From Gammaproteobacteria bacterium (GTDB taxonomy: Bacteria; Pseudomonadota; Gammaproteobacteria; Eutrophobiales; Eutrophobiaceae): DNA of 64,000 nt. A program made the position numbers and the translations under genes. The stretch is taken from the NCBI GenBank assembly GCA_965215365.1, contig CBDCDS010000003.1:768001-832000 (forward strand), in the 5' to 3' direction. This document shows, piece by piece, positions 1-64,000 of this stretch. How positions within the stretch are numbered: position 1 is the stretch's first letter; the number at the start of each line of letters is the position of its first letter. The notes beneath the pieces are model-generated. The model worked only from the letters and a program-made list of their open reading frames with translations, was not told the DNA's origin and ran no database searches.

Positions 1-13
1 GGTAGGCGATACT

Positions 14-1339
14 TTGACCGTTGACGTGGCCCGGCTTATCGGGCAGGGCATCGGCACGATTGCCGCCGATCAGGCTGAGCAGGTTATCATCGTCGGGCGC
101 GACGGCCGGTGCTCCAGCCCGGCTCTGGTCGCGGCCTTGATCGAGGGTTTGCGCGCCGCCGGTCGCGATGTTATCGATATCGGCATGGTACCGACGCCAT
201 TGCTGTATTTTGCCACGCGCCACCTCCCGACCCACAGCGGGGTCATGGTCACCGGCAGTCATAACGGGCCGGAATACAACGGCATGAAGCTGATTATGGC
301 CGGGCGAACCCTGTTCGGGGAAGCCTTGCAGAGCATTTACCAGCGCATCCTTGCCGGTGATTTCGTCTGTGGTTACGGTGCCTTGTCAGCTGCTGAAGTG
401 CGGGATGATTATCTCACGCGGGTTACCCGCGACATGCCCCCGGCCGGCAACGCCAGCGCGCTGAACCTCGTTATCGACTGCGGCAACGGCGTGGCCGGCG
501 CGGTGGCGCCTGCACTGTTCCGCGCCCTGGGCCATCGGGTCGAGGAGCTGTACTGCGAGGTGGACGGCGCGTTTCCCAACCACCATCCCGACCCCAGCCA
601 GCCGCAAAACCTGGAGGCGCTGATTGACGCGGTAGTCACTCGGGGTGCCGACCTTGGGTTGGCCTTTGACGGTGACGGCGACCGCCTGGGCGTGGTTGAC
701 AGCAACGGCCACGTTATCTGGCCGGATCGACAGTTGATGGTGTTTGCCAAGGATGTGCTGAGCCGCAACCAGGGTGCCAGTATTGTCTATGACGTGAAAT
801 GTTCGCGCTACTTAAAGACCGTGATCGAGGCTGCCGGCGGCGTGCCGCTGATGTGGAAGACCGGGCACTCGTTAATCAAGAGCAAAATGGAAGCGGAGCA
901 GGCGCCACTCGCCGGTGAGTTAAGCGGCCACATCTTTTTCAAGGAACGCTGGTACGGGTTTGACGATGCTCTGTACGCCGGCGCCCGCCTGTTGGAGCTG
1001 CTGGCGCAAAGCAAAATGAGCTCCGCCGCGCTGTTCGCCGGGATCCCGGAGGGTGTCTCCACGCCCGAATTGCGGGTGCAGTTGCCGGAGACGGAGCATC
1101 GGTCTTACATGCACAAGCTGCGCGCCAAGGCAGATTTTCCCGATGCGGAAATTATCGATACCGACGGCATCCGGGTGGAATTTGCAGACGGCTGGGGTCT
1201 GGTGCGTTCTTCCAATACCTCACCGGCGCTGACCGTGCGCTTCGAGGCGGACCATGACGCGGCCTTAAAGCGCATACAGGCGCAGTTCCGTACCCTGTTG
1301 CAGAACAGCGCCGATTATGCCATGGAGTTGCCGTTTTAG
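14..1339 (+). CDS. algC: Phosphomannomutase/phosphoglucomutase (5' end probably lies before the window)
   Basis: Motifs VTGSHN (phosphoserine), DGDGDR (metal loop), GELSGH; next to pyrE as in many Gammaproteobacteria. Confidence 0.95.
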   Translation: MTVDVARLIGQGIGTIAADQAEQVIIVGRDGRCSSPALVAALIEGLRAAGRDVIDIGMVPTPLLYFATRHLPTHSGVMVTGSHNGPEYNGMKLIMAGRTLFGEALQSIYQRILAGDFVCGYGALSAAEVRDDYLTRVTRDMPPAGNASALNLVIDCGNGVAGAVAPALFRALGHRVEELYCEVDGAFPNHHPDPSQPQNLEALIDAVVTRGADLGLAFDGDGDRLGVVDSNGHVIWPDRQLMVFAKDVLSRNQGASIVYDVKCSRYLKTVIEAAGGVPLMWKTGHSLIKSKMEAEQAPLAGELSGHIFFKERWYGFDDALYAGARLLELLAQSKMSSAALFAGIPEGVSTPELRVQLPETEHRSYMHKLRAKADFPDAEIIDTDGIRVEFADGWGLVRSSNTSPALTVRFEADHDAALKRIQAQFRTLLQNSADYAMELPF

Positions 1340-1599
1340 CCCGCATATGCCCATGTCTGGAGCAACCGAAATCCCAGCAATCCCAATCAGGGCCCCGGCG
1401 AGATGGTGATACCGGTTTTAAGCCCGCCTGTGAACACCAGTCAATGGACGGAATCAGGCAGCGCCTACTTCATGTTCATGGGCGGCAAGGGCTGCGCGAC
1501 GGTCAACTATGCGGGACAGACCGACGGTACCAACCAGTAACGGGGGTGCCGGAATGGCGGGCGGGGCGCAATGCTCCCGGAGCATGGTTCCCAGTGGTC

Positions 1600-2247
1600 T
1601 CAGACTCCGTATTGCTTGCGGTAACGCGCCATGGCTTGCAGTTGCGTTGCCTGCTGCGGTTGCCGGCGCAGGTATTCGAGCAGGTGGTCGAAGTTGATGA
1701 TGGGGAGCACGGGAATCCGGTAGCGCTGCTGAATTTCCTCAATGGCAGACAGGTCGCTACCGTCGCCCGCGCGTTCCTGCCGGTCCAGGGCGATGGCCAC
1801 GGCTGCGGGCCGGGCGCCGTGGCGCCGTATCAGGTCAATGCAGTGGTGCACGGAGGTGCCGGCGGTAATCACGTCATCAACAATCAGCACCTCGCCGCGC
1901 AGGGCCGCGCCGGCCACCATGCCGCCCTCGCCGTGGTCTTTTTCCTCCTTGCGGTCAAAGCTGTAGGGCAGCGCGCGGTGATATGTCTGCGCGTAGGCAA
2001 TAGCAACCGCCGTCACCAGCGGGATACCCTTGTAGGCCGGGCCGAACAGCATATCGAAGGACAGCCCGGCATGGTCTATGGCGCGCAGGTAGAAGGTGCC
2101 CAGCTGCCCGAGGCTGGCACCGTCGTTAAACAGCCCGCTGTTGAAAAAATACGGACTGACACGGCCCGACTTGAGGGTAAAACGGCCGAATTGCAACGCC
2201 TCATTGCGGATTGCAAACTCGATAAATTCGGCCTGATAGGTCTCCAT
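1600..2247 (-). CDS. pyrE: Orotate phosphoribosyltransferase
   Basis: FTLKSGRVSPYFFN, FGPAYKGIP, KDHGEGG, PRPP motif LIVDDVITAG. Confidence 0.97.
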   Translation of the reverse strand: METYQAEFIEFAIRNEALQFGRFTLKSGRVSPYFFNSGLFNDGASLGQLGTFYLRAIDHAGLSFDMLFGPAYKGIPLVTAVAIAYAQTYHRALPYSFDRKEEKDHGEGGMVAGAALRGEVLIVDDVITAGTSVHHCIDLIRRHGARPAAVAIALDRQERAGDGSDLSAIEEIQQRYRIPVLPIINFDHLLEYLRRQPQQATQLQAMARYRKQYGV

Positions 2248-2374
2248 AAGCTGCGTCAGGCGCGGCAGGCGCAGGAGTAGTGATGCGGGTGTAGCCCCTG
2301 CATGGATGCGGGGTCGGTGTTATCATTAGCGGGCATCGTTGTTCCTCCGGCAACCACTGCGGACAGAGTATAAC

Positions 2375-3142
2375 ATGAAGATAATCACCTTAAACGCCAA
2401 TGGTATCCGCGCCGCCTGCAGCAAGGGGTTTCTGGACTGGATGCTGCAACAGCAGGCCGATGTGATCTGCCTGCAGGAAATCAAGGCGCAGACCGAACAA
2501 CTGGCGGCCCACGTGCTGCAACCGGACGGGTATTTCGGTTACTTCAACAGCGCCGAGAAAAAAGGCTACAGCGGCGTTGCCTTGTATTCGCGCCGCCCGC
2601 CGGCGCGCGTCAATGCCACCCTGGGCTGGGCTCAGGCCGACCGGGAGGGGCGTTTTTTGCAGGCCGACTATGCCGGGTTCAGCGTTATCTCAGTATATCT
2701 GCCGTCCGGCACTTCGGGGGAGGAACGTCAGGCGGTCAAGTACGACTTCATGGCGCGTTTCGAGCCGGTGCTGGCGGCGATGCTGCAACAGGACCATGAA
2801 TTTATCATCTGTGGCGACTGGAACATCGCGCACCGGCAGCTCGACTTGAAAAACTGGCGCAGCAACCAGAAAAACTCCGGGTTTTTACCGGAGGAGCGCG
2901 CCTGGCTGGACAAGGTGTTCGGCGAGCTGGGGCTGGTTGATGCGTTCCGGGTGGTAAACCCGCAGCCGGAACAATATACCTGGTGGTCAAACCGGGGCCA
3001 GTCCTGGGCCAAAAACGTGGGCTGGCGCATAGATTACCAGGTCATCACCCCGGGTCTGGCCGACCGGGTGCGGGCCGCGTCCATTTACAAGGCGCAACGC
3101 TTCTCCGACCACGCACCGCTCGTTATTGAATACGATATTTGA
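2375..3142 (+). CDS. xth: Exodeoxyribonuclease III family (Xth/Crc-like)
   Basis: MKIITLNANGIRA, CLQEIK, GDWNIAH, WRIDY, SDHAP; divergent from pyrE; start taken at ATG 2375. Confidence 0.92.
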   Translation: MKIITLNANGIRAACSKGFLDWMLQQQADVICLQEIKAQTEQLAAHVLQPDGYFGYFNSAEKKGYSGVALYSRRPPARVNATLGWAQADREGRFLQADYAGFSVISVYLPSGTSGEERQAVKYDFMARFEPVLAAMLQQDHEFIICGDWNIAHRQLDLKNWRSNQKNSGFLPEERAWLDKVFGELGLVDAFRVVNPQPEQYTWWSNRGQSWAKNVGWRIDYQVITPGLADRVRAASIYKAQRFSDHAPLVIEYDI

Positions 3143-3174
3143 GCGGCACGCCTAATTCCCCCTGCCCGGTTCAC

Positions 3175-3618
3175 CTACTCCGTAAAAAACTGCTGCTGAA
3201 ACGAGAAGCTCAAGGCGACGGACTCGCCCTCGGGGATGATGCTCAGCTCGAAGTTCAGCGTCTCCTCGTTACTCACGGACGTTTCGGCGATGTAGTAGAG
3301 GGCCCCGTTGCTGCTTAACTCGCGGGTGTTCAGGGTTTTCAGCTGCCGGTTCAGATTGGTGGCCGTGGCCTGCACCTGCGCCGGCACCGGCTGTCCGGTG
3401 GTGCCCAGCACTTTTTTCAGCACGCTGACGTTGAGGATCGCGCGATTTTTACTGCGACGAATCTTGTACAGCCGGGCCACCTCAGGCGATAACATGTCCG
3501 TGGTAAAGGCCGCGTAGTGGATGGTGTAATCGCCGAATGATTTTGACTGCTCGGCATTGGCAGCCGGGCCGCCGATCATTACCAGGGTTGTGATCAGGGC
3601 AACGATAATGCGAGACAT
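3175..3618 (-). CDS. DUF4426 family exported protein
   Basis: Signal peptide, FGDYTIHY, R-S-K-N-R-A-I-L-N-V-S-V, ALYYIAE; normally downstream of yggT. Confidence 0.85.
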   Translation of the reverse strand: MSRIIVALITTLVMIGGPAANAEQSKSFGDYTIHYAAFTTDMLSPEVARLYKIRRSKNRAILNVSVLKKVLGTTGQPVPAQVQATATNLNRQLKTLNTRELSSNGALYYIAETSVSNEETLNFELSIIPEGESVALSFSFQQQFFTE

Positions 3619-3680
3619 GGGATGCTCCGTGTTACTGGAACCTCAAGCATACTACACCCGAGGCACCACTGGCAACAGGC

Positions 3681-4814
3681 TGTCCAGGTTCAATACCTAT
3701 GAGACTCAGAGGCAGGCTGTGTGAGTTGTTGATAATACTCCATTGGGGTTAATAAACCAATACCGTTATGCGGGCGGTAGGTATTGTAGTATTGCTGATA
3801 CTCTGCCAGTTTGCGGTTGATGGCGGCCACGGTCAGTGGACCCTCGTAGAACGGATAGAACTCATAGCGGCTGGTGGCATTGGCGCGTTCTACACAGCCG
3901 TTGTATTCGGGTTTTTTCGGGGGCAGCACGTACAGGGGGATTCCTAAGTCCTGGCAAGCCTGCTCGAACTCATCTCGGAACTCCGAGCCGCCATCGACCT
4001 GGATAGAACGGATGGGAAACGGCGCCTCTTGGCACAGCGCTTTTAAGAAGCGCCGGGCATTGCCACTGGTGGCCCGACTGTAGGCTCGCAGCGCACTCCA
4101 TTTGCTCACCGGACAGACGGCCTTGAACTCCTTCACCGTGATGCCGTCCGTGAAGCCGACACTCATGTGGTCTATCTGCATCAACTCCCCTGGCGCCTTA
4201 GCCTTCATCCCGTAGCGCCAGCGCTTGGCATGATGGGTAAACGCCCGGCGGCGCTTAGGCTTCACCCGGCCATAGTAAAACGCCACCGGCTTGACCCGAC
4301 CCAGCCGCACCCGCTTCGCCACGATGCGCCCGACCGTACTCTCGCTCAAAGTCCAGCCCTGCTCGCGCACCCCCACCCGCCAGAGCTTACGCTTACCCCA
4401 TAACGGATAACGTTGGCGAAGGTGCAAGACCTGCTGCTCGTGCTGGCGCGTCCATTGCGGCACACGCCGCCGCCGCGGCGCACGAGAGCCACACCCCAGA
4501 CCCTTCAGCCCATGTTCACGATACCGCTTCAACCAACGGTAGTAGGTCGCCCTCGACCAACCTACTGCTGCCAGTGCCGTCGCCTCACCACACCCATCCT
4601 CGCGTAACGTCGCAACTAATTCCAACTGCTTCAAACGACCGAGCGCGTCAGCATCGGTAGTATCATCGACGCGCCAACTGCGATATGATTTCACCCGCTT
4701 ACCTTTTGATCTGCATCGGGTAGTCCTCCTGTGTCAATTAGTTGAGATTAATTCACACACTTAACTACCCGATTTCTTTATCTAAAGAGTCTCACTTGTT
4801 TCTGAACCTGGACA
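3681..4814 (-). mobile_element. IS481-family insertion sequence, copy 1
   Basis: Terminal inverted repeats TGTCCAGGTTCA...TGAACCTGGACA; near-identical to the copy at 11611-12742; flanks (ACAGGC / CCTTGC) are not a TSD. Confidence 0.9.
3690..4716 (-). pseudogene. IS481 transposase with a stop at codon 6 (ATG CAG ATC AAA AGG TAA); the frame is open from GTG 4694
   Basis: HTH plus rve core (QIDH, IQVDGGSEF, NGCVER, YNTYRPH); GTAA replaces CCT relative to copy 3. Confidence 0.8.
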
Positions 4815-4847
4815 CCTTGCCGAAACTGGGTATTGAGTGAACATTCA

Positions 4848-5753
4848 TCATTGCCATACCGGATGCTCCATCCAGTTTTCAGGTACTCCCATAGCTGCCC
4901 GCCATTTCTTGTCCTCCGCGATGGGCTTAAGCAGGTGGTCACATTGGTGTTTCCACTCATTGCTATCGTGAGCCCTTCGTAGCAAGTGTCGAAGCATTAA
5001 AAGAACAAAAAAAAGCCTGTTATTACGAGGGGTCAAGGGTGGATTCCAGTCTATCGCGCGCATTTTGCCTGGGCGAATTGCGAGTTCCCTGTTCCACAGG
5101 CGTCCGTGGTGTGAGCAGATATTGCGAATATAGGTGAGGGCATGAAGCCAGTCAGCCAGACACTTATGATGGAGTGAAAATTCATCAGAGATACTTCTCT
5201 TATCGTCATTTTTCAACCCCCAATAACCTCTGGATAAGCTGCCAAGCGACATCACCTCCGTGGCCATCCAAATCGGCAGAGTGGGAAATCCGGTGTAATT
5301 ATCTTTATAGTGAGCAATAAACACATCCTTGGATCCGGCAGTATCTTTCTCAAGTTTTTGTAGCCAGAGAGCATGATCGAATTTAGGATAAAAGTTCGCA
5401 GGTCTGGTATGTCCAAACGTACCGTACCTGTGACCTACCTGATAGGTAAATAATGCGCGCGCGCATACCTCAATGCGTTCAATAGCATCCATCACCAGGA
5501 GGCGCAACCGGCGATCAAACTCGTATAAACTGATGACCTCATCGAATTGAGAGCCTTCCTCAAAATCATCTGTAATGGTGCCGTCCCGCGTCTTCTTGCG
5601 GAGGGGGTGCCAGTAGGCACTCAGACGGTAATAACCGATGGTCCTCAGATGGGATAACGTCCGACTATCATCATCAATGATCAGTCCCCGGTTTTTCAGC
5701 TGTTGTAGTTGCTGTGCAAACGTGAGGGGAGATTTTTTGTAGACTTCTGCCAC
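4848..5753 (-). CDS. Abi_2 / AbiD-AbiF family abortive-infection protein (HEPN RNase)
   Basis: K-x-PLT-x-x-QQL..L..RGL, IGYYRLSAY, LYEFDRRLR, PIWMATEVMSLG, HEPN RxxxxH = RNICSHH, RLWNR; GTG 5753 taken as start. Confidence 0.92.
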   Translation of the reverse strand: MAEVYKKSPLTFAQQLQQLKNRGLIIDDDSRTLSHLRTIGYYRLSAYWHPLRKKTRDGTITDDFEEGSQFDEVISLYEFDRRLRLLVMDAIERIEVCARALFTYQVGHRYGTFGHTRPANFYPKFDHALWLQKLEKDTAGSKDVFIAHYKDNYTGFPTLPIWMATEVMSLGSLSRGYWGLKNDDKRSISDEFSLHHKCLADWLHALTYIRNICSHHGRLWNRELAIRPGKMRAIDWNPPLTPRNNRLFFVLLMLRHLLRRAHDSNEWKHQCDHLLKPIAEDKKWRAAMGVPENWMEHPVWQ

Positions 5754-5775
5754 CAGAGGGTCTCGAAATACAGGC

Positions 5776-5862
5776 AAAAAAAAGCCGCCAAGGTTGCGCA
5801 TAAACAGCAGCTTCAACGATTGAAGCTGATTGCTGCGTTCAGAGGCGTGACGGCTGTGTTAG
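5776..5862 (-). ncRNA. Structured RNA upstream of the abiF-like gene (abiF-motif-like antitoxin RNA / attenuator)
   Basis: Outer stem AGCCGUCA/UGGCGGCU followed by a U8 tract; inner perfect 9-bp hairpin CAGCUUCAA-UCG-UUGAAGCUG; middle CGCA/UGCG pairing; lies between the promoter and the CDS. Confidence 0.75.
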
Positions 5863-5866
5863 TTGG

Positions 5867-5895
5867 ATTATAGTGCAAATGCGCGACAGTTTCAA
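5867..5895 (-). promoter_or_regulatory. sigma70 promoter for the ncRNA-abiF unit
   Basis: Minus strand TTGAAA-N17-TATAAT. Confidence 0.8.
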
Positions 5896-5901
5896 CACTT
5901 G

Positions 5902-6676
5902 TGTCCAGGTTCAATACCTATGAGACTGTGCTGTGTGAGTTGTTGATAATACTCCATTGGGGTTAATAGACCCATACCGTCATGCGGGCGGTAGGTACGG
6001 TCACGCCGTCCGTGAAGCCGACACTCATGGGGTCTATCTGCATCAACTCCCCTGGCGCCTTAGCCTTCATCCCGTAGCGCCAGCGCTTGGCATGATGGGT
6101 AAACGCCCGGCGGCGCTTAGGCTTCACCCGGCCATAGTAAAACGCCACCGGCTTGACCCGACCTAGCCGCACCAGCTTCGCCACGATGCGCCCGACCGTA
6201 CTCTCGCTCAAAGTCCAGCCCTGCTCGCGCACCCCCACCCGCCAGAGCTTACGCTTACCCCACAACGGATAACGTTGGCGAAGGTGCAAGACCTGCTGCT
6301 CGTGCTGGCGCGTCCATTGCGGCACACGCCGCCGCCGCGGCGCACGAGAGCCACACCCCAGACCCTTCAGCCCATGTTCACGATACCGCTTCAACCAACG
6401 GTAGTAGGTCGCCCTCGACCCACCTACTGCTGCCAGTGCCGTCGCCTCACCACACCCATCCTCGCGTAACGTCGCAACCAATTCCAACTGCTTCAAACGA
6501 CCGCGCGCGTCAGCATCGGTAGTATCATCCACGCGCCAACTGCGATATGATTTCACCCGCTTACCTTTTGATCTGCATCGGGTAGTCCTCCTGTGTAAGT
6601 TAATCGAAATCACTTTACACACTTAACTACCCGATTTCTTTATCTAAAGAGTCTCACTTGTTTCTGAACCCGGACA
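5902..6676 (-). mobile_element. IS481-family copy 2, internally deleted (non-autonomous)
   Basis: Both TIRs intact; about 350 bp of the catalytic core missing relative to copy 1; same codon-6 stop. Confidence 0.88.
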
Positions 6677-6695
6677 AAACCGGCGAATACACTGC

Positions 6696-7277
6696 TCACA
6701 GGGCCAGCGCCCGTCCCAAGTCGGCCAGCGGCCGCACCAGCAGTATCAACGACAGCTGCAGGAAGACAAACACCAGGACCGGGGAGAAATCGATACCCTG
6801 AACGGCCGGTAACACCCTGCGCGCAGGGCCCAGCAAGGGCTCGGAGAGCTGGCTCAGCAGCGCGGTCATGGGGTTATAGGCGCCGGGGTTGACCCAGCTG
6901 AGAATAATCTGCACGAAAATGACGAACATGAAGATGTAGATGATCAGCCGCATGAGTTCGGCCACGCTGAGCAGCAGCAGGCCGGATGGGGCTAGGAATG
7001 TTCCATAAGCAAGCAGACCGGCAACAAACAGCTTGAGGCACTGTAGCGCGACCATGAGGATGATGCAGGACCAGTCAACCCCACCAAACCCCGGCGCCAC
7101 GCGGCGCAGCGGGCGCAACGGCGGGTCAGTCACCCGTAACAGGAATTGCGAGAGGGGGTTGCGGGCATCGGCCCGCACCGTCTGCAACAAAAAGCGCAAC
7201 GTGACCAGCAGGATGTACAAGGCAAACACGGTATTGACCAGATACAGCAGGGCCTCGGACGTATATGAGTTAACCAT
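6696..7277 (-). CDS. yggT: YggT family membrane protein
   Basis: Two YGGT repeats (NPLSQF..VTDP.L.PLRR; SWVNP...EPLL.P.RR...GIDFSP); follows proC. Confidence 0.93.
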   Translation of the reverse strand: MVNSYTSEALLYLVNTVFALYILLVTLRFLLQTVRADARNPLSQFLLRVTDPPLRPLRRVAPGFGGVDWSCIILMVALQCLKLFVAGLLAYGTFLAPSGLLLLSVAELMRLIIYIFMFVIFVQIILSWVNPGAYNPMTALLSQLSEPLLGPARRVLPAVQGIDFSPVLVFVFLQLSLILLVRPLADLGRALAL

Positions 7278-7280
7278 GGT

Positions 7281-8102
7281 TCAAGCCAGCGGGCCGGCCA
7301 GCTCCAGCGAGCGTTGCCGCGCGGCCGTCAGCGCCTGCCGCAGCAACGCCTCCAACCCTTGTTCCTGAAATACCTGCAAGGCCTGTTCCGTAGTGCCGCC
7401 GGGGGAAGTGACCCGCTGCCGGAGGGTGGCCGCCGGTTCGCCGGTTTCCTTCAGCATCCGCGCCGCCCCCAGCGCGGTTTCCACGCTCAGCAGGCGCGCC
7501 TGTTGTTCGGACAGGCCCAGCTCGCCGGCAATTTTTTCCAGCAGTTCCACGATCAGGAAAAAATAAGCAGGCCCGCTGCCGGAGACGGCAGTGACGCTGT
7601 CGAGCAACGCTTCCTCGGCCAGCCAGACCGTGACGCCGACCGCCTGCATAATGCGCGCGGCACTATCGCGCGGCGCGGCACTGACATCGGTGCCGGCGTA
7701 CAGGCCGGTGGCGCCGGCGCGCAACAATGCCGGCGTATTGGGCATGGCGCGCACTACCGGACAGACTCCGCCCAAGGCCGCCCGGATGGTCGCGCAGCGC
7801 ACCCCGGCAACGATGGACAACACCAGCGGCGACCTGTTTTGCAGAGCTTGTTGCAGTTCGGCCAGCGCCGCCGGGAGCGTCTGCGGCTTCACCGCCAGCA
7901 CGATAATGTCGGCGTCGGCGACCCCTTCGGCTAGCGCCGCCACCGTGCGTATCGCGCAACGCTGTGCCAGCCGGCGCCGCTGGGCTTCATCCGGGTCAAC
8001 GCCACACAGAGAGGACGCAGGATACCCGTTCGCAATGAGACCGCCGACAAGACTGGCCCCCATATTGCCACAGCCAAGAAAGGTGACATTCTGATCCTGC
8101 AT
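7281..8102 (-). CDS. proC: Pyrroline-5-carboxylate reductase
   Basis: FLGCGNMG, LAVKPQ, RAMPNTP, SGSGPAYF, VTSPGGTT. Confidence 0.97.
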   Translation of the reverse strand: MQDQNVTFLGCGNMGASLVGGLIANGYPASSLCGVDPDEAQRRRLAQRCAIRTVAALAEGVADADIIVLAVKPQTLPAALAELQQALQNRSPLVLSIVAGVRCATIRAALGGVCPVVRAMPNTPALLRAGATGLYAGTDVSAAPRDSAARIMQAVGVTVWLAEEALLDSVTAVSGSGPAYFFLIVELLEKIAGELGLSEQQARLLSVETALGAARMLKETGEPAATLRQRVTSPGGTTEQALQVFQEQGLEALLRQALTAARQRSLELAGPLA

Positions 8103-8162
8103 GAGGAAACATCATAGCAGGATTTATACGTAGCGACAGAAATAGTGCCGGAATGACGACCA

Positions 8163-8178
8163 GGGGGCGAGTAGTTAC
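8163..8178. mobile_element. Solo IS66-type terminal repeat
   Basis: GGGGGCGAGTAGTTAC is identical to the right end of the element at 21640-23917. Confidence 0.7.
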
Positions 8179-8187
8179 AGCCGTGGC

Positions 8188-8871
8188 TCACTTGCGCGGC
8201 CCGAACAGCGCGGTACCGATCCGCACCAGGGTTGCGCCCTCGGCAATGGCGGCGCGCATGTCGTTGGTGGTCCCCATGGATAAGGTATCGAGAGTGAAAC
8301 CCCGGTCGATGAGCCGTTCCTGCGCCTGCCGCAGCTGCGCAAAGGCGCGCCGCTGCACAGTAAAATCAGCCGCCGGCGCCGGCAGCGCCATCAGCCCCCT
8401 CAGCCGCAACCGGGGCAACGCGCAAATCTGCTCCGCCAACGCTTCCAGCGCGTCCGGGGCGACGCCGGACTTGCTCGTCTCGGCGTCAATATTAACCTGT
8501 ATGCACACGTTCAGCGGCGGCAGGCCGGGCGCACGCGCGGTATCTAGTCGCGTGGCAATGCGCCCGCGCGCCAGCGAGTGTACCCAATCGAAACAGGCGG
8601 CGATGGCGCCGGTCTTGTTGGACTGCGCCGGGCCGATAAAATGCCAACCAAGCGACTGCTCAGACAGTTGTTTGAGCTTGCCCTGCGCCTCCTGTACATA
8701 GTTCTCCCCGAAGTCCGTCACCCCCAGCTGCGCCAGCGCCCGCACTGCGTCGGCGCCCCGGGTCTTGCTTACCGCCAGCAATTTCACACTCCCGGCTTCC
8801 CGCCCGAACTCCCGCTCTGCTTTTGCTATCTCCCGGCGCACCCGTTGCAAACGCTCAGGTAAATCATTCAT
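8188..8871 (-). CDS. yggS: YggS family PLP-binding protein
   Basis: LLAVSKT, FGENYVQE, WHFIG, LSMG, VRIGTALFG. Confidence 0.96.
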   Translation of the reverse strand: MNDLPERLQRVRREIAKAEREFGREAGSVKLLAVSKTRGADAVRALAQLGVTDFGENYVQEAQGKLKQLSEQSLGWHFIGPAQSNKTGAIAACFDWVHSLARGRIATRLDTARAPGLPPLNVCIQVNIDAETSKSGVAPDALEALAEQICALPRLRLRGLMALPAPAADFTVQRRAFAQLRQAQERLIDRGFTLDTLSMGTTNDMRAAIAEGATLVRIGTALFGPRK

Positions 8872-9081
8872 GGTGTCAGTCTAAACCGTTAGCGGCGCCA
8901 GCTGAACTTTCATGCTCAGTCCACTGCACACCTCGCCGTTCGTCGTAGCGGTCCGCCGCCGATAATTACCACTTGGTGTTCGCATTTGGCTATACTATAC
9001 GCGGGAGTATCATCAGGGTGCCTCTGAAAACCGGAGGTTCCTGCGGTTCGGCTTCGAGGTCGGGCATCACCCGGCCCCATA

Positions 9082-9110
9082 AAGGCGCCTCTAAAGTTAG
9101 AGGTCACCGT
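9082..9110. repeat. About 30-bp palindromic CCTCT-N-AGAGG element (family also at 9015, 25598, 33530, 44755, 61604)
   Basis: AAGGCGCCTCTAAAGTTAGAGGTCACC; similar copies recur in intergenic regions. Confidence 0.6.
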
Positions 9111-9136
9111 ACTATTCACCGGATCATTATAATGTC

Positions 9137-10081
9137 ATGTCGGTAAAATTGTTGCCCCGATTGCTGCTTGCCGGCGCGCTGGCTGCGACCGGGCTGAGCG
9201 GCGCCTTAGTAGTCATGGCCTCGCCGGCCGCACAACTCACCTCCATCCCCGGCAAACTGGTGGATGTGGGCGGTTTTCGCCTGCATATCCACTGTGTCGG
9301 CCAGGGCGCGCCGGCGATCATTCTTGATTCGGGGGTCGGCGGTTTTTCCCTGGAATGGACCCGTATCCAGGATGCGCTGGGGCGCCGCACCCGAGTCTGC
9401 TCCTACGACCGGGCCGGCTACGGCTGGAGTGATCTCGGGCCGTTGCCCAGAACCAGCAAACGTATCGCCCGGGAACTGCATACCTTGCTGCAAAAAGCCG
9501 ATGTGGCCGGCCCCTATATTCTGGCCGGACATTCATTCGGCGGTTACAACGCGCAGTTATTTGCCAGAAATTACCCGGACGAGACGGCCGGACTGGTGCT
9601 GATAGACGCCTCCCACCCGGAACAGATCGAGCGCTTGCCAAAGCGCAACCCGGGCACGACCAAAAAGGCCAGACCGAGGTCAAGCAGCCATGTCGTGTCC
9701 TGGTTTTTCCCGCACCCTAACTTTCCCGATGAAAATGCACTGATGGCCCAACGCATCATGCAGGGCTGGCAACACAAGACTACCTGGCGCGAGGAAATGA
9801 CGGTATTCTCAGTCAGCGCCAAACAGGTGCAGACTTCCAGGCCGATGCCGGAAGTGCCGGTGGTGGTGCTCACCCGCGGCCGCAGCTTCTGGCCCAACTA
9901 CGCCAACGGCGACGAAACGGAACGCATCTGGCTGGAACTCCAGACCGAACTGTCAGAACTCGGCTCCAACCCGGTACACCTGATCGCCCAACGCAGCGGC
10001 CACGTCATCCACTTGGACCAACCCGACATCGTCATCACCGCCATGGAAACCATGCTGGACGCAAATTTTTCCGGGAAGTGA
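9137..10081 (+). CDS. Exported alpha/beta-fold hydrolase
   Basis: Signal peptide, YDRAGYGWS, nucleophile elbow GHSFGG, C-terminal SGHVIH. Confidence 0.88.
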   Translation: MSVKLLPRLLLAGALAATGLSGALVVMASPAAQLTSIPGKLVDVGGFRLHIHCVGQGAPAIILDSGVGGFSLEWTRIQDALGRRTRVCSYDRAGYGWSDLGPLPRTSKRIARELHTLLQKADVAGPYILAGHSFGGYNAQLFARNYPDETAGLVLIDASHPEQIERLPKRNPGTTKKARPRSSSHVVSWFFPHPNFPDENALMAQRIMQGWQHKTTWREEMTVFSVSAKQVQTSRPMPEVPVVVLTRGRSFWPNYANGDETERIWLELQTELSELGSNPVHLIAQRSGHVIHLDQPDIVITAMETMLDANFSGK

Positions 10082-10127
10082 TGGCTGTTGTCAGGGTGTT
10101 ATAGCGGCATACTGAAAGAAGAAAACC

Positions 10128-10364
10128 ATGTCCCAGGAAAGCGAACTACTACAGCGCATCACCATGCGGCCGGATGTCTTCGGTGGCAAACCAATCATCC
10201 GCGACATGCGCATCGCCGTAGAGCACATCCTAGCCAATCTGGCCGCAGGGGAAACAGTCGAAAGCCTGCTCAAGGAATACCCGTTCCTGGAAACGGAAGA
10301 CATCCAAGCCTGCCTGCTGTTTGCCCACCGCTCATTGGCGGGGGAAATTGATAGAAAGCTCTAA
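10128..10364 (+). CDS. DUF433 family protein (putative antitoxin); no adjacent DUF5615 toxin
   Basis: RIT..PDVFGGKPIIR.MRI.V..IL..LA.G......L.EYP.L..EDI.ACL.FA. Confidence 0.88.
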   Translation: MSQESELLQRITMRPDVFGGKPIIRDMRIAVEHILANLAAGETVESLLKEYPFLETEDIQACLLFAHRSLAGEIDRKL

Positions 10365-10749
10365 AAAAGGAGAGCTATCATCCGCCGAGCTAATTCTACT
10401 GAACAAGCTGGACCTGGCACAGCTGCACCAGTTTGAATTAGCGGCAAAACTTTCCGTGTCACTCATTGGAGATTGGTTGACAAAATATAAATTCAAGAAC
10501 TGGGAAAAGAGCGAATCCCACAAACAAGAAAGGGCTAAAGAGATTGCAGAAAAGTTGAATGATCACCAAAGGTGGTATACTCATGGTTCAAGTATTCACA
10601 AAGACATTCTGGAGCGGGACCTCCGTTTGAGAATTAATGATTATGGCGAAGACACTCGGCTGAAGCAGTTAGTTTGGAGTTATTTCTGGTCTCTTGCGGA
10701 ATATGCGGGTGCCGGGGGATTCATCATACATAGCCGGATATTTATATGA
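10345..10749 (+). pseudogene. C-terminal remnant of an SDH/Clp-fold serine protease family protein
   Basis: WL.KYKFKNW...ERA.EIA.KLND..RW..HG..I....L...LRL.I.DY resembles the SDH_sah C-terminus; catalytic N-terminal half absent. Confidence 0.6.
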
Positions 10750-10955
10750 GCACACACCAAGAAAACCGCTTTATCCAAGAGGTTGAAACTGTAATTCAGA
10801 ATAATCCGAACATCGATATGGAATTGATTAACGAGTGGCATAAAATGGAGGCAATATTGGAAAAAATTCCGCTGCTACCGACGGAGTCAAATGAGAAACA
10901 GCAGGCCCGTTTGCAACGGATTCCGCTGAGGTTGTTCGGGCGGCAGGACTGTTAA
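10746..10955 (+). CDS. Small hypothetical protein
   Basis: 69-aa ORF coupled to the previous ORF by ATGA overlap; lower GC. Confidence 0.45.
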   Translation: MSTHQENRFIQEVETVIQNNPNIDMELINEWHKMEAILEKIPLLPTESNEKQQARLQRIPLRLFGRQDC

Positions 10956-10958
10956 GCC

Positions 10959-11553
10959 TTACCTGCCACCTTTCCCACCATGCACGCTCGGCTCGTTGCA
11001 CCATTGGCGGCGGATTAAGTCGAAGCCTTCTGTAACCGGGGGAGCAATTCCAAGCAGGTTGAATATTGCGTTATCCAGGACGATGCGGTTGTGGTCCTGG
11101 CAGGCTTCATTTGCGGGTAAGAATGTTGTTTTTTCGAATCGTTTGCACAGCTCATTCCATGAATTGAAACGGGTCTGGTCGAATTGCCGTGTATCCAGTA
11201 TGAGAAGTGACGGTAGGGCGCTTATTGTTACGCGAGTTCTACCCAGTTGTTGTCGAGTGCCGCCCCACCAGTAACTCATCAACCCCAGGGTCGAGTTGAA
11301 CCAGAGCAGAATCACGCTTTGTGAAGCATCATCCGCTGGGATGAAGTTCGGCCAGGCTGTTCCTCCGACAGATTTTTCCGGTGTGAAACAGGCTGCAAGG
11401 CTTTGGGAATTTAACTGAAAGTCCAGTGTCAGATGAAGTCGAGAAACAGAGTGTTCCCAGATATTAGCAGATCGTTCTGCCTGCCCGGGGCGGACTCCCA
11501 GTTCGCAATCAGGTTGAACGATGAACGACCGTTCCTGCTCTGCATCATGATTC
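10959..11553 (-). pseudogene. C-terminal fragment of a large type IIG-like restriction-modification protein
   Basis: GG.AWP, LW.NSTLGL..YW, Q.GR, L..L..LD, FLPANEA..D..R..LD, W..EP resemble the target-recognition end of fused RM enzymes; cut off by a MITE end. Confidence 0.55.
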
Positions 11554-11588
11554 CACAAGGCAACAAGCGACTTGGTGAGATATGCGGG
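11554..11588 (-). repeat. Isolated end of the 238-bp MITE family
   Basis: CACAAGGCAACAAGCGACTTGGTGAGATATGCGGG then TTAA = reverse complement of the MITE left end. Confidence 0.85.
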
Positions 11589-11610
11589 TTAATCAGATGA
11601 AGCTTCGTAT

Positions 11611-12742
11611 TGTCCGGGTTCAGAAACAAGTGAGACTCTTTAGATAAAGAAATCGGGTAGTCTGTGTGTGAATTAATCTCAACTAATTGACACAGGAGGA
11701 CTACCCGATGCAGATCAAAAGCCTGCGGGTGAAATCATATCGCAGTTGGCGCGTCGATGATACTACCGATGCTGACGCGCGCGGTCGTTTGAAGCAGTTG
11801 GAATTGGTTGCGACGTTACGCGAGGATGGGTGTGGTGAGGCGACGGCACTGGCAGCAGTAGGTTGGTCGAGGGCGACCTACTACCGTTGGTTGAAGCGGT
11901 ATCGTGAACATGGGCTGAAGGGTCTGGGGTGTGGCTCTCGTGCGCCGCGGCGGCGGCGTGTGCCGCAATGGACGCGCCAGCACGAGCAGCAGGTCTTGCA
12001 CCTTCGCCAACGTTATCCGTTATGGGGTAAGCGTAAGCTCTGGCGGGTGGGGGTGCGCGAGCAGGGCTGGACTTTGAGCGAGAGTACGGTCGGGCGCATC
12101 GTGGCGAAGCTGGTGCGGCTGGGTCGGGTCAAGCCGGTGGCGTTTTACTATGGCCGGGTGAAGCCTAAGCGCCGCCGGGCGTTTACCCATCATGCCAAGC
12201 GCTGGCGCTACGGGATGAAGGCTAAGGCGCCAGGGGAGTTGATGCAGATAGACCACATGAGTGTCGGCTTCACGGACGGCATCACGGTGAAGGAGTTCAA
12301 GGCCGTCTGTCCGGTGAGCAAATGGAGTGCGCTGCGAGCCTACAGTCGGGCCACCAGTGGCAATGCCCGGCGCTTCTTAAAAGCGCTGCTCGGTGAGGCG
12401 CCGTTTCCCATCCGTTCTATCCAGGTCGATGGCGGCTCGGAGTTCCGAGATGAGTTCGAGCAGGCTTGCCAGGACTTAGGAATCCCCCTGTACGTGCTGC
12501 CCCCGAAAAAACCCGAATACAACGGCTGTGTAGAACGCGCCAATGCCACCAGCCGCTATGAGTTCTATCCGTTCTACGAGGGCCCACTGACCGTGGCCGC
12601 CATCAACCGCAAACTGGCAGAGTATCAGCAATACTACAATACCTACCGCCCGCATGACGGTATTGGTTTATTAACCCCAATGGAGTATTATCAACAACTC
12701 ACACAGCCTGCCTCTGAGTCTCATATGTATTGAACCTGGACA
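11611..12742 (+). mobile_element. IS481-family copy 3 (intact) with 5-bp TSD CGTAT
   Basis: TIRs TGTCCGGGTTCA / TGAACCTGGACA; CGTAT at 11606-11610 and 12743-12747. Confidence 0.93.
11708..12733 (+). CDS. IS481-family transposase
   Basis: GGAGG RBS; HTH plus DDE integrase core; stop codon inside the right TIR. Confidence 0.92.
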   Translation: MQIKSLRVKSYRSWRVDDTTDADARGRLKQLELVATLREDGCGEATALAAVGWSRATYYRWLKRYREHGLKGLGCGSRAPRRRRVPQWTRQHEQQVLHLRQRYPLWGKRKLWRVGVREQGWTLSESTVGRIVAKLVRLGRVKPVAFYYGRVKPKRRRAFTHHAKRWRYGMKAKAPGELMQIDHMSVGFTDGITVKEFKAVCPVSKWSALRAYSRATSGNARRFLKALLGEAPFPIRSIQVDGGSEFRDEFEQACQDLGIPLYVLPPKKPEYNGCVERANATSRYEFYPFYEGPLTVAAINRKLAEYQQYYNTYRPHDGIGLLTPMEYYQQLTQPASESHMY

Positions 12743-12833
12743 CGTATGTTGATGAAAGCATTTGGTTGATATACCCTGTGCGCGGTCACTTGAATATTGT
12801 CCGACTCGTCTTTGAAAGTCATGAGGTATTAAC

Positions 12834-13040
12834 ATGAATTTTACGGCAGTTGTTGAGCGCTGCAAGGAAACGGGGCTTTATGTAGGCTATGTGCCGGGTT
12901 TTACAGGCGCTCATTCTCAGGGAAAAACCCTCGATGAACTGAATAAGAACCTGCATGAAGTCATGGCCCTGTTGCTGGAAGACGGTACACCTGAACTGGG
13001 AACCGAGTTTGTAGGAACGCAACAAATCGCTATAGCCTGA
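12834..13040 (+). CDS. hicB: HicB family antitoxin (short, RNase H-like domain only)
   Basis: FTAVVE...TGLYVGYVPGF.GAHSQG.TLDEL..NL.EV. Confidence 0.88.
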   Translation: MNFTAVVERCKETGLYVGYVPGFTGAHSQGKTLDELNKNLHEVMALLLEDGTPELGTEFVGTQQIAIA

Positions 13041-13043
13041 AAA

Positions 13044-13274
13044 GTGTCAAAAGTTCCGGTTCTCAAACCGCAAGAGGTAATGCGCCTGCTAATCTCTGCG
13101 GGTTTTAAGGAAACAAGACGCCGTGGCTCCCACAGGCAGTTTCGTCACCCTGACGGCAGGGCAACAACCATCCCATTCCACAAAGGTCGTGATATTTCTC
13201 CAATTTTACTACGACAGGTCGCAAAGGATATTGAGCTTACCCTGGATAAGTTTCTTGGTGGGAACTTCGGTTGA
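13044..13274 (+). CDS. hicA: HicA family toxin
   Basis: GF...R.RGSH.QFRHPDGR.TTIPFH.G.DI. Confidence 0.9.
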   Translation: MSKVPVLKPQEVMRLLISAGFKETRRRGSHRQFRHPDGRATTIPFHKGRDISPILLRQVAKDIELTLDKFLGGNFG

Positions 13275-13410
13275 TAACCCGCCGATATATGCGATTTAAC
13301 AAATGAGTCCGAATTGTAAGGCGCTTGGGAAAGGCAGGCAGTTCACCGGGTAGTAAGGAAATATCTCTGTTCATTAAGCCCCTGTAACAGGGCTTATCCT
13401 CGGCGTGAAA

Positions 13411-13486
13411 TGGCGCTCCCTAGGGGAATCGAACCCCTGTTTCCGGCGTGAGAGGCCAGCGTCCTGGGCCACTAGACGAAGGGAGC
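13411..13486 (-). tRNA. tRNA-Glu (anticodon CTC)
   Basis: GCTCCCT...GGTTCGATTCC...AGGGAGCGCCA, 76 nt, anticodon loop CT-CTC-AC, encoded CCA. Confidence 0.95.
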
Positions 13487-13516
13487 GGGTGTGGTTTTGT
13501 AGTATAATAGCAGTCT

Positions 13517-14797
13517 ATGAGAAAAAACCACGATAAAGTTTCTTACCTGCGCCCGACGCCCGACATTATTCCTCGTGCCGGGCACAACATCTCCACCAGC
13601 AACATCAGTCAGGGCGCGCTGAAGGTATTGTACCGCTTGAAGAATGCCGGTTATGCCGGTTATCTGGTCGGTGGCGGGGTGCGCGACCTGCTGCTCGGGC
13701 GCGAGCCCAAGGACTTCGATGTGGTCACGGACGCCACGCCGGAGCAGATAAGGGAATTGTTTCGCAACAGCCGCCTGATCGGACGTCGGTTCCGGCTCGC
13801 CCATGTGCGCTTTGGCGCTGAGATTGTGGAGGTATCCACCTTCCGCGCCCCGCATCACGACAGCGGCGACGCCGGCCATGTTTTGGACGGACGCATCATC
13901 CGCGACAATGTCTATGGCAGCATTGATGAAGACGTCTGGCGCCGCGACTTCACCGTTAATGCCTTGTTCTACAATATTGCAGACGAGTCGGTGGTGGACT
14001 ATGTACAGGGCATGGACGACATAAAATCCGGCTGCATCAGGTTGATTGGTGACCCGCGCCGGCGTTTTACCGAAGACCCGGTGCGGCTGCTGCGGGCGGT
14101 GCGGTTTGCAACCAAGCTGGGCTTTAAGATCAGCCCGGAGACCGGCAGCCGCATCCCGGAGCTGGCCTCAGCGCTGGGTGACATTGCGCCGGCGCGCCTG
14201 TTCGAGGAATGCCTGAAACTGTTTTTTAATGGCTATGCCTTGCAAACCTTTGAACAACTGCGCCGTTATGACCTGTTCAAGCAATTATTTCCACAAACCG
14301 AGGACACGCTGACAGAGCAACAAGGCGGCTTTCCCCACACGTTCCTGACCAACGCGCTGCGCAACACCGACGAGCGGCTGACGCAGAACAAGCCGGTGAC
14401 GCCGGGGTTTCTCATCGCCGCGCTGTTATGGCTGCCCATGGAGAAACTGATCCGGGAACATATCGCCCGGGGCATGAATGAAATGGACGCCCTCATGCTG
14501 GCCGGGGATATCGTTGTCTCCCGGCAAACCCGCGCCATCGCCGTGCCGCGCCGCTTTACCGGCATGGCGCGCGAGATCTGGCAGTTACAGCCACGCCTGA
14601 CCCGGCGCAGCAACCGCCGCCCGCAGCGGTTAATGGAAAACCCCCGGTTCCGGGCCGGCTATGATTTTCTGTTGCTGCGCGCGCAATCCGGGGAGGATGT
14701 GGCCGAGCTGGCGAAGTGGTGGACACAGTTTCAACAGGACCAGCCGGAAACAAAAAGCCCCACCCGTAACCGGCGCAACCGCCGCCGCCGCCGGTGA
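13517..14797 (+). CDS. pcnB: Poly(A) polymerase I
   Basis: LVGGGVRDLLLG..PKDFD, LIGRRF.LAHV, RRDFTVNA, EDPVR.LRA; Arg-rich tail. Confidence 0.96.
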   Translation: MRKNHDKVSYLRPTPDIIPRAGHNISTSNISQGALKVLYRLKNAGYAGYLVGGGVRDLLLGREPKDFDVVTDATPEQIRELFRNSRLIGRRFRLAHVRFGAEIVEVSTFRAPHHDSGDAGHVLDGRIIRDNVYGSIDEDVWRRDFTVNALFYNIADESVVDYVQGMDDIKSGCIRLIGDPRRRFTEDPVRLLRAVRFATKLGFKISPETGSRIPELASALGDIAPARLFEECLKLFFNGYALQTFEQLRRYDLFKQLFPQTEDTLTEQQGGFPHTFLTNALRNTDERLTQNKPVTPGFLIAALLWLPMEKLIREHIARGMNEMDALMLAGDIVVSRQTRAIAVPRRFTGMAREIWQLQPRLTRRSNRRPQRLMENPRFRAGYDFLLLRAQSGEDVAELAKWWTQFQQDQPETKSPTRNRRNRRRRR

Positions 14798-14815
14798 TAA
14801 TACTGTTACACAGGG

Positions 14816-15319
14816 ATGAGGCATAAACAGCTGCCACACAGCGTGGAATGCTACATCGGCCTGGGCAGCAACCTTGATAACCCCGCGGCCCGGTTGGACG
14901 CGGCGCTGGTGGCGCTGGATACTATCCCGGATACAAAGCTGGTGCAGCATTCCTCGTATTATCGCAGTAAGCCGCTGGGGCCGAGCGGCCAGCCGGATTA
15001 CCTGAACGCAGTGGCGCGGCTTGCTTGTGGCCTGCCGGCGCGGCAACTGTTGGGGCAACTGCAAGCCATTGAAAACGACCAGGGACGGGTGCGGAACGGG
15101 CCCAGATGGGGGGCGCGCACCCTGGATCTTGATATACTGCTGTACGGTGATGAGATTATTGATGAGCCCGAACTGGTGGTGCCGCACCCACAGCTTAAAC
15201 ATCGGAATTTTGTGCTGATGCCGTTGCTCGAGCTGGCGCCGGACCTGGACCTGCCCGGCCTTGGTCGGGCCGCGGAGTGGCTGGCGCGCGTCGGTCATGC
15301 GGGTATCGCGCCAGCATGA
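14816..15319 (+). CDS. folK: 2-amino-4-hydroxy-6-hydroxymethyldihydropteridine pyrophosphokinase
   Basis: YIGLGSNL, QPDYLNAV, WG.RTLDLDILL, VPHP, R.FVL.PL. Confidence 0.96.
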   Translation: MRHKQLPHSVECYIGLGSNLDNPAARLDAALVALDTIPDTKLVQHSSYYRSKPLGPSGQPDYLNAVARLACGLPARQLLGQLQAIENDQGRVRNGPRWGARTLDLDILLYGDEIIDEPELVVPHPQLKHRNFVLMPLLELAPDLDLPGLGRAAEWLARVGHAGIAPA

Positions 15320-16113
15320 ATGACAAGCTGAGCATTGCACGCGTGCAGGGGATGAAACAGGCCGGGGAGAAAATCGCCGCCCTCACTGCCTACGATACCA
15401 GTTTCGCTGCGATCCTGGACGCGGCCGGTATGGACATCGCCCTGGTGGGCGACTCGCTGGGCATGGTCCTGCAGGGCCGGGAAGACACCTTGAGCGTGAC
15501 CATGGACGACATGGTTTACCACAGCGGCCTGGTCAGCCGCGCCTGCCGGCGGGCGCTGGTGGTCGTCGATATGCCGTATCTGAGCTACGAGACGCCGGCC
15601 CTGGCTGGTGAGAATGCGCGCCGGCTGGTAGCGGAGGGCGGCGCCGAGGTGGTGAAACTGGAAGGCGGCGAGGAGCAGGCGCAAACCGTGGCCGGTCTTG
15701 TTGAACAGGGTATTCCGGTCTGCGGCCATGTGGGGATGCAGCCTCAGTCGGTGCGCGAGTATGGCGGTTTCAAGGTGCAGGGCCGGGAGCAACACCAGGC
15801 CCGGCGCATCATGGCTGGCGCGCAGGCCCTGCAGAGCGCCGGCGCCGCCATGGTGGTGCTGGAATGTATCCCCGCCAGCCTGGCCGCACGCATCAGTGAC
15901 GCACTTACCATCCCCACCATCGGCATCGGTGCCGGTGAACACTGCGACGGTCAGGTGCTGGTCAGCTATGACATGCTCGGCATCTCCCCATACCGCCCGC
16001 ACCTGGCCAAAAACTTTCTGGCAGGGAGCGGCGGCGTAGCGGCTGCCGTGCAGGAATATGTGCGCGCAGTCAAAGCCGGTGAATTCCCGGGGCCGGAAAA
16101 TTCCTTCAAGTGA
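15316..16113 (+). CDS. panB: 3-methyl-2-oxobutanoate hydroxymethyltransferase
   Basis: LTAYD, LVGDSLGMV, VKLEGG, GIGAG..CDGQVLV. Confidence 0.96.
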   Translation: MNDKLSIARVQGMKQAGEKIAALTAYDTSFAAILDAAGMDIALVGDSLGMVLQGREDTLSVTMDDMVYHSGLVSRACRRALVVVDMPYLSYETPALAGENARRLVAEGGAEVVKLEGGEEQAQTVAGLVEQGIPVCGHVGMQPQSVREYGGFKVQGREQHQARRIMAGAQALQSAGAAMVVLECIPASLAARISDALTIPTIGIGAGEHCDGQVLVSYDMLGISPYRPHLAKNFLAGSGGVAAAVQEYVRAVKAGEFPGPENSFK

Positions 16114-16174
16114 GAGTATGATTATGCGGGCTAAAGACCCACACATCACCGCGCCGTTGACCGGGGCACCGATC

Positions 16175-17020
16175 ATGGAAACGGTATCGAGTCTGGCCGA
16201 TTTGCGTGCGCGCATCGGCAGCTGGCGCCAGGCCGGACACAGCATCGCCTTAGTCCCTACCATGGGCAACCTGCATGACGGGCACCTGTCGTTGCTGCGC
16301 CAGGCCCGCGCGTGCGCGGCGCGCACCGTAGTCAGTATTTTTGTGAACCCGATACAATTCGGCAGGGGGGAAGATTACGAAAAGTATCCCAGCACCCTGG
16401 CCGAGGACAAGAATAAACTGGAAAAGTATGGCCTGGACCTGCTGTTCACGCCGGACCTGGACCAGCTTTACCCGGGCGGCACCGATGCCGACACCCGCGT
16501 CAACGTGCCGGAATTATCCAACATACTGTGCGGGGAATTCAGGCCCGGCCACTTCTCCGGGGTCGCCACCGTAGTCGCCAAGCTGTTCGCCAACGCGCAA
16601 CCGGATGTGGCCCTGTTCGGCGAGAAGGACTACCAGCAGTTGCTGGTCATCAAGCGTATGGTGCGGGACTTATGCCTGCCGGTGGAGATCGTCGGCATGC
16701 CCATCGTGCGCGAGGCGGACGGGCTGGCGATGAGTTCCCGCAATGCCTATCTGGCGCCGGCGGAACGGCGTCAGGCGCCGGCGATCTACCATACCCTGCA
16801 AGCCGCAGCCGCCAGTTTGCGTCAGGGCGCCGACCTGAAAGCCATTGAACGGGAGGCCATGCACAAGCTGGAGCAGGCCGGGTTCCGGCCCGAATACGTC
16901 AGCGTCCGCCGCAGTGAAGATCTGCGCGCGCCGACACCGGCAGACACCCGCCTGTCCATTCTGGCCGCAGCCTGGCTGGGGCCAGCGCGCCTGATTGACA
17001 ACGTACAGGTGCGGGGTTAA
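16175..17020 (+). CDS. panC: Pantoate-beta-alanine ligase
   Basis: VPTMGNLHDGH, SIFVNP.QF, RPGHF.GV, FGEKDYQQ, GLAMSSRN, RLIDN. Confidence 0.97.
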   Translation: METVSSLADLRARIGSWRQAGHSIALVPTMGNLHDGHLSLLRQARACAARTVVSIFVNPIQFGRGEDYEKYPSTLAEDKNKLEKYGLDLLFTPDLDQLYPGGTDADTRVNVPELSNILCGEFRPGHFSGVATVVAKLFANAQPDVALFGEKDYQQLLVIKRMVRDLCLPVEIVGMPIVREADGLAMSSRNAYLAPAERRQAPAIYHTLQAAAASLRQGADLKAIEREAMHKLEQAGFRPEYVSVRRSEDLRAPTPADTRLSILAAAWLGPARLIDNVQVRG

Positions 17021-17743
17021 CCCGCATATCTCACCAAGTCGCTTGTTGCCTTGTGAAACATGATTGCTCTCAACAAGTTATGATAATACTGCTGTTCTTT
17101 CCACATAACACACTGCGCTTGATGCGCCCTCGCTGGTCTTGGTCCTGCCTGCGGGCACGTGCTTCCTCAACCAGAGAACCACTATGGTTTCGGTCGCAGG
17201 CACCCGCAGGCAGAACCAATCCGGCGCGATCTTCGCATCACTCGGTGAGATATGCGGGTTAACCCGCATATCTCACCAAGTCGCTTGTTGCCTTGTGAAA
17301 CATGATTGCTCTCAACAAGTTATGATAATACTGCTGTTCTTTCCACATAACACACTGCGCTTGATGCGCCCTCGCTGGTCTTGGTCCTGCCTGCGGGCAC
17401 GTGCTTCCTCAACCAGAGAACCACTATGGTTTCGGTCGCAGGCACCCGCAGGCAGAACCAATCCGGCGCGATCTTCGCATCACTCGGTGAGATATGCGGG
17501 TTAACCCGCATCTCTCACCAAGTCGCTTGTTGCCTTGTGAAACATGATTGCTCTCAACAAGTTATGATAATACTGCTGTTCTTTCCACATAACACACTGC
17601 GCTTGATGCGCCCTCGCTGGTCTTGGTCCTGCCTGCGGGCACGTGCTTGTTCAACCATAGCTACCGCTATGCTTTCGGGCGCAGGCACCCGCAGGCAGAA
17701 CCAATCTGGCGCGATCTTCGCATCACTGGGTGAGATCTGCGGG
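17021..17743. repeat. Three tandem 238-239 bp MITE-like elements (period 242) separated by TTAA
   Basis: Each unit has TIRs CCCGCATATCTCACC...GGTGAGATMTGCGGG; units 17021-17258, 17263-17500, 17505-17743; flanks TTAA / TTAG. Confidence 0.92.
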
Positions 17744-18283
17744 TTAGCCCATCCTGACCGGGCGCTTTTGCAATTTTCTTTGCAGGGTGCGCCGGTGCAT
17801 ACCGAGCCGCCGCGCCGCGGCAGAGATGTTGCCGTCGCATTCCGCCAGGGTTTTCTGTATGTGTTCCCATTCCAGCCTGGCCAAAGGCACCGGCGTGTCC
17901 CGCAGGGCAGCATCCGCGCGGCCCGTTTCCTGCCGGATGGCTGCCATGACGGCGTCTGCATCCGCGGGCTTGGTCAGGTATTGCCGCGCGCCCAGCTTGA
18001 TGGCCGCTACCGCAGTGGCAATGCTGGCATAGCCGGTTAAGACGATGATACGCATAGCCGGGTTGGTATCTAACAACGCCGGGAGCAGTTCCAGGCCTGA
18101 ATCAGCACCGATGCGCAAGTCCACCACGGCCACCCCGGGGCAGTTGTCCCGGGCCTGCGCTAGCGCGTCCTGTCGGTTATAGGTGCTGACCACCTCCATC
18201 CCGCGCCGCGCCAGCGCCCGCGCCAACAGATTGCAATAGACCTCATCATCGTCCACCAGCAACAGTCTGTTATCAGCCGGCAT
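17744..18283 (-). CDS. regA: RegA/PrrA family response regulator
   Basis: LLLVDDD, VVDLR, LTGYASIATAV.AIKLGA..YLTKP, EWEHIQ..L....GNISA.AR.LGMHRRTLQRKL.KRP. Confidence 0.93.
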   Translation of the reverse strand: MPADNRLLLVDDDEVYCNLLARALARRGMEVVSTYNRQDALAQARDNCPGVAVVDLRIGADSGLELLPALLDTNPAMRIIVLTGYASIATAVAAIKLGARQYLTKPADADAVMAAIRQETGRADAALRDTPVPLARLEWEHIQKTLAECDGNISAAARRLGMHRRTLQRKLQKRPVRMG

Positions 18284-19517
18284 TGCGCGCCAGTAGCCGT
18301 TGCAATGGCAGTTCAATCCGGGTGCGCAAGCCGCCACCCGGCAGGTTGGTAAACGCCAGGCCCCCGCCCAGCCGTTTCAGCGTAGTCTGGGCCAGGAACA
18401 GGCCGATGCCCTGACCGGATGATGTGCTCTCCAGTATCCTGTTGCCGAGTTCAGCCTGATACGCCTCCGGGATGCCTTGCCCGTCGTCGATGACGCCAAT
18501 CGTCAGGCGCTCGGCAGTCCAGTTCCCGGTCAACTGAATGTGCGCCCGGGACGCGTCGGCCGCATTGTTGAGGATATTGGTGATGGCCTGTCTCAGGGAC
18601 TTGTCCGCAATGATCAACGGCGCCGGTTGCTGACCCTGGCAGTCGATGTCAACAGGAATATCGCCGCGAGCCTGTTGCCATTGTGCAAACAGGTCCAGCA
18701 GAAATTCCTCGACAGAGACGATATAGCCGGAGTCGGCCTGCAACTGCCCGGCATCGGAGGCCATTTCCGCCAGGATAGTCTTGCACCGGCCCAACTGTTC
18801 CCGCATAAGTTCCAGATCTTTGTGCAGGCGCGGTTGGTCGGCATATTGTTCCTGCAGCGCCTGCGCCAGCACCGCCATAGTCGATAGCGGCGTGCCCAAT
18901 TCATGCGCGGTACCCGCAGCCAGCGCGCCCAGGGTCACAACCTGCTCGGCACGCAACGCCTCTTCCCGCGCCGCGGCCAAGGCGCGATCCCGTTGCCGCA
19001 GCGCCGCGGCGATACGGGAAACAAAAAATGTCACCAGCCCGGCGCTCAGGATAAACCCGTACCACATGCCCCACACATGTAACTGCGCCCCATGCTGACC
19101 CATAGCCTGCTCGGCCACCGGCACGTGAAAGAACATCAGCAGGGTATATCCGCAGGCCGCGGCCAGGGCGATCAGGGCGGCCAACGCCGGGCGAATGCTG
19201 GCGGCGGCAAAGATAACCGGCAGGATGAACAGGAAGATAAACGGGTTGGCGGAACCGCCGGTGAAATAAACCAGCAGGGTCAATGCCACCACATCCACCA
19301 GCAACTGTCCCAGGAACACCCAATCGGACAGTTCGGCGCGCGCCCGCAAGCGCAGCCAGGATGCCAGAGTAAACAGGGCCAGGGCGACGATGACCCACAG
19401 CGCCGGCGCGGCCGGCAGGTCAATGGCAAAGACCCGTTGCAGGAACAGCAAGGCCAGCACCTGCCCGCCCATGGCAATAAAGCGGACCAGCAACAGGTAT
19501 TTCAGGTTGTTGAGCAT
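18273..19517 (-). CDS. regB: RegB/PrrB family sensor histidine kinase
   Basis: TGG..NPF quinone motif, HELGTPL.T H-box, N and G boxes. Confidence 0.92.
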   Translation of the reverse strand: MLNNLKYLLLVRFIAMGGQVLALLFLQRVFAIDLPAAPALWVIVALALFTLASWLRLRARAELSDWVFLGQLLVDVVALTLLVYFTGGSANPFIFLFILPVIFAAASIRPALAALIALAAACGYTLLMFFHVPVAEQAMGQHGAQLHVWGMWYGFILSAGLVTFFVSRIAAALRQRDRALAAAREEALRAEQVVTLGALAAGTAHELGTPLSTMAVLAQALQEQYADQPRLHKDLELMREQLGRCKTILAEMASDAGQLQADSGYIVSVEEFLLDLFAQWQQARGDIPVDIDCQGQQPAPLIIADKSLRQAITNILNNAADASRAHIQLTGNWTAERLTIGVIDDGQGIPEAYQAELGNRILESTSSGQGIGLFLAQTTLKRLGGGLAFTNLPGGGLRTRIELPLQRLLARNAG

Positions 19518-19540
19518 GGTGATATTGCATATTACCCTAG

Positions 19541-19858
19541 CCCGCATATCTCACCAAGTCGCTTGTTGCCTTATGAAACATGATTACTCTCAACAAGTTA
19601 TGATAATACTGCTGTTCTTTCCACCTAACCCACTGCGCTTGATGCGCCCTCGCGGGTCTTGGTTCTGCCTGCGGGCACGTGCTTGTTCAACCATAGCTAC
19701 CGCTATGGTTTCGGGCGCAGGCACCCGCAGGCAGAACCAAGACCCGCGAGGGCGCATCAAGCGCAGTGGGTTATGCGGAAAGAGCAGCAGTATGATCATC
19801 ACTTATTGAGAGCAAAAATGTTCCACAATGCAACAAGCGACTGGGTGAGATATGCGGG
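19541..19858. repeat. 318-bp near-fully palindromic variant of the MITE family
   Basis: Left arm of the 238-bp unit repeated in inverted orientation around the central hairpin; flanks CTAG / TTAG. Confidence 0.9.
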
Positions 19859-20601
19859 TTAGCGCCGGCCTGATCATCATCGGCAATGAAATCCTGTCCG
19901 GCCGCACCCAGGATGCCAACCTGGCCCTCATCGGCGGGAAATGCGATGCCCTAGGTATCCGGCTGACCGAGGCGCGGGTTATTGCAGACACCGAAACGGC
20001 TATTGTCGAGGCGGTCAATACCTGCCGCGCGCGGTTTACCTACGTGTTCACCACCGGCGGCATCGGGCCCACCCATGACGATATCACCGCCGCGGCCGTG
20101 GCCAGCGCCTTCAACGTGGAACTGTTGCGTAATGAAGACGCGCGCCAAGCACTGGATCGCTACTACGAACCCAAACGCCTGACCGAGGCCCGGCTGAAAA
20201 TGGCGGATATCCCGGCCGGTGCCCGCCTGATCGACAACCCCGTCAGCGGCGCGCCGGGGTTTCAACTGGAGAACGTGTTTGTGCTGCCCGGCGTGCCGGC
20301 CATTATGGAAGCCATGTTCGACGGACTGACCGACCGGCTCGTGGGCGGCGACCCCATCATCACGGACAACGTCACCACCAACCTGCCGGAAAGCGAGCTC
20401 GCCGCCGACCTGGGTGCATTGCAGGAACAATATCCCGATATCATTATGGGCAGTTATCCCTACTTCAGAAAAGGCAAGCTGGGGGTGAACCTGGTGCTGC
20501 GCGGCACCGATGCGGCGCGCCTGAAGGCGGCGGCGGCGGCGCTGGTGGCGGCAATTTTACGCTTGGGCGGCGAGGCGCGGCACAACCGCCCTGCGCTATG
20601 A
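19852..20601 (+). CDS. CinA-like / molybdopterin-binding domain protein
   Basis: IIGNEILSGRTQDAN, TTGGIGPTHDDIT, LPGVP; the ATG lies in the MITE TIR. Confidence 0.88.
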   Translation: MRVSAGLIIIGNEILSGRTQDANLALIGGKCDALGIRLTEARVIADTETAIVEAVNTCRARFTYVFTTGGIGPTHDDITAAAVASAFNVELLRNEDARQALDRYYEPKRLTEARLKMADIPAGARLIDNPVSGAPGFQLENVFVLPGVPAIMEAMFDGLTDRLVGGDPIITDNVTTNLPESELAADLGALQEQYPDIIMGSYPYFRKGKLGVNLVLRGTDAARLKAAAAALVAAILRLGGEARHNRPAL

Positions 20602-20605
20602 GGAT

Positions 20606-21316
20606 ATGAAAGTCGACACCGGCATCCGCGCCCAACGCTCCGCCTGGTCGTTCGACGGCGCGGTGGCGGCAGCGTTTCCCGACCATGCCAGGCGTTCCAT
20701 TCCCTATTACGCAGACGGGCACGAGCTCATCTGTTACCTGAGTGACTTCTTCGTGGCGCCGGACAGTACCGTATATGATCTGGGCTGTGCCACCGGCCTC
20801 CTGCTGCAACAACTGGCAAGGCGCCATGCACACAAACCCGGCGTGCGCTGGGTCGGGCTGGACCGGGAACAGGCCATGATTGAACAGGCCGCCAACACCT
20901 GCGCCGGGCTGGACAATGTGGAGTTACGTTGTGAGGACATCGGCGCCGGCGAGCTCGGGCAGACCGACATGATCATCGCCTATTACACCATACAGTTCAT
21001 CGAGGAACGACAGCGCCAGGCGCTGTTCGACAAAATCCACCAGGCCTTGAACTGGGGTGGCGCGTTCGTCCTGTTCGAGAAGGTCGGCGCGCCGGACTCC
21101 CGTTTTCAGGACATGATGTCCTGCCTGTACCGGGAGTTCAAACAGCGCAACGGCTTCAGCGCCGAGGAAATACTGAACAAGGAGTTAAGCTTAAAAGGTG
21201 TGCTCAAACCCTTCTCCAGCGCCGGCAACTCAGGCCTGCTGCACCGGGCCGGTTTCACCGACGTGATGACGGTGATGAAATACGTCAGCTTCGAGGGCTT
21301 CCTGGCGATTAAATAG
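20606..21316 (+). CDS. CmoA-like SAM-dependent methyltransferase / carboxy-SAM synthase
   Basis: W.F...VA..F..H..RSIP.Y, YDLGC.TG, YTIQF, FEKV, K..SL.GV. Confidence 0.75.
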   Translation: MKVDTGIRAQRSAWSFDGAVAAAFPDHARRSIPYYADGHELICYLSDFFVAPDSTVYDLGCATGLLLQQLARRHAHKPGVRWVGLDREQAMIEQAANTCAGLDNVELRCEDIGAGELGQTDMIIAYYTIQFIEERQRQALFDKIHQALNWGGAFVLFEKVGAPDSRFQDMMSCLYREFKQRNGFSAEEILNKELSLKGVLKPFSSAGNSGLLHRAGFTDVMTVMKYVSFEGFLAIK

Positions 21317-21362
21317 GCCAGCGCCGGCAACCGGCTTTGTCAGCAACAGCTTTGCGCGGTCG

Positions 21363-21545
21363 TTATTGAGCCTTGCTGGTAACGAACGACTGAAACAGAT
21401 CTTTAAGCATACCCATGGAACCTTCCAGGTGAGCTATCCTCTCTTTTAACCCGGCGATGTCCTTGTGCACCGACCAGATCATGGCGGCCAGCGCGCATTG
21501 CGTAGTGATGATGGTTAAAACAATGGTGATCAACTCGTAATTCAC
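21363..21545 (-). CDS. Small membrane-anchored coiled-coil protein
   Basis: Strong RBS AGGAGG; N-terminal TM helix followed by LKERIAHLEG. Confidence 0.6.
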   Translation of the reverse strand: MNYELITIVLTIITTQCALAAMIWSVHKDIAGLKERIAHLEGSMGMLKDLFQSFVTSKAQ

Positions 21546-21692
21546 TTTAATCCCTCCTTATCAGATAAATTGATACTGGAAAGCGCATGATAAACACTAT
21601 TGCCAACCAACGCAAGCAGAATTTTCCAATATGAAATGGGTAACTACTCGCCCCCTCCCTCTAATTCTACTGAATTTTTTGTCAAGGCGTCC

Positions 21693-21721
21693 TTGACAAC
21701 ATAGCGTCATGGCGTTATGTT
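21693..21721 (+). promoter_or_regulatory. sigma70 promoter inside the IS66 left end, probably leaderless
   Basis: TTGACA-N17-TATGTT with ATG 7 nt downstream (21729); palindrome TTGTCAAGG-cgt-CCTTGACAA overlaps the -35. Confidence 0.65.
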
Positions 21722-21728
21722 GGTCGTC

Positions 21729-22409
21729 ATGGGGAATGCGTACCGAGGGTCGAAAGCCACGACGGGTCTGTGCCAGCCGCTCATTGCGATGATGCCGCCG
21801 CACAGTGTGTACATTGAGACACACTTAGGCGGCGGGGCGATTATGCAGCGCAAGCCGGCGGCGTTGCGCAACATTGGGATTGATCTTGATGTGCGGGCGT
21901 TGGCGGGGTTTACGTGTAGGTATCCGGTGGAGTTGGTGCAGGGGTGTTGTCACCGCTGGTTGGCGACTTTTCCGTTTGACGGCACGGAGTTGGTGTACAG
22001 CGACCCGCCCTACCTGCACAGCACGCGCAAGTCACGGCACCGTTACCGGTATGACTACGAGGACTCAGACCATGAGGCGCTGCTGGCGTTACTGCAGGGG
22101 CTGCCCTGTGCGGTGATGGTGTCGGGGTATCCTTCGGCCTTGTATGATGAGGTGCTGGCGGGCTGGCGCAGTGTGTCCTTGCAGGTGATGAATCAGGGCG
22201 GGGTGGTGACCGAGCGGGTCTGGTTCAATTTTGTGCCGGACCGGGTGCACTGGGTGCGCTATGCGGGGCGCAACTTCACGCACCGCCAGCAGGTCAAGCG
22301 CAAGGCTGAGAACTGGGGGCGGCGTTATCGTGACTTGCCCCCGGCCGAGCGGCTGGCGGTGCTGGCGGCGATGATGGCGGTGGAGGCACAGTGCACATGG
22401 CCACGGTGA
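21729..22409 (+). CDS. Compact Dam/D12-like N6-adenine DNA methyltransferase
   Basis: Y.GSK (motif X), YIETHLGGGA (motif I), GIDLD, YSDPPY (motif IV), MVSGY...LY. Confidence 0.85.
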   Translation: MGNAYRGSKATTGLCQPLIAMMPPHSVYIETHLGGGAIMQRKPAALRNIGIDLDVRALAGFTCRYPVELVQGCCHRWLATFPFDGTELVYSDPPYLHSTRKSRHRYRYDYEDSDHEALLALLQGLPCAVMVSGYPSALYDEVLAGWRSVSLQVMNQGGVVTERVWFNFVPDRVHWVRYAGRNFTHRQQVKRKAENWGRRYRDLPPAERLAVLAAMMAVEAQCTWPR

Positions 22410-23953
22410 ACAAGGCCTCATTGCGTGCGGAGTTCGAGGCCATCCGAATGCGTTTTAAGGCGTTGTGCGCCGACGGCGCGCTGAGTCCCGAAGGGCGTGC
22501 GCTGTTCGAGTCGATGTTGCTGCTATTCGAGTTGCTGCTGGCGGTGTTCTTAGAGAAGACCACACCGAAGGGGGCGCACAACTCCAGCCTGCCCAGTTCC
22601 CGCACCGACCCCGATGACAGTGCGCGCACACGGCCCGGCAAGCAGGGCAAGGGGCCGCAGACCGGGACGGTGCCCAGCGCGTCCCGGCGCGTGGTGGCTC
22701 AGACCCGCACGGTGCCCGTGACCGGCTGCCGGGCCTGCGGGCATGATCTCAAAGGCACCGCCCCCACCGGCCATGTGCGACGAGTCAAGGTCGATATAGT
22801 CTTCGAGACGACCGAGTTGACCATTGACGCCGAGATAAAAACCTGTCCGCGCTGTGGCACTGAGACCCACGGGGCGTTTCCCGATGACATGCCGGGGCCT
22901 TTACAATACGGCCCTGGCATCGTGGCTTTCGCCACGCACCTGTTAACGGCCCAAATGCTCTCGCTCAAACGTACGGCGCAGACACTTCATGCACTGACCG
23001 GGCGCGCCGTCGCCGAGGCGACCTTACTGGCCTGGCTCACGCGGGTGCATGAGGCCCTGGCCGGGTGGGAGCGGGCGGCTATCGCCCGCCTGCTCACAGA
23101 GCCCGTGCTGCACGCCGATGAGACCTCCTTGCGCATCGACCGCACACAACACTGGCTGCACAGCACCAGTGCCGGGAACCTGGTACTGAAACACTGCCAC
23201 CGCAAGCGGGGCGGGGACGCCCTCAAGGACATCGGCATCGTCCCCCGCTACGGCGGTGTTCTCGTGCACGACCGCTGGGCCAGCTACTTCGCCTATGACA
23301 ACTGCGAGCATGCCCTGTGCGGCAGTCACCTGTTGCGTAACTTGGCCTTTATCGAGGACGCCCACGGCCATGCCTGGGCCCAACGTATGAGCCGCCTCCT
23401 GCTCAAGACCTGCCGACAGGTGCGCACACATAAAAACAAGGCACTCAGCGAGACCGACTACCAGTCCCTGCGCACCCGCTACCGGACTATCCTGACACAA
23501 GCCAAACGGGAACTCCCCACACCCCCGAAACGGCTCACCGGCCAACGCGGACGGATTGCCCAATGTGAGGCACAAAACCTCCATGATGCCCTCGTCAAGT
23601 ACGAAACCGAAGTCCTCCGCTTCGCCCGCGACCCCAACGTGCCGTTCACCAACAACCGCGCCGAACGCGATATCCGTATGGCTAAAGTCAAACAAAAAGT
23701 CTCCGGCTGCTTCCGAACCACCGCCTACGCCGACACCTACTGCCGCATCTCCAGCTACTTGCAGTCTATGACCCTGAAGGGCTACAATCCCCTCGCCGCC
23801 ATCGAGATAGCACTCAAGGGAGACGCCGCCACCATGGTGGAAAAACCGCTCAAAAATAAAACGGTTAAGAAAAACCAGATCAGAACAAGAGATCAGGGTA
23901 AGGGGGCGAGTAGTTACCTTTTTTTGATAGTATATTCGTATGATGATGATTAA
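22397..23953 (+). CDS. IS66-family transposase (TnpC)
   Basis: NSSLPSS, CxxC...CxxC zinc finger, LHADET, VHDRW, C.SHLLR, FTNN.AER.IR..KVKQK.SG.FR. Confidence 0.93.
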   Translation: MATVNKASLRAEFEAIRMRFKALCADGALSPEGRALFESMLLLFELLLAVFLEKTTPKGAHNSSLPSSRTDPDDSARTRPGKQGKGPQTGTVPSASRRVVAQTRTVPVTGCRACGHDLKGTAPTGHVRRVKVDIVFETTELTIDAEIKTCPRCGTETHGAFPDDMPGPLQYGPGIVAFATHLLTAQMLSLKRTAQTLHALTGRAVAEATLLAWLTRVHEALAGWERAAIARLLTEPVLHADETSLRIDRTQHWLHSTSAGNLVLKHCHRKRGGDALKDIGIVPRYGGVLVHDRWASYFAYDNCEHALCGSHLLRNLAFIEDAHGHAWAQRMSRLLLKTCRQVRTHKNKALSETDYQSLRTRYRTILTQAKRELPTPPKRLTGQRGRIAQCEAQNLHDALVKYETEVLRFARDPNVPFTNNRAERDIRMAKVKQKVSGCFRTTAYADTYCRISSYLQSMTLKGYNPLAAIEIALKGDAATMVEKPLKNKTVKKNQIRTRDQGKGASSYLFLIVYSYDDD

Positions 23954-24539
23954 CCCAAATTGTACTTTCAATTCTCTGGTCTGTGCCGTGGTTATCGTTG
24001 GGTTGTCCGTGATAGCAACGAATGCATGTACGCAACAGGAAAAGATTGACCAACTCCTCCAATCTGCAGAACAGGCTGCAGAACAGGGTGATGCCGATGC
24101 ACAGTTCACTCTTGGCGTGATGTATAGGCAGGGTGAAGGCGTACCTCAAGACCCTACAGAGGCAGTGAAGTGGTATCGTCTGGCGGCGGAGCAGGGTGAT
24201 GCCGGTGCACAGTTCAATCTTGGCGTGATGTATGAGCAGGGTAAAGGCGTACCTCAAGACCCTACAGAGGCAGTGAAGTGGTATCGTCTGGCGGCGGAGC
24301 AGGGTTATGCCGGTGCACAGTTCAATCTTGGCTTGGTATATCGTTTAGGACAAGGTGTGACACAAGATTATGTTGAATCCCACAAATGGCACAATCTCGC
24401 CGCCTCGCGCTCAACAGGTGACTTGCATGAGCGAGCGTCTGAAGCACGCGAGAGTGTTGCCCAACTAATGACTCCGACCCAAATCGCCGAAGCTCAGCGT
24501 CTCGCTGGAGAGTGGGCAAAAACACATGAAGATAATTGA
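23940..24539 (+). CDS. Secreted Sel1-like repeat protein
   Basis: Signal peptide; AAEQG.A.AQF.LG.MY..G.GV.QD..EA.KWY repeats; near-identical 108-nt DNA repeats. Confidence 0.92.
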   Translation: MMMINPNCTFNSLVCAVVIVGLSVIATNACTQQEKIDQLLQSAEQAAEQGDADAQFTLGVMYRQGEGVPQDPTEAVKWYRLAAEQGDAGAQFNLGVMYEQGKGVPQDPTEAVKWYRLAAEQGYAGAQFNLGLVYRLGQGVTQDYVESHKWHNLAASRSTGDLHERASEARESVAQLMTPTQIAEAQRLAGEWAKTHEDN

Positions 24540-24644
24540 AAAGGCTGCTCGGATCTTATGACGGAACCTATCTGAACTACCACTCTGGAATACGCAGTCA
24601 ACATGCAGTCTCATAGTTCTCCTCGCTTGCTCCGGTCAAACCCA

Positions 24645-25028
24645 CTACGACGATGGCCTGAAACGTTTGACGTGCAGCCCGTCAATAAAACGGAAATCCT
24701 TGTAATTGGCGGTGTACAGGGTTTCCTGATGATGGAGTGCTGTTGCTGCAATAAACGCATCACCCAGACTGAGGTTATTACTGAGTGCATACTGCCGGAT
24801 TAAAACGTCGGCAGTGACGCTTATTTCATTGGAGCAGTGGATAACTTGACATCTTGCCGTCCGTAAGAAGCTCTCCAGGTCAGCGAGTTCCTTTTTGTCC
24901 CGGCAACCCTGTACAAGTTCCATACGCGAAACTACTGAGATTCTCAGATCCTTCTCTGCAAGAATAGTGTCCTGCGCTTTTTCGTCGCCTCTTTCTGCGA
25001 AAATAAAAATATCCGTATCAAATATCAT
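24645..25028 (-). CDS. vapC: VapC/PIN toxin
   Basis: MIFDTDIFI, S.V..MEL..G, D..IAATAL, L.T.N.KDF. Confidence 0.9.
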   Translation of the reverse strand: MIFDTDIFIFAERGDEKAQDTILAEKDLRISVVSRMELVQGCRDKKELADLESFLRTARCQVIHCSNEISVTADVLIRQYALSNNLSLGDAFIAATALHHQETLYTANYKDFRFIDGLHVKRFRPSS

Positions 25029-25270
25029 CTGATCCCGCGTCCTTTTCTTGCCTGTTTCAGTTGCTCTATTGCAGCATAAGGGTCATCTCCCCGCCTGCGA
25101 TTAAAATAGGCATTGACGACTCGTTGATCAAATTTATCATTCTTCATTCCGGCAGGATTGACGTGTCCGATGACTTTGCCGTGAAAGGTCAATTCGACAA
25201 CTTCTCCACGTTCGATAGCCTGACGTAGTTCATAAGTACCCGAGCGTAGGTTGGTGAGTGATAGTTGCAT
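25025..25270 (-). CDS. Phd/YefM-like antitoxin
   Basis: LR.....L..AIE.GE.V.LT.HGK.IG; ATGA overlap with vapC. Confidence 0.75.
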   Translation of the reverse strand: MQLSLTNLRSGTYELRQAIERGEVVELTFHGKVIGHVNPAGMKNDKFDQRVVNAYFNRRRGDDPYAAIEQLKQARKGRGIR

Positions 25271-25383
25271 ACTGCGCCGTCCTCCATCAAAGAGAGGTCA
25301 ATGGTAGCATAGTATACGTTTTATATTGTGTGTTTTCAAATACGACATCGCCGTTAAATACGGTATCCTCCTGCTTTAGTATG

Positions 25384-25513
25384 ACGGGAAACGCATGGCG
25401 AGAACTATCATGAGGCGCCTTGCTATTCTAAAAGCTGCCGGTTCACTGGCATTGGTGCCAACAACTCCCCCTGAGAGGAGGCACCAGCTGGGAAGTGATC
25501 GAAAGGGACAATA
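25384..25513 (+). pseudogene. 130-bp internal duplicate of higB (27864-27993)
   Basis: 5 mismatches in 130 nt by eye; no start context. Confidence 0.85.
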
Positions 25514-25615
25514 TCGGCCTGGGACTGAAGTTTCGGGGCGCGCCACGCCGGTCCGTTCCCCTCCGGCAACACCCGATCCAACGTGTCGCAAAGCGGTTAA
25601 GGCGCCTCTAAAAAC

Positions 25616-26806
25616 CTATCCGGCAACTATTGTCTCAATACCCTGTTGCCAGGGCATAACCTGAATGGGCCCGAGCGAATATTTGTGGGCAGCCTGACAC
25701 AGACATATTTGCTTTGCCGCCTCATTCTCCGCTGCAAACGCGCTGAGCCCCTTCAAATCAGACTCCCTTGGCGCCGGTTGGGATTTGATTTCAATCGCCA
25801 CAGGCGCATCCTGCAGGCCGCGCGTCAACACCAAATCGACCTCCATGCCGCTGTTGGTGCGCCAGTAATGGAAACGGTAACCCGCTTCGTTATAGTCATT
25901 GGCCCTGATTAACTCGTTCACAACAAACGTCTCAAACAGCCTTCCATAACGATAACTGCCGGGCCTTAATTCCGTCCGCAACTCTCCTCTGATGGCGTTC
26001 AGTACGCCGCAGTCAAAGAAGTAGTACTTCGGGCTTTGGCGCAACTGTTTGCGTACCGAACGGCTCCAGCCGTCAATGCGGAAAACAATCAGGGTATCGA
26101 CTAGGATGTCAAAATACTCCTGCGCGGTTTTCACGCTGACACCGCTGTCCCGGGCAATGGCTGAATAATTCACAGGTTCGCCGTTGACCTGCCCGGCCAA
26201 ATCCAGCAAGCGCATGAACTGAGCAACCTTGCGCACCAGTAATTCCTGCATGACCTCTTCCCTGAGATAGGTTTCCACATAGGCTTTCAGTGAGCGGCTG
26301 GCGGCAGCAAAACTTTCCTGGTAAAACCCTGGCAAAGTGCCAACAGTCAGCGCCTTGTGCAGGTCCGGCCCCACCTCCTGCACACTGAGCGGGTGTAACT
26401 TCAGCGTCCAGGCCCGCCCAGCCAGAAGATTGGCCCCGGAACGTTTCAACTTCCTGGCGCTGGAACCCGTTAACAGGAACTGGACCCTGCCTTGATGGCA
26501 CTCAATGAAGTAATGCACCTCATCCAGCAACGCCGGCATCTTCTGCACTTCGTCAACCAGCACCATCAACATGTCCGCAGCCGGAATATCCCGAAGCCGT
26601 TGCTCAAGCTCAAGGCGAAACAATCCAGGCTCAGCGCTATAACGCCTGCAGGTTTCCAAGCTTAACAAGTCAACACTCACAGCATACCGCGCCCGCCCCA
26701 ACCAACCCTGCGCCAACACAGTCTTGCCCACCCCCCTGGGCCCAAACAGAAAAGCCGACTTGTTATGCTTCAGCAGTTCGGCAAGATTCAGTTTCCTCTG
26801 GTACAT
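25616..26806 (-). CDS. AAA_14 ATPase with DUF4143 domain
   Basis: GPRGVGKT, LVDEVQK, LTGSSARKL, LLAGRA, PKYYFFDCG, YWRT..G.EVDLV, AIEIK. Confidence 0.9.
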   Translation of the reverse strand: MYQRKLNLAELLKHNKSAFLFGPRGVGKTVLAQGWLGRARYAVSVDLLSLETCRRYSAEPGLFRLELEQRLRDIPAADMLMVLVDEVQKMPALLDEVHYFIECHQGRVQFLLTGSSARKLKRSGANLLAGRAWTLKLHPLSVQEVGPDLHKALTVGTLPGFYQESFAAASRSLKAYVETYLREEVMQELLVRKVAQFMRLLDLAGQVNGEPVNYSAIARDSGVSVKTAQEYFDILVDTLIVFRIDGWSRSVRKQLRQSPKYYFFDCGVLNAIRGELRTELRPGSYRYGRLFETFVVNELIRANDYNEAGYRFHYWRTNSGMEVDLVLTRGLQDAPVAIEIKSQPAPRESDLKGLSAFAAENEAAKQICLCQAAHKYSLGPIQVMPWQQGIETIVAG

Positions 26807-26843
26807 ACTCCATTTTTATATTATAAATTTGGAGTATTGTCAA
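26805..26843 (-). promoter_or_regulatory. Promoter with an overlapping inverted-repeat operator for the AAA_14 gene
   Basis: TTGACA-N17-TATAAA, 8 nt to ATG; arms ATACTCCATTTTTATA / TATAAATTTGGAGTAT (14 of 16 complementary). Confidence 0.6.
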
Positions 26844-26916
26844 AATTTGTAATATCTTTGCGATTGGATTACTGGTACTGACACCAGAAGGATCACACGG
26901 GCTCGTTACTCACCCT

Positions 26917-27030
26917 AAAAAACGGCTCGATCTGCCTACCGAACTCTACACAATATTACAGATTTTGAGCCTGACCCTGTTTGAAAAAGTCTCATTGTAT
27001 CAACTACTTACCCAAAAAGAATATCAGATT
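26917..27030 (+). pseudogene. IS4-family transposase C-terminal remnant
   Basis: Translates KKRLDLPTELYTILQILSLTLFEKVSLYQLL, typical of IS4/DUF4372 transposase tails. Confidence 0.65.
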
Positions 27031-27180
27031 CCAGTAGATCGGTCTGCCGTCATGCCTCGATTTAAGCTGTTGCAGATACGCTCCTATAAGACCACATCCG
27101 ACAGCTATCAGTAGGCAAATAAAAATCCATGTTGCGGTGGTCATCTCAATGACATTTTTAGCTTGTTCTGCTTCCATTGT

Positions 27181-27430
27181 TCAACCCACAACATCATTCC
27201 AGTATCGTTTCAACTCGAACGGAACCTCGCCATCCTTCTCTACCAGAGATACGTACTCATTAACAAACCTGTCTGTATCAGCCACCAGCCGAAGGTAATA
27301 TTTGATAGTTGTGGCAACGCCATTTACGATTACCTGGCAGCCGTAGTTCTGACGAATAACAAGCAATAGCTTTGTGATTTCAGCCATCTCGCCTGACGGA
27401 ACGGTCTCGTTTGTACTGAGGACGTAATAG
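27181..27430 (-). pseudogene. C-terminal remnant of a restriction-system-associated protein
   Basis: YYVLST...GCQVIVNGV..TIKYYLRL resembles a type II REase-like family from memory only; no N-terminus. Confidence 0.35.
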
Positions 27431-27684
27431 GTCCTTAAACTGTTCCCGGTCAACGGCTTCGCGCCCCGCCTTGTACCCGGCGCACGTCGCCGAGGACGCA
27501 CAGCAAAATGCGCCGTCTCCTTCACGGTCTCACACGGTGCAGACCCAACCCCGCCGCGTGCACAGAGACCAGATAAGTTACACAGCAAGTAAAATGTCAA
27601 TAAGCAGCCGGGACGCATTTGCGGTGCTCAGGCTGGTTGGGGTTCATCTTCAAACGCGGCTCCGAAAGCCACCCTAATGTGGCC

Positions 27685-27712
27685 AAGCCGGTATGAATTT
27701 TCATACCGGCTT
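27685..27712. promoter_or_regulatory. 13-bp perfect inverted repeat upstream of higBA
   Basis: AAGCCGGTATGAA-tt-TTCATACCGGCTT. Confidence 0.5.
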
Positions 27713-27793
27713 TATTAAGCGCTGTTTTCACCTTGCAGGCAACCAATAAAATATGATAAAATATTACCTGTCCCGTAACGATAATACGTCATA

Positions 27794-28129
27794 GTGAAAA
27801 TCGATTTTCAGAACCGAAAACTTGAGAAAATATTTAATTCGACGGGAGATCTTCAAAAGCAATACGGGAAACGTATGGCGAGAACTATCATGAGACGCCT
27901 TGCTGTTCTAAAAGCTGCCGGTTCACTGGCATTGGTGCCAACAACTCCCCCTGAGAGGAGGCACCAGCTGGGGAGTGATCGAAAGGGGCAATACGCTGTC
28001 GATCTTATTCATCCGTACCGGCTGATTTTCAAACCGAACCACGAGCCTGTTCTGAGAAAGCAAGACGGTGGGATAGACACGGAACAAGTAACCGCAATCA
28101 CAATCATTGAAATAGTTGACTATCACTGA
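27794..28129 (+). CDS. higB: HigB/RelE-like toxin (killer protein family)
   Basis: M.I.F...KL.K.......L.K.YG, R.HQL..DRKGQYAVDL.HPYRLIF.P, I.I.EIVDYH. Confidence 0.88.
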   Translation: MKIDFQNRKLEKIFNSTGDLQKQYGKRMARTIMRRLAVLKAAGSLALVPTTPPERRHQLGSDRKGQYAVDLIHPYRLIFKPNHEPVLRKQDGGIDTEQVTAITIIEIVDYH

Positions 28130-28143
28130 CCGGAGATAGAGAT

Positions 28144-29229
28144 ATGCTGACGGCAACCAATCAATACACACCGGACTATACAGTGTCGCCGGGTGAGATC
28201 CTGAATGAGCGCATCGTCGCGCAAGGAATCTCGCAAGCCGAACTTGCCCGGCGTTGTGGTCACTCTGCAAAACTGATCAGCGAAATCATTAACGGTAAAG
28301 CACCGCTCAATCCACGTCTGGCACTGGAGTTTGAGAAGGTACTGAGTGTTGACGCCAGTATCTGGCTCAATATAGAAACGGATTACAGATTGTATATGGC
28401 CCGTAAAGCAGAAGCACGCGAAGCAGTTGATGCTGCCGCTTGGCTGGAGCAATTTCCGATAAGGGAACTTGTAAAGCGGGGAATTTTTGATAAACCGGAG
28501 TCGGATACAGATAAGATGTCAAAACTGCTTTCGTTCTTTGGAGTAGCTTCGATTAAGGCGTGGAGCATGAAGTATGGATTGGCTAATGTAGTTTATCGGC
28601 ACTCGCGGAGATTCGAGAGTGATCAGGCTGCTTTAGCAACATGGCTTCGACTTGGAGAGCTGGACGCTGAAGGACAGGAGTGTGTTGATTACAACGAGAC
28701 AAAGTTCAAGCGCTCGCTCAAGAAAATCCGGAGACAGACGCGTGCACCAATAGAAGATGCACTAATGCAGGCAATGCATCTCTGTAATGAGGCAGGAGTC
28801 GCGCTTACTCTTGTTAAACCATTACCTAAAATTGCACTTAGTGGCGCCGCCTGGTGGCTTTCCCCTAAAAAAGCTATGATACAACTCAGCGCGCGCCATA
28901 AGACAGATGACCACCTCTGGTTCAGCCTGTTCCACGAAGCGGCTCACCTTCTCCTCCACAGTAAAAAGACCATTTTCACAGACTCCAGAAATGGTGGGAG
29001 TACAGAGATCGAAGTAGAAGCAGACAACTGGGCATCAAATAAACTCATTCCACGTTCGAACTGGAATCGTTTTATCGCGACTTCTCTGTTCAGCAAGACA
29101 GCAATTCAATCTTTTGCGGAGGAACAAGGTATTGCCCCTGGCATAGTTGTGGGTGCGCTTCAACATGAAGGATATATTCCCTGGTCTCATATGAATGGTT
29201 TGAAGGTACGACTGGAATGGAAGCAATAA
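28144..29229 (+). CDS. higA: HigA antitoxin fused to an ImmA/IrrE metallopeptidase domain
   Basis: PGEIL.E...SQAELARR..EII.GKA HTH; WFSLFHEAAHLLLH (HExxH), E.EAD.WA. Confidence 0.9.
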   Translation: MLTATNQYTPDYTVSPGEILNERIVAQGISQAELARRCGHSAKLISEIINGKAPLNPRLALEFEKVLSVDASIWLNIETDYRLYMARKAEAREAVDAAAWLEQFPIRELVKRGIFDKPESDTDKMSKLLSFFGVASIKAWSMKYGLANVVYRHSRRFESDQAALATWLRLGELDAEGQECVDYNETKFKRSLKKIRRQTRAPIEDALMQAMHLCNEAGVALTLVKPLPKIALSGAAWWLSPKKAMIQLSARHKTDDHLWFSLFHEAAHLLLHSKKTIFTDSRNGGSTEIEVEADNWASNKLIPRSNWNRFIATSLFSKTAIQSFAEEQGIAPGIVVGALQHEGYIPWSHMNGLKVRLEWKQ

Positions 29230-29238
29230 ATAAAAATA

Positions 29239-29265
29239 TCTGTATCAGATATCATCTGATACAGA
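29239..29265. terminator. 12-bp perfect hairpin just after higA
   Basis: TCTGTATCAGAT-atc-ATCTGATACAGA; no U-tract on the + strand. Confidence 0.35.
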
Positions 29266-29337
29266 GGTATCTTGTAGTTAAACAGCCGTTTTGATGATAC
29301 CGTTACGGTCGTTTACAAATCACACGCGGGGAAACAC

Positions 29338-30177
29338 ATGGCCGGGTTTGTATTGGATTATTCACGTTATTGCGTGCCGACGGAGGGTCACTTTGCACTG
29401 ACTGATATCGACCCGGGAGACAGTCAGGGCCTGGTGCGGGAACGGGATGGGGCGCAGGTGAAGGCGCGATTGGCCGAGGTTCAGGTGCGGCTTGACGAGT
29501 TGCAGCATCGGTTATTTGCCGAGTCCAAACAGGCGTTGTTGCTGGTGTTGCAGGCCATGGATACCGCCGGCAAGGATAATACTATCCGCCGCGTGATGGC
29601 GCCGCTGAATCCCATGGCCTGTCGGGTGACGAACTTCAAGTCACCGAGCGGCGCCGAACGGGCGCGGGATTTTCTCTGGCGCGTGCACTCGCACGTGCCG
29701 CGCAAGGGCTCTATCGGTGTGTTCAACCGCTCCCATTATGAAGATGTGCTCATCGCCCGCGTGCACGGTCTGGCCCCGCTCGAACTGGTTGAAAAACGTT
29801 ACGACCATATCAATGACTTTGAAAGGATGTTGACCGACCACAGCACCCGCATCGTCAAGGTGATGCTGCACATCTCCAAGGAGTACCAGTTAAAACGGCT
29901 ACAGCGGCGGCTGCAGCGGGCGGACAAACACTGGAAATTCCTGCCGGATGACTTACGCGACCGGGAACGCTGGGACGATTACATGGCAGCCTACGACATT
30001 ATGCTGCAACGCTGCTCCACGCCTTATGCGCCCTGGTATGTCATTCCCGCAGAAAACCGCTGGTTGCGCAACCTGATTATCAGCCAACTGCTGCTCGATA
30101 ACCTAGAAGACATGAACCCGCAATTTCCTGCGCCGCAGTTCGACCCGGCGGACTATCCGCCCGAAACAATTACTTGA
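29338..30177 (+). CDS. ppk2: Polyphosphate kinase 2 family (class III-like)
   Basis: LQAMDTAGKD, FK.PS..E, FNRSHYEDVL, APWYVIPA. Confidence 0.92.
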   Translation: MAGFVLDYSRYCVPTEGHFALTDIDPGDSQGLVRERDGAQVKARLAEVQVRLDELQHRLFAESKQALLLVLQAMDTAGKDNTIRRVMAPLNPMACRVTNFKSPSGAERARDFLWRVHSHVPRKGSIGVFNRSHYEDVLIARVHGLAPLELVEKRYDHINDFERMLTDHSTRIVKVMLHISKEYQLKRLQRRLQRADKHWKFLPDDLRDRERWDDYMAAYDIMLQRCSTPYAPWYVIPAENRWLRNLIISQLLLDNLEDMNPQFPAPQFDPADYPPETIT

Positions 30178-31048
30178 CAAATTGAGTTCCGACTCCGGTG
30201 TCGGTGAGGATCTCGTTAATGAAGGAATCGGCGTCGCCGCGAATGATATGAGACTTGCTGACGCCGTGTTGCAGGGGTTGCAGGCAAGCCTGTACCTTGG
30301 GAATCATACCACCGTGGATGACCCCCGTTTTGATCAGCGCCTCGGCCTGCTGCTCGGTGAGGGTCGGCAACAACACGCCGTCGGCATCTTGCACGCCGTC
30401 CTCGTCGGTCATCAGGATCAGTTTTTCCGCCCGCATCGCCCCGGCAATGGCGCTGGCGACTTCATCGGCGTTGACATTGTAACCGGGCTCACCATCTTCC
30501 AGCCCCGAGGTAATCGCGGTAACGATGGGCACAGCTGCGGCAGGCTGTTGCGCCAAGGAGGCAGCATCCACGCGCACCGGTTCGCCCACATAACCGAGTT
30601 CGGCCTGCTTTTGTCGGGAACGCACCAGGCCACTGGTTCTGTCAAAGATAACGCCCTGGTAGCCGCGGTGCGCCACCGCATCCCGCACCATGCGGCTGAT
30701 CTCCAGGAACACTTCGTTGGCCAGTTCCAGCACCTCCCGGGAAGTGACCCGCAGTCCGTTCTGCTTACTCGGCTGCAGGCCCAGCGCCTGCATGCGCCGG
30801 TCCAGTTGGCGGGCGCCGCCATGCACTAAAATGACGTTAATGTCCAAGCGTTTCAGGAATGCAACATCACTGACCAGCGCCGGGATTAAACGCTCATCCT
30901 GCAGGATCGAGCCGCCTATCTTGAGTACGAACTTCTTACCCTGAAAGGCCTCCAGGTAAGGAATGGCCTGCCGCAGGGCGTTCCCGTCAAAGTCATGTTG
31001 TTCGGCAAGTTTCCTGGCCGTTTCCAATAGGACGAGCTTGTAGGGCAT
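30170..31048 (-). CDS. argB: Acetylglutamate kinase
   Basis: VLKIGG, VHGG, GLRVT, LGYVGEP, YNVNAD, GGMIPKV. Confidence 0.92.
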   Translation of the reverse strand: MPYKLVLLETARKLAEQHDFDGNALRQAIPYLEAFQGKKFVLKIGGSILQDERLIPALVSDVAFLKRLDINVILVHGGARQLDRRMQALGLQPSKQNGLRVTSREVLELANEVFLEISRMVRDAVAHRGYQGVIFDRTSGLVRSRQKQAELGYVGEPVRVDAASLAQQPAAAVPIVTAITSGLEDGEPGYNVNADEVASAIAGAMRAEKLILMTDEDGVQDADGVLLPTLTEQQAEALIKTGVIHGGMIPKVQACLQPLQHGVSKSHIIRGDADSFINEILTDTGVGTQFVK

Positions 31049-31198
31049 GATAGGGCAAAGAGGGTTAATGCTGAAGGTTTGTACGAGGCCATACTACCGG
31101 GCGAGAGCGGGAATGACAAGCGCAGTGCAGAGTCGGCATTTGGCGGGAATGGCTGAGCAGGGAAACAGGAATGACAAATTGAATGATAAAATAGCCGC

Positions 31199-32206
31199 AT
31201 GAAAAAAGCCTTGTTTATTACGCTGGCACTCGGGATCGCCGCCATGCTGGGCTACCTGGTCGCCAGGGACAACGAGTCGGGAAGGCGCGCAACCGTCATG
31301 TCTTCGGCAGACTGCAGCACGACCTCCGAACACGATGGCATGGTCTGGATCGAAGGCGGCGTTTATACCGGCGGCGCAACCGGTTTCTACACGGAGGAAA
31401 GCCCGCTACGAGAAGTGCAGGTCGAGGGCTTCTGGATCGACCGGTTTGAAGTCACCAACGCCCGCTTCGCCGAGTTTGTGGCCGCCACCGGCTACGTCAC
31501 CGTGGCAGAGCGCCCACTGCAACCGGCGGATTTCCCCGGCATCGATCCGGCCTTGCTGCAAGCCGGGTCGGTCGTGTTCACCATGCCGACGGCCGCGGAC
31601 GGCAAGCTGACCCAGTGGTGGCGCTTCGTCCCCGGCGCGCATTGGCGCCAGCCCGCCGGGCCGGGCAGTTCCATCGAAGGTCTGGAGCAACATCCGGTCG
31701 TGCATGTCACCCACGAGGATGCGCAGGCTTTCGCCGAGTGGCATGGCCATGACCTGCCCACGGAGGCGCAATGGGAGTACGCGGCGCGGGGCGGCCTGGA
31801 GCAGGCCGTGTATGCCTGGGGCGATGAATTTCTGGTTGCGGGCAAGCACCAGGCCAATACCTGGCAGGGGATGTTCCCGCTGCTGAACGAGCGGGAAGAC
31901 GGCTACACCGGCAGCGCCCCGGTCGGTTGCTTCCCCGCCAACGGCTACGGCCTGCATGACATGATCGGCAACGTGTGGGAATGGGTCGATGACTGGTATT
32001 ACCCGGTTTACGGCACGCTGGAAGAGGGCGGCCACGACCCGCGCCAGCCGGGCTTGCCGGTTAAGGTCATCAAGGGCGGCTCCTACCTGTGCGCGGAGAA
32101 TTACTGCCGGCGTTACCGTCCTGCGGCCAGACATGCACAGGAAGCCACCTTAGGGGCTGCGCACATCGGCTTTCGAACTGTTAAAAACGCAGACAATTCC
32201 CGATAA
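31199..32206 (+). CDS. Formylglycine-generating enzyme (FGE-sulfatase) family protein
   Basis: EVTN..F..FV.ATGY, HPVVHV, LPTEAQWEYAARGG, GNVWEW, KGGSYLC..NYC.RYRPAAR, HIGFR. Confidence 0.92.
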   Translation: MKKALFITLALGIAAMLGYLVARDNESGRRATVMSSADCSTTSEHDGMVWIEGGVYTGGATGFYTEESPLREVQVEGFWIDRFEVTNARFAEFVAATGYVTVAERPLQPADFPGIDPALLQAGSVVFTMPTAADGKLTQWWRFVPGAHWRQPAGPGSSIEGLEQHPVVHVTHEDAQAFAEWHGHDLPTEAQWEYAARGGLEQAVYAWGDEFLVAGKHQANTWQGMFPLLNEREDGYTGSAPVGCFPANGYGLHDMIGNVWEWVDDWYYPVYGTLEEGGHDPRQPGLPVKVIKGGSYLCAENYCRRYRPAARHAQEATLGAAHIGFRTVKNADNSR

Positions 32207-32213
32207 TCGCGGG

Positions 32214-33524
32214 TTAACCCGGCTCCAACTGTGGCGCGCGTAGCAGGTAAATGGCGACACAGGCCAGCAGCAGGGGCACTGCGAACACGATAAAATTGAC
32301 GCTGGTGGAATAGCCCATATTGATCAATACGCCGCCCAGGTAGGGACCCATAATGGCGCCGGTGCGGCCGGCGCCGATGCTCCAGCCGACGCCGGTGGTG
32401 CGGATTGCCGTGGGATACAGGCGCGCCGCCGAGATATAAAAACCCACAAACCCGCCCAATACACAAAAACCGAGCACGAACGCCAACGCCAGCAACAGGC
32501 CCACCTGTGCCGGCGCAAACCCGAATGCCACCATGGAAATAATACCGCCGATAAAAAAGACGATGATCAACGGCCGCACTCCCAGTCGGTCGGACAAATA
32601 CCCCAGGATGGCGCCGCCTAAGAAAGCTCCGAAATTCAACGCGGTACCGATGTAAATACCCTTGTCCACCGCCAGACCCGCATCAACGGTAATCTTGGGC
32701 ACCCAACTGAACAGGAAATACAGAGTCAGGAACGCCATAAAAAAACCGCACCATAACAGCAGGGTCCAGTTTCTGTACTCGGGGGTCAACAGGCGCTTGA
32801 CGGACGGTTTTGCGGCGGCGGCCAGGGTCTCCGGCAGCTCCCGCAACAGCGGCCAGCCCATACGGACCAGTATCCGGTTCATCTTATCCAGCGCCCCCGC
32901 CGGGCGCCTGGAAGAAAGGAACTCCAGGGATTCCGGCAGGAACAACCAGGTGAGGATAACTCCGGCCAGCGACAGCAGGCCGCCACAATAAAATACCGCC
33001 GACCACCCATGAGACTGGATTAACCAGACCGCAACAAAGCCGCCGACCGTGGCGCCTAACGGGTAGCCCACCTGCATAAAGCCCACCGCTAAGTTGCGCT
33101 TCCTGGCCGGGGTGTATTCCGCCACCAGGCTGGTGAGGCTGGCCAGAATGCTGCCGATGCCAAGGCCGGTGATCATCCTCATAATAATCATCTGGGTGGC
33201 ATTGGTCGTCAGGCCGGTCAACGCCATGCTGAAGGCAATGGTAGTCAGCGACAACAGAATCATCGCCCGCCGCCCGATCACGTCCGTATAAGGGGCGATA
33301 AACGCTGCGCCCAAAGTCATGCCCACCAGTCCGGCGCTGAAAATGATGCCCAGCATGTACGGCGTCAGTTGCCATTCCTGAGAGATAGTGGGCGCGGTGA
33401 AAGCAATGGCCAGTACGTCAAAGCCGTCCAGCATGTTCAGGGCGAAGCATATCAGCACCACCCGCAGTTGCAGGCCACTGACGGGGCGCTCATCAATAAG
33501 CTGACCGATGGTTGTTGCAGACAT
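32214..33524 (-). CDS. Aromatic acid:H+ symporter family MFS transporter
   Basis: LDGFD, D..GRR, AEYTP, LPES, YPT.IR.TGVGW..GAGR.GAI.GP. Confidence 0.88.
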   Translation of the reverse strand: MSATTIGQLIDERPVSGLQLRVVLICFALNMLDGFDVLAIAFTAPTISQEWQLTPYMLGIIFSAGLVGMTLGAAFIAPYTDVIGRRAMILLSLTTIAFSMALTGLTTNATQMIIMRMITGLGIGSILASLTSLVAEYTPARKRNLAVGFMQVGYPLGATVGGFVAVWLIQSHGWSAVFYCGGLLSLAGVILTWLFLPESLEFLSSRRPAGALDKMNRILVRMGWPLLRELPETLAAAAKPSVKRLLTPEYRNWTLLLWCGFFMAFLTLYFLFSWVPKITVDAGLAVDKGIYIGTALNFGAFLGGAILGYLSDRLGVRPLIIVFFIGGIISMVAFGFAPAQVGLLLALAFVLGFCVLGGFVGFYISAARLYPTAIRTTGVGWSIGAGRTGAIMGPYLGGVLINMGYSTSVNFIVFAVPLLLACVAIYLLRAPQLEPG

Positions 33525-33645
33525 GGTATTATGGTAACTCTAATTTTTAGAGGCACCCTTATTACTTTATTTCTTCATTCCTGTGCAAGCAGGAATCCAG
33601 TGGAAAAACGTCCCGAAGGGACTCCGTACAGGTAGAATGTTGCGT

Positions 33646-34173
33646 ATGATCAGAACGTTCGAGGGTATCACACCTGTTATAGCTGCATCCACTTATATTG
33701 ACGAGCTGGCCGTGGTGATCGGCAACGTCAGTATCGGCGAGGATTCCTCGGTCTGGCCGGCGGCCGTCATTCGCGGGGATGTCAACACCATCACCATCGG
33801 CAGCCGCACCAGCATTCAGGACGGCTCGGTGCTGCACGTCAATCATGACGATGCAGACAACCCCGGCGGCGACCCGCTGCATGTCGGCAGCAACGTTACC
33901 GTAGGCCATAAGGTTATGCTGCACGGCTGCACCATCCACGATCGCTGTCTGATCGGCATGTCTTCGACCATTCTGGACAAGGCCGTAATTGAATCCAATA
34001 CCATGCTCGGCGCCGGCAGTCTGGTGGCGCCGGGCAAGGTGCTGGCAAGCGGTTATCTCTATGTCGGCACGCCGGCGCGCCAGATACGCAAATTAACCGA
34101 CGCAGAACTGGCTTACCTGGACCTCTCTGCGGAACATTATGTCAGGATAAAAGCCAGACACATGGAAACCTGA
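33646..34173 (+). CDS. Gamma carbonic anhydrase family (YrdA)
   Basis: VIRGDVN.I.IG..T.IQDG..LH, VTVGH..MLHGC.I. Confidence 0.92.
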   Translation: MIRTFEGITPVIAASTYIDELAVVIGNVSIGEDSSVWPAAVIRGDVNTITIGSRTSIQDGSVLHVNHDDADNPGGDPLHVGSNVTVGHKVMLHGCTIHDRCLIGMSSTILDKAVIESNTMLGAGSLVAPGKVLASGYLYVGTPARQIRKLTDAELAYLDLSAEHYVRIKARHMET

Positions 34174-34213
34174 CCTACACTGACGCCCCACTGAGACACT
34201 CTTTGATATTGCC

Positions 34214-35581
34214 ATGAACCTTGCCGAACGTAAACTTATTGACTTGCAGTCTTATATCGCCTTGCTGGAACAGCACAACCACTTGGTACGTGTAAAAAGT
34301 GAGGTGGACCCCGTGTTCGAACTGGCCGGTATCGCCAAACAATTTGAGGGCGGCAAGGCGCTGCTGTTCGAAAATGTCAAGGGCAGTGACTTCCCGGCGC
34401 TGACCGGGTTGTACTGGAACCGTAATTTCATGGCGAAGTTTTTTCAGACTACCAGCGTCAGGCTGCCCTTCGTGCTGGCTGATGATATCCGGGCCTGGCG
34501 CAAGCACCCCATTGAACCCGTGATAGTACAACAAGGGCCGGCCAATGAGGTGGTTGAGACCGATCCTGACTTGCATACCCTGCCAATTCCCCACCACGCC
34601 GAAGGCGACGGCGGGCGCTACCTGACTTCTAGCGTGGTCATCGCCAAGGACCCGGACACGGGAGTGCGCAACCTGTCCATTCACCGCATGATGGTCACCG
34701 GCAAAAACCGCTGCACCCTGTTACTGGAAGAACTGGGCCACCTGATGGACTACTTCAAACGGGCCGAAGCCAGGGGGCAAGCGCTGGAGCTCACCGTCAA
34801 CAACGGCGCCGATTATGCCCTGACCATGGCCGCAGCATCACCCGCCTCCGCTGCGCCCATGGACTTGGATGAGATCGGCATCGCCTGTCAGATGCACGGC
34901 GCGCCGGTGCGCTTGATTGAAGCCCAAACCGTGGCCGTAGAGGCCTGGGCCGACGCGCAGTTCGTCATAGAAGGGAGAATACTCCCCAATGTAAGAGAGC
35001 CGGAAGGCCCCTACGCCGAGGTCACCGGCTACTACGCCGCCATGGCTCCACGCTGGGTGTTTGAGGTGACCGCCATCACCCGGCGGCGGGAACCGATCTT
35101 CCATTCCATCCTGTCCGGCAAGGAGGTGTATAACGCCTATGGCCTCAGCGCCGGCGCCGGCGCGTTCGACAAGATCCATAGTCTGGTGCCGGAGGTGACC
35201 GCGGTGCACTTCTCCGACGGCAGTGTGCCCTACCATCTGGTCGTGCAGATAGACAAGAAACACGAAGGCAGCCAGCGCAACGCCATCATGGCCGCGTTTG
35301 TCTCCCTGGCGTTCGTAAAAACTGTCACCGTGGTGGACACGGATGTGGATATCTACAGCCTCGCCGATGTGGACTGGGCCGTGCAGACTCGCTGCCGCTT
35401 CGATAAGGACCTGCTGCCGATACCCGACGGCATCGGCCATCGCCTCAACCCCATGGTGGAAGACGACAAATGGACGCGCCTGGGCATTGACGCCACTGTG
35501 CCGTTGCCGCGGCAGGACAAGTACCACCGAGCCACCATGTGCGCGGTGAACCTGGACGATTTTGATATGGAAGGGGCGTGA
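34214..35581 (+). CDS. UbiD family prFMN-dependent decarboxylase
   Basis: LFENVKG, DGGRY, N.SIHR, EPEGPYAE.TGYY, VVD.DVDI, WA..TR, GIDAT.P. Confidence 0.9.
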   Translation: MNLAERKLIDLQSYIALLEQHNHLVRVKSEVDPVFELAGIAKQFEGGKALLFENVKGSDFPALTGLYWNRNFMAKFFQTTSVRLPFVLADDIRAWRKHPIEPVIVQQGPANEVVETDPDLHTLPIPHHAEGDGGRYLTSSVVIAKDPDTGVRNLSIHRMMVTGKNRCTLLLEELGHLMDYFKRAEARGQALELTVNNGADYALTMAAASPASAAPMDLDEIGIACQMHGAPVRLIEAQTVAVEAWADAQFVIEGRILPNVREPEGPYAEVTGYYAAMAPRWVFEVTAITRRREPIFHSILSGKEVYNAYGLSAGAGAFDKIHSLVPEVTAVHFSDGSVPYHLVVQIDKKHEGSQRNAIMAAFVSLAFVKTVTVVDTDVDIYSLADVDWAVQTRCRFDKDLLPIPDGIGHRLNPMVEDDKWTRLGIDATVPLPRQDKYHRATMCAVNLDDFDMEGA

Positions 35582-35707
35582 GATTTGAACTGCGATACGG
35601 TTGCAATACGTCGCGTAGGCCGCCATGTCATCTAGCTCCGGGAAGCTTCGCGAATTCATGCGAGTTGAGGAGCTCGAACTCGATAATTGGGTCAGTGAAT
35701 AAAAGAA

Positions 35708-36976
35708 ATGATTGCTAGGGGTGTTTTCGTTGTTGTTCTTTTGGTTGTCAATGGCGCTCAGGGTCATCCCGGGCGAACCGATGCGGACGGTTGTCACGCC
35801 GGCGCTGAGTCCTATCACTGTCATGATGAAATTATTGAATCCGGTGGTGGAAATATGAATATGTTTGCCGATGCTTTGGTCGATCCTGTTACACTGGTTG
35901 TTGCTTTTTTCATTGTAGTTTTGTTCGTTATCGGGTTGTTTTGGCAGCCGTTGCGAGAATCTGCGCCTGGGTTGCTGACCTCGTTGGGTATATTTGGCAC
36001 CTTCTTGGGAACGTTTATAGCCCTGTCTGGCTTTGATCCGTCCAGTGATATGAGCGATAGCGTCAATAATTTGCTTGGTGGGATGAAAATTGCTTTCGCT
36101 ACCAGTTTGCTCGGGATATTGGCCTCGATTGTTTTTAAGGTAATTGCTTCATTTCGGTTCAAGGAAGATGAACTGACTGAGAGTGAAGCGGTGTATCCGA
36201 TGGAAACGGTGCGTTTGCTCAACGAGATTAAGGAACATCTGGCGGTGACAAATTCAGGGCAACTGGAGTCGATTCGCAAGGCGTTGGTGGGGGATGAAAC
36301 CGAATACACCTTGTTGGGTCAGCATGCGCATGAACTTAAATGGCTTGAAAGCATAGAAGGGATGATGGCAAATACGCGGGATCTAATCGGTCAGGAAGGT
36401 GATCGGGGGGTACATAATCTGATTTTTGAATTGGCTGAGATGCGGTGGGCTTTAATTGGCGTTGAGCGAAGCAGTAAAAATTCGGATGAAGATGCTGGCT
36501 ACAATATTTATGACGTGTTGGAAAAGTTGGTTAAGAGTCAAAGTGAGTTGCTGGAAAAAACCGATACCCGGTTAGATAATCAAAGTAAGTTTATTGATAA
36601 TCAGGGTAAGTTGGTTGAGTCATTGACTGAACTCAGGCGGTGGCTTATTGAAAGCCAGCATCAATACACCGATGCGTTAGATAAAATTGCTTTGCAGTCT
36701 AATCAAGAGGATTCTGTTGACACCCGAGTTAAGTCCGTCGATCTTTTGAATGAAATCAGGCGGGTTAATTTGTTGTTGTCTAAATTTGACGCTAAAAAAA
36801 TTAATTCTTTAGTTGAGTCGGTTGATAAACTTATCCATCTTCAAAGTTCAGCTCATCAGCCGAAGAAAGGTGGTGCGACGTTAGAGGATATGCGGAATAT
36901 TATCAAAGAGCAATTGGCGCAAGTGGGTCAAACAACAGGTAATAAACAGAACGGCGGGAATGAAAAAAAAGACTGA
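35708..36976 (+). CDS. ZorA-like (MotA/ExbB fold) protein with N-terminal signal peptide and YHYH motif
   Basis: APGLLTSLGIFGTFLG and LLGGMKIAFATSLLG match type II ZorA TM2/TM3; long helical tail; HPGRTDADGCH...YHCH at the N-terminus. Confidence 0.78.
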   Translation: MIARGVFVVVLLVVNGAQGHPGRTDADGCHAGAESYHCHDEIIESGGGNMNMFADALVDPVTLVVAFFIVVLFVIGLFWQPLRESAPGLLTSLGIFGTFLGTFIALSGFDPSSDMSDSVNNLLGGMKIAFATSLLGILASIVFKVIASFRFKEDELTESEAVYPMETVRLLNEIKEHLAVTNSGQLESIRKALVGDETEYTLLGQHAHELKWLESIEGMMANTRDLIGQEGDRGVHNLIFELAEMRWALIGVERSSKNSDEDAGYNIYDVLEKLVKSQSELLEKTDTRLDNQSKFIDNQGKLVESLTELRRWLIESQHQYTDALDKIALQSNQEDSVDTRVKSVDLLNEIRRVNLLLSKFDAKKINSLVESVDKLIHLQSSAHQPKKGGATLEDMRNIIKEQLAQVGQTTGNKQNGGNEKKD

Positions 36977-37622
36977 TGAGCAATGGGCGCCGGTGTCGGA
37001 TTTAATGGCCGTCCTAATGTTAATTTTCATGTTTATATCGTTGTTGACAGTGCGGCATGTGATCGATGAGCGAGAAATCAATGAGTTGGAATGTAATAAG
37101 ATTTATGATTCTTTGGTGGCTGAATTCGATCAGGATTTTGAAAAATGGGATATTGCTTTGTTAGACGACCTGACGATTCGTTTTAATAACCCGGAATTGC
37201 TGTTCAAATCGAATGAAAGTCGTATCAGCCCCCGTTTTGCAATCATTCTACAGGACTTTTTCCCGCGTTATCTGGCGGTTATCCTGCAAGATAAATACCG
37301 CTCTGATATTCGTAAAATACGGATAGAGGGTCATACGTCGTCGGAATGGAAGGACGCAGTGAATGAAAAAGATGCTTATTTTTTGAATATGCAACTTTCA
37401 CAAGCTCGTACCTGGAATATCCTGCGCTACATTATGACATTGCCGACCAGTGTGTATTATTTTGATTGGGCTAAAAAATATGTCAGTGCAGACGGGATGT
37501 CATCGAGTGATCCGATTTTAACCAGTGATGGGATTGAAAATAAAGAACGTTCGCGGCGGGTTGATTTTCGTCTTATTACCACATCGTGCCGGAGGGCCGG
37601 AGTCTATGAGCAATCTATCTGA
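36960..37622 (+). CDS. ZorB-like (MotB/OmpA) protein, type II Zorya-like
   Basis: W..VSDLMAVLM.IFMFIS, IL.DFFPRYL, IRIEGHTSSEW, AYF.NM.LSQ.RT, SRRV.F. Confidence 0.88.
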   Translation: MKKKTDEQWAPVSDLMAVLMLIFMFISLLTVRHVIDEREINELECNKIYDSLVAEFDQDFEKWDIALLDDLTIRFNNPELLFKSNESRISPRFAIILQDFFPRYLAVILQDKYRSDIRKIRIEGHTSSEWKDAVNEKDAYFLNMQLSQARTWNILRYIMTLPTSVYYFDWAKKYVSADGMSSSDPILTSDGIENKERSRRVDFRLITTSCRRAGVYEQSI

Positions 37623-38226
37623 TAATTCTAATGAAGGGCTGTCTGTTATGCTGCCTTATCAGCTTATTATTGTGCCGGTCTTGCTTGTTGCTATCCTGCC
37701 AATGCCCTACGGTTATTACACGCTAGTCAGATTGATATGTTGCGCCCTGTTTGTCGATTTAACGGTTCGGCTTTTGGTTAATACTGATAATTCTAAATTG
37801 GGTGGTTGGAGTTTTCTTTGGTTTTTGACGGCGTTTTGTGCAATTTTATACAATCCCTTTATTCCGGTTCATTTGACCAAAGAAATCTGGACGGTGACCA
37901 ACCTTGTCTCTTTGGGTATTGGTGGGGGTGCGGTTTATCTGTTAAGTCGGTTGTCCAAGCCAAAGAAAAAAACCGGAAAAGGAAAAGAACAGTATGCCAC
38001 CGATAAGTTGAAAAAAGCCGATGGTAATTCAATGGCAAAGCAGAAATCAGAGTTAGTGAAAAAGGGGGCGGTTAAGGCACAGCCGGATGTTGAAAACGGC
38101 GAGAAACAGAGCAAAATTAAACAGTGGGCGGCGAGGGCTAATCCGGGGGCTAGATCGGATTACGGGCAATATAGAAAGGACGGGCCGAGGGCTAAGACCA
38201 AGCAGGCTAAGCAACGCCCTTTTTAG
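37606..38226 (+). CDS. DUF6804-like membrane protein with a basic, low-complexity C-terminal tail
   Basis: LPMPYGYYTLVR, AILYNPFIPVHL.KE.W; overlaps the zorB end. Confidence 0.7.
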   Translation: MSNLSDNSNEGLSVMLPYQLIIVPVLLVAILPMPYGYYTLVRLICCALFVDLTVRLLVNTDNSKLGGWSFLWFLTAFCAILYNPFIPVHLTKEIWTVTNLVSLGIGGGAVYLLSRLSKPKKKTGKGKEQYATDKLKKADGNSMAKQKSELVKKGAVKAQPDVENGEKQSKIKQWAARANPGARSDYGQYRKDGPRAKTKQAKQRPF

Positions 38227-38249
38227 CCAAAGACGCATGGCATTAGCTT

Positions 38250-38780
38250 TTGTTGAGAGAATCAGATTTGGACAAAAGTACTGATAATGAAACTTCGACC
38301 GATCGTCCCATTGTATATATGGAGACGACAGTGGTGAGCTACCTGACCGCCAGGCCGAGTCGCGATGTGGTCATAGCAGGACATCAGCAATCAACCCGGG
38401 AATGGTGGGAAGACAGACAAAGCGATTTCAGGGTTGTTGCATCACCACTTGTATTGCAAGAGGCAAGTAGAGGAGACAATCAGGCAGCGCAATCCAGGCT
38501 GGATATTTTAAGGATTGTGGAGTTATTGGAGATCAATGATGACGCAACGACCTTGGCGCGTGAGTTGATAGAAAGCGGAATAATTCCTGAAACTTCGCTT
38601 GATGACGCTTTACATGTCGCTATCGCTGCCGTTAATGGATGTAACTATCTGGCTACTTGGAACTACCGTCATCTGGTCAGCGCTGGGGTGCGGGCGCGAA
38701 TCGAGACATTTTGTCGAGACAAAGGCTATGAAGCGGTGATAATCTGCACACCAGAGGACCTTTTGGAGGAAGCAACATGA
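38250..38780 (+). CDS. PIN-domain (VapC-like) toxin; exact start uncertain
   Basis: VY.ETTVVSYLTARPSRD, TREWW, DALHVAIA, L.TWN..HL, ICTPE.L. Confidence 0.88.
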   Translation: MLRESDLDKSTDNETSTDRPIVYMETTVVSYLTARPSRDVVIAGHQQSTREWWEDRQSDFRVVASPLVLQEASRGDNQAAQSRLDILRIVELLEINDDATTLARELIESGIIPETSLDDALHVAIAAVNGCNYLATWNYRHLVSAGVRARIETFCRDKGYEAVIICTPEDLLEEAT

Positions 38781-38944
38781 AGAACGACCCTATTGTGGAA
38801 GAAGTACGTAGAATCAGAGATGAACATGCGGCAAGATTCAAATACGATTTGGACTTGATAGTGAAAGACCTCAAAGAGCAGGAACGGGCAAGCGGCCGGA
38901 CGTATATCAGGCTGCCACCGCGTCGTATTAAACCGAAATCATGA
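38777..38944 (+). CDS. Small putative antitoxin (55 aa; not in the ORF track)
   Basis: GGAGG RBS, ATGA overlap; MKNDPIVEEVRRIRDEHAARFKYDLDLIVKDLK resembles typical partners of this PIN family. Confidence 0.8.
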   Translation: MKNDPIVEEVRRIRDEHAARFKYDLDLIVKDLKEQERASGRTYIRLPPRRIKPKS

Positions 38945-38995
38945 AGGAATAGGGCGTTTGTCAGATCGGGCGCCTTGAAAATCAATCATCGAAGT

Positions 38996-39709
38996 TTAGT
39001 CTGCGGATTTATCCTGCTCAATCTTTTTCTTCAACTCCTCCATTTCCTCGTCCACCTTGTGCAGGTGGTCGAGCAGGGCGTCGAGGGTGTTTTGTACCGG
39101 GTCGGGCATGTCTTTGCTGCCGCCGTAGGCGTCGAAGCCGATTTTTCTGGCCATGGCGGCGCGCTGGGCTTTTTTCAATTCCTCCTCGGCGCCGGACTCC
39201 CGAGCCATGATGCGGCCGGGGATGCCGACTACGGTGGCGTGGTCGGGGACATCCTTGATAACCACTGCGTTAGAGCCAATCCTGGCGTTGGCACCTAGGG
39301 TGATGGGGCCTAAGACCTTGGCGCCGGCGCCGATGATGACGCCGTTTTTCAGGGTCGGGTGGCGTTTGCCTTTCTGCCAGGTGGTGCCGCCTAAGGTGAC
39401 ACCGTGGTAGATGGAGCAGTCATCGCCGATCTCCGAAGTCTCACCGATGACGATGCCCATGCCGTGGTCGATAAACAGGCGGCGGCCGATGCCGGCGCCG
39501 GGGTGAATCTCCACACCGGTGAGAAAGCGCGACAGGTGCGAGCTGAGGCGCGCAAGCAGATAGAGTTTCTTGTTCCACAGCCAGTGGTTCACGCGATGCA
39601 GCAGGATCGCATGCAGGCCGGGGCAGGTGAGCAGGGTTTCCAGCGCGCTGCGGGCGGCGGGGTCGCGCTCGAACACTACTTGTATGTCTTCTTTGAGGGT
39701 GTTGAACAT
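38996..39709 (-). CDS. cysE: Serine O-acetyltransferase
   Basis: [40 protein letters not shown]. Confidence 0.96.
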
Positions 39710-39789
39710 GGTGTTGCGGTCTTGTCCCTTCGGGACCTGTATTTCACTGGATTCCCGCGTGCGCAGGAATGACGGGGTTGCGCCTGGAC

Positions 39790-42708
39790 TTACCGTACCA
39801 ACTTGCTTATGCGCTCAACCTCTGCAACTAGTCTGGTAGTGGTAGCTTCCACCTCCGCAAGTTTATCACGTTCCTTCGCTACCACTTGGGCGGGTGCCTT
39901 GTCGATAAAGTTCCGGTTTTGCAGTTTGCCGCTCAGTCGTTGCCGTTCGGCCTCAAGCCGGGCCAGTTGTTTGCCCAGTTTTTCCAGCTCCTCGGCGGGG
40001 TCGATGAGGTCGGCCAAGGGCACCATGAGGGTCATGGAACCGGCTTCGGCGGTGATTGCATCGTCGGGCACCTTAGCCAAACGTTCAACACCGGTGACGC
40101 GGGTCAGCGACCGGATTGGTCTGAGATTGGCCCGCAGCCAGGCCTGTTCCTGTTCGCTGCCGCGGTTGACCTTCAGGTCCAGCGGCTTTCCCGGCGCGAT
40201 ATCACGTTCGGCGCGGATACGCCGCACCCCCAGGATGAATGACTTCAGCCATTCCACCTCAGCCAGCGTCTCAGCATGACTCTCGACCACCTGCTGCCAG
40301 TCCGCCGACGTGGAATAATCCGCCGTCACCGCCTGTGTCGAGTCCACCGCTATGGAAACATTTCCAACTACCCCGCTGGCATCATTTCCTTGCGCGTTAG
40401 AAACGGGGCCGATTATGCCGGCAATCTCCGCGGCAACAGGGTAAGACTGCAACATCACGGTCTCCCCGCCCCGCCCCAGCAACGGCACTACCTTTTGCCA
40501 CAACTCCTCGGTGATAAAAGGCATGAACGGGTGTAACAAGCGCAGCAACAGTTCCAGGTTATGCACCAGGGTGTGCAGCACGCCACGTTTCTGTGCCGCC
40601 GTTGCTTGCGGGTCGTTCAGCACGGGTTTCGACAGCTCCACATACCAATCGCAATACTCATCCCAGGTGAACTCGTATAAGGCCTGGGCTGCCAGATCGA
40701 AGCGATACCCGGCCAGGCTGTGTTCAACCTGTGCCAGGGCCTGCCCCAGGCGGATGCTGATCCAGCATTCGGCGCTACCGTACTGCACGGTACCGGTATT
40801 GACTTCCAAACCCTGCTGCTCGACACTTAGCAGCACATACCGGGTGGCGTTCCAGAGCTTGTTGCAGAAGTTGCGATAACCCTGGATGCGCCCCGTGTCA
40901 AAACGGATGTCGCGCCCTTGGGTGGCCAGCTGGGCGAAGGTAAAACGCAAGGCATCGGCACCGAACGCGGGAATGCCCTGCGGGAATTGCTTGCGCGTCG
41001 CTTGCTCAATGCCGGCCTGCAACTGCGGCTGCATCAGGTTGGCTGTCTGTTTGGATACCAGCGCCTCGAGCTCTATACCGTCGATCAGGTCCAGCGGGTC
41101 CAGGACATTGCCCTTGGACTTGGACATCTTGCGGCCTTGCGAGTCGCGCACCAGGCCGGTCACATAGACCTCCCGGAACGGTACGTCGCCCATGAACTTC
41201 AGTCCCATCATGATCATCCTGGCAACCCAGAAAAAGATGATGTCAAAACCGGTTACCAACACACTGGTGGGGTAAAAGCGTTCCAGCTCACTGGTCTGTT
41301 GCGGCCAGCCCAGGGTGGAAAAAGGCCATAACGCCGAGGAAAACCAGGTGTCCAGCACATCCGGGTCACGGGTCAGCGCCACGGCTTCGGGCAGCCGGTA
41401 TTTGCGGCGCGCCTGGGCTTCGTCCCTGGCTACGTAGATATTGCCGTCGGCATCGTACCAGGCCGGGATGCGGTGCCCCCACCAGAGCTGGCGCGAGATG
41501 CACCAGTCGTTGATGTTGCGCATCCACTCGAAGTAGGTTTTCGACCAGTTCTCCGGCACAAAACGGATGTCCCCGCGTGCCACTGCGGCAATAGCCGGGT
41601 CGGCCAGCGGCTGAATCCTTACGTACCACTGGTCGGTGAGATAAGGCTCGATGATGGCGCCGGAGCGATCACCGCGCGGTGCCATCAGGGTGTGCTCTTC
41701 GATTTTCTCCAGCAAGCCCAGCGCAGTCAGGTCTTCAATGATCCGGTGGCGCGCCTGATAGCGATCCAGGCCCTGGTAAGCGGCGGGAGCGTTGTCGTTG
41801 AGCGCCGCGTCAATAGTGAAGATGTTCAGCAACGGCAGGTTGTGACGCTGCCCCATGTCGTAATCATTGAAATCGTGCGCCGGCGTGATTTTGACGCAGC
41901 CGCTGCCGAAGGCCGGGTCCACATGGTCATCGGCAATCACCGGGATGCTGCGGCCGGTCAGGGGCAGCTCTACCGTTGCCCCTACCAGTTTGCGGTAGCG
42001 CGCGTCATCGGGATGCACCGCCACCGCAGCATCACCCAGCATCGTTTCAGGACGTGTCGTCGCCACCACCAGCGCGCCGTGACCATCCGTGCGCGGGTAG
42101 CGAATATGCCAGAGGTGGCTTTTTTCCTCCTCCGCCAGCACCTCTAAGTCGGAAACGGCCGTGTGCAGCACCGGGTCCCAGTTCACCAGGCGCTTGCCGC
42201 GATAGATCAACCCCTCGTCATAGAGGCGGATAAATACCTCCTGCACGGCTTGCGAGAGACCCTCGTCCATGGTAAAACGTTCCCGGCTCCAGTCCATGGA
42301 CGCGCCCAGGCGCCGCGACTGGCGGCTGATGGTATTGCCGGAATGGGCTTTCCAGTCCCACACCGCCTGCATGAACTGCTCCCGCCCCAGATCATGCCGG
42401 GATTGGCCCTTAGCCTCCAACTGCCGCTCCACCACCATCTGCGTGGCGATGCCGGCATGGTCGGTTCCGCACTGCCACAAGGTGTCATCGCCCCGCATGC
42501 GTCGGTAGCGGATCAATATGTCCATCAGCGTCTGCTGGAAGGCATGCCCCATGTGCAGGCTGCCGGTGACGTTGGGCGGCGGCAGGGCGATGCTGTAGGA
42601 GGCGCGCCCGTCTCGGGGCCCGCCGCGGGGATGAAAATACCCCTGTCGCTCCCACTGTTCATACCAGCGGGCTTCGATGGTTTGGGGATTGTAGGTTTTG
42701 TCCAACAT
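39790..42708 (-). CDS. valS: Valine-tRNA ligase
   Basis: [38 protein letters not shown]; start MLDKTY. Confidence 0.97.
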
Positions 42709-42736
42709 TACCGCAGCTCCCGGATCAGGCTCCGAA

Positions 42737-43201
42737 TCAGGCACGAGCAGCCCCGATATTGTGGCTGTGCAGTTCCAGCCCTCGGTCACGGTACTCCTGG
42801 TAGCGCGCCCGCGCCTGCCGGCGCGCAGCCGGGTCGGACGGCACGACTTCGACAATGCGTTCATAGCCGTTCACAGCCGCCGGCACCGCGTCGCACAGGT
42901 TAATGAACACCCGCCGCGCCGGGGGGGTCTGTCCGGCCCAGCCGATGACGACCGGATAGTTGTCCAGGTCCTCGGCGGCATCTATGGCGGCATGTGGCAG
43001 GAAGCTGATATCCCGGAAAGTCCAAAGCAAGGTATCCAAGGTTTCGGCCTCCTCCCGGGATGCGGCGTGGATATAGACATCATACCCTCCCTGTCTGGCC
43101 TTCTCCACCAGCTGGCAGACGAAACGATGAGGCATCGTCTGCTCAGCAACGATATAAAAGTCCGCTCTGCTCACGCTAGCCGGCGCGCTGCCTGACGGCA
43201 C
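42737..43201 (-). CDS. holC: DNA polymerase III chi subunit
   Basis: RADFY, C.LVEKA, LD.LLWTF...SFLPH, RIVEVV, AR.RY..YR..G. Confidence 0.92.
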
Positions 43202-43225
43202 TCTTTCCAGCGGATTTTGACATGC

Positions 43226-44725
43226 TCAGGTGTTTTTCTCACATTGCTGAATCAGGTATTCCACCAGCAAGGGCACGGGACGTCCGGTCGCACACTTGTT
43301 TTTGCCGCTGACCCAGGCGGTGCCGGCGATATCCAGGTGCGCCCAGTGGAATTTTCTGGCAAACTTGGACAGGAAACAGGCGGCGGTGATAGTGCCGGCC
43401 TCGCGCCCGCCGATGTTGGCCATGTCCGCGAACGGGCTGTCCAGCTGTTTCTCGTATTCCTCCCACAACGGCAGCTGCCAGGCCCGGTCGCCGGCGTTCA
43501 GCCCGGCCTGCAACAACTCTGCCGCCAGCGGTTCGTGGTTACTCATCAGGCCCGAAGCATGTTTGCCCAGGGCGACTATGCAGGCGCCGGTGAGCGTGGC
43601 AATGTCAACCACTGCGACCGGAGCAAAGCGCTCGCTGTAAGTCAGAGCATCGCACAATATCAGGCGGCCCTCCGCATCCGTATTCAGCACTTCCACAGTC
43701 TGGCCAGACATGCTGGTAAAAATGTCGCCAGGCTTGGTTGCAGTGCTGCTGGGCATATTCTCCACCGCCGGCGTCAGTCCCACCAGATTGATCGGGAGTT
43801 CCATCCCGGCGACGGCAGCCACCGCGCCAAACACCGAGGCGGCACCACACATGTCGAATTTCATCTCATCCATCGCCGCCGCGGGCTTGATCGATATGCC
43901 GCCGGTGTCAAAGGTCACACCTTTCCCTATCAGCGCCACCGGCTTGCTGTCATCCCCCGCGCCCTGGTAACGGAAGACGATCAATTTCCCCGGTTGCGCG
44001 CTGCCTTGGGATACCGACAGCAGGGAATGCATGCCCAGCTCCTTCATTTCCGCCTCATCCAGTACCTTTACGTCCACTGCGGGATAGGTCTTGCCCAACG
44101 CCAGCGCTTGTTCGGCGAGATGAGTCGGCGTGCAGGCGTTGGCCGGGCGATTGGCCAAGTCACGGGTCAGTTTCACGCCTGCGGCCAAGGCCATGCCGCG
44201 CGTCAGCGCGGTATGGCATTGCGCCAGCTCCCGGCGCGTGGGCACCACCAGGGTAATTTTACGCAGGCTTTTTTTGGGTTCATTTTTCTTGCTCTTGAAT
44301 TCATTGAAGCGGTAGAGTTCATGGTCGGCCCATTGCACCGCGTTTTGTATCTTCCAGGGGTAATCCCGCTCCTTGACCTCCAGTTCCGGCAAAAAACTCA
44401 TGGCTTCGGTGGCGCCGGTCTGTTGCAGTTGTTTGACGCCAGCAGTGATAATTTTCCGGTATTGCCGGTCATCGAGGTCAGCCTGCTTGCCGCAGCCGAG
44501 CAGCAACAGGCGTTCGGCGGCGCAGCCGGGCACCTTGTGCAAGAGCAGTGACTGGCCGATTTTTCCGTCCATATCGCCGTTGCGTAACAAGCCGGAGAGG
44601 AAGCCGGCACCCGCGTCGTCCAAAGCCTGGGCGGCGGGGGTTAATTTGCGGGATTCGTACACGCCGGCCAGTACGCAGGCACTACGCTGTTTTACGGGAC
44701 TGCCGCTCTTAATATTGTATTCCAT
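43226..44725 (-). CDS. pepA: Leucyl aminopeptidase
   Basis: GKGVTFDTGGISIKP, MKFDMCGAA, NTDAEGRL, HLDIAGTAW. Confidence 0.97.
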   Translation of the reverse strand: MEYNIKSGSPVKQRSACVLAGVYESRKLTPAAQALDDAGAGFLSGLLRNGDMDGKIGQSLLLHKVPGCAAERLLLLGCGKQADLDDRQYRKIITAGVKQLQQTGATEAMSFLPELEVKERDYPWKIQNAVQWADHELYRFNEFKSKKNEPKKSLRKITLVVPTRRELAQCHTALTRGMALAAGVKLTRDLANRPANACTPTHLAEQALALGKTYPAVDVKVLDEAEMKELGMHSLLSVSQGSAQPGKLIVFRYQGAGDDSKPVALIGKGVTFDTGGISIKPAAAMDEMKFDMCGAASVFGAVAAVAGMELPINLVGLTPAVENMPSSTATKPGDIFTSMSGQTVEVLNTDAEGRLILCDALTYSERFAPVAVVDIATLTGACIVALGKHASGLMSNHEPLAAELLQAGLNAGDRAWQLPLWEEYEKQLDSPFADMANIGGREAGTITAACFLSKFARKFHWAHLDIAGTAWVSGKNKCATGRPVPLLVEYLIQQCEKNT

Positions 44726-44840
44726 GATATTCTTTCACTGGTTATGATGAGAATAGTAACCTCTGATTTTTAGAGGCGCCTTTGTCTCGGATTCTATCTG
44801 ATAACCGGCGTTAACACCAGCTATCCAATAATCCTATCTA

Positions 44841-45956
44841 ATGATCCTGCGCCGCTACATTCACAGAGAAATAGCTGAGAAACTCGGCTGGATCATCGGC
44901 CTGCTGGCGTTGATTATCATGAGTAATCGCTTTGTCAGGTATCTGGCAGATGCCGCCGCCGGGGTCTTTCCCGCCGACCTGGTGTTGCAGTCGCTGCTGA
45001 TGAAAATGCTGGCGACCTTGCCGAAGCTGATGCCCATTGCCATTTTTCTGGCGGTCCTGCTCGGCCTGTCCAGACTGGCGCGCGACCGGGAACTGACCGT
45101 GGTGTCGGCATCCGGCAGTGGCTATCGGGTACAACTGGTCGCGATCCTGCAGTTGTCCCTGCTGTTTTCCCTGATCGTGTTCGCTACCAGTTTTTATGTC
45201 GCGCCCTGGGCCGCGCAGAATACCGCGACCTTGCGCGCCCAGGCTGAAGTGGAAGCGGAGACCGCCGCTGTCGCGGCCGGCAAATTCAACGAAATGAGCA
45301 GGGGAGAGCAGGTCATATATATTGAACGTGCCTCAAGTGACAGGACGCGCATGGAGAACATTTTCCTGCAAGCCCGGCGCGACCAGCAAACCAGTGTGAT
45401 CAACTCACGTAGCGCCAGCTACCGAACTATTGATGACCTGGGCGGCAAGTTCCTGTTATTCGAACACGGACGGCGTTACACCAGCAGCCGCGACGCGCTG
45501 GACTACCAGATAACCCGCTACCGCACTTACGCGGTATTGGTTGAACAGAGCGATGCGCAACGCAACTATATCAAACTGGAGGCAGTGCCGACGGCAACTC
45601 TGCTCGGCTCAGACAACCCACAACACCAGGCTGAATTACAGTGGCGCCTGTCTTTTGTGATTGCCTCATTGTTGCTGCCCGTGCTGGCGTTGGCCCTGAG
45701 CCGTTATTCATTCAGCGAGCAGAAATACTTCGCGGCGTTCGTGGCCGTGCTGATCTACATTATCTACAGCAATCTACTGAGCATTGCGAAAACCATGTTA
45801 AAACGGGATGAGATACCGGCTTTCATCGGCCTCTGGTGGGTGCATCTGGCCTTGCTCGCATTGATTATCTGTGCCTTTGCGTGGCCGCGGCTGCGGCGGC
45901 GGCTGAAGCAGGGGACACCGCGGCCGCAGGCTGCCGGGCACGGCGCGACGGCATGA
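44841..45956 (+). CDS. lptF: LPS export permease LptF
   Basis: MILRRY..REI, RYL.DAA.G, AELQWRLS; divergent from pepA. Confidence 0.9.
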   Translation: MILRRYIHREIAEKLGWIIGLLALIIMSNRFVRYLADAAAGVFPADLVLQSLLMKMLATLPKLMPIAIFLAVLLGLSRLARDRELTVVSASGSGYRVQLVAILQLSLLFSLIVFATSFYVAPWAAQNTATLRAQAEVEAETAAVAAGKFNEMSRGEQVIYIERASSDRTRMENIFLQARRDQQTSVINSRSASYRTIDDLGGKFLLFEHGRRYTSSRDALDYQITRYRTYAVLVEQSDAQRNYIKLEAVPTATLLGSDNPQHQAELQWRLSFVIASLLLPVLALALSRYSFSEQKYFAAFVAVLIYIIYSNLLSIAKTMLKRDEIPAFIGLWWVHLALLALIICAFAWPRLRRRLKQGTPRPQAAGHGATA

Positions 45957-47131
45957 AGATCATACAACGCTATTTCATTGTCAACCTGGTCTGGCCGACC
46001 GCGCTGGCGCTGTTAGTGCTGGTTGGCATTTTTGCGTTTCTATCCTTAATCGACCAACTGGAAGACGCCGGGCAAGCAAATTTCGGCGCCTACGAAGCCG
46101 TTATTTACGTGCTGTTGACCTTGCCCCGGCTGGCTTATGAGATCATGCCTGTGGCAGCGATGATCGGGGGCATGGCCTGTCTGGCGCTGCTCACCCGCAA
46201 CCGCGAACTCGACATTATCAGGCTGGCCGGCGGCTCGGAATCTTCCGTCGCCTGGTTTCTTGGCAACGCAGCTCTGCTCATCATCGTATTTTATATCCTG
46301 CTCGGCGAGTTCGTGGTGCCCGCAACCGAAATAAAAGCCAGGTATCAACGTTCCATTGCCTTGCAGGAACAAATTGCCATGCAAACCCGGTACGGTTTCT
46401 GGGCCCGGGACGGCAACAGTTTCATCAATATCCGCAAGATACTGCCCGGCAACCGCGTCGAGGAAGTCTATATTTACGAATTCGATGAGGAGGCCCGGTT
46501 ACGCAGCAGTATCAGCGCCGAAAACGCCCGTTATAACGACGACCACTGGGTGCTGGAAGGTGTGGAAAGGACGATCATTGATAACGATGGAGTCAGCCTG
46601 GAACGACATGATCGCGCGGCCTGGGCATCCTGGATGGACGATGATTTAATCGACTTGATCATCATCAACCCCTTGTACATGTCGGTATGGAACCTCCGGG
46701 ACAGTATTCGGGCGCTGCAAGCCAATGCGCAGAGCACGGCTGTTTACGAACAGGCGCTCTATGGCAAGCTGACGCGCCCGTTTACCATCCTCGCCATGAT
46801 CCTGCTGTCTGCCCCGCTGGTTGCCGCACGCAGGCACGACGGCGGCCCCGGACAACAGGTCTTTACAGGCGCCCTGATCGGAGTGATCTTCTACTTTGTT
46901 AACTCCGCCGCCGGCCATATCGGCATCGTTTACGGGGCACACCCGCTTATCAGCGCGACCGCGCCCACCCTGCTGCTGTACCTGATATTGTTCAGGCTTT
47001 ACCGACGTAAACCAGCAGTGTCCCGGAGCCGCGGTCATGTAAGGCCCGACGCTCCTTATCGAACAAGCACCAAAGAAATCCGGCGCCCAATACAACCCAG
47101 GATACGCCGGCAAGAAAAAACCTTGCGCTGA
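45953..47131 (+). CDS. lptG: LPS export permease LptG
   Basis: MKII.RY, GE.V.P, G.W.RDGN.F.NI; ATGA overlap with lptF. Confidence 0.9.
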   Translation: MKIIQRYFIVNLVWPTALALLVLVGIFAFLSLIDQLEDAGQANFGAYEAVIYVLLTLPRLAYEIMPVAAMIGGMACLALLTRNRELDIIRLAGGSESSVAWFLGNAALLIIVFYILLGEFVVPATEIKARYQRSIALQEQIAMQTRYGFWARDGNSFINIRKILPGNRVEEVYIYEFDEEARLRSSISAENARYNDDHWVLEGVERTIIDNDGVSLERHDRAAWASWMDDDLIDLIIINPLYMSVWNLRDSIRALQANAQSTAVYEQALYGKLTRPFTILAMILLSAPLVAARRHDGGPGQQVFTGALIGVIFYFVNSAAGHIGIVYGAHPLISATAPTLLLYLILFRLYRRKPAVSRSRGHVRPDAPYRTSTKEIRRPIQPRIRRQEKTLR

Positions 47132-47462
47132 GGCTTTTCCAGTCCGGCACACGGCCATCCGCGCTGACCAGGTAGATACGCCAGGCGCGCATGCCCAGAG
47201 TTTGGCGCCCCGTTTTCCACTGCCAGACGAAATACAACCAGGCAATAACCAGCAGGTAGGCAGAATATAACGGGTGGCCGGCGCTGAAGGCTACACCGCC
47301 ACTCACGGTCAACGCGGCTAGGGTTGCAAAGAACAACACAGAAAACAACAGGCAGCAGTCATAAATAATAGCCGCCAGCCGGCGCGCCAAGCTGCAAGTG
47401 GCATGATGTTTGGAGTCAGACATGCCAGGGAAAAGTATATTGACGACAAATATTGCCGACAT
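46992..47462 (-). CDS. RDD family protein
   Basis: RRLAA.IYD, QTLGM.AW.I, D...RALHD..S.T. Confidence 0.88.
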   Translation of the reverse strand: MSAIFVVNILFPGMSDSKHHATCSLARRLAAIIYDCCLLFSVLFFATLAALTVSGGVAFSAGHPLYSAYLLVIAWLYFVWQWKTGRQTLGMRAWRIYLVSADGRVPDWKSLSARFFLAGVSWVVLGAGFLWCLFDKERRALHDRGSGTLLVYVGKA

Positions 47463-47487
47463 TGCGCAGTGGAAGCACTGTCTGGTG

Positions 47488-50085
47488 CTACTCTCGGGTT
47501 AAGGCAGCCTCTCCCGACTCTAGGATGGTTCCGATAATGCGTTCTCCCTCTTGCAGCAGGTTCTCAATGGCTGTTATCAGCTTGGTTTCATCATCGCGTA
47601 CTCTGATTCTGTAATCCTGAAAGTTCTCGTCCTGATCATCAATTTCCGTATAAACCATGTTCTCTGCATCCCAGCGTTCCTGTTGCACCCGATAATACCG
47701 GTCCATGTATTTTCTGAGTATGGACACCACAATTTCCTGCAAGCGCATGACACCGCGGTAGTTGTGCGGATACAAAATGGCGTCATCCGCGGTCAGGGCA
47801 TACAGCCTGACCGGGTCGGCGTTGCTCATAATTTCACGGGCTGTCTGTGGCTTCAGCGCAAAATTATTCAAGCCTTTCTGTTCCTTGTACGCCAACAACT
47901 CCAGGTAAATCTGCTGCCAGTCCAGCAACGCCAGCGTGGCCTCGGCAACAGGCCGGTCCTGTCCGGATTGAAATTCCACCTCCTTGACTCCAGCGGCCTT
48001 GCTTTCCAGCAGGTGGATTTTTGTTGACAAATCCAGGCTCACCCGGGCCGCATGGTCAACCTGCAAAAACACATTTTCTTCCTCTGCAAAATGCCGCCCT
48101 GCCGGCGGGCGCGGGGCGATGAGTCCCTTGCCGATTAATTCGGCGTTGGGCCGAATGGGAAGGGCCCATTCACGAAAGCCGGCGCTGGCGACGCCTTCCC
48201 GCTCCAGGTAATTACGAAACTGCGCCATATAGTTGGCGCGCACTGCGAAAATGTTCAGCGTTTCCAGCAGCTTCAAATCATTCGGGTGGTTGCCGGTCAG
48301 GGCCGAGCTGCGTTTCAGTCCGTGTTCGTACCCCTGTAGCCGCACGCCGCGCCCAAATAACTGGATGATTTCCGAGCCTTCCTTGCGCCCGATATTCAGC
48401 AGTCCCATGTTCGATACGCGCCAGGAATTCCATCCCTCCATGAATTTTTTGGCACCGATGAGCACATCGATGCTGGTGTCGTGCGCGGCAATACTGTTGA
48501 ACAGAGAATCGGCCATCGCGTCTTCTTCCAGGGTAATCCCGGCGGCGTCTTGTGCTACCAGTTTTTTGAATTTGCCCACGTCGCCGATATAGATCAACCC
48601 GAAATAGGCTTCGGCAGAGCCCGCTTTCAGCCCGATTTCTCCTCTACAGTTGCGAATGCTGCAAAGGTGCAAACCGCCGCCGCCGGGCGCATGAAACACC
48701 TTGCTCAGAATGTCCTCGTATATTTGTCCGCAATCCATACCGCCACCGTGCAGGTTGTCAAATTTGCCCTTGAACACATCCTCACCATTGGGCGCCGTCA
48801 GGCCACTGCTTCCGTTCAGGATCTTTCCCAGTGCCGCAGTGGCCCAGTGACGCTCGGTCAGAACCCGGTGCAGGAAGCGGGCAACAACCAGCACGTCGCT
48901 GCGTGCCCGGCGGTCTTTGGTATAAACCGCGTTGACGGTGCTGCCGACAAACACCCACAGCGGCTTTTCCAGGTTATACGGGCGCAGGGTCGAGGTCTGT
49001 TCGACAAATATCCGTTTTTGCTGGTAAAACGACAGCAGGTTGCCCAACAGCAACAAGTCGGTTGTGGCTTCGGTGGTTTCATCAGTCAGATTGAGGATAC
49101 GGAAATCCTTGCCGTAGCCGTCGTCGTAAAAGTAACGGTAGGAATAGTCGAAGACGATGGCCTTGCCGTACTCCCTGGTCAGCGCATCCTTACGTGTCGC
49201 CGTCAGGGCCTGACCAAAGGTGGCGCTGTATTCAAAGGTAAAGCCACTCTCACCCAGCACGTTACGTAACTTCAACCAGGCCTTGCCTCCGGCCCCCTTG
49301 TGGCCTTCATCAACCAATACCAGATTGTTGCCGACGAAAGCCTCCACCGGCACGCGCTCGCCGGAACCGCGTTTTTTCTCCGCCAGCTTGGTAATCTCCA
49401 GCACGCGCACGGTGTTCTGTCGCGCCAGCGTCAGGCCGCTTTCATTCAAGGCAAAGCGTTTGGCCGGGATGCCGGATAATGAAAATTCCCTGAGGTGCTG
49501 TTCGCTTAAACCCTCATTCGGGGTGATCAGCAGGATATTATCCGGCGCGGCCTTGCTGTAGTGCAAAAACTGGTGGTAGTTAAGGTGCATGATCAAGGTC
49601 TTGCCACTACCGGTGGCCATCCAGAAAGCCAGCTTCTTCAAGTCACCCCGGGTGAAGCCCTCCTCGAACGAAACATAGCTCATGGAGCTGTGACTGCGCA
49701 GAAAATGGTTCAAATCCTCAAGCAACACTGCCGGACTGTTGAAATACCGGTCCAGGAAAACTTCGGCAAACAACAACGCCACCTGCTGGAAGTATTTCAG
49801 TTTAAGGCCGGGGCGGCGCGTGCTGATGGCGCGTAAATGGGCAAGGATATTGCCGTCATAACGCTCAAGGTCTGCAAACGGGATTTTTACCCGGTTGCCG
49901 CGCGAGGTCAGTCGGCGCAAAGCAAAGCTGTAGCCATCAGCATCAAACCCTTCCGCGGCGCCACTGGTGTCTTGCAACAACTCGCGGTTGTTCTGGTAGC
50001 CGAACTGGTGATACAACCAGGTAAGCAACACCAGTTGTTGCTCAAGTTTGAGGTAGTTGGGTTGTTCGCGCCCGTACAACTGCAT
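47488..50085 (-). CDS. Type III restriction enzyme Res subunit, apparently C-terminally truncated
   Basis: FWMATGSGKT, LVDEGH, FEYSATF, EGW, IQLFGRGVRL; no PD-(D/E)xK tail visible. Confidence 0.85.
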   Translation of the reverse strand: MQLYGREQPNYLKLEQQLVLLTWLYHQFGYQNNRELLQDTSGAAEGFDADGYSFALRRLTSRGNRVKIPFADLERYDGNILAHLRAISTRRPGLKLKYFQQVALLFAEVFLDRYFNSPAVLLEDLNHFLRSHSSMSYVSFEEGFTRGDLKKLAFWMATGSGKTLIMHLNYHQFLHYSKAAPDNILLITPNEGLSEQHLREFSLSGIPAKRFALNESGLTLARQNTVRVLEITKLAEKKRGSGERVPVEAFVGNNLVLVDEGHKGAGGKAWLKLRNVLGESGFTFEYSATFGQALTATRKDALTREYGKAIVFDYSYRYFYDDGYGKDFRILNLTDETTEATTDLLLLGNLLSFYQQKRIFVEQTSTLRPYNLEKPLWVFVGSTVNAVYTKDRRARSDVLVVARFLHRVLTERHWATAALGKILNGSSGLTAPNGEDVFKGKFDNLHGGGMDCGQIYEDILSKVFHAPGGGGLHLCSIRNCRGEIGLKAGSAEAYFGLIYIGDVGKFKKLVAQDAAGITLEEDAMADSLFNSIAAHDTSIDVLIGAKKFMEGWNSWRVSNMGLLNIGRKEGSEIIQLFGRGVRLQGYEHGLKRSSALTGNHPNDLKLLETLNIFAVRANYMAQFRNYLEREGVASAGFREWALPIRPNAELIGKGLIAPRPPAGRHFAEEENVFLQVDHAARVSLDLSTKIHLLESKAAGVKEVEFQSGQDRPVAEATLALLDWQQIYLELLAYKEQKGLNNFALKPQTAREIMSNADPVRLYALTADDAILYPHNYRGVMRLQEIVVSILRKYMDRYYRVQQERWDAENMVYTEIDDQDENFQDYRIRVRDDETKLITAIENLLQEGERIIGTILESGEAALTRE

Positions 50086-53000
50086 TATTCTGCGTCAGCC
50101 GCAAACATGCGGGCCTTGAAGACCGGGTCTAAGGATTTGGCGCCGGGGATGAACGAATCGCCGTTGACATAGATCTCGTCTGCATCTGCGGTGAGTTTTT
50201 GTTCCAGGACGAACTGTTTGTCCCGTTCCAGTTCCGGCTTTTCCCAGCCTTCAGTGTCACGCCATAAGACTGTGGTTTGGCGTCCGCCGAGCAGGCCGCG
50301 CACGACCAGATAGCGGCGTTGCTCATCGTGGTAAGTTCGGCGGGTTTGTACTTGCAGCCCCAGCAGGTAGTTGAAGGTTTCCGGGAGGTCTATGCGCTGT
50401 TCCCGGGTCGCTCCGTTGTTGCGGATGGCGAGTTTGTAGTCGAAGGGTCGGGCCAGTTGTTCTACGTTCAGCAACGTCGCGCTGTGCCGGGTTTCCGTCC
50501 GCAGCATGTAGCTGAGCAGGTAGTCATCGAATTTCATGGCCTGCTGGCTGGCCGAGTCGTCTACTTCGATATTGTTCAGCGCGTCCTCGTAGCTTTCCAG
50601 GCGCAGGTACTTGATGATGCGCGGGCCGCGCGCGGCTTCTTCCTGAGTGGCCATGCGTTTGGGTTTGCCGTCCTTCCATTCCGGGGTGAAGGTGACTTTT
50701 TTGAGGCGTGGCAGGAGCACCGAGTCGAAGTAGTCGGCACTTTCAACGACAATGAATTTGTGTCTCTTCGCGTATTCTCGATTGATATTAATAACCGCAT
50801 GACCTGTTGTTCCAGAGCCCGCAAAGAAATCCAGAATGGTTCCCTGAGTGCCTGATAGCAGTAGTGCGCAACGCTCAACCAGCTCGGAAGGTTTGGGTTT
50901 CAGCTTATCGATCAAAGTACGGAAATAACCATTGCCAAACATGCGTAACAGCAATTTTGTAGCGTCAGTGGTAGTTTTAACGTCATCCCACAAGGTTGTA
51001 GGGGCCAGACCGCGCTCCTGTGCTTCGGCAAGATAGCGCTTGTATTGCGGCCGTCCGTTGCCACTCATTCCGAATAAAATGCGCCCCTCTGACATCAATT
51101 TGTCAACCACATCCTTTTCAAAACGCCAGCACCGACCTTCCGGCGGCCAAAACTCCCTGCCGTTTTTTGGGTTAACGATGGGATATGTCAGGTTCTCACG
51201 GATGTTGGGGGCATCCATGGGGTCCAAAGTCCAAGGTCCTTTGGGATCGTTATCAGGATTACTGAAATTTTGTATTGCCTGAGGTAGGCGAAATTTTGAT
51301 TTCTCGGTATCCAGTCGTACCTTGTCTGCGGCAAAAAAAGTAGTATGGTTGGTGGAGAGTGAAATCAGTGTATCGCTGGAAACGGATTTACGACTTTGCC
51401 AGATAATATCAGCAACAAAATTTGAAGTGCCCCAGGTCTGGTCCATGACAGGTTTGAGATTTGCGTACTCACCATCGTCGGTGCTGACAAAAATACCGGC
51501 AGTATCCTTGGCCAGAACCCTGCTTTGCCTCAACCTGTCCCACATCATCGACATCCAGGAACTATGCTGGTAATCGTCTTTATATGCAAAGTCATTCAAA
51601 CTGGTATTGTAGGGTGGGTCGATGTATATACAGTCAATCGACTGCGCGTAGCCTGCGCTCAGAAAAGACAATGCCTGCCAGTTCTCGCTATGCACCAACA
51701 ACCCATCACAAAGCTCGTCGATATTTTCCAAAGACGCCAGCAGCTCATCCTTGAATGTCTCTGAGAAGTGTCGGGTATCCAACACCAGCGTTGGGTGGTC
51801 GCGCATGAAGCCGGTGCGCCGTGCCGGCACCTCGCTACTGGAATTAAACAGGTCGGTCTCATTCTCATCAATGTGGAATAACTCCTGCCATTCCGTCCAT
51901 TGTGGTTCACAGGCGGCAATCTCCGGGTAGAAGCGTTCATGGACATGGGCAAGGGTGATGCAATACTGTGTGTCGGTAATGAACTTGCGTTTCTCCCACA
52001 GTAATCTTTGAAATCCTTCGATCTGCTCCAGCAAGTCGATGATGCGTTCACCCATCGTCCTGATTACCCTGGCCACCTGGAACCAGCCTTCCGCAAAGCC
52101 CTCGCCGGCAAGTTCGAAATCATCCAGGTTCAAAACCTCGCTCTTGATATAGAACTCCAGTTCCCGGGATAAGAACGCCTTAAGGTTCTTGTGGATAAAA
52201 AAGTCAGAAGTGTTGCGGCGGGTATATTGTCGCAGGTGGTGTTCCAGGTGTGTAACCGGTTCGTTTTCCGCACTGCGCCGGCGTTCGGCGGTTAGCGCAA
52301 GATGAATTTCGTTTGCCAGTCCGGGGCGACTGCCCAACTCCGCAACACCTTCATCAATAATAGCCTCCTGTTGATTGGCATTGCCGTAACGTTCCTGCTC
52401 CTGTTCATTCAAGGGACGGTACTCAAAAGGAAGTATCAGCTTTTTTGTGTTTTCATCGACGGCAATGTCATGAACAAGCGGCAGGAAAAACCGCTTGTCG
52501 CCCTTGATGTTGTTGTGCTCTACATCGGCGGCCCGTAGCTTGAAATATATGGTGGCACCGTGCGCCCGATAGGAGTAGTCGTGAAAGTGTTCGGCCGTCT
52601 TGATGTAGTACTGATCGGCATTCGCCCAGTGCAGGTAAACCTCTTCCCCGTTGTAGGGAATCGCGTAGCGTTGTTGCCTGGAGTAGCGTCGCTTGGAGAT
52701 GAAATCGCCATCCTGGTAGTAGCGGCTGAAAAAGGCAAACAAGTGGTTGAAGATGTCCCGCTCTAGGGTGGCCCGGCTGCGTGCGCCGCGCGTGCGCCGT
52801 TGCAACTTCAGATATTTTTCTCCTATGGGAATATCGTGGTAGCTGTCATTCAGAGTACCCGCAGCATCCAGCGCCTTGTTGCCCAGCGTTTCTCTGATAA
52901 GCCGGGTCGTGTCCTGCAACTCGCTGAGGGCCAGTTCCTGATCGTGCAGGATGCCTTGATCCAGTTCTTCATTGACAGCTTTAACCAGATCTTCAGAGAT

Positions 53001-53132
53001 GAATTTTTCGACTACATCCCGCTTGTGATTCATGATGCGGTAGATGCCGAAATCCAGGTCAGCACAATCGAACTGGAACAGTTCCCGCAGAAGTTGTTGG
53101 AATTTTTCCTGATTTTGGTTGGTAGTCGTCAT
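50085..53132 (-). CDS. Type III R-M Mod subunit (N6-adenine methyltransferase)
   Basis: LDFGIYRIMN, YIDPPYNT, PKP..L, LDFFAGSGTTGHAV, LESYED.LNN. Confidence 0.93.
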   Translation of the reverse strand: MTTTNQNQEKFQQLLRELFQFDCADLDFGIYRIMNHKRDVVEKFISEDLVKAVNEELDQGILHDQELALSELQDTTRLIRETLGNKALDAAGTLNDSYHDIPIGEKYLKLQRRTRGARSRATLERDIFNHLFAFFSRYYQDGDFISKRRYSRQQRYAIPYNGEEVYLHWANADQYYIKTAEHFHDYSYRAHGATIYFKLRAADVEHNNIKGDKRFFLPLVHDIAVDENTKKLILPFEYRPLNEQEQERYGNANQQEAIIDEGVAELGSRPGLANEIHLALTAERRRSAENEPVTHLEHHLRQYTRRNTSDFFIHKNLKAFLSRELEFYIKSEVLNLDDFELAGEGFAEGWFQVARVIRTMGERIIDLLEQIEGFQRLLWEKRKFITDTQYCITLAHVHERFYPEIAACEPQWTEWQELFHIDENETDLFNSSSEVPARRTGFMRDHPTLVLDTRHFSETFKDELLASLENIDELCDGLLVHSENWQALSFLSAGYAQSIDCIYIDPPYNTSLNDFAYKDDYQHSSWMSMMWDRLRQSRVLAKDTAGIFVSTDDGEYANLKPVMDQTWGTSNFVADIIWQSRKSVSSDTLISLSTNHTTFFAADKVRLDTEKSKFRLPQAIQNFSNPDNDPKGPWTLDPMDAPNIRENLTYPIVNPKNGREFWPPEGRCWRFEKDVVDKLMSEGRILFGMSGNGRPQYKRYLAEAQERGLAPTTLWDDVKTTTDATKLLLRMFGNGYFRTLIDKLKPKPSELVERCALLLSGTQGTILDFFAGSGTTGHAVININREYAKRHKFIVVESADYFDSVLLPRLKKVTFTPEWKDGKPKRMATQEEAARGPRIIKYLRLESYEDALNNIEVDDSASQQAMKFDDYLLSYMLRTETRHSATLLNVEQLARPFDYKLAIRNNGATREQRIDLPETFNYLLGLQVQTRRTYHDEQRRYLVVRGLLGGRQTTVLWRDTEGWEKPELERDKQFVLEQKLTADADEIYVNGDSFIPGAKSLDPVFKARMFAADAE

Positions 53133-53249
53133 TCCTTTAATTTCCGAACTTGCCGGCACTCCAAATGAATTTTTATATGAGGGTTTAGAGGTTCCTATGA
53201 GGCACTACGGATGGATAGTAAATGCTCTTGCAGCGATTGTCCAGAGAAA

Positions 53250-53306
53250 TGTCCAGGTGTCCAGGTTCAATACAGTAAGAGTCTCACTTGTTTCTGAACC
53301 CGGACA
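53250..53306. mobile_element. 57-bp miniature derivative of the IS481 element with 6-bp TSD GAGAAA
   Basis: TGTCCAGG-TGTCCAGGTTCAATAC-AGTAA-GAGTCTCACTTGTTTCTGAACCCGGACA; GAGAAA at 53244-53249 and 53307-53312. Confidence 0.85.
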
Positions 53307-53355
53307 GAGAAAGAGAGAATCTGGTCTGGCGCAGAAGAGCCAAATCGCAGGCAAC

Positions 53356-53380
53356 AAAAAAGGGGCTTACGCCCCTTTTT
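53356..53380 (-). terminator. Intrinsic terminator of pqqA (bidirectional form)
   Basis: AAAAAAGGGGC-TTAC-GCCCCTTTTT. Confidence 0.85.
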
Positions 53381-53400
53381 CGCAACTCGTAATAAAACTA

Positions 53401-53475
53401 TTACTTGTTGTTGATGTACATCGTAACTTCGAAACCGAAGCGGATGTCGCTGTATTCAGGAGTTTGCCAATTCAT
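53401..53475 (-). CDS. pqqA: Pyrroloquinoline quinone precursor peptide (24 aa; not in the ORF track)
   Basis: MNWQTPEYSDIRFGFEVTMYINNK with ExxxY motif; RBS GGAGA. Confidence 0.95.
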   Translation of the reverse strand: MNWQTPEYSDIRFGFEVTMYINNK

Positions 53476-53528
53476 TATGTCTCTCCGGTTGGGTTAATGG
53501 TAAGGGTTATCGTGCTTGCCCTGTATTT

Positions 53529-53545
53529 TGCAGGTTCCGTGCCAA
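53529..53545 (-). promoter_or_regulatory. sigma54 (-24/-12) promoter for pqqA
   Basis: TTGGCAC-GGAAC-CTGCA with exact GG-N10-GC spacing; AT-rich tract upstream. Confidence 0.72.
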
Positions 53546-53708
53546 AATCGTGAATATTTCTTGAAATCTAATAAAAATTATTATAAATCAAACGGTTATT
53601 GAAAAACCATCCATTCGGTAAAAAATTCTGAAGCGGCTCATAGTACAAAAAAACTGGTTGTTATGCTTCACTTTTCTGGTTGCCTACAACCATTTAACTT
53701 GTCTTTGT

Positions 53709-53963
53709 TGCGCCAGGCGGCGTTGGGCGGCGTCATTCAGTCGGTCATGTACTTGATGTACACTCCCTCCTTCATTCCTTGCCCGCCTTGCCTGACACAA
53801 AAAATCCTGCGTTAAAACCCTTTGTTGTCTTTTTTCATTGCGCCCATCCCTGGGCGCAACCCTTCGGGCAGCCTGTGGCCGTGCAAATCGGCTATCCTGC
53901 CGATTGGTGCGCTAGGCGGCGTTGGGCGGCGTCATTCAGTCGGTCATGTGCTCATTGTACACT
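53709..53963. repeat. Cluster of REP-like palindromic elements with a ~55-bp direct repeat
   Basis: GCGCYAGGCGGCGTTGGGCGGCGTCATTCAGTCGGTCATGT...GTACAC at about 53710 and 53909; AATCGGCTATCCTGCCGATTGG also inverted at about 61775. Confidence 0.75.
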
Positions 53964-54841
53964 TCTGCGGCTTCGAATACCGGGCCGTCCACACAGACCC
54001 GCTGCATGGTGGTTTCCCCGTTGCGGTAAACGGGTATCGCACAGCCGGCGCAGCCGCCGGTTGCACAGGCCATGTACTCTTCCACCGAGACCTGACAGGG
54101 CAGGGAAAATTCCGCGGCCAGTGCGGCCACGGCCTGCAGCATGGGGGTGGGACCACAACTGAAGAGCTCCACCTGCTGCCGTTGCGAGGGGGCGAGGTGG
54201 CTCAGCCAGAGGCGCGCCAGATCGGTGACGAAACCATGGTAACAGCCGGGATAACCCTGTTTGCTGGTGAGGCGGCTGGGGATGCCCCAGTCTTCCAGCA
54301 AGGGCATGCAGGCCAGCGCCTCGGGGGGAACGCCGTCCACCATGATCTGCGACGGTCGGGGCTGGAACGGAAAGGGAATCTCCGAACCCATGATCACCAA
54401 AGGCCGCACATCTGTGGCTTGTGTTGCGATATGCTCGGCCAAAAATACCATGGGCGGGATACCCACGCCACCGCCGATGAGCAAGGGGAAACGCCGGTAG
54501 CCCTGCAGCTTGAACGGTGTGCCGACAGGTCCGAGCAGGTTGATATGATCGCCAGGCCGGGCGCCGGCCAGTTTTTGCGTGCCCTGCCCATGCACTTTGT
54601 AGAGAATGTCTATCCAGCCGGCGTTGCGGTCGGCGCGCATGATCGACATGGGCCGGCGCATGGGCAGAGCCTCATGGCAGCGCAGGTGCACGAAGCTGCC
54701 GGGCCGCGCCCGGGCCGCGCAGGCGCCGGCAGCCAGACGCAGCAGGTACTGCTCGGCAGCCAGCGGCTGCTGCAGCACTACCGCCGCATCTTCAACAAAA
54801 ATAGTGGCGCGGGTGGCCGGATGGCGTACCGACTCAGTCAT
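53936..54841 (-). CDS. pyrK: Dihydroorotate dehydrogenase electron-transfer subunit
   Basis: RRPMSI, LGPVG.PF, GGGVGIPP, CGPTPML, MACATGGCAGC...RVC.DGPVF. Confidence 0.88.
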   Translation of the reverse strand: MTESVRHPATRATIFVEDAAVVLQQPLAAEQYLLRLAAGACAARARPGSFVHLRCHEALPMRRPMSIMRADRNAGWIDILYKVHGQGTQKLAGARPGDHINLLGPVGTPFKLQGYRRFPLLIGGGVGIPPMVFLAEHIATQATDVRPLVIMGSEIPFPFQPRPSQIMVDGVPPEALACMPLLEDWGIPSRLTSKQGYPGCYHGFVTDLARLWLSHLAPSQRQQVELFSCGPTPMLQAVAALAAEFSLPCQVSVEEYMACATGGCAGCAIPVYRNGETTMQRVCVDGPVFEAAEVYNEHMTD

Positions 54842-56111
54842 GGCTAAAAGCCGGCTTGCCGTCAATGAGGGTATGCGTGACCCGGCCGCACATCTCCCAA
54901 CCATCGAAAGGCGTGTTCTTGCCGGCGCTGGTCAAGGCTGCGGCGCTGAGCGTCCACTGTTGCCGATCATCGAAGATAAACAGGTCGCCCGGCGCCCCCG
55001 GCGTCAGGCTGCCGGCGTTAATGCCGATAACCGCAGCCGGATGACAGGTCAGCGCTGCGACGATTTGCGTCGGGGTGAAGGCGCGGGTGGCAACCAGATT
55101 GAATGCCAGCGGCGCCAGTGCTTCCAGGGTGGAAGCGCCGGCTTCGGTGCTGCTGAACGGCGCCGCCTTGGCGTCTTCATCATGCGGCTGGTGGTCCGAG
55201 CAGACGGCGTCAATGACACCGTTGCGCAGCCCGTCCAGCAACGCCAGCCGGTCGCGGTCGGTGCGCAGCGGCGGCCACAGGTGGCACTGGGCATTGAAAC
55301 CGTCCACATCGGTCTCGGTCAGGTACAGGTGACAGATGCCCACATCAGCGCTCACCGGCAACCCCTGCTGCTTTGCGGCGCCGACCAGTTCCACACTGCG
55401 GGCGCAGGACAGACGGCAGAAATGCGCCCTGACCCCGGTCTGTTCGATCAGCAACAAGGCGCGGCTGATGGCGCTGGTCTCGGCGGTTGCCGGGATGCCG
55501 GGCAGGCCCAGGCGCGTGCTGATTTTGCCCTCGTGCATAACCCCTTGGTTTCTCAGGTAACTGTCTTCCGGGTGAATGAACACGGGCAGCTCAAAACTGG
55601 CGGCATATTCAAACGCACGGCGCAGCACTTCCGTGTCAACGATCGGGCTGTCGGCATTGGACAAGCCTATGCAACCGGCCTGCTTGAGCGCCGCCACGGC
55701 CGTTAACTGGCGTCCTTCTAGGCCCCGGGTCAACGCGCCCAAGGGGTGGATGCGCGTCTGTTTGGTACGCGCCTGACGCTGGTGCACCAGCTCCACTACC
55801 GCCGGGTTGTCTGTCACCGGCCGGGTGTTGGGCGGGCACACCATTGCAGTGACCCCGGCGCGTAACGCCGCCGCGCTTTCCGAGGCGATGCTGGCCTTGT
55901 GTTCAAAGCCCGGCTCGCGGGTATGTACGCTCAGATCCACAATGCCGGGGCAGACAAACTCACCCTCCAGCGTGATCTCCAGATCGGCGCGGAAGCCATC
56001 GGCAGGTGCGCCCACGGCAACGATCCGGCCGTCTGCAATGCACAAGTCACCGGCGTCATCAAGTTGTTGCAAGGGACAGATCAGGCGCCCGTTACGGATC
56101 AGGATACGCAT
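54834..56111 (-). CDS. pyrC: Dihydroorotase-like protein (probable PyrC' structural subunit)
   Basis: DLSVHTREPG (first metal His replaced by Ser), PPLR, SDHQP, KNTPF. Confidence 0.88.
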   Translation of the reverse strand: MRILIRNGRLICPLQQLDDAGDLCIADGRIVAVGAPADGFRADLEITLEGEFVCPGIVDLSVHTREPGFEHKASIASESAAALRAGVTAMVCPPNTRPVTDNPAVVELVHQRQARTKQTRIHPLGALTRGLEGRQLTAVAALKQAGCIGLSNADSPIVDTEVLRRAFEYAASFELPVFIHPEDSYLRNQGVMHEGKISTRLGLPGIPATAETSAISRALLLIEQTGVRAHFCRLSCARSVELVGAAKQQGLPVSADVGICHLYLTETDVDGFNAQCHLWPPLRTDRDRLALLDGLRNGVIDAVCSDHQPHDEDAKAAPFSSTEAGASTLEALAPLAFNLVATRAFTPTQIVAALTCHPAAVIGINAGSLTPGAPGDLFIFDDRQQWTLSAAALTSAGKNTPFDGWEMCGRVTHTLIDGKPAFSHD

Positions 56112-57091
56112 CAGTCTGTGCCGGCTCTGGCGCCGGACGCAGCGCCCGTGACCATGGCCATGACCGCCATGCGTACCGCGATACCGTGGCTGACCTGTTG
56201 CAGGATGACCGAGCGCGCGCCGTCCGCCACCTGCGAATCAATTTCAATGCCGCGGTTGATCGGGCCCGGATGCATCACCATCACGTCCGGGCTGGCCACG
56301 CTGAGGCGCGCCTCGGTCAGGCCGAAACACTGGAAATACTCCTCTTCGCTGGGCAGCACCGCATTGCCGATGCGCTCCCGCTGCAAGCGCAACATGGTGA
56401 TGACATCCACCTCGCGCAGCCCCTCCTGCAAATCATGGAAGACCTGTACCCCCAGGCTTTCAATAGCTACTGGCAGCAGGGTTTTCGGCGCGATGACGCG
56501 AATATCGCTCACTCCCAGGGTACTCAGCGCGTGGATCTTGGAGCGGGCCACCCGCGAGTGCGCAATGTCGCCGACGATGGCTACCCGCAGCGCCTCGAAA
56601 TCCGGCTTGTGCCGGCGGATGGTAAAAACATCCAGCATGGCCTGGGTGGGGTGGGCATGGCGGCCATCCCCGGCGTTGATGACATGGACATCGTCCGCCA
56701 CCTGGCCGGCGATGAAATGCGCCGCGCCGCTGTTGCCGTGGCGCACCACAAACAGGTCGCAGTGCATGGCTTCTAAGGTGTGCAAGGTATCTCGTAGCGA
56801 TTCGCCCTTGCTGGTGGCCGAAGTGGCAATGTTGATATTGAGCACATCCGCGGACAGGCGTTTGGCTGCCAGCTCGAAAGTGGTGCGAGTGCGGGTGCTG
56901 GACTCAAAAAACAGGTTGGCCACGGTTTTACCGCGTAACAGGGGTACTTTCTTCACTGCGCGCCCGCTCACGCCGGCAAAGGATTCGGCATAGTCGAGGA
57001 TGCTGGTGAGGATATCACGGCTCAAACCCTCCGTCGTCAGGAAGTGTTTAAGACACCCGTGCCGGTCCAGTTGCATGGAGTGGGCGCTCAT
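56111..57091 (-). CDS. pyrB: Aspartate carbamoyltransferase catalytic subunit
   Basis: [35 protein letters not shown]. Confidence 0.97.
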
Positions 57092-57600
57092 GTCACTGTG
57101 GAGATTTCCAGCGCCAGCGGCGCCGCGCCTGACAACTTGAGATGCTGGTTTGCCGCCAGCTCCAAGCGTGTGCCCGTCACGTCCGCCTGCACGGGTAGCT
57201 CCCTGCCGCCACGATCTACCAGCACCGCCAGACAGATGCTCGCGGCCCGTCCGTAGTCGAACAGTTCATTCATTGCCGCGCGCACGGTACGGCCGGTGTA
57301 AAGCACGTCATCGATCAGGATAACGTGGCGGTCGGTCACGTCAAAGGGCAAGCTCGATGGCGTGACCCGGGGATGCAGGCCAATGCGGCTGAAATCATCC
57401 CGGTAAAAGGCAATATTGAGTTTACCCAAAGGCTGGGTAGTTTGATACAGGCCAAGCAACTGTTGCGCCACCCGCACTCCGCCGGTATGAATGCCGACAA
57501 ACAAGGGGTTGGTTCTGTTATGTTCCCGTAAATATCGATCCAGGCCGGTTTTCATGCTCCGGATCAGGGATTCTACGTCTGGCACTTTTTCCACCGGCAT
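57088..57600 (-). CDS. pyrR: PyrR pyrimidine regulator / UPRTase
   Basis: [35 protein letters not shown]. Confidence 0.94.
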
Positions 57601-57607
57601 ATCCTAG

Positions 57608-57845
57608 CCCGCAGATCTCACCCAGTCGCTTGTTGCCTTGTGAAACATCATTGCTCTCAATAAGTGATGATCATACTGCTGCTCTTTCCACCTAACCCAC
57701 TGCGCTTGATGCGCCCTCGCGGGTCTTGGTGCTGCCTGCGGGCACGTGCTTGTTCAACCAGAGAACCACTATGCTCATCGTCGCAGGCACCCGCAGGCAG
57801 CACCAATCCGGTGCGATCTTCGCATCACCCGGTGAGATCTGCGGG
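57608..57845. repeat. Single 238-bp MITE copy
   Basis: TIRs CCCGCAGATCTCACC / GGTGAGATCTGCGGG; flanks CTAG / CTGG. Confidence 0.9.
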
Positions 57846-57863
57846 CTGGCCATTATAGCATCA

Positions 57864-58268
57864 TCAGATGTTCCCGACATCCCGCAACCAGCCTTCTAGG
57901 ATCACCTGGGCGGCGATATGGTCTGTATGCACCCGGCGCTGTTGTCGGGACCTGGCTTCGATGGTAGTCAGTCGCTCGTCGGCGCGCAGCACCGGCAGCC
58001 GATAACGACCGCGGAGCTTGCGTGCGAAGGCGTCGGCGGCATCACCGAGGCGCTGCCGGCTGCCGTCCATATTCAGCGGCTCGCCCACCACCAGCGCCTG
58101 CGGTTGCCATTCGCCGAGCAGCGCGCCGATGCGGTTCCAGTCCGGACGGCCGTTGCGCGCCGGGATGATTTCCAGCGGCGTGGCCGTGGCAGTCAGCGTC
58201 TGCCCTACTGCCACGCCGATGCGTTTGATGCCGAAATCAAAGCACAACAAGGTAGTGGGGCGCGACAC
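57864..58268 (-). CDS. ruvX: YqgF/RuvX pre-16S rRNA nuclease
   Basis: FDFG.KRIGVAVG, VVG.PLNMDG, DERLTT.EA, D..AA..ILE. Confidence 0.93.
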   Translation of the reverse strand: MSRPTTLLCFDFGIKRIGVAVGQTLTATATPLEIIPARNGRPDWNRIGALLGEWQPQALVVGEPLNMDGSRQRLGDAADAFARKLRGRYRLPVLRADERLTTIEARSRQQRRVHTDHIAAQVILEGWLRDVGNI

Positions 58269-58284
58269 CTGGTGTTGTTTCAGG

Positions 58285-58845
58285 TCAGGCGTGTCCGCAA
58301 CTGGCCGAAAGTTGATGGTGATGAATGCCCAGCAGCGCCGTGGCCGCAGACCAGCGCAACTCACACGGTGTATTGAAGATGATCTCCGGGTCTGCGGACA
58401 CATTCAGCCAGGAGTTTTCCTTGATTTCCTCTTCCAGTTGTCCGGCGGTCCAACCGGCGTAGCCCAGCGCAATGAGGAACTGCTGCGGCCCGGCGTTTTC
58501 GGCGATGGCATGCAATATGTCCCGGGATGTGGTAATGCCCAGCACATCGCTGACACGAATCGAGGAGTCCCACCCGCTATCGGGTTCATGCAGTACAAAT
58601 CCCCGGTCGGTGTGAACCGGCCCGCCCTGATACACAGGCAGCCTGGCAATGGCCTGATCGTCCGGCGTCAGCTCCATCTGCGTGAGAATTTCACCCAGCT
58701 CGCAATTCGCCGGACGGTTGAGCACCAGCCCCATGGCGCCCTCATCATTATGCGCGCAGATGTAGGTGACTGTCTGAGAAAAGTTGGGGTCTCTCAGACT
58801 GGGCATAGCAATGAGAAACTGGTTGGTCAGGTTATTGAACTGCAT
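58285..58845 (-). CDS. YqgE/AlgH family protein
   Basis: FLIAMP.L.DPNF, GAMGLV.NRP, GGPV, LGYAGW..GQLE.E, GHA end. Confidence 0.94.
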   Translation of the reverse strand: MQFNNLTNQFLIAMPSLRDPNFSQTVTYICAHNDEGAMGLVLNRPANCELGEILTQMELTPDDQAIARLPVYQGGPVHTDRGFVLHEPDSGWDSSIRVSDVLGITTSRDILHAIAENAGPQQFLIALGYAGWTAGQLEEEIKENSWLNVSADPEIIFNTPCELRWSAATALLGIHHHQLSASCGHA

Positions 58846-59112
58846 GAGCTACCTCGGTGCGTAGTCGCTGCACTACAAACAGCGTTTATGGCGGCGGGCC
58901 TGGTGAATCTGAACGACATAGCTGTAATAGTATCCCCATACGCAACAGAATGCCACCTGAAGCATAGGCTTGCTACAAAAAACTATGTCTTGAACCTGCC
59001 GTACGGTCCCGCTAACACAGCCGTCGGGGACCAGCGAGGCGCACCTGACAGCTCTACCGATGCGGACTGAATGCTTACCAAGACGACTTTCTGACCCCGC
59101 TTTTCAAGCTTT

Positions 59113-59182
59113 AGCGGATTTGGACGTCCGCAGGACGCCCGCAGGGGGCGTCCCAAGGATGGGACGCATCACCAAATACCAC
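59113..59182. repeat. 70-bp REP-like direct repeat, copy A (copy B at 61896-61965)
   Basis: AGCGGATTTGGACGTCCGCAGGACGCCCGCAGGGGGCGTCCCAAGGATGGGACGCATCAC.AAATACCAC, one mismatch between copies. Confidence 0.85.
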
Positions 59183-59203
59183 GCCGCCTGCCAACCAGCA
59201 ACA

Positions 59204-60664
59204 TCAGGTTTGCAAATTCGCTGTGAGTTGTTGCAGCAGTGCAGGTTTATCCAATTTGCCTGAGGATGTTTTCGGCAACTCAGCAAGCGCCACGTAACGG
59301 GTCGGGATTTTGTAGGGTGCCAGTTGTTTTCGGCAATGCTCATCTAAGACGTTTTGGGGGAGGTCGTCGCTCGTAGCGATGAACGCCGTGACGGACTCCC
59401 CGAATTTTTCCGAGGGTTCGCCGATGACGGCTGCTTCCCTGATGGCCGGTAGCTGCACCAGCACAGCCTCGATTTCTGCCGGGTAGATGTTGACGCCGCC
59501 GCGATTGATCACGTCCTTGTCGCGCCCGCGCAGGATGATGTGTCCGTGCTCCAGTTTTGCGGCCAGATCGCCGGGGTAGAACCAGCCTTGCGGACCGGTC
59601 GTCTGCTCGGTGCCGTCGGCGTCGATGAAGCGTGCGGCGACGCCCGGGCCGCGATAGCGCAGGCGCCCGGTTGCTCCGGTTGCCACGGGTCGGTCCCGGT
59701 CATCCACGACCTGGACTTCGGTTCTGAAAGTGGGGCGGCCGGCTGTGTGGGCGTAGTCATCGAACTCCGCCGCCGTCAAGACGGAGATGCCACCACCTTC
59801 GCTGGAGGCGTAGTAGCCGACCAGCCCGGGGCTGATTTTTTTGCATACAGCCGCCGCTTCCGGCGGGTGCAGTGCGGCACCGCTGACCAGCAACTTGTGC
59901 AGGCTCGGCAGCACTAACCCGTCCCGGTGCAGAGGCAGCAGCTCGCGTAATTGCGTTGGCACCAGAAAGGTCGCCGTGGCGCCGGCGGCGTTGATGGCAC
60001 TGACCAGTTGCTCAGGCTTGTGGGGGGGCGGGTCGAGTATGACTGTGGCGCCGGCAGCCAGAAAGGACATGGCAAACGCGCGCCCGGCGCCGAAATAGAG
60101 CGGCGTCAACCCGATAAACCGATCCTGTGAGTTAAAACCGATGCTCACCCACTGGCTGATAAAGCGCTGGTACAGCTGCTCGTGGGTCACCAGCGCGCCC
60201 TTGGGCCGACCCGTGGTGCCAGATGACAGCGAAATAAGCAGGGTCAGGTCGGGGCCCTCCGGCAGCGGCGGCAGCGGGCCGGGGTCGGCGTCATGGTGAA
60301 CCTGGTCCAGCGTCAGGCATTTTGCCCCCTCCGACCTGCTGGCGTGTTCCTCCAAAATGAGCAGCTTTGCCTTGAAAGTGGTTGCCGCGGCGGTCTTCTC
60401 AGCGGTCGTCCAGCGCTGATCGATGGGCAGGATGACCGCGCCCAGGCGCGCCAGGGCATAATGCAGGATCAGGTGCCCCGGATGCTCCTTCAGGGCCAGA
60501 CCCACCCGGTCACCCGGTCCGATGCCATGCTCATGCAGGCACGCGGCATAGCCCTGCAGGCGTTGCCACAGCGCCAGATAACTGAGCCGCTCCGGGCCAA
60601 ATTCCAGAGCCGTTTTATCGCCATGGCTATACGCGTGGCACTGCAGGATGGACGCCAGATTCAT
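59204..60664 (-). CDS. Acyl-CoA synthetase / AMP-binding enzyme
   Basis: SSGTTGRPKG, YYASSEG, GDL, GR.KD.I..GG.NIYP.EIE, LPKT.SGK. Confidence 0.9.
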   Translation of the reverse strand: MNLASILQCHAYSHGDKTALEFGPERLSYLALWQRLQGYAACLHEHGIGPGDRVGLALKEHPGHLILHYALARLGAVILPIDQRWTTAEKTAAATTFKAKLLILEEHASRSEGAKCLTLDQVHHDADPGPLPPLPEGPDLTLLISLSSGTTGRPKGALVTHEQLYQRFISQWVSIGFNSQDRFIGLTPLYFGAGRAFAMSFLAAGATVILDPPPHKPEQLVSAINAAGATATFLVPTQLRELLPLHRDGLVLPSLHKLLVSGAALHPPEAAAVCKKISPGLVGYYASSEGGGISVLTAAEFDDYAHTAGRPTFRTEVQVVDDRDRPVATGATGRLRYRGPGVAARFIDADGTEQTTGPQGWFYPGDLAAKLEHGHIILRGRDKDVINRGGVNIYPAEIEAVLVQLPAIREAAVIGEPSEKFGESVTAFIATSDDLPQNVLDEHCRKQLAPYKIPTRYVALAELPKTSSGKLDKPALLQQLTANLQT

Positions 60665-60713
60665 AGCTCACCCGTTGCTGCGAAGATGGCGCCGGATTGC
60701 TCCCGCCTGCGGG

Positions 60714-61577
60714 TCAGTCGAGCCGGTAGATGCGACGCACATTGTCGCGCAGAAATTTTTGCAGCGCGGTCGGTTTTAATTCCAGCGCGTCAATCTCCTG
60801 CCGGGTGCGTTTGAAATTGAGCACCGGAAAGTCGGTACCGAAGATCACCTTGTCCTGACCGTAACTGTTGATATAGTTGACGAAGCTCGCCGGCCAGTAT
60901 TTCGGACTGTGGGCATCGGCGCCGATATAGACGTTCTCGTGCTTCCAGGCCATGGCGATCATCTCGTCCGCCCACGGGATGCCGACATGGATGCCAACCA
61001 GTCTGAGCTCCGGGAAGTCACAGGCCACCGGGTCCAGACTGATGGGTCGTCCCACGCTTTTGCAGGGAAACTCTTTCGAGTAGATCATGGATTGCCCGAC
61101 CTGTAACTGTATCGGGATATCCAGTTCGCAACACTTGGCATAGAAGGGATAGTATTTGGCATGGTCGGGCGCCAGTTCAAACCAGTGCGGGTACAGGTGC
61201 GCGCCGATAAAGCCCATGTTACGCACCGCGTCTTCCAGTTCCTGCACGCCAGCCATGCCCATGAACGGGTCGATACCCAGCAGTCCGGAGAAATGTTCGG
61301 GATATTTGTCCACGGCCTTAGCCACGATTGCCGGCGGCAGGTGGTAACACCCCGGCAACCCGGGCCGGCCGGACTTGGCGGCGACCAGAAAACCATGCCC
61401 GATGCCGGCCTCCTGCATCAGCTCGATCATCTGTTCCAGCGACAAACCCTGCATCAGGCCGCGCGGCGCCCTCATCTTGCCGGCGAAGAACTCATCGCGC
61501 CAGCCGGGACGGTGCGCCAGCGCTTCCTCCGTCCAGATATTGACCACGGCGTCGATGGCATTGATGTTATTCAACAT
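60714..61577 (-). CDS. Amidohydrolase_2 family protein
   Basis: HLYPHWF, YYPFYAKCCEL..P, H.G.PW, KV.FGTDFP. Confidence 0.88.
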   Translation of the reverse strand: MLNNINAIDAVVNIWTEEALAHRPGWRDEFFAGKMRAPRGLMQGLSLEQMIELMQEAGIGHGFLVAAKSGRPGLPGCYHLPPAIVAKAVDKYPEHFSGLLGIDPFMGMAGVQELEDAVRNMGFIGAHLYPHWFELAPDHAKYYPFYAKCCELDIPIQLQVGQSMIYSKEFPCKSVGRPISLDPVACDFPELRLVGIHVGIPWADEMIAMAWKHENVYIGADAHSPKYWPASFVNYINSYGQDKVIFGTDFPVLNFKRTRQEIDALELKPTALQKFLRDNVRRIYRLD

Positions 61578-61603
61578 GGAGCTTCCTCAGCATCTTTGCA
61601 TCA

Positions 61604-61991
61604 TAAGGGCGTCTCTGAAAATCAGAGGTTACCATAACCTGTTTATCGGCGCTTGTGGATAACATGGGCGCGTTCAAGGTGACTTTTATGGTCACCTCTC
61701 ACAAACACGAGGTGGCCGTGCAGTACAGGGATGTGCTGCCAGTAACTGCAAGCACGTAAGTGCTTGAAAATGACCAATCGGCAGGATAGCCGATTGGCAC
61801 AGCGATAGCGGCCCGTAGGGTTGCGTCCACGGAGGGACGCAATGAGGGAAATGAAAAATCGCATTTTTTCGTTTCCGTCTCACAAATCCGCCCGGAGCGG
61901 ATTTGGACGTCCGCAGGACGCCCGCAGGGGGCGTCCCAAGGATGGGACGCATCACAAAATACCACAGAGGGTATTTTTAGAGGTTACTATA
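61604..61991. repeat. Composite intergenic repeat cluster (30-bp element, REP-like hairpins, 70-bp repeat copy B)
   Basis: TAAGGGCGTCTCTGAAAATCAGAGGTTACC at 61604; hairpins matching 53840-53910 and 59113-59182; ends with TTTTTAGAGGTTACTA. Confidence 0.7.
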
Positions 61992-62033
61992 TGGCACAAT
62001 GCCGTAAGAAACGGCCAGACACAACAATGAGAA

Positions 62034-62906
62034 ATGCTGAATTTCGGCTCATCACCTGAACCTGTTCCCGGTCCGGACCGGGAGTTGCTGACAAAATGGA
62101 TCGGGTGTATGGAAAACTATGGACAAAGCTGGCTCGACGATATCGGCAAGGACTACTTCTCTCAGGAATATTGGTATCTGTTTACTATCACGCTGGTTTA
62201 CCACTGGCGTCAGACCCCTCTCAGCGTAAGCGAAGCATGTGACTCCATGAAAACCGGGTCCTCCAAAACTCGGGAAAATCGTCTCAAAAAACTCATCACA
62301 GAACACTTTTTCATCAAGATAAAAAACCAGACGGACTTACGCAGAACCTATCTTGAACCAACCACTGAAATGTTGTTGGGAGGACGCAAACATTTCAGTG
62401 GCAGCCTGGGAAGGGCTATTCAGTTTCTGGATGATGCACGATTGCTGGCATCCAATCCCCAACCCCTGCTGGATGGAATTCTAAGTGACGGTGAACACAT
62501 TGATAAAAATTACCTGTTGCCGTGGGCGGAGTTTCTGATTGGTTACACCAATGACTGGAATAACACCTTCAGCAAAAGATTTCATACTGAGGAATACTGG
62601 TATCCTTTTGTCTATTGCCTGCTGGCTTGTTGGAGAGGACAACGGCTGACTACCAGTGAAGTGTGTCAGTGTATGCGCACCGGTTCGGGCAGGACCAAGG
62701 AGAAACGAGTCTCTTTGGCAGTGAGTCGTGGCATGTTGGTAAAACAAAAAAGCAGTTGTGACCTCAGAACAACGTATATTTTGACGAGCAGCGTGTTGGA
62801 AGAATTACTTATCAGCCATTTCGGCAGAACGCTCAACAACCTGTTGAGCCTGACACGAGGTTTGCTGGAGCGACAACAGGCGTTAAGCGCTGGTTTGCCA
62901 GACTGA
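62034..62906 (+). CDS. Hypothetical protein with two tandem MarR-like winged-helix repeats
   Basis: EYWY.F....L...WR...L..SE.C..M.TGS..T.E.R...DLR.TY occurs twice. Confidence 0.65.
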   Translation: MLNFGSSPEPVPGPDRELLTKWIGCMENYGQSWLDDIGKDYFSQEYWYLFTITLVYHWRQTPLSVSEACDSMKTGSSKTRENRLKKLITEHFFIKIKNQTDLRRTYLEPTTEMLLGGRKHFSGSLGRAIQFLDDARLLASNPQPLLDGILSDGEHIDKNYLLPWAEFLIGYTNDWNNTFSKRFHTEEYWYPFVYCLLACWRGQRLTTSEVCQCMRTGSGRTKEKRVSLAVSRGMLVKQKSSCDLRTTYILTSSVLEELLISHFGRTLNNLLSLTRGLLERQQALSAGLPD

Positions 62907-63920
62907 TGACAAAAAATTCAGAAGCGCTTGATTGAATTCTGCGGGTTTCTCCAGAAAGGGCGTGTGTCCCGCGTCCTCAATGCCCCGCTCCTTAAAAACG
63001 CCGCCGTTGTTGCGGTAGCCTTCAAGGACATGGCGAATTTGTCTCAGCATGGGTTGTGGAGGACATGAATGACTTCCCCCCCCGCTTGTTTCCTCGGGGC
63101 AAGGGTGTTGCAGTTCGTCCCCATTACAAATTATCAGGTCATCAACACCGCGCATCCAGAGGAGAGGGGGCTTGGGTTGGATGTTTACTATCCCTGAGGC
63201 ATCAAAATAACGGGCGGAAAACGCATTGACGACGCCGCGTTCTCCCGGAGCTGAACCCTGCCAAAAAGGTGATGTGACCGCGTTTCCCGGGTACCAGTCA
63301 TTACCGACATGGGTGGCAAGCATTGCATCGACTAACTGATCAATATTGTCGGGAACAAAAGGGGGCTTGAAGTATAATCGCTCAAGAACGTTACGAGGCG
63401 ACAGAGCATGTTCCCTGCTACGGTCCCCTGCAGCCAAACGCCGAATAAATTCGGCATCGACATACCCGGCGCCTCCGGGGGAGCCATCCGGGTGACAAGG
63501 GGTTCCCCGCTCATCGACTGAGCCGGCGTAGCCATAGGGAGAAATAGTGTTTACCAGAGTTACACTGCCCAGAATATCGGGACGCAATAACATCATCTTC
63601 ATTGCCACGCCGCCGCCCATACTGTGTCCAACAAGGTGAAAACGAGATATTTTAAGTGCGGCGATCAGGGCAAGAATGTCTTCCACCATATCGTTGAGGC
63701 CCAAGGTGGCATCTATTTTCAAAGGTTCCGTTGCGCCGAACCCTCGAAGGTCGGGCGCAACGCAGAAAAAATCATCCTGCAACACCGCCATCGCCCGCTC
63801 CCAGAAAACGGATGAGGAGAGGTTGCCGTGAATAAACAGGATCACCTCGGCTGCCGGGTCGCCGCAAGTCAAGGCGTTGACGGTTATACGTGGCGTGCTA
63901 ATAATTCTCGCCGTTGGCAT
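62883..63920 (-). CDS. Alpha/beta-fold hydrolase
   Basis: FIHGNLSS, APDLRGFG, GHSMGG, GHTPF.EKP. Confidence 0.9.
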   Translation of the reverse strand: MPTARIISTPRITVNALTCGDPAAEVILFIHGNLSSSVFWERAMAVLQDDFFCVAPDLRGFGATEPLKIDATLGLNDMVEDILALIAALKISRFHLVGHSMGGGVAMKMMLLRPDILGSVTLVNTISPYGYAGSVDERGTPCHPDGSPGGAGYVDAEFIRRLAAGDRSREHALSPRNVLERLYFKPPFVPDNIDQLVDAMLATHVGNDWYPGNAVTSPFWQGSAPGERGVVNAFSARYFDASGIVNIQPKPPLLWMRGVDDLIICNGDELQHPCPEETSGGGSHSCPPQPMLRQIRHVLEGYRNNGGVFKERGIEDAGHTPFLEKPAEFNQALLNFLSSVWQTSA

Positions 63921-64000
63921 CAGTTTGCATCTCCCGGAGCTTGCGTTTCAATTCCTGTTTCATGACTTTCCCCGCAGCAGACATGGGTAAATCCGGCAGA

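Follow-up and report, generated by a model that had tools for sequence, protein, structure and literature searches.

An apparent ZorE-less derivative of type II Zorya, with a DUF6804 membrane protein in the zorE slot, on a gammaproteobacterial accessory island

The current picture of Zorya is of a membrane motor to which a soluble nuclease is recruited, and both PADLOC and DefenseFinder demand all three genes before a type II system is called. In the published account of the motor, ZorA has three TM helices, a cytoplasmic tail, and a periplasmic N-terminus, and every Zorya gene is reported as necessary for defence (PMC11946911). A relaxed '[system]_other' class, for which two co-localised genes suffice, is also described for PADLOC (PMC8565338). 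Our literature search on orphan or ZorE-less ZorAB pairs found nothing on topic.

We investigated a candidate derivative of this system in a window of 64,000 nucleotides from a gammaproteobacterial genome. Its genes all lie on the + strand, namely ORF1 (zorA-like; 35708-36976, 422 aa), ORF2 (zorB; 36960-37622, 220 aa), ORF3 (DUF6804; from a GTG at 37525 or an ATG at 37606 to 38226), a PIN-like gene (38250-38780, or 153 aa from an alternative ATG at 38319), and a small ORF (38777-38944, 55 codons). ORF1 shares its last 17 nt with ORF2, which in turn overlaps ORF3 by 17 nt from the ATG start or by 98 nt from the GTG start. The GC content in 500-nt bins is 0.40-0.51 across 35500-39000 and 0.58-0.67 in most flanking bins, and the patch adjoins cysE-valS. 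Judged by sequence, the locus is a non-canonical derivative of type II Zorya on a small accessory island of foreign (low-GC) origin. These coordinates and bins agree with the original prediction of three overlapping ORFs in a lower-GC patch. Its gene assignments also held up against the profile matches and the structural model given below: ZorA TM motifs with a helical tail, behind a signal-peptide-like stretch and a His/Cys motif in frame before TM1, in ORF1; a type II ZorB in ORF2; a DUF6804-like, non-HNH membrane protein with a Lys-rich tail as the third gene; and a PIN gene after it.

The PADLOC ZorB2 profile aligns with residues 2-209 of ORF2 and scores 248 bits, and Pfam OmpA reaches 32.2 bits against a cut-off of 27.2. 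The ORF2 translation contains every motif quoted for it in the original prediction, (i) VSDLM, with D14 in the TM helix, (ii) DFFPRYL, (iii) IEGHTS, and (iv) SRRV, and the protein combines the two hallmarks of ZorB, a MotB-like TM helix bearing an Asp and an OmpA-like peptidoglycan-binding domain. Further, the ZorA2 and ZorB2 profiles score far above the MotB models.

The zorA proper (35855-36976) encodes a three-TM core of the MotA/ExbB type at residues ~58-152, followed by a helical cytoplasmic tail at ~160-422, which are the predicted features that identify ORF1 as a ZorA. The PADLOC ZorA2 profile scores 89 bits, confined to residues 59-205, and Pfam MotA_ExbB scores 23.9 bits (cut-off 22.9); in an AlphaFold2 model, the TM core (residues ~50-150) has a pLDDT of 88-98 and the tail (165-421) is all-helical. 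Within a 55-sequence ZorA alignment, ORF1 keeps 6/6 invariant columns of the TM core, plus W312 and Q317 of the tail. The tail, which carries a net charge of -11, retains the proximal conserved ZorA motifs and is shortened and divergent, lacking the family's conserved DFN..EQFG.NFK.LN, AFP.I, and distal blocks.

The likeness to type II Zorya therefore lies in the ZorB2 with its TM Asp and OmpA-like domain, in the three-TM core and helical tail of ZorA, in the zorA/zorB overlap, and in a third gene that starts at the same zorB-overlapping ATG. The differences are a third gene that encodes a DUF6804 membrane protein where ZorE would be expected, a shorter ZorA tail without three of the conserved blocks, a signal peptide and YHYH motif added to ORF1, and NCBIfam equivalog scores far under their cut-offs (ZorA2, 56 bits against 700; ZorB2, 159 bits against 400). 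With the ion-driven 5:2 motors MotAB, ExbBD, and TolQR, the pair shares the MotA_ExbB and OmpA domains and the architecture of a peptidoglycan-anchored proton-channel stator (PMC11946911), whereas the long ZorA-type helical tail, and the lack of a flagellar or Ton/Tol context, set it apart from them.

The ZorE HNH nickase that stands beside zorAB in type II Zorya is not found at this locus. The ZorE profile models match none of the island proteins, searches of the whole genome (97.6% complete) with the ZorE protein of a related locus (G005) or with PADLOC PDLC00645 did not find it, and a tblastn search of the island for remnants of zorE detected none (best E 1.9). The closest ZorB relatives, at 54-57% identity, have ZorE in 3/3 loci (G005, G007, and G352), and ZorE was present in all five relatives whose third genes were scanned. 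Across a 400-genome sample of the class, 7 of the 18 ZorB-like loci are without a tblastn-detectable ZorE within 1.5 kb; these seven share no recurring third gene and mostly have a short ZorA (277-413 aa). The pair could thus be one of many ZorE-less, ZorAB-like stators that power a different process in the envelope; it would then have no part in defence, and ORF3 would be an incidental neighbour. We give this reading little credence, since ORF2 is clearly of the ZorB2 type, the closest relatives belong to complete Zorya II loci, and the toxin-antitoxin-like genes and IS elements around the island are a usual setting for defence or accessory islands. Partial or orphan ZorAB pairs do resemble this locus in being two-gene modules without a known effector; unlike it, they are more distant (ZorB at 36-45% identity), have other third genes or none, and carry no DUF6804, PIN-like gene, or YHYH.

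The arrangement was found in one island lineage. Besides the source genome, the lineage includes a single sister species, in which an IS interrupts zorA, and a small number of metagenome proteins; three of these proteins (P0001, P0161, and P0163) contain an intact ZorA, as ZorA alone. Metagenome contig scans with ORF1 and with P0163 gave no confirmed further relative of the island, and both DUF6804 and the PIN-like gene are lacking at 18/18 other sampled ZorB loci. The synteny of a YHYH-bearing ZorA, ZorB, and DUF6804 that the original prediction proposed to search for is therefore confined to this lineage, and we regard the arrangement as a rare variant.

Because every Zorya gene is reported to be needed, a pair without ZorE may do nothing. 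The locus would then be a decaying remnant: zorE was lost, zorAB is functionless, ORF3 and the PIN-like pair arrived downstream as cargo with no relation to it, and the YHYH fusion is a scar left by rearrangement. We consider this possible but unlikely. It draws on the presence of ZorE in all of the nearest relatives and on a report that Zorya II needs ZorE (PMC11890865), as well as on the missing blocks and fast-evolving middle of the ZorA tail. An IS256-family transposase interrupts zorA in the sister genome (G006). A scan for consensus promoters turned up no + strand candidate ahead of ORF1; this is weak evidence, and transcripts of the ubiD-like gene may read through. The left flank also fits decay. 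Remnants of a vapB/vapC (PIN) pair mark the left edge of the island (35584-35707, + strand); the pair is intact in the sister genome (locus L012), where VapC matches Pfam PIN at 57.6 bits, and is deleted in the source genome, leaving a vapC 3' end ('...MRVEELELDNWVSE*') that terminates 6 nt upstream of the ORF1 ATG. By blastn, 35584-35632 corresponds to L012 2220-2267 and 35651-35714 to L012 2746-2809, and in other genomes of the genus the ubiD-like gene does not lie next to cysE; the left edge is a rearrangement joint in the source genome. Against decay, all ORFs of the island are intact in the source genome, as is the ZorA of the three metagenome proteins, and both ORF3 and the substitution pattern point the other way, as follows.

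ORF3 matches DUF6804 (PF20619) at 61.2 bits (cut-off 27). It resembles other members in its hydrophobic layout, in the NP...W signature, and in the invariant PMPYGYYT, which is common to 19 of them. Typical members are stand-alone proteins of 92-135 aa in varied contexts, whereas ORF3 has (i) a 14-residue N-terminal lead-in derived from the zorB overlap and (ii) a lineage-specific, Lys-rich tail of 91 residues with a net charge of +17, which is missing from 18/18 other aligned DUF6804 proteins and is predicted to be cytoplasmic. The ORF3 ATG lies in the same zorB-overlapping 'TATG' at which zorE starts in G005 and G007, and its anti-SD duplex (-10.0 kcal/mol) is the strongest in the operon. 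The DUF6804 protein, itself foreign, fills the zorE slot exactly, from a positionally homologous start codon, which argues against its being chance cargo in a decaying locus. DUF6804 is otherwise not a ZorAB partner, a point on the side of decay: ZorAB occurs at 0/37 DUF6804 loci elsewhere, where the neighbourhoods are heterogeneous, and within the genus DUF6804 occurs in 2/23 genomes, both times within this island. In the Protein Atlas, ORF3 retrieves DUF6804 clusters only, with scores of 0.83-0.86 that fall below the lead level of 0.9, and our literature search found no paper on DUF6804.

Selection was evaluated by comparing the source island with the sister copy, both without zorE, so that each dN/dS value derives from a single sequence pair. 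For zorB, 31 synonymous changes stand against 9 non-synonymous ones, giving a dN/dS of 0.07, as tight as that of the cysE control (0.11), whereas neutral decay would be expected to give roughly the reverse ratio of changes. ORF3 is constrained too, in its TM part (0.24) and in its unusual Lys-rich tail (0.28), and ZorA gives 0.29 in its TM part and 0.22 in its distal tail. The PIN-like gene (0.14) and the small ORF (0.05) are both strongly conserved. Residues 161-284 of the ZorA tail are the exception, with 1 synonymous against 12 non-synonymous changes (Fisher p 0.0075, on a post hoc segmentation), which could reflect relaxation rather than adaptation. The two copies also differ by indels between ORF3 and the PIN-like gene, and the island is plainly in flux. 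By these dN/dS values, zorB and ORF3 have been kept under purifying selection in the ZorE-less arrangement, and the derivative is probably still under selection.

Upstream of the zorA proper, ORF1 opens with a signal-peptide-like N-terminus, MIARGVFVVVLLVVNGAQG (35708-35764, + strand; segment 1-19 by Kyte-Doolittle hydropathy), and continues into the YHYH motif HPGRTDADGCHAGAESYHCH (residues 17-39; 35756-35824, + strand). The NF033223 family (YHYH_alt, cut-off 30) scores 26.3 bits, just below the cut-off, in a whole-protein scan and 30.6 bits, just above it, in a six-frame genome scan. The His and Asp residues of the predicted Zn site (H20, D25, H30, H37, and H39) are present after MIARGVFVVVLLVVNGAQG. 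YHYH has been predicted to be a Zn-binding domain of phage tails, with a conserved His triad plus Asp, that possibly acts on peptidoglycan (PMC7824862). Secreted YHYH proteins belong to the repertoire of the genus, which carries many such frames of 180-215 aa, and 19/19 native paralogs examined share a hydrophobic leader ending in QG followed by HPGRTD..GCH...HCH. ORF1 has the same order, a signal peptide and then QG followed by HPGRTD.DGCH......YHCH, but differs in that ZorA replaces the C-terminal ~130 residues of the native proteins. The YHYH core has a host-like GC content of 0.62, against 0.37-0.46 on either side, and is 77% identical in amino acids and 84% in nucleotides (the latter over 45 nt) to native genes of sister species. 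From these comparisons, the piece is a 39-codon fragment of a genus-native secreted-protein gene, grafted in frame onto zorA. The C-terminal remainder of the native protein was not found elsewhere in the window (next best E 1.5). That the island had inserted into a YHYH gene here was rejected, because a rearrangement joint forms the left flank and no other YHYH gene is present in either genome.

The joint itself (35822-35863, + strand) contains two candidate internal starts, the ATG at 35855 (M50) and the ATG at 35861 (M52), both after GGTGGTGGAAAT. At codon 39, which reads CAT in the window and CCT in the sister copy, the alignment places the canonical start Met of ZorA (HDEIIE versus MTEVIY/MSEIIY). 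The graft joins zorA in frame at the start-codon position or ~10 codons upstream of the zorA start. The linker before M50 may be mere 5' UTR of zorA, with GGTGGTGGAAAT as an SD-like element; against this, codons 39-44 align with the first canonical ZorA codons. The anti-SD duplex is -6.4 kcal/mol for the ATG at 35855 and -3.1 kcal/mol for the ATG at 35708, and public gene calls are divided, with three of six starting at MFAD and three at the upstream ATG.

Among ZorA proteins, this N-terminus is confined to one cluster. In a homologue search of 1.84 billion proteins, only P0001, from the same cluster, spans residues 12-49 among the best 150 representatives, and the other 149 start at query residue 38 or beyond. 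P0001 is also the sole match to residues 1-60 used as a query, and a motif regex finds YHYH in 1/159 proteins of the collected set. The N-terminus of P0001, P0161, and P0163 reads MIVNGAQG...YHCP; likewise, the sister graft has lost its hydrophobic core through a 33-nt in-frame indel, and its invariant last His is replaced (P39). A different periplasmic N-terminal add-on, a signal peptide with a ComEA-like segment, is found on two other ZorA-like proteins, P0075 and P0079.

The original prediction took the exported YHYH segment to be a periplasmic metal-binding sensor of a repurposed Zorya and gave the effector role to either the PIN nuclease or the DUF6804 protein, a model that we consider distinctly improbable. 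It is coherent in that ZorA is reported to have a periplasmic N-terminus, so that the YHYH module, with its predicted zinc binding and possible activity on peptidoglycan, would face the cell wall (PMC11946911; PMC7824862). In the source genome the fusion is in frame, the signal peptide is complete, and none of the conserved His, Asp, and Cys residues is lost; moreover, other ZorA-like proteins do carry such add-ons, and ORF3 occupies the zorE slot under selection. However, the fusion is restricted to one cluster, it holds only the 25-residue YHYH motif of a native protein of ~180-215 aa, the upstream ATG is a poor SD match compared with M50, and no DUF6804 or PIN-like gene accompanies ZorB at the other sampled loci. 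Because ZorA can start at M50, and because the sister lineage has lost the export signal and one invariant His while keeping ZorA, the graft is probably dispensable, the intactness of these residues in the source genome and the coherent topology notwithstanding. The broader proposal of a variant or repurposed Zorya-like system stood in so far as a ZorE-less type II ZorAB pair with DUF6804 in the zorE slot is present, and was weakened by the confinement of the arrangement to one lineage. A decayed island, unique among homologous loci that all carry zorE, had been named as the outcome that would count against that proposal; taken literally, much of this is what we found, because zorE is present at the homologous loci and the arrangement has almost no counterpart, although the purifying selection on zorB and ORF3 indicates that decay is not the whole story.

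The PIN-like ORF exceeds the Pfam PIN cut-off (24.3-24.6 bits against 23.6), and the small ORF overlaps its stop by 4 nt, with an SD duplex of -9.3 kcal/mol. The small ORF, located downstream rather than upstream of the PIN-like gene, has no family match in PADLOC, Pfam, or NCBIfam-type profile scans, antitoxin families included. The two are more likely an independent toxin-antitoxin-like module, which would act separately from the motor.

On balance, we lean, with somewhat more confidence than doubt, towards a ZorE-less derivative of Zorya II that is limited to one lineage and retained by selection, a reading in which gene content, homologies, the uniqueness of the arrangement, the origin of the graft, and the pattern of selection are shown, whereas motor assembly, any anti-phage activity, any coupling to ORF3, and the choice of start codon are inferred. 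There is a slightly better than even chance that ZorA and ZorB still build the usual peptidoglycan-anchored, proton-driven 5:2 motor. If selection has maintained that motor in the absence of ZorE, the ZorE nickase cannot be what it drives, and the likeliest partner would be the co-translated ORF3. A fully active version, in which the ZorAB motor signals to the membrane-anchored, polycationic DUF6804 protein that displaced zorE right at its start codon, and whose tail would contact either the acidic tail of ZorA or nucleic acid entering the cell, while in the source genome an exported, Zn-binding YHYH head serves as a wall-facing sensor or wall-acting module, seems to us improbable.

With evidence from one island lineage only, the general importance of the locus is modest for now. 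If it is active, a ZorAB pair selected without ZorE would point to a motor that can drive outputs other than a nuclease, and to a periplasmic ZorA N-terminus that can accept add-on modules. If it is inert, it would be a worked example of defence-island remodelling, through effector loss, start-codon-coupled replacement, in-frame grafting of a host gene, and IS insertion.

The three ORFs of the island lie where originally predicted, in a patch of lower GC content (0.40-0.51 at 35500-39000, against 0.58-0.67 in most flanking bins), between a UbiD-family gene on the left (34214-35581; Pfam UbiD, 191 bits) and cysE and valS, encoded on the other strand, on the right. ORF1 (zorA, 35708-36976), ORF2 (zorB, 36960-37622), and ORF3 (encoding a DUF6804 protein from an ATG at 37606) are followed by a PIN-like ORF with a marginal Pfam PIN match (24.3 bits against a cut-off of 23.6) and by a 55-codon ORF that overlaps the stop of the latter. 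On its sequence, ORF2 is unambiguously a ZorB of type II. Residues 2-209 score 248 bits with PADLOC ZorB2, Pfam OmpA adds a hit of 32.2 bits, and all of the type II motifs quoted for it, including D14 in VSDLM, are present in its translation. The ZorA motor core of ORF1 likewise held, by (i) a ZorA2 profile match of 89 bits, confined to residues 59-205, with Pfam MotA_ExbB barely over its cut-off, and (ii) an alignment of 55 ZorA sequences, in which all six invariant positions of the core and two of the tail, W312 and Q317, are kept. In an AlphaFold2 model built on this alignment, the transmembrane (TM) core is confident (pLDDT 88-98), residues 16-40 are low-confidence coil, and the predicted helical tail is wholly helical at 165-421, with the low to moderate confidence expected when a monomer of a pentameric bundle is modeled. 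This tail is acidic (net charge -11); the DFN..EQFG.NFK.LN, AFP.I, and distal blocks that the family conserves are missing from it. NCBIfam equivalog scores fall far under their cut-offs (ZorA2, 56 against 700; ZorB2, 159 against 400), and the two proteins are best described as divergent family members.

The HNH nickase gene zorE, the third gene of canonical Zorya type II loci, is missing, as had been proposed: no ZorE profile matches any island protein, a tblastn search of the island found no zorE remnant (best E 1.9), and neither a sister-species ZorE protein nor the PADLOC ZorE family detected ZorE in the window's genome (97.6% complete). The DUF6804-like character assigned to ORF3 stands (61 bits against a cut-off of 27), as does its Lys-rich tail (91 residues, net charge +17), which is missing from all 18 other DUF6804 proteins aligned with it. 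The ORF3 ATG lies in a 'TATG' where zorE starts in two genomes of the same genus (G005 and G007), and pairs more strongly with the anti-Shine-Dalgarno (anti-SD) motif than any other start of the island (-10.0 kcal/mol); it is the start common to both island copies, because the internal Met15 is Ile in the sister-species genome, G006. A DUF6804 protein of foreign origin, bearing a novel polybasic tail, has taken the place of zorE at the coupled start codon. We found no mention of DUF6804 in the literature searched.

Homologous loci carry zorE in the case of the closest ZorB relatives found: those of G005 and G007 (57% identity) and of a third genome, G352 (54%), all lie in canonical zorA-zorB-zorE loci, with ZorA proteins of 421-433 aa that start M-[TS]-E-[VI]-I-Y and lack YHYH. 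In all five relatives scanned, the third gene is a PADLOC ZorE (145-480 bits) and the ZorA tail matches ZorA2 profiles along its length. The G005 system is adjoined by a 396-aa ORF with a P-loop-like motif at its start (L051 8767-9957). Among 400 sampled genomes of the class, 16 others had ZorB matches at E<=1e-25, giving 18 loci; tblastn of the 1.5-kb flanks detected ZorE at 11 and did not detect it at seven (L067, L068, L069, L070, L072, L076, and L077), where ZorB is more distant (36-45% identity), ZorA is mostly short, and no third gene recurs. A DUF6804 or PIN-like relative was found at none of the 18. The 168-aa product of the next gene in L069 also ends in a Lys-rich tail.

The search for ZorAB-DUF6804 synteny elsewhere came back empty: 38 DUF6804 loci were recovered from 185,579 species genomes, and ZorA or ZorB lies no more than 6 kb away only in the G006 island (L012), against none of the other 37. 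DUF6804 neighbors are heterogeneous (Hsp70/DnaJ/GrpE/TerB, Sel1, DUF805, phage MuF and Rha, GmrSD, and MazF among 116 neighboring ORFs scanned), and within the genus, DUF6804 occurs in two of 23 genomes, each time in this island. The G006 copy lies beside cysE-valS with 92-95% nucleotide identity to the window; a transposase gene of the IS256 family cuts its zorA in two (L012 3658-4911, minus strand; Transposase_mut, 236 bits), an intact vapBC pair stands directly upstream of zorA (2103-2797), and an IS21 IstB helper gene lies further left (803-1552, plus strand). Judged from these genome comparisons, the arrangement is a one-lineage event, confined to one island lineage. In the sister island, ORF3 and the PIN-like gene are also ∼350 bases further apart, with a 76-codon ORF in the added stretch (window 38197-38265 against L012 6664-7008), and ORF3 has a longer, different C-terminus, indicating that indels are frequent at this boundary.

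At the left island edge in the window, remnants of vapB (35584-35632) and vapC (35651-35707) are all that survives of vapBC. The ubiD-like gene and cysE lie >240 kb apart in all 12 genus genomes having both on one contig, and on different contigs in the other 10, so this edge is a rearrangement or deletion joint. The 49-nt element at 35584-35632, present twice in G006 and once in another genome, G020, ∼2 kb from cysE (90-98% identity), may be a repeat or recombination site. A consensus scan found no plus-strand promoter-like site upstream of ORF1, and deletions may have removed the native promoter in the window's genome. Outside the window, a 74-nt stretch (G000:C3:500473-500546) resembles a portion of the PIN-like gene (77% identity), and the PIN-like module may therefore have a paralogue. 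A second lower-GC patch (0.48; 27794-29229) holds a HigB-like ORF (20.6 bits, below cut-off) and then a 361-aa HTH_3 and Peptidase_M78 (ImmA/IrrE-like) protein, a pair resembling toxin-antitoxin genes or the regulators of a mobile element. An AAA_14 and DUF4143 ATPase gene lies at 25616-26806 (minus strand), and may be compared with the P-loop-like ORF beside the Zorya II of G005.

The YHYH extension predicted on ZorA is in frame with all of its features intact in the window, but it is a grafted host-gene fragment that is degenerate in the sister lineage. ORF1 residues 1-39 read MIARGVFVVVLLVVNGAQG followed by HPGRTDADGCHAGAESYHCH, and the NCBIfam YHYH model, which has a cut-off of 30 bits, gives 26.3 bits on the protein and 30.6 bits in six-frame translation. 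The same segment matches many separate open frames (138-234 aa) in 12 other genus genomes, up to six per genome. Two of the 21 native YHYH loci examined gave no regex match, and all 19 motif-bearing frames share a hydrophobic leader ending in QG, HPGRTD..GCH, and an invariant HCH. Within ORF1, GC content is 0.62 (host-like) in the YHYH core, 0.46 in the leader, 0.37 in the linker, and 0.43 in zorA, and the core is 84% identical to native genes over 45 nt. The native frames, host-like GC, and identity together indicate that the segment came from the gene pool of the genus and was grafted onto a zorA of foreign origin. Neither the window's genome nor G006 yielded a further YHYH gene above the cut-off. 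The one relevant text on YHYH found, PMC7824862, predicts a phage-tail domain that binds Zn and possibly acts on the cell wall.

An exhaustive HMMER search against 1.84 billion representatives yielded 2221 matches at E<=1e-3; among the best 150, residues 12-49 are covered only by P0001, a metagenome protein of the same cluster (91% identity), and the best stretches of the other 149 start at query residue 38 at least and map to the targets' first ∼1-50 residues. The motif regex found YHYH in one of 159 retrieved proteins, and when residues 1-60 were compared by word matching with proteins of 232-739 aa, the nine candidates yielded P0001 alone. Across these searches, the YHYH graft is unique among ZorAs. 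In P0075 and P0079 (201 and 157 aa), an N-terminal signal peptide and a helix-hairpin-helix segment of the ComEA-like, periplasmic DNA-binding type precede a ZorA-like motor core, an indication that stators resembling ZorA do carry periplasmic additions.

Codon 39, CAT (His) in the window and CCT (Pro) in G006, aligns with the start Met of ten ZorA homologues; HDEIIE pairs with MTEVIY and MSEIIY, and a six-residue insertion (SGGGNM) and NMFADA follow. The graft thus seems to replace the zorA start codon and everything upstream; alternatively, zorA originally began at M50, and the three-codon likeness to ZorA starts is chance. For the upstream ATG, pairing with the anti-SD is weak and lies far upstream (-3.1 kcal/mol), and ATG 35855 (M50) has a match of -6.4 at a spacing of 5 nt, a little stronger than that of zorB (-5.5), all computed with a generic anti-SD motif. 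Public gene calls for the six cluster members start three times at MFAD and three times at the upstream ATG. ZorA comprises three TM helices and a cytoplasmic tail according to PMC11946911, which places its N-terminus in the periplasm and would make an exported graft topologically coherent in the window's genome. The sister lineage (G006, P0001, and the metagenome proteins P0161 and P0163, the last three with an intact ZorA) reads MIVNGAQG...YHCP: a 33-nt in-frame deletion took out the hydrophobic core, and the last His, otherwise invariant, is lost as well; such a graft could hardly form an exported metal site. Between the island copies, the stub has two synonymous and two non-synonymous substitutions, a count with no statistical power. 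Translation of the stub as part of ZorA in the window's genome is possible, if slightly disfavored, and a sensor role for it is improbable. The earlier model, in which this segment senses and ORF3 or the PIN nuclease acts as effector, seems to us a poor prospect.

Nei-Gojobori counts between the window and G006 island copies, both without zorE and the single sequence pair underlying all estimates, gave a dN/dS of 0.07 for zorB (31 synonymous, 9 non-synonymous), 0.14 for the PIN-like gene, 0.05 for the 55-aa ORF, 0.24 and 0.28 for the ORF3 membrane part and Lys-rich tail, and 0.29 and 0.22 for the ZorA TM part and distal tail, with the flanking core gene cysE, the control, at 0.11. These low values, together with an ORF3 placed at the zorE start codon with a strong SD, argue that zorAB, and probably ORF3, have been maintained by selection after zorE loss. 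ZorA residues 161-284 (36188-36559, proximal tail) gave about 3.3 (1 synonymous, 12 non-synonymous; Fisher p 0.0075 against the rest of zorA, with segments chosen post hoc), which could be relaxation or diversifying selection. Against a maintained module stand (i) the IS within zorA in G006, (ii) the possible loss of the native promoter through deletions here, (iii) the missing conserved blocks of the ZorA tail, and (iv) reports, in PMC11946911 and PMC11890865, that defense requires every Zorya gene and that Zorya II depends on ZorE. An inert remnant is a less likely but serious reading, and a stator with a non-defense function is a long shot; the likelihoods of these, of the sensor-plus-effector model, and of a maintained module overlap in part.

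The notion of a variant or repurposed Zorya-like system survives for the ZorAB pair, Zorya II-derived by sequence, and for the DUF6804 protein in the place of zorE, but is restricted to one island lineage, and its YHYH graft is already degenerate in the sister lineage. The locus falls outside Zorya type II, since ZorE was sought and is absent; the relaxed '[system]_other' class of PADLOC, as outlined in PMC8565338, would be its natural bin. We lean towards a module that is still under selection without ZorE, in which ORF3 would be the best candidate partner of ZorAB and the PIN-like pair would probably be independent.
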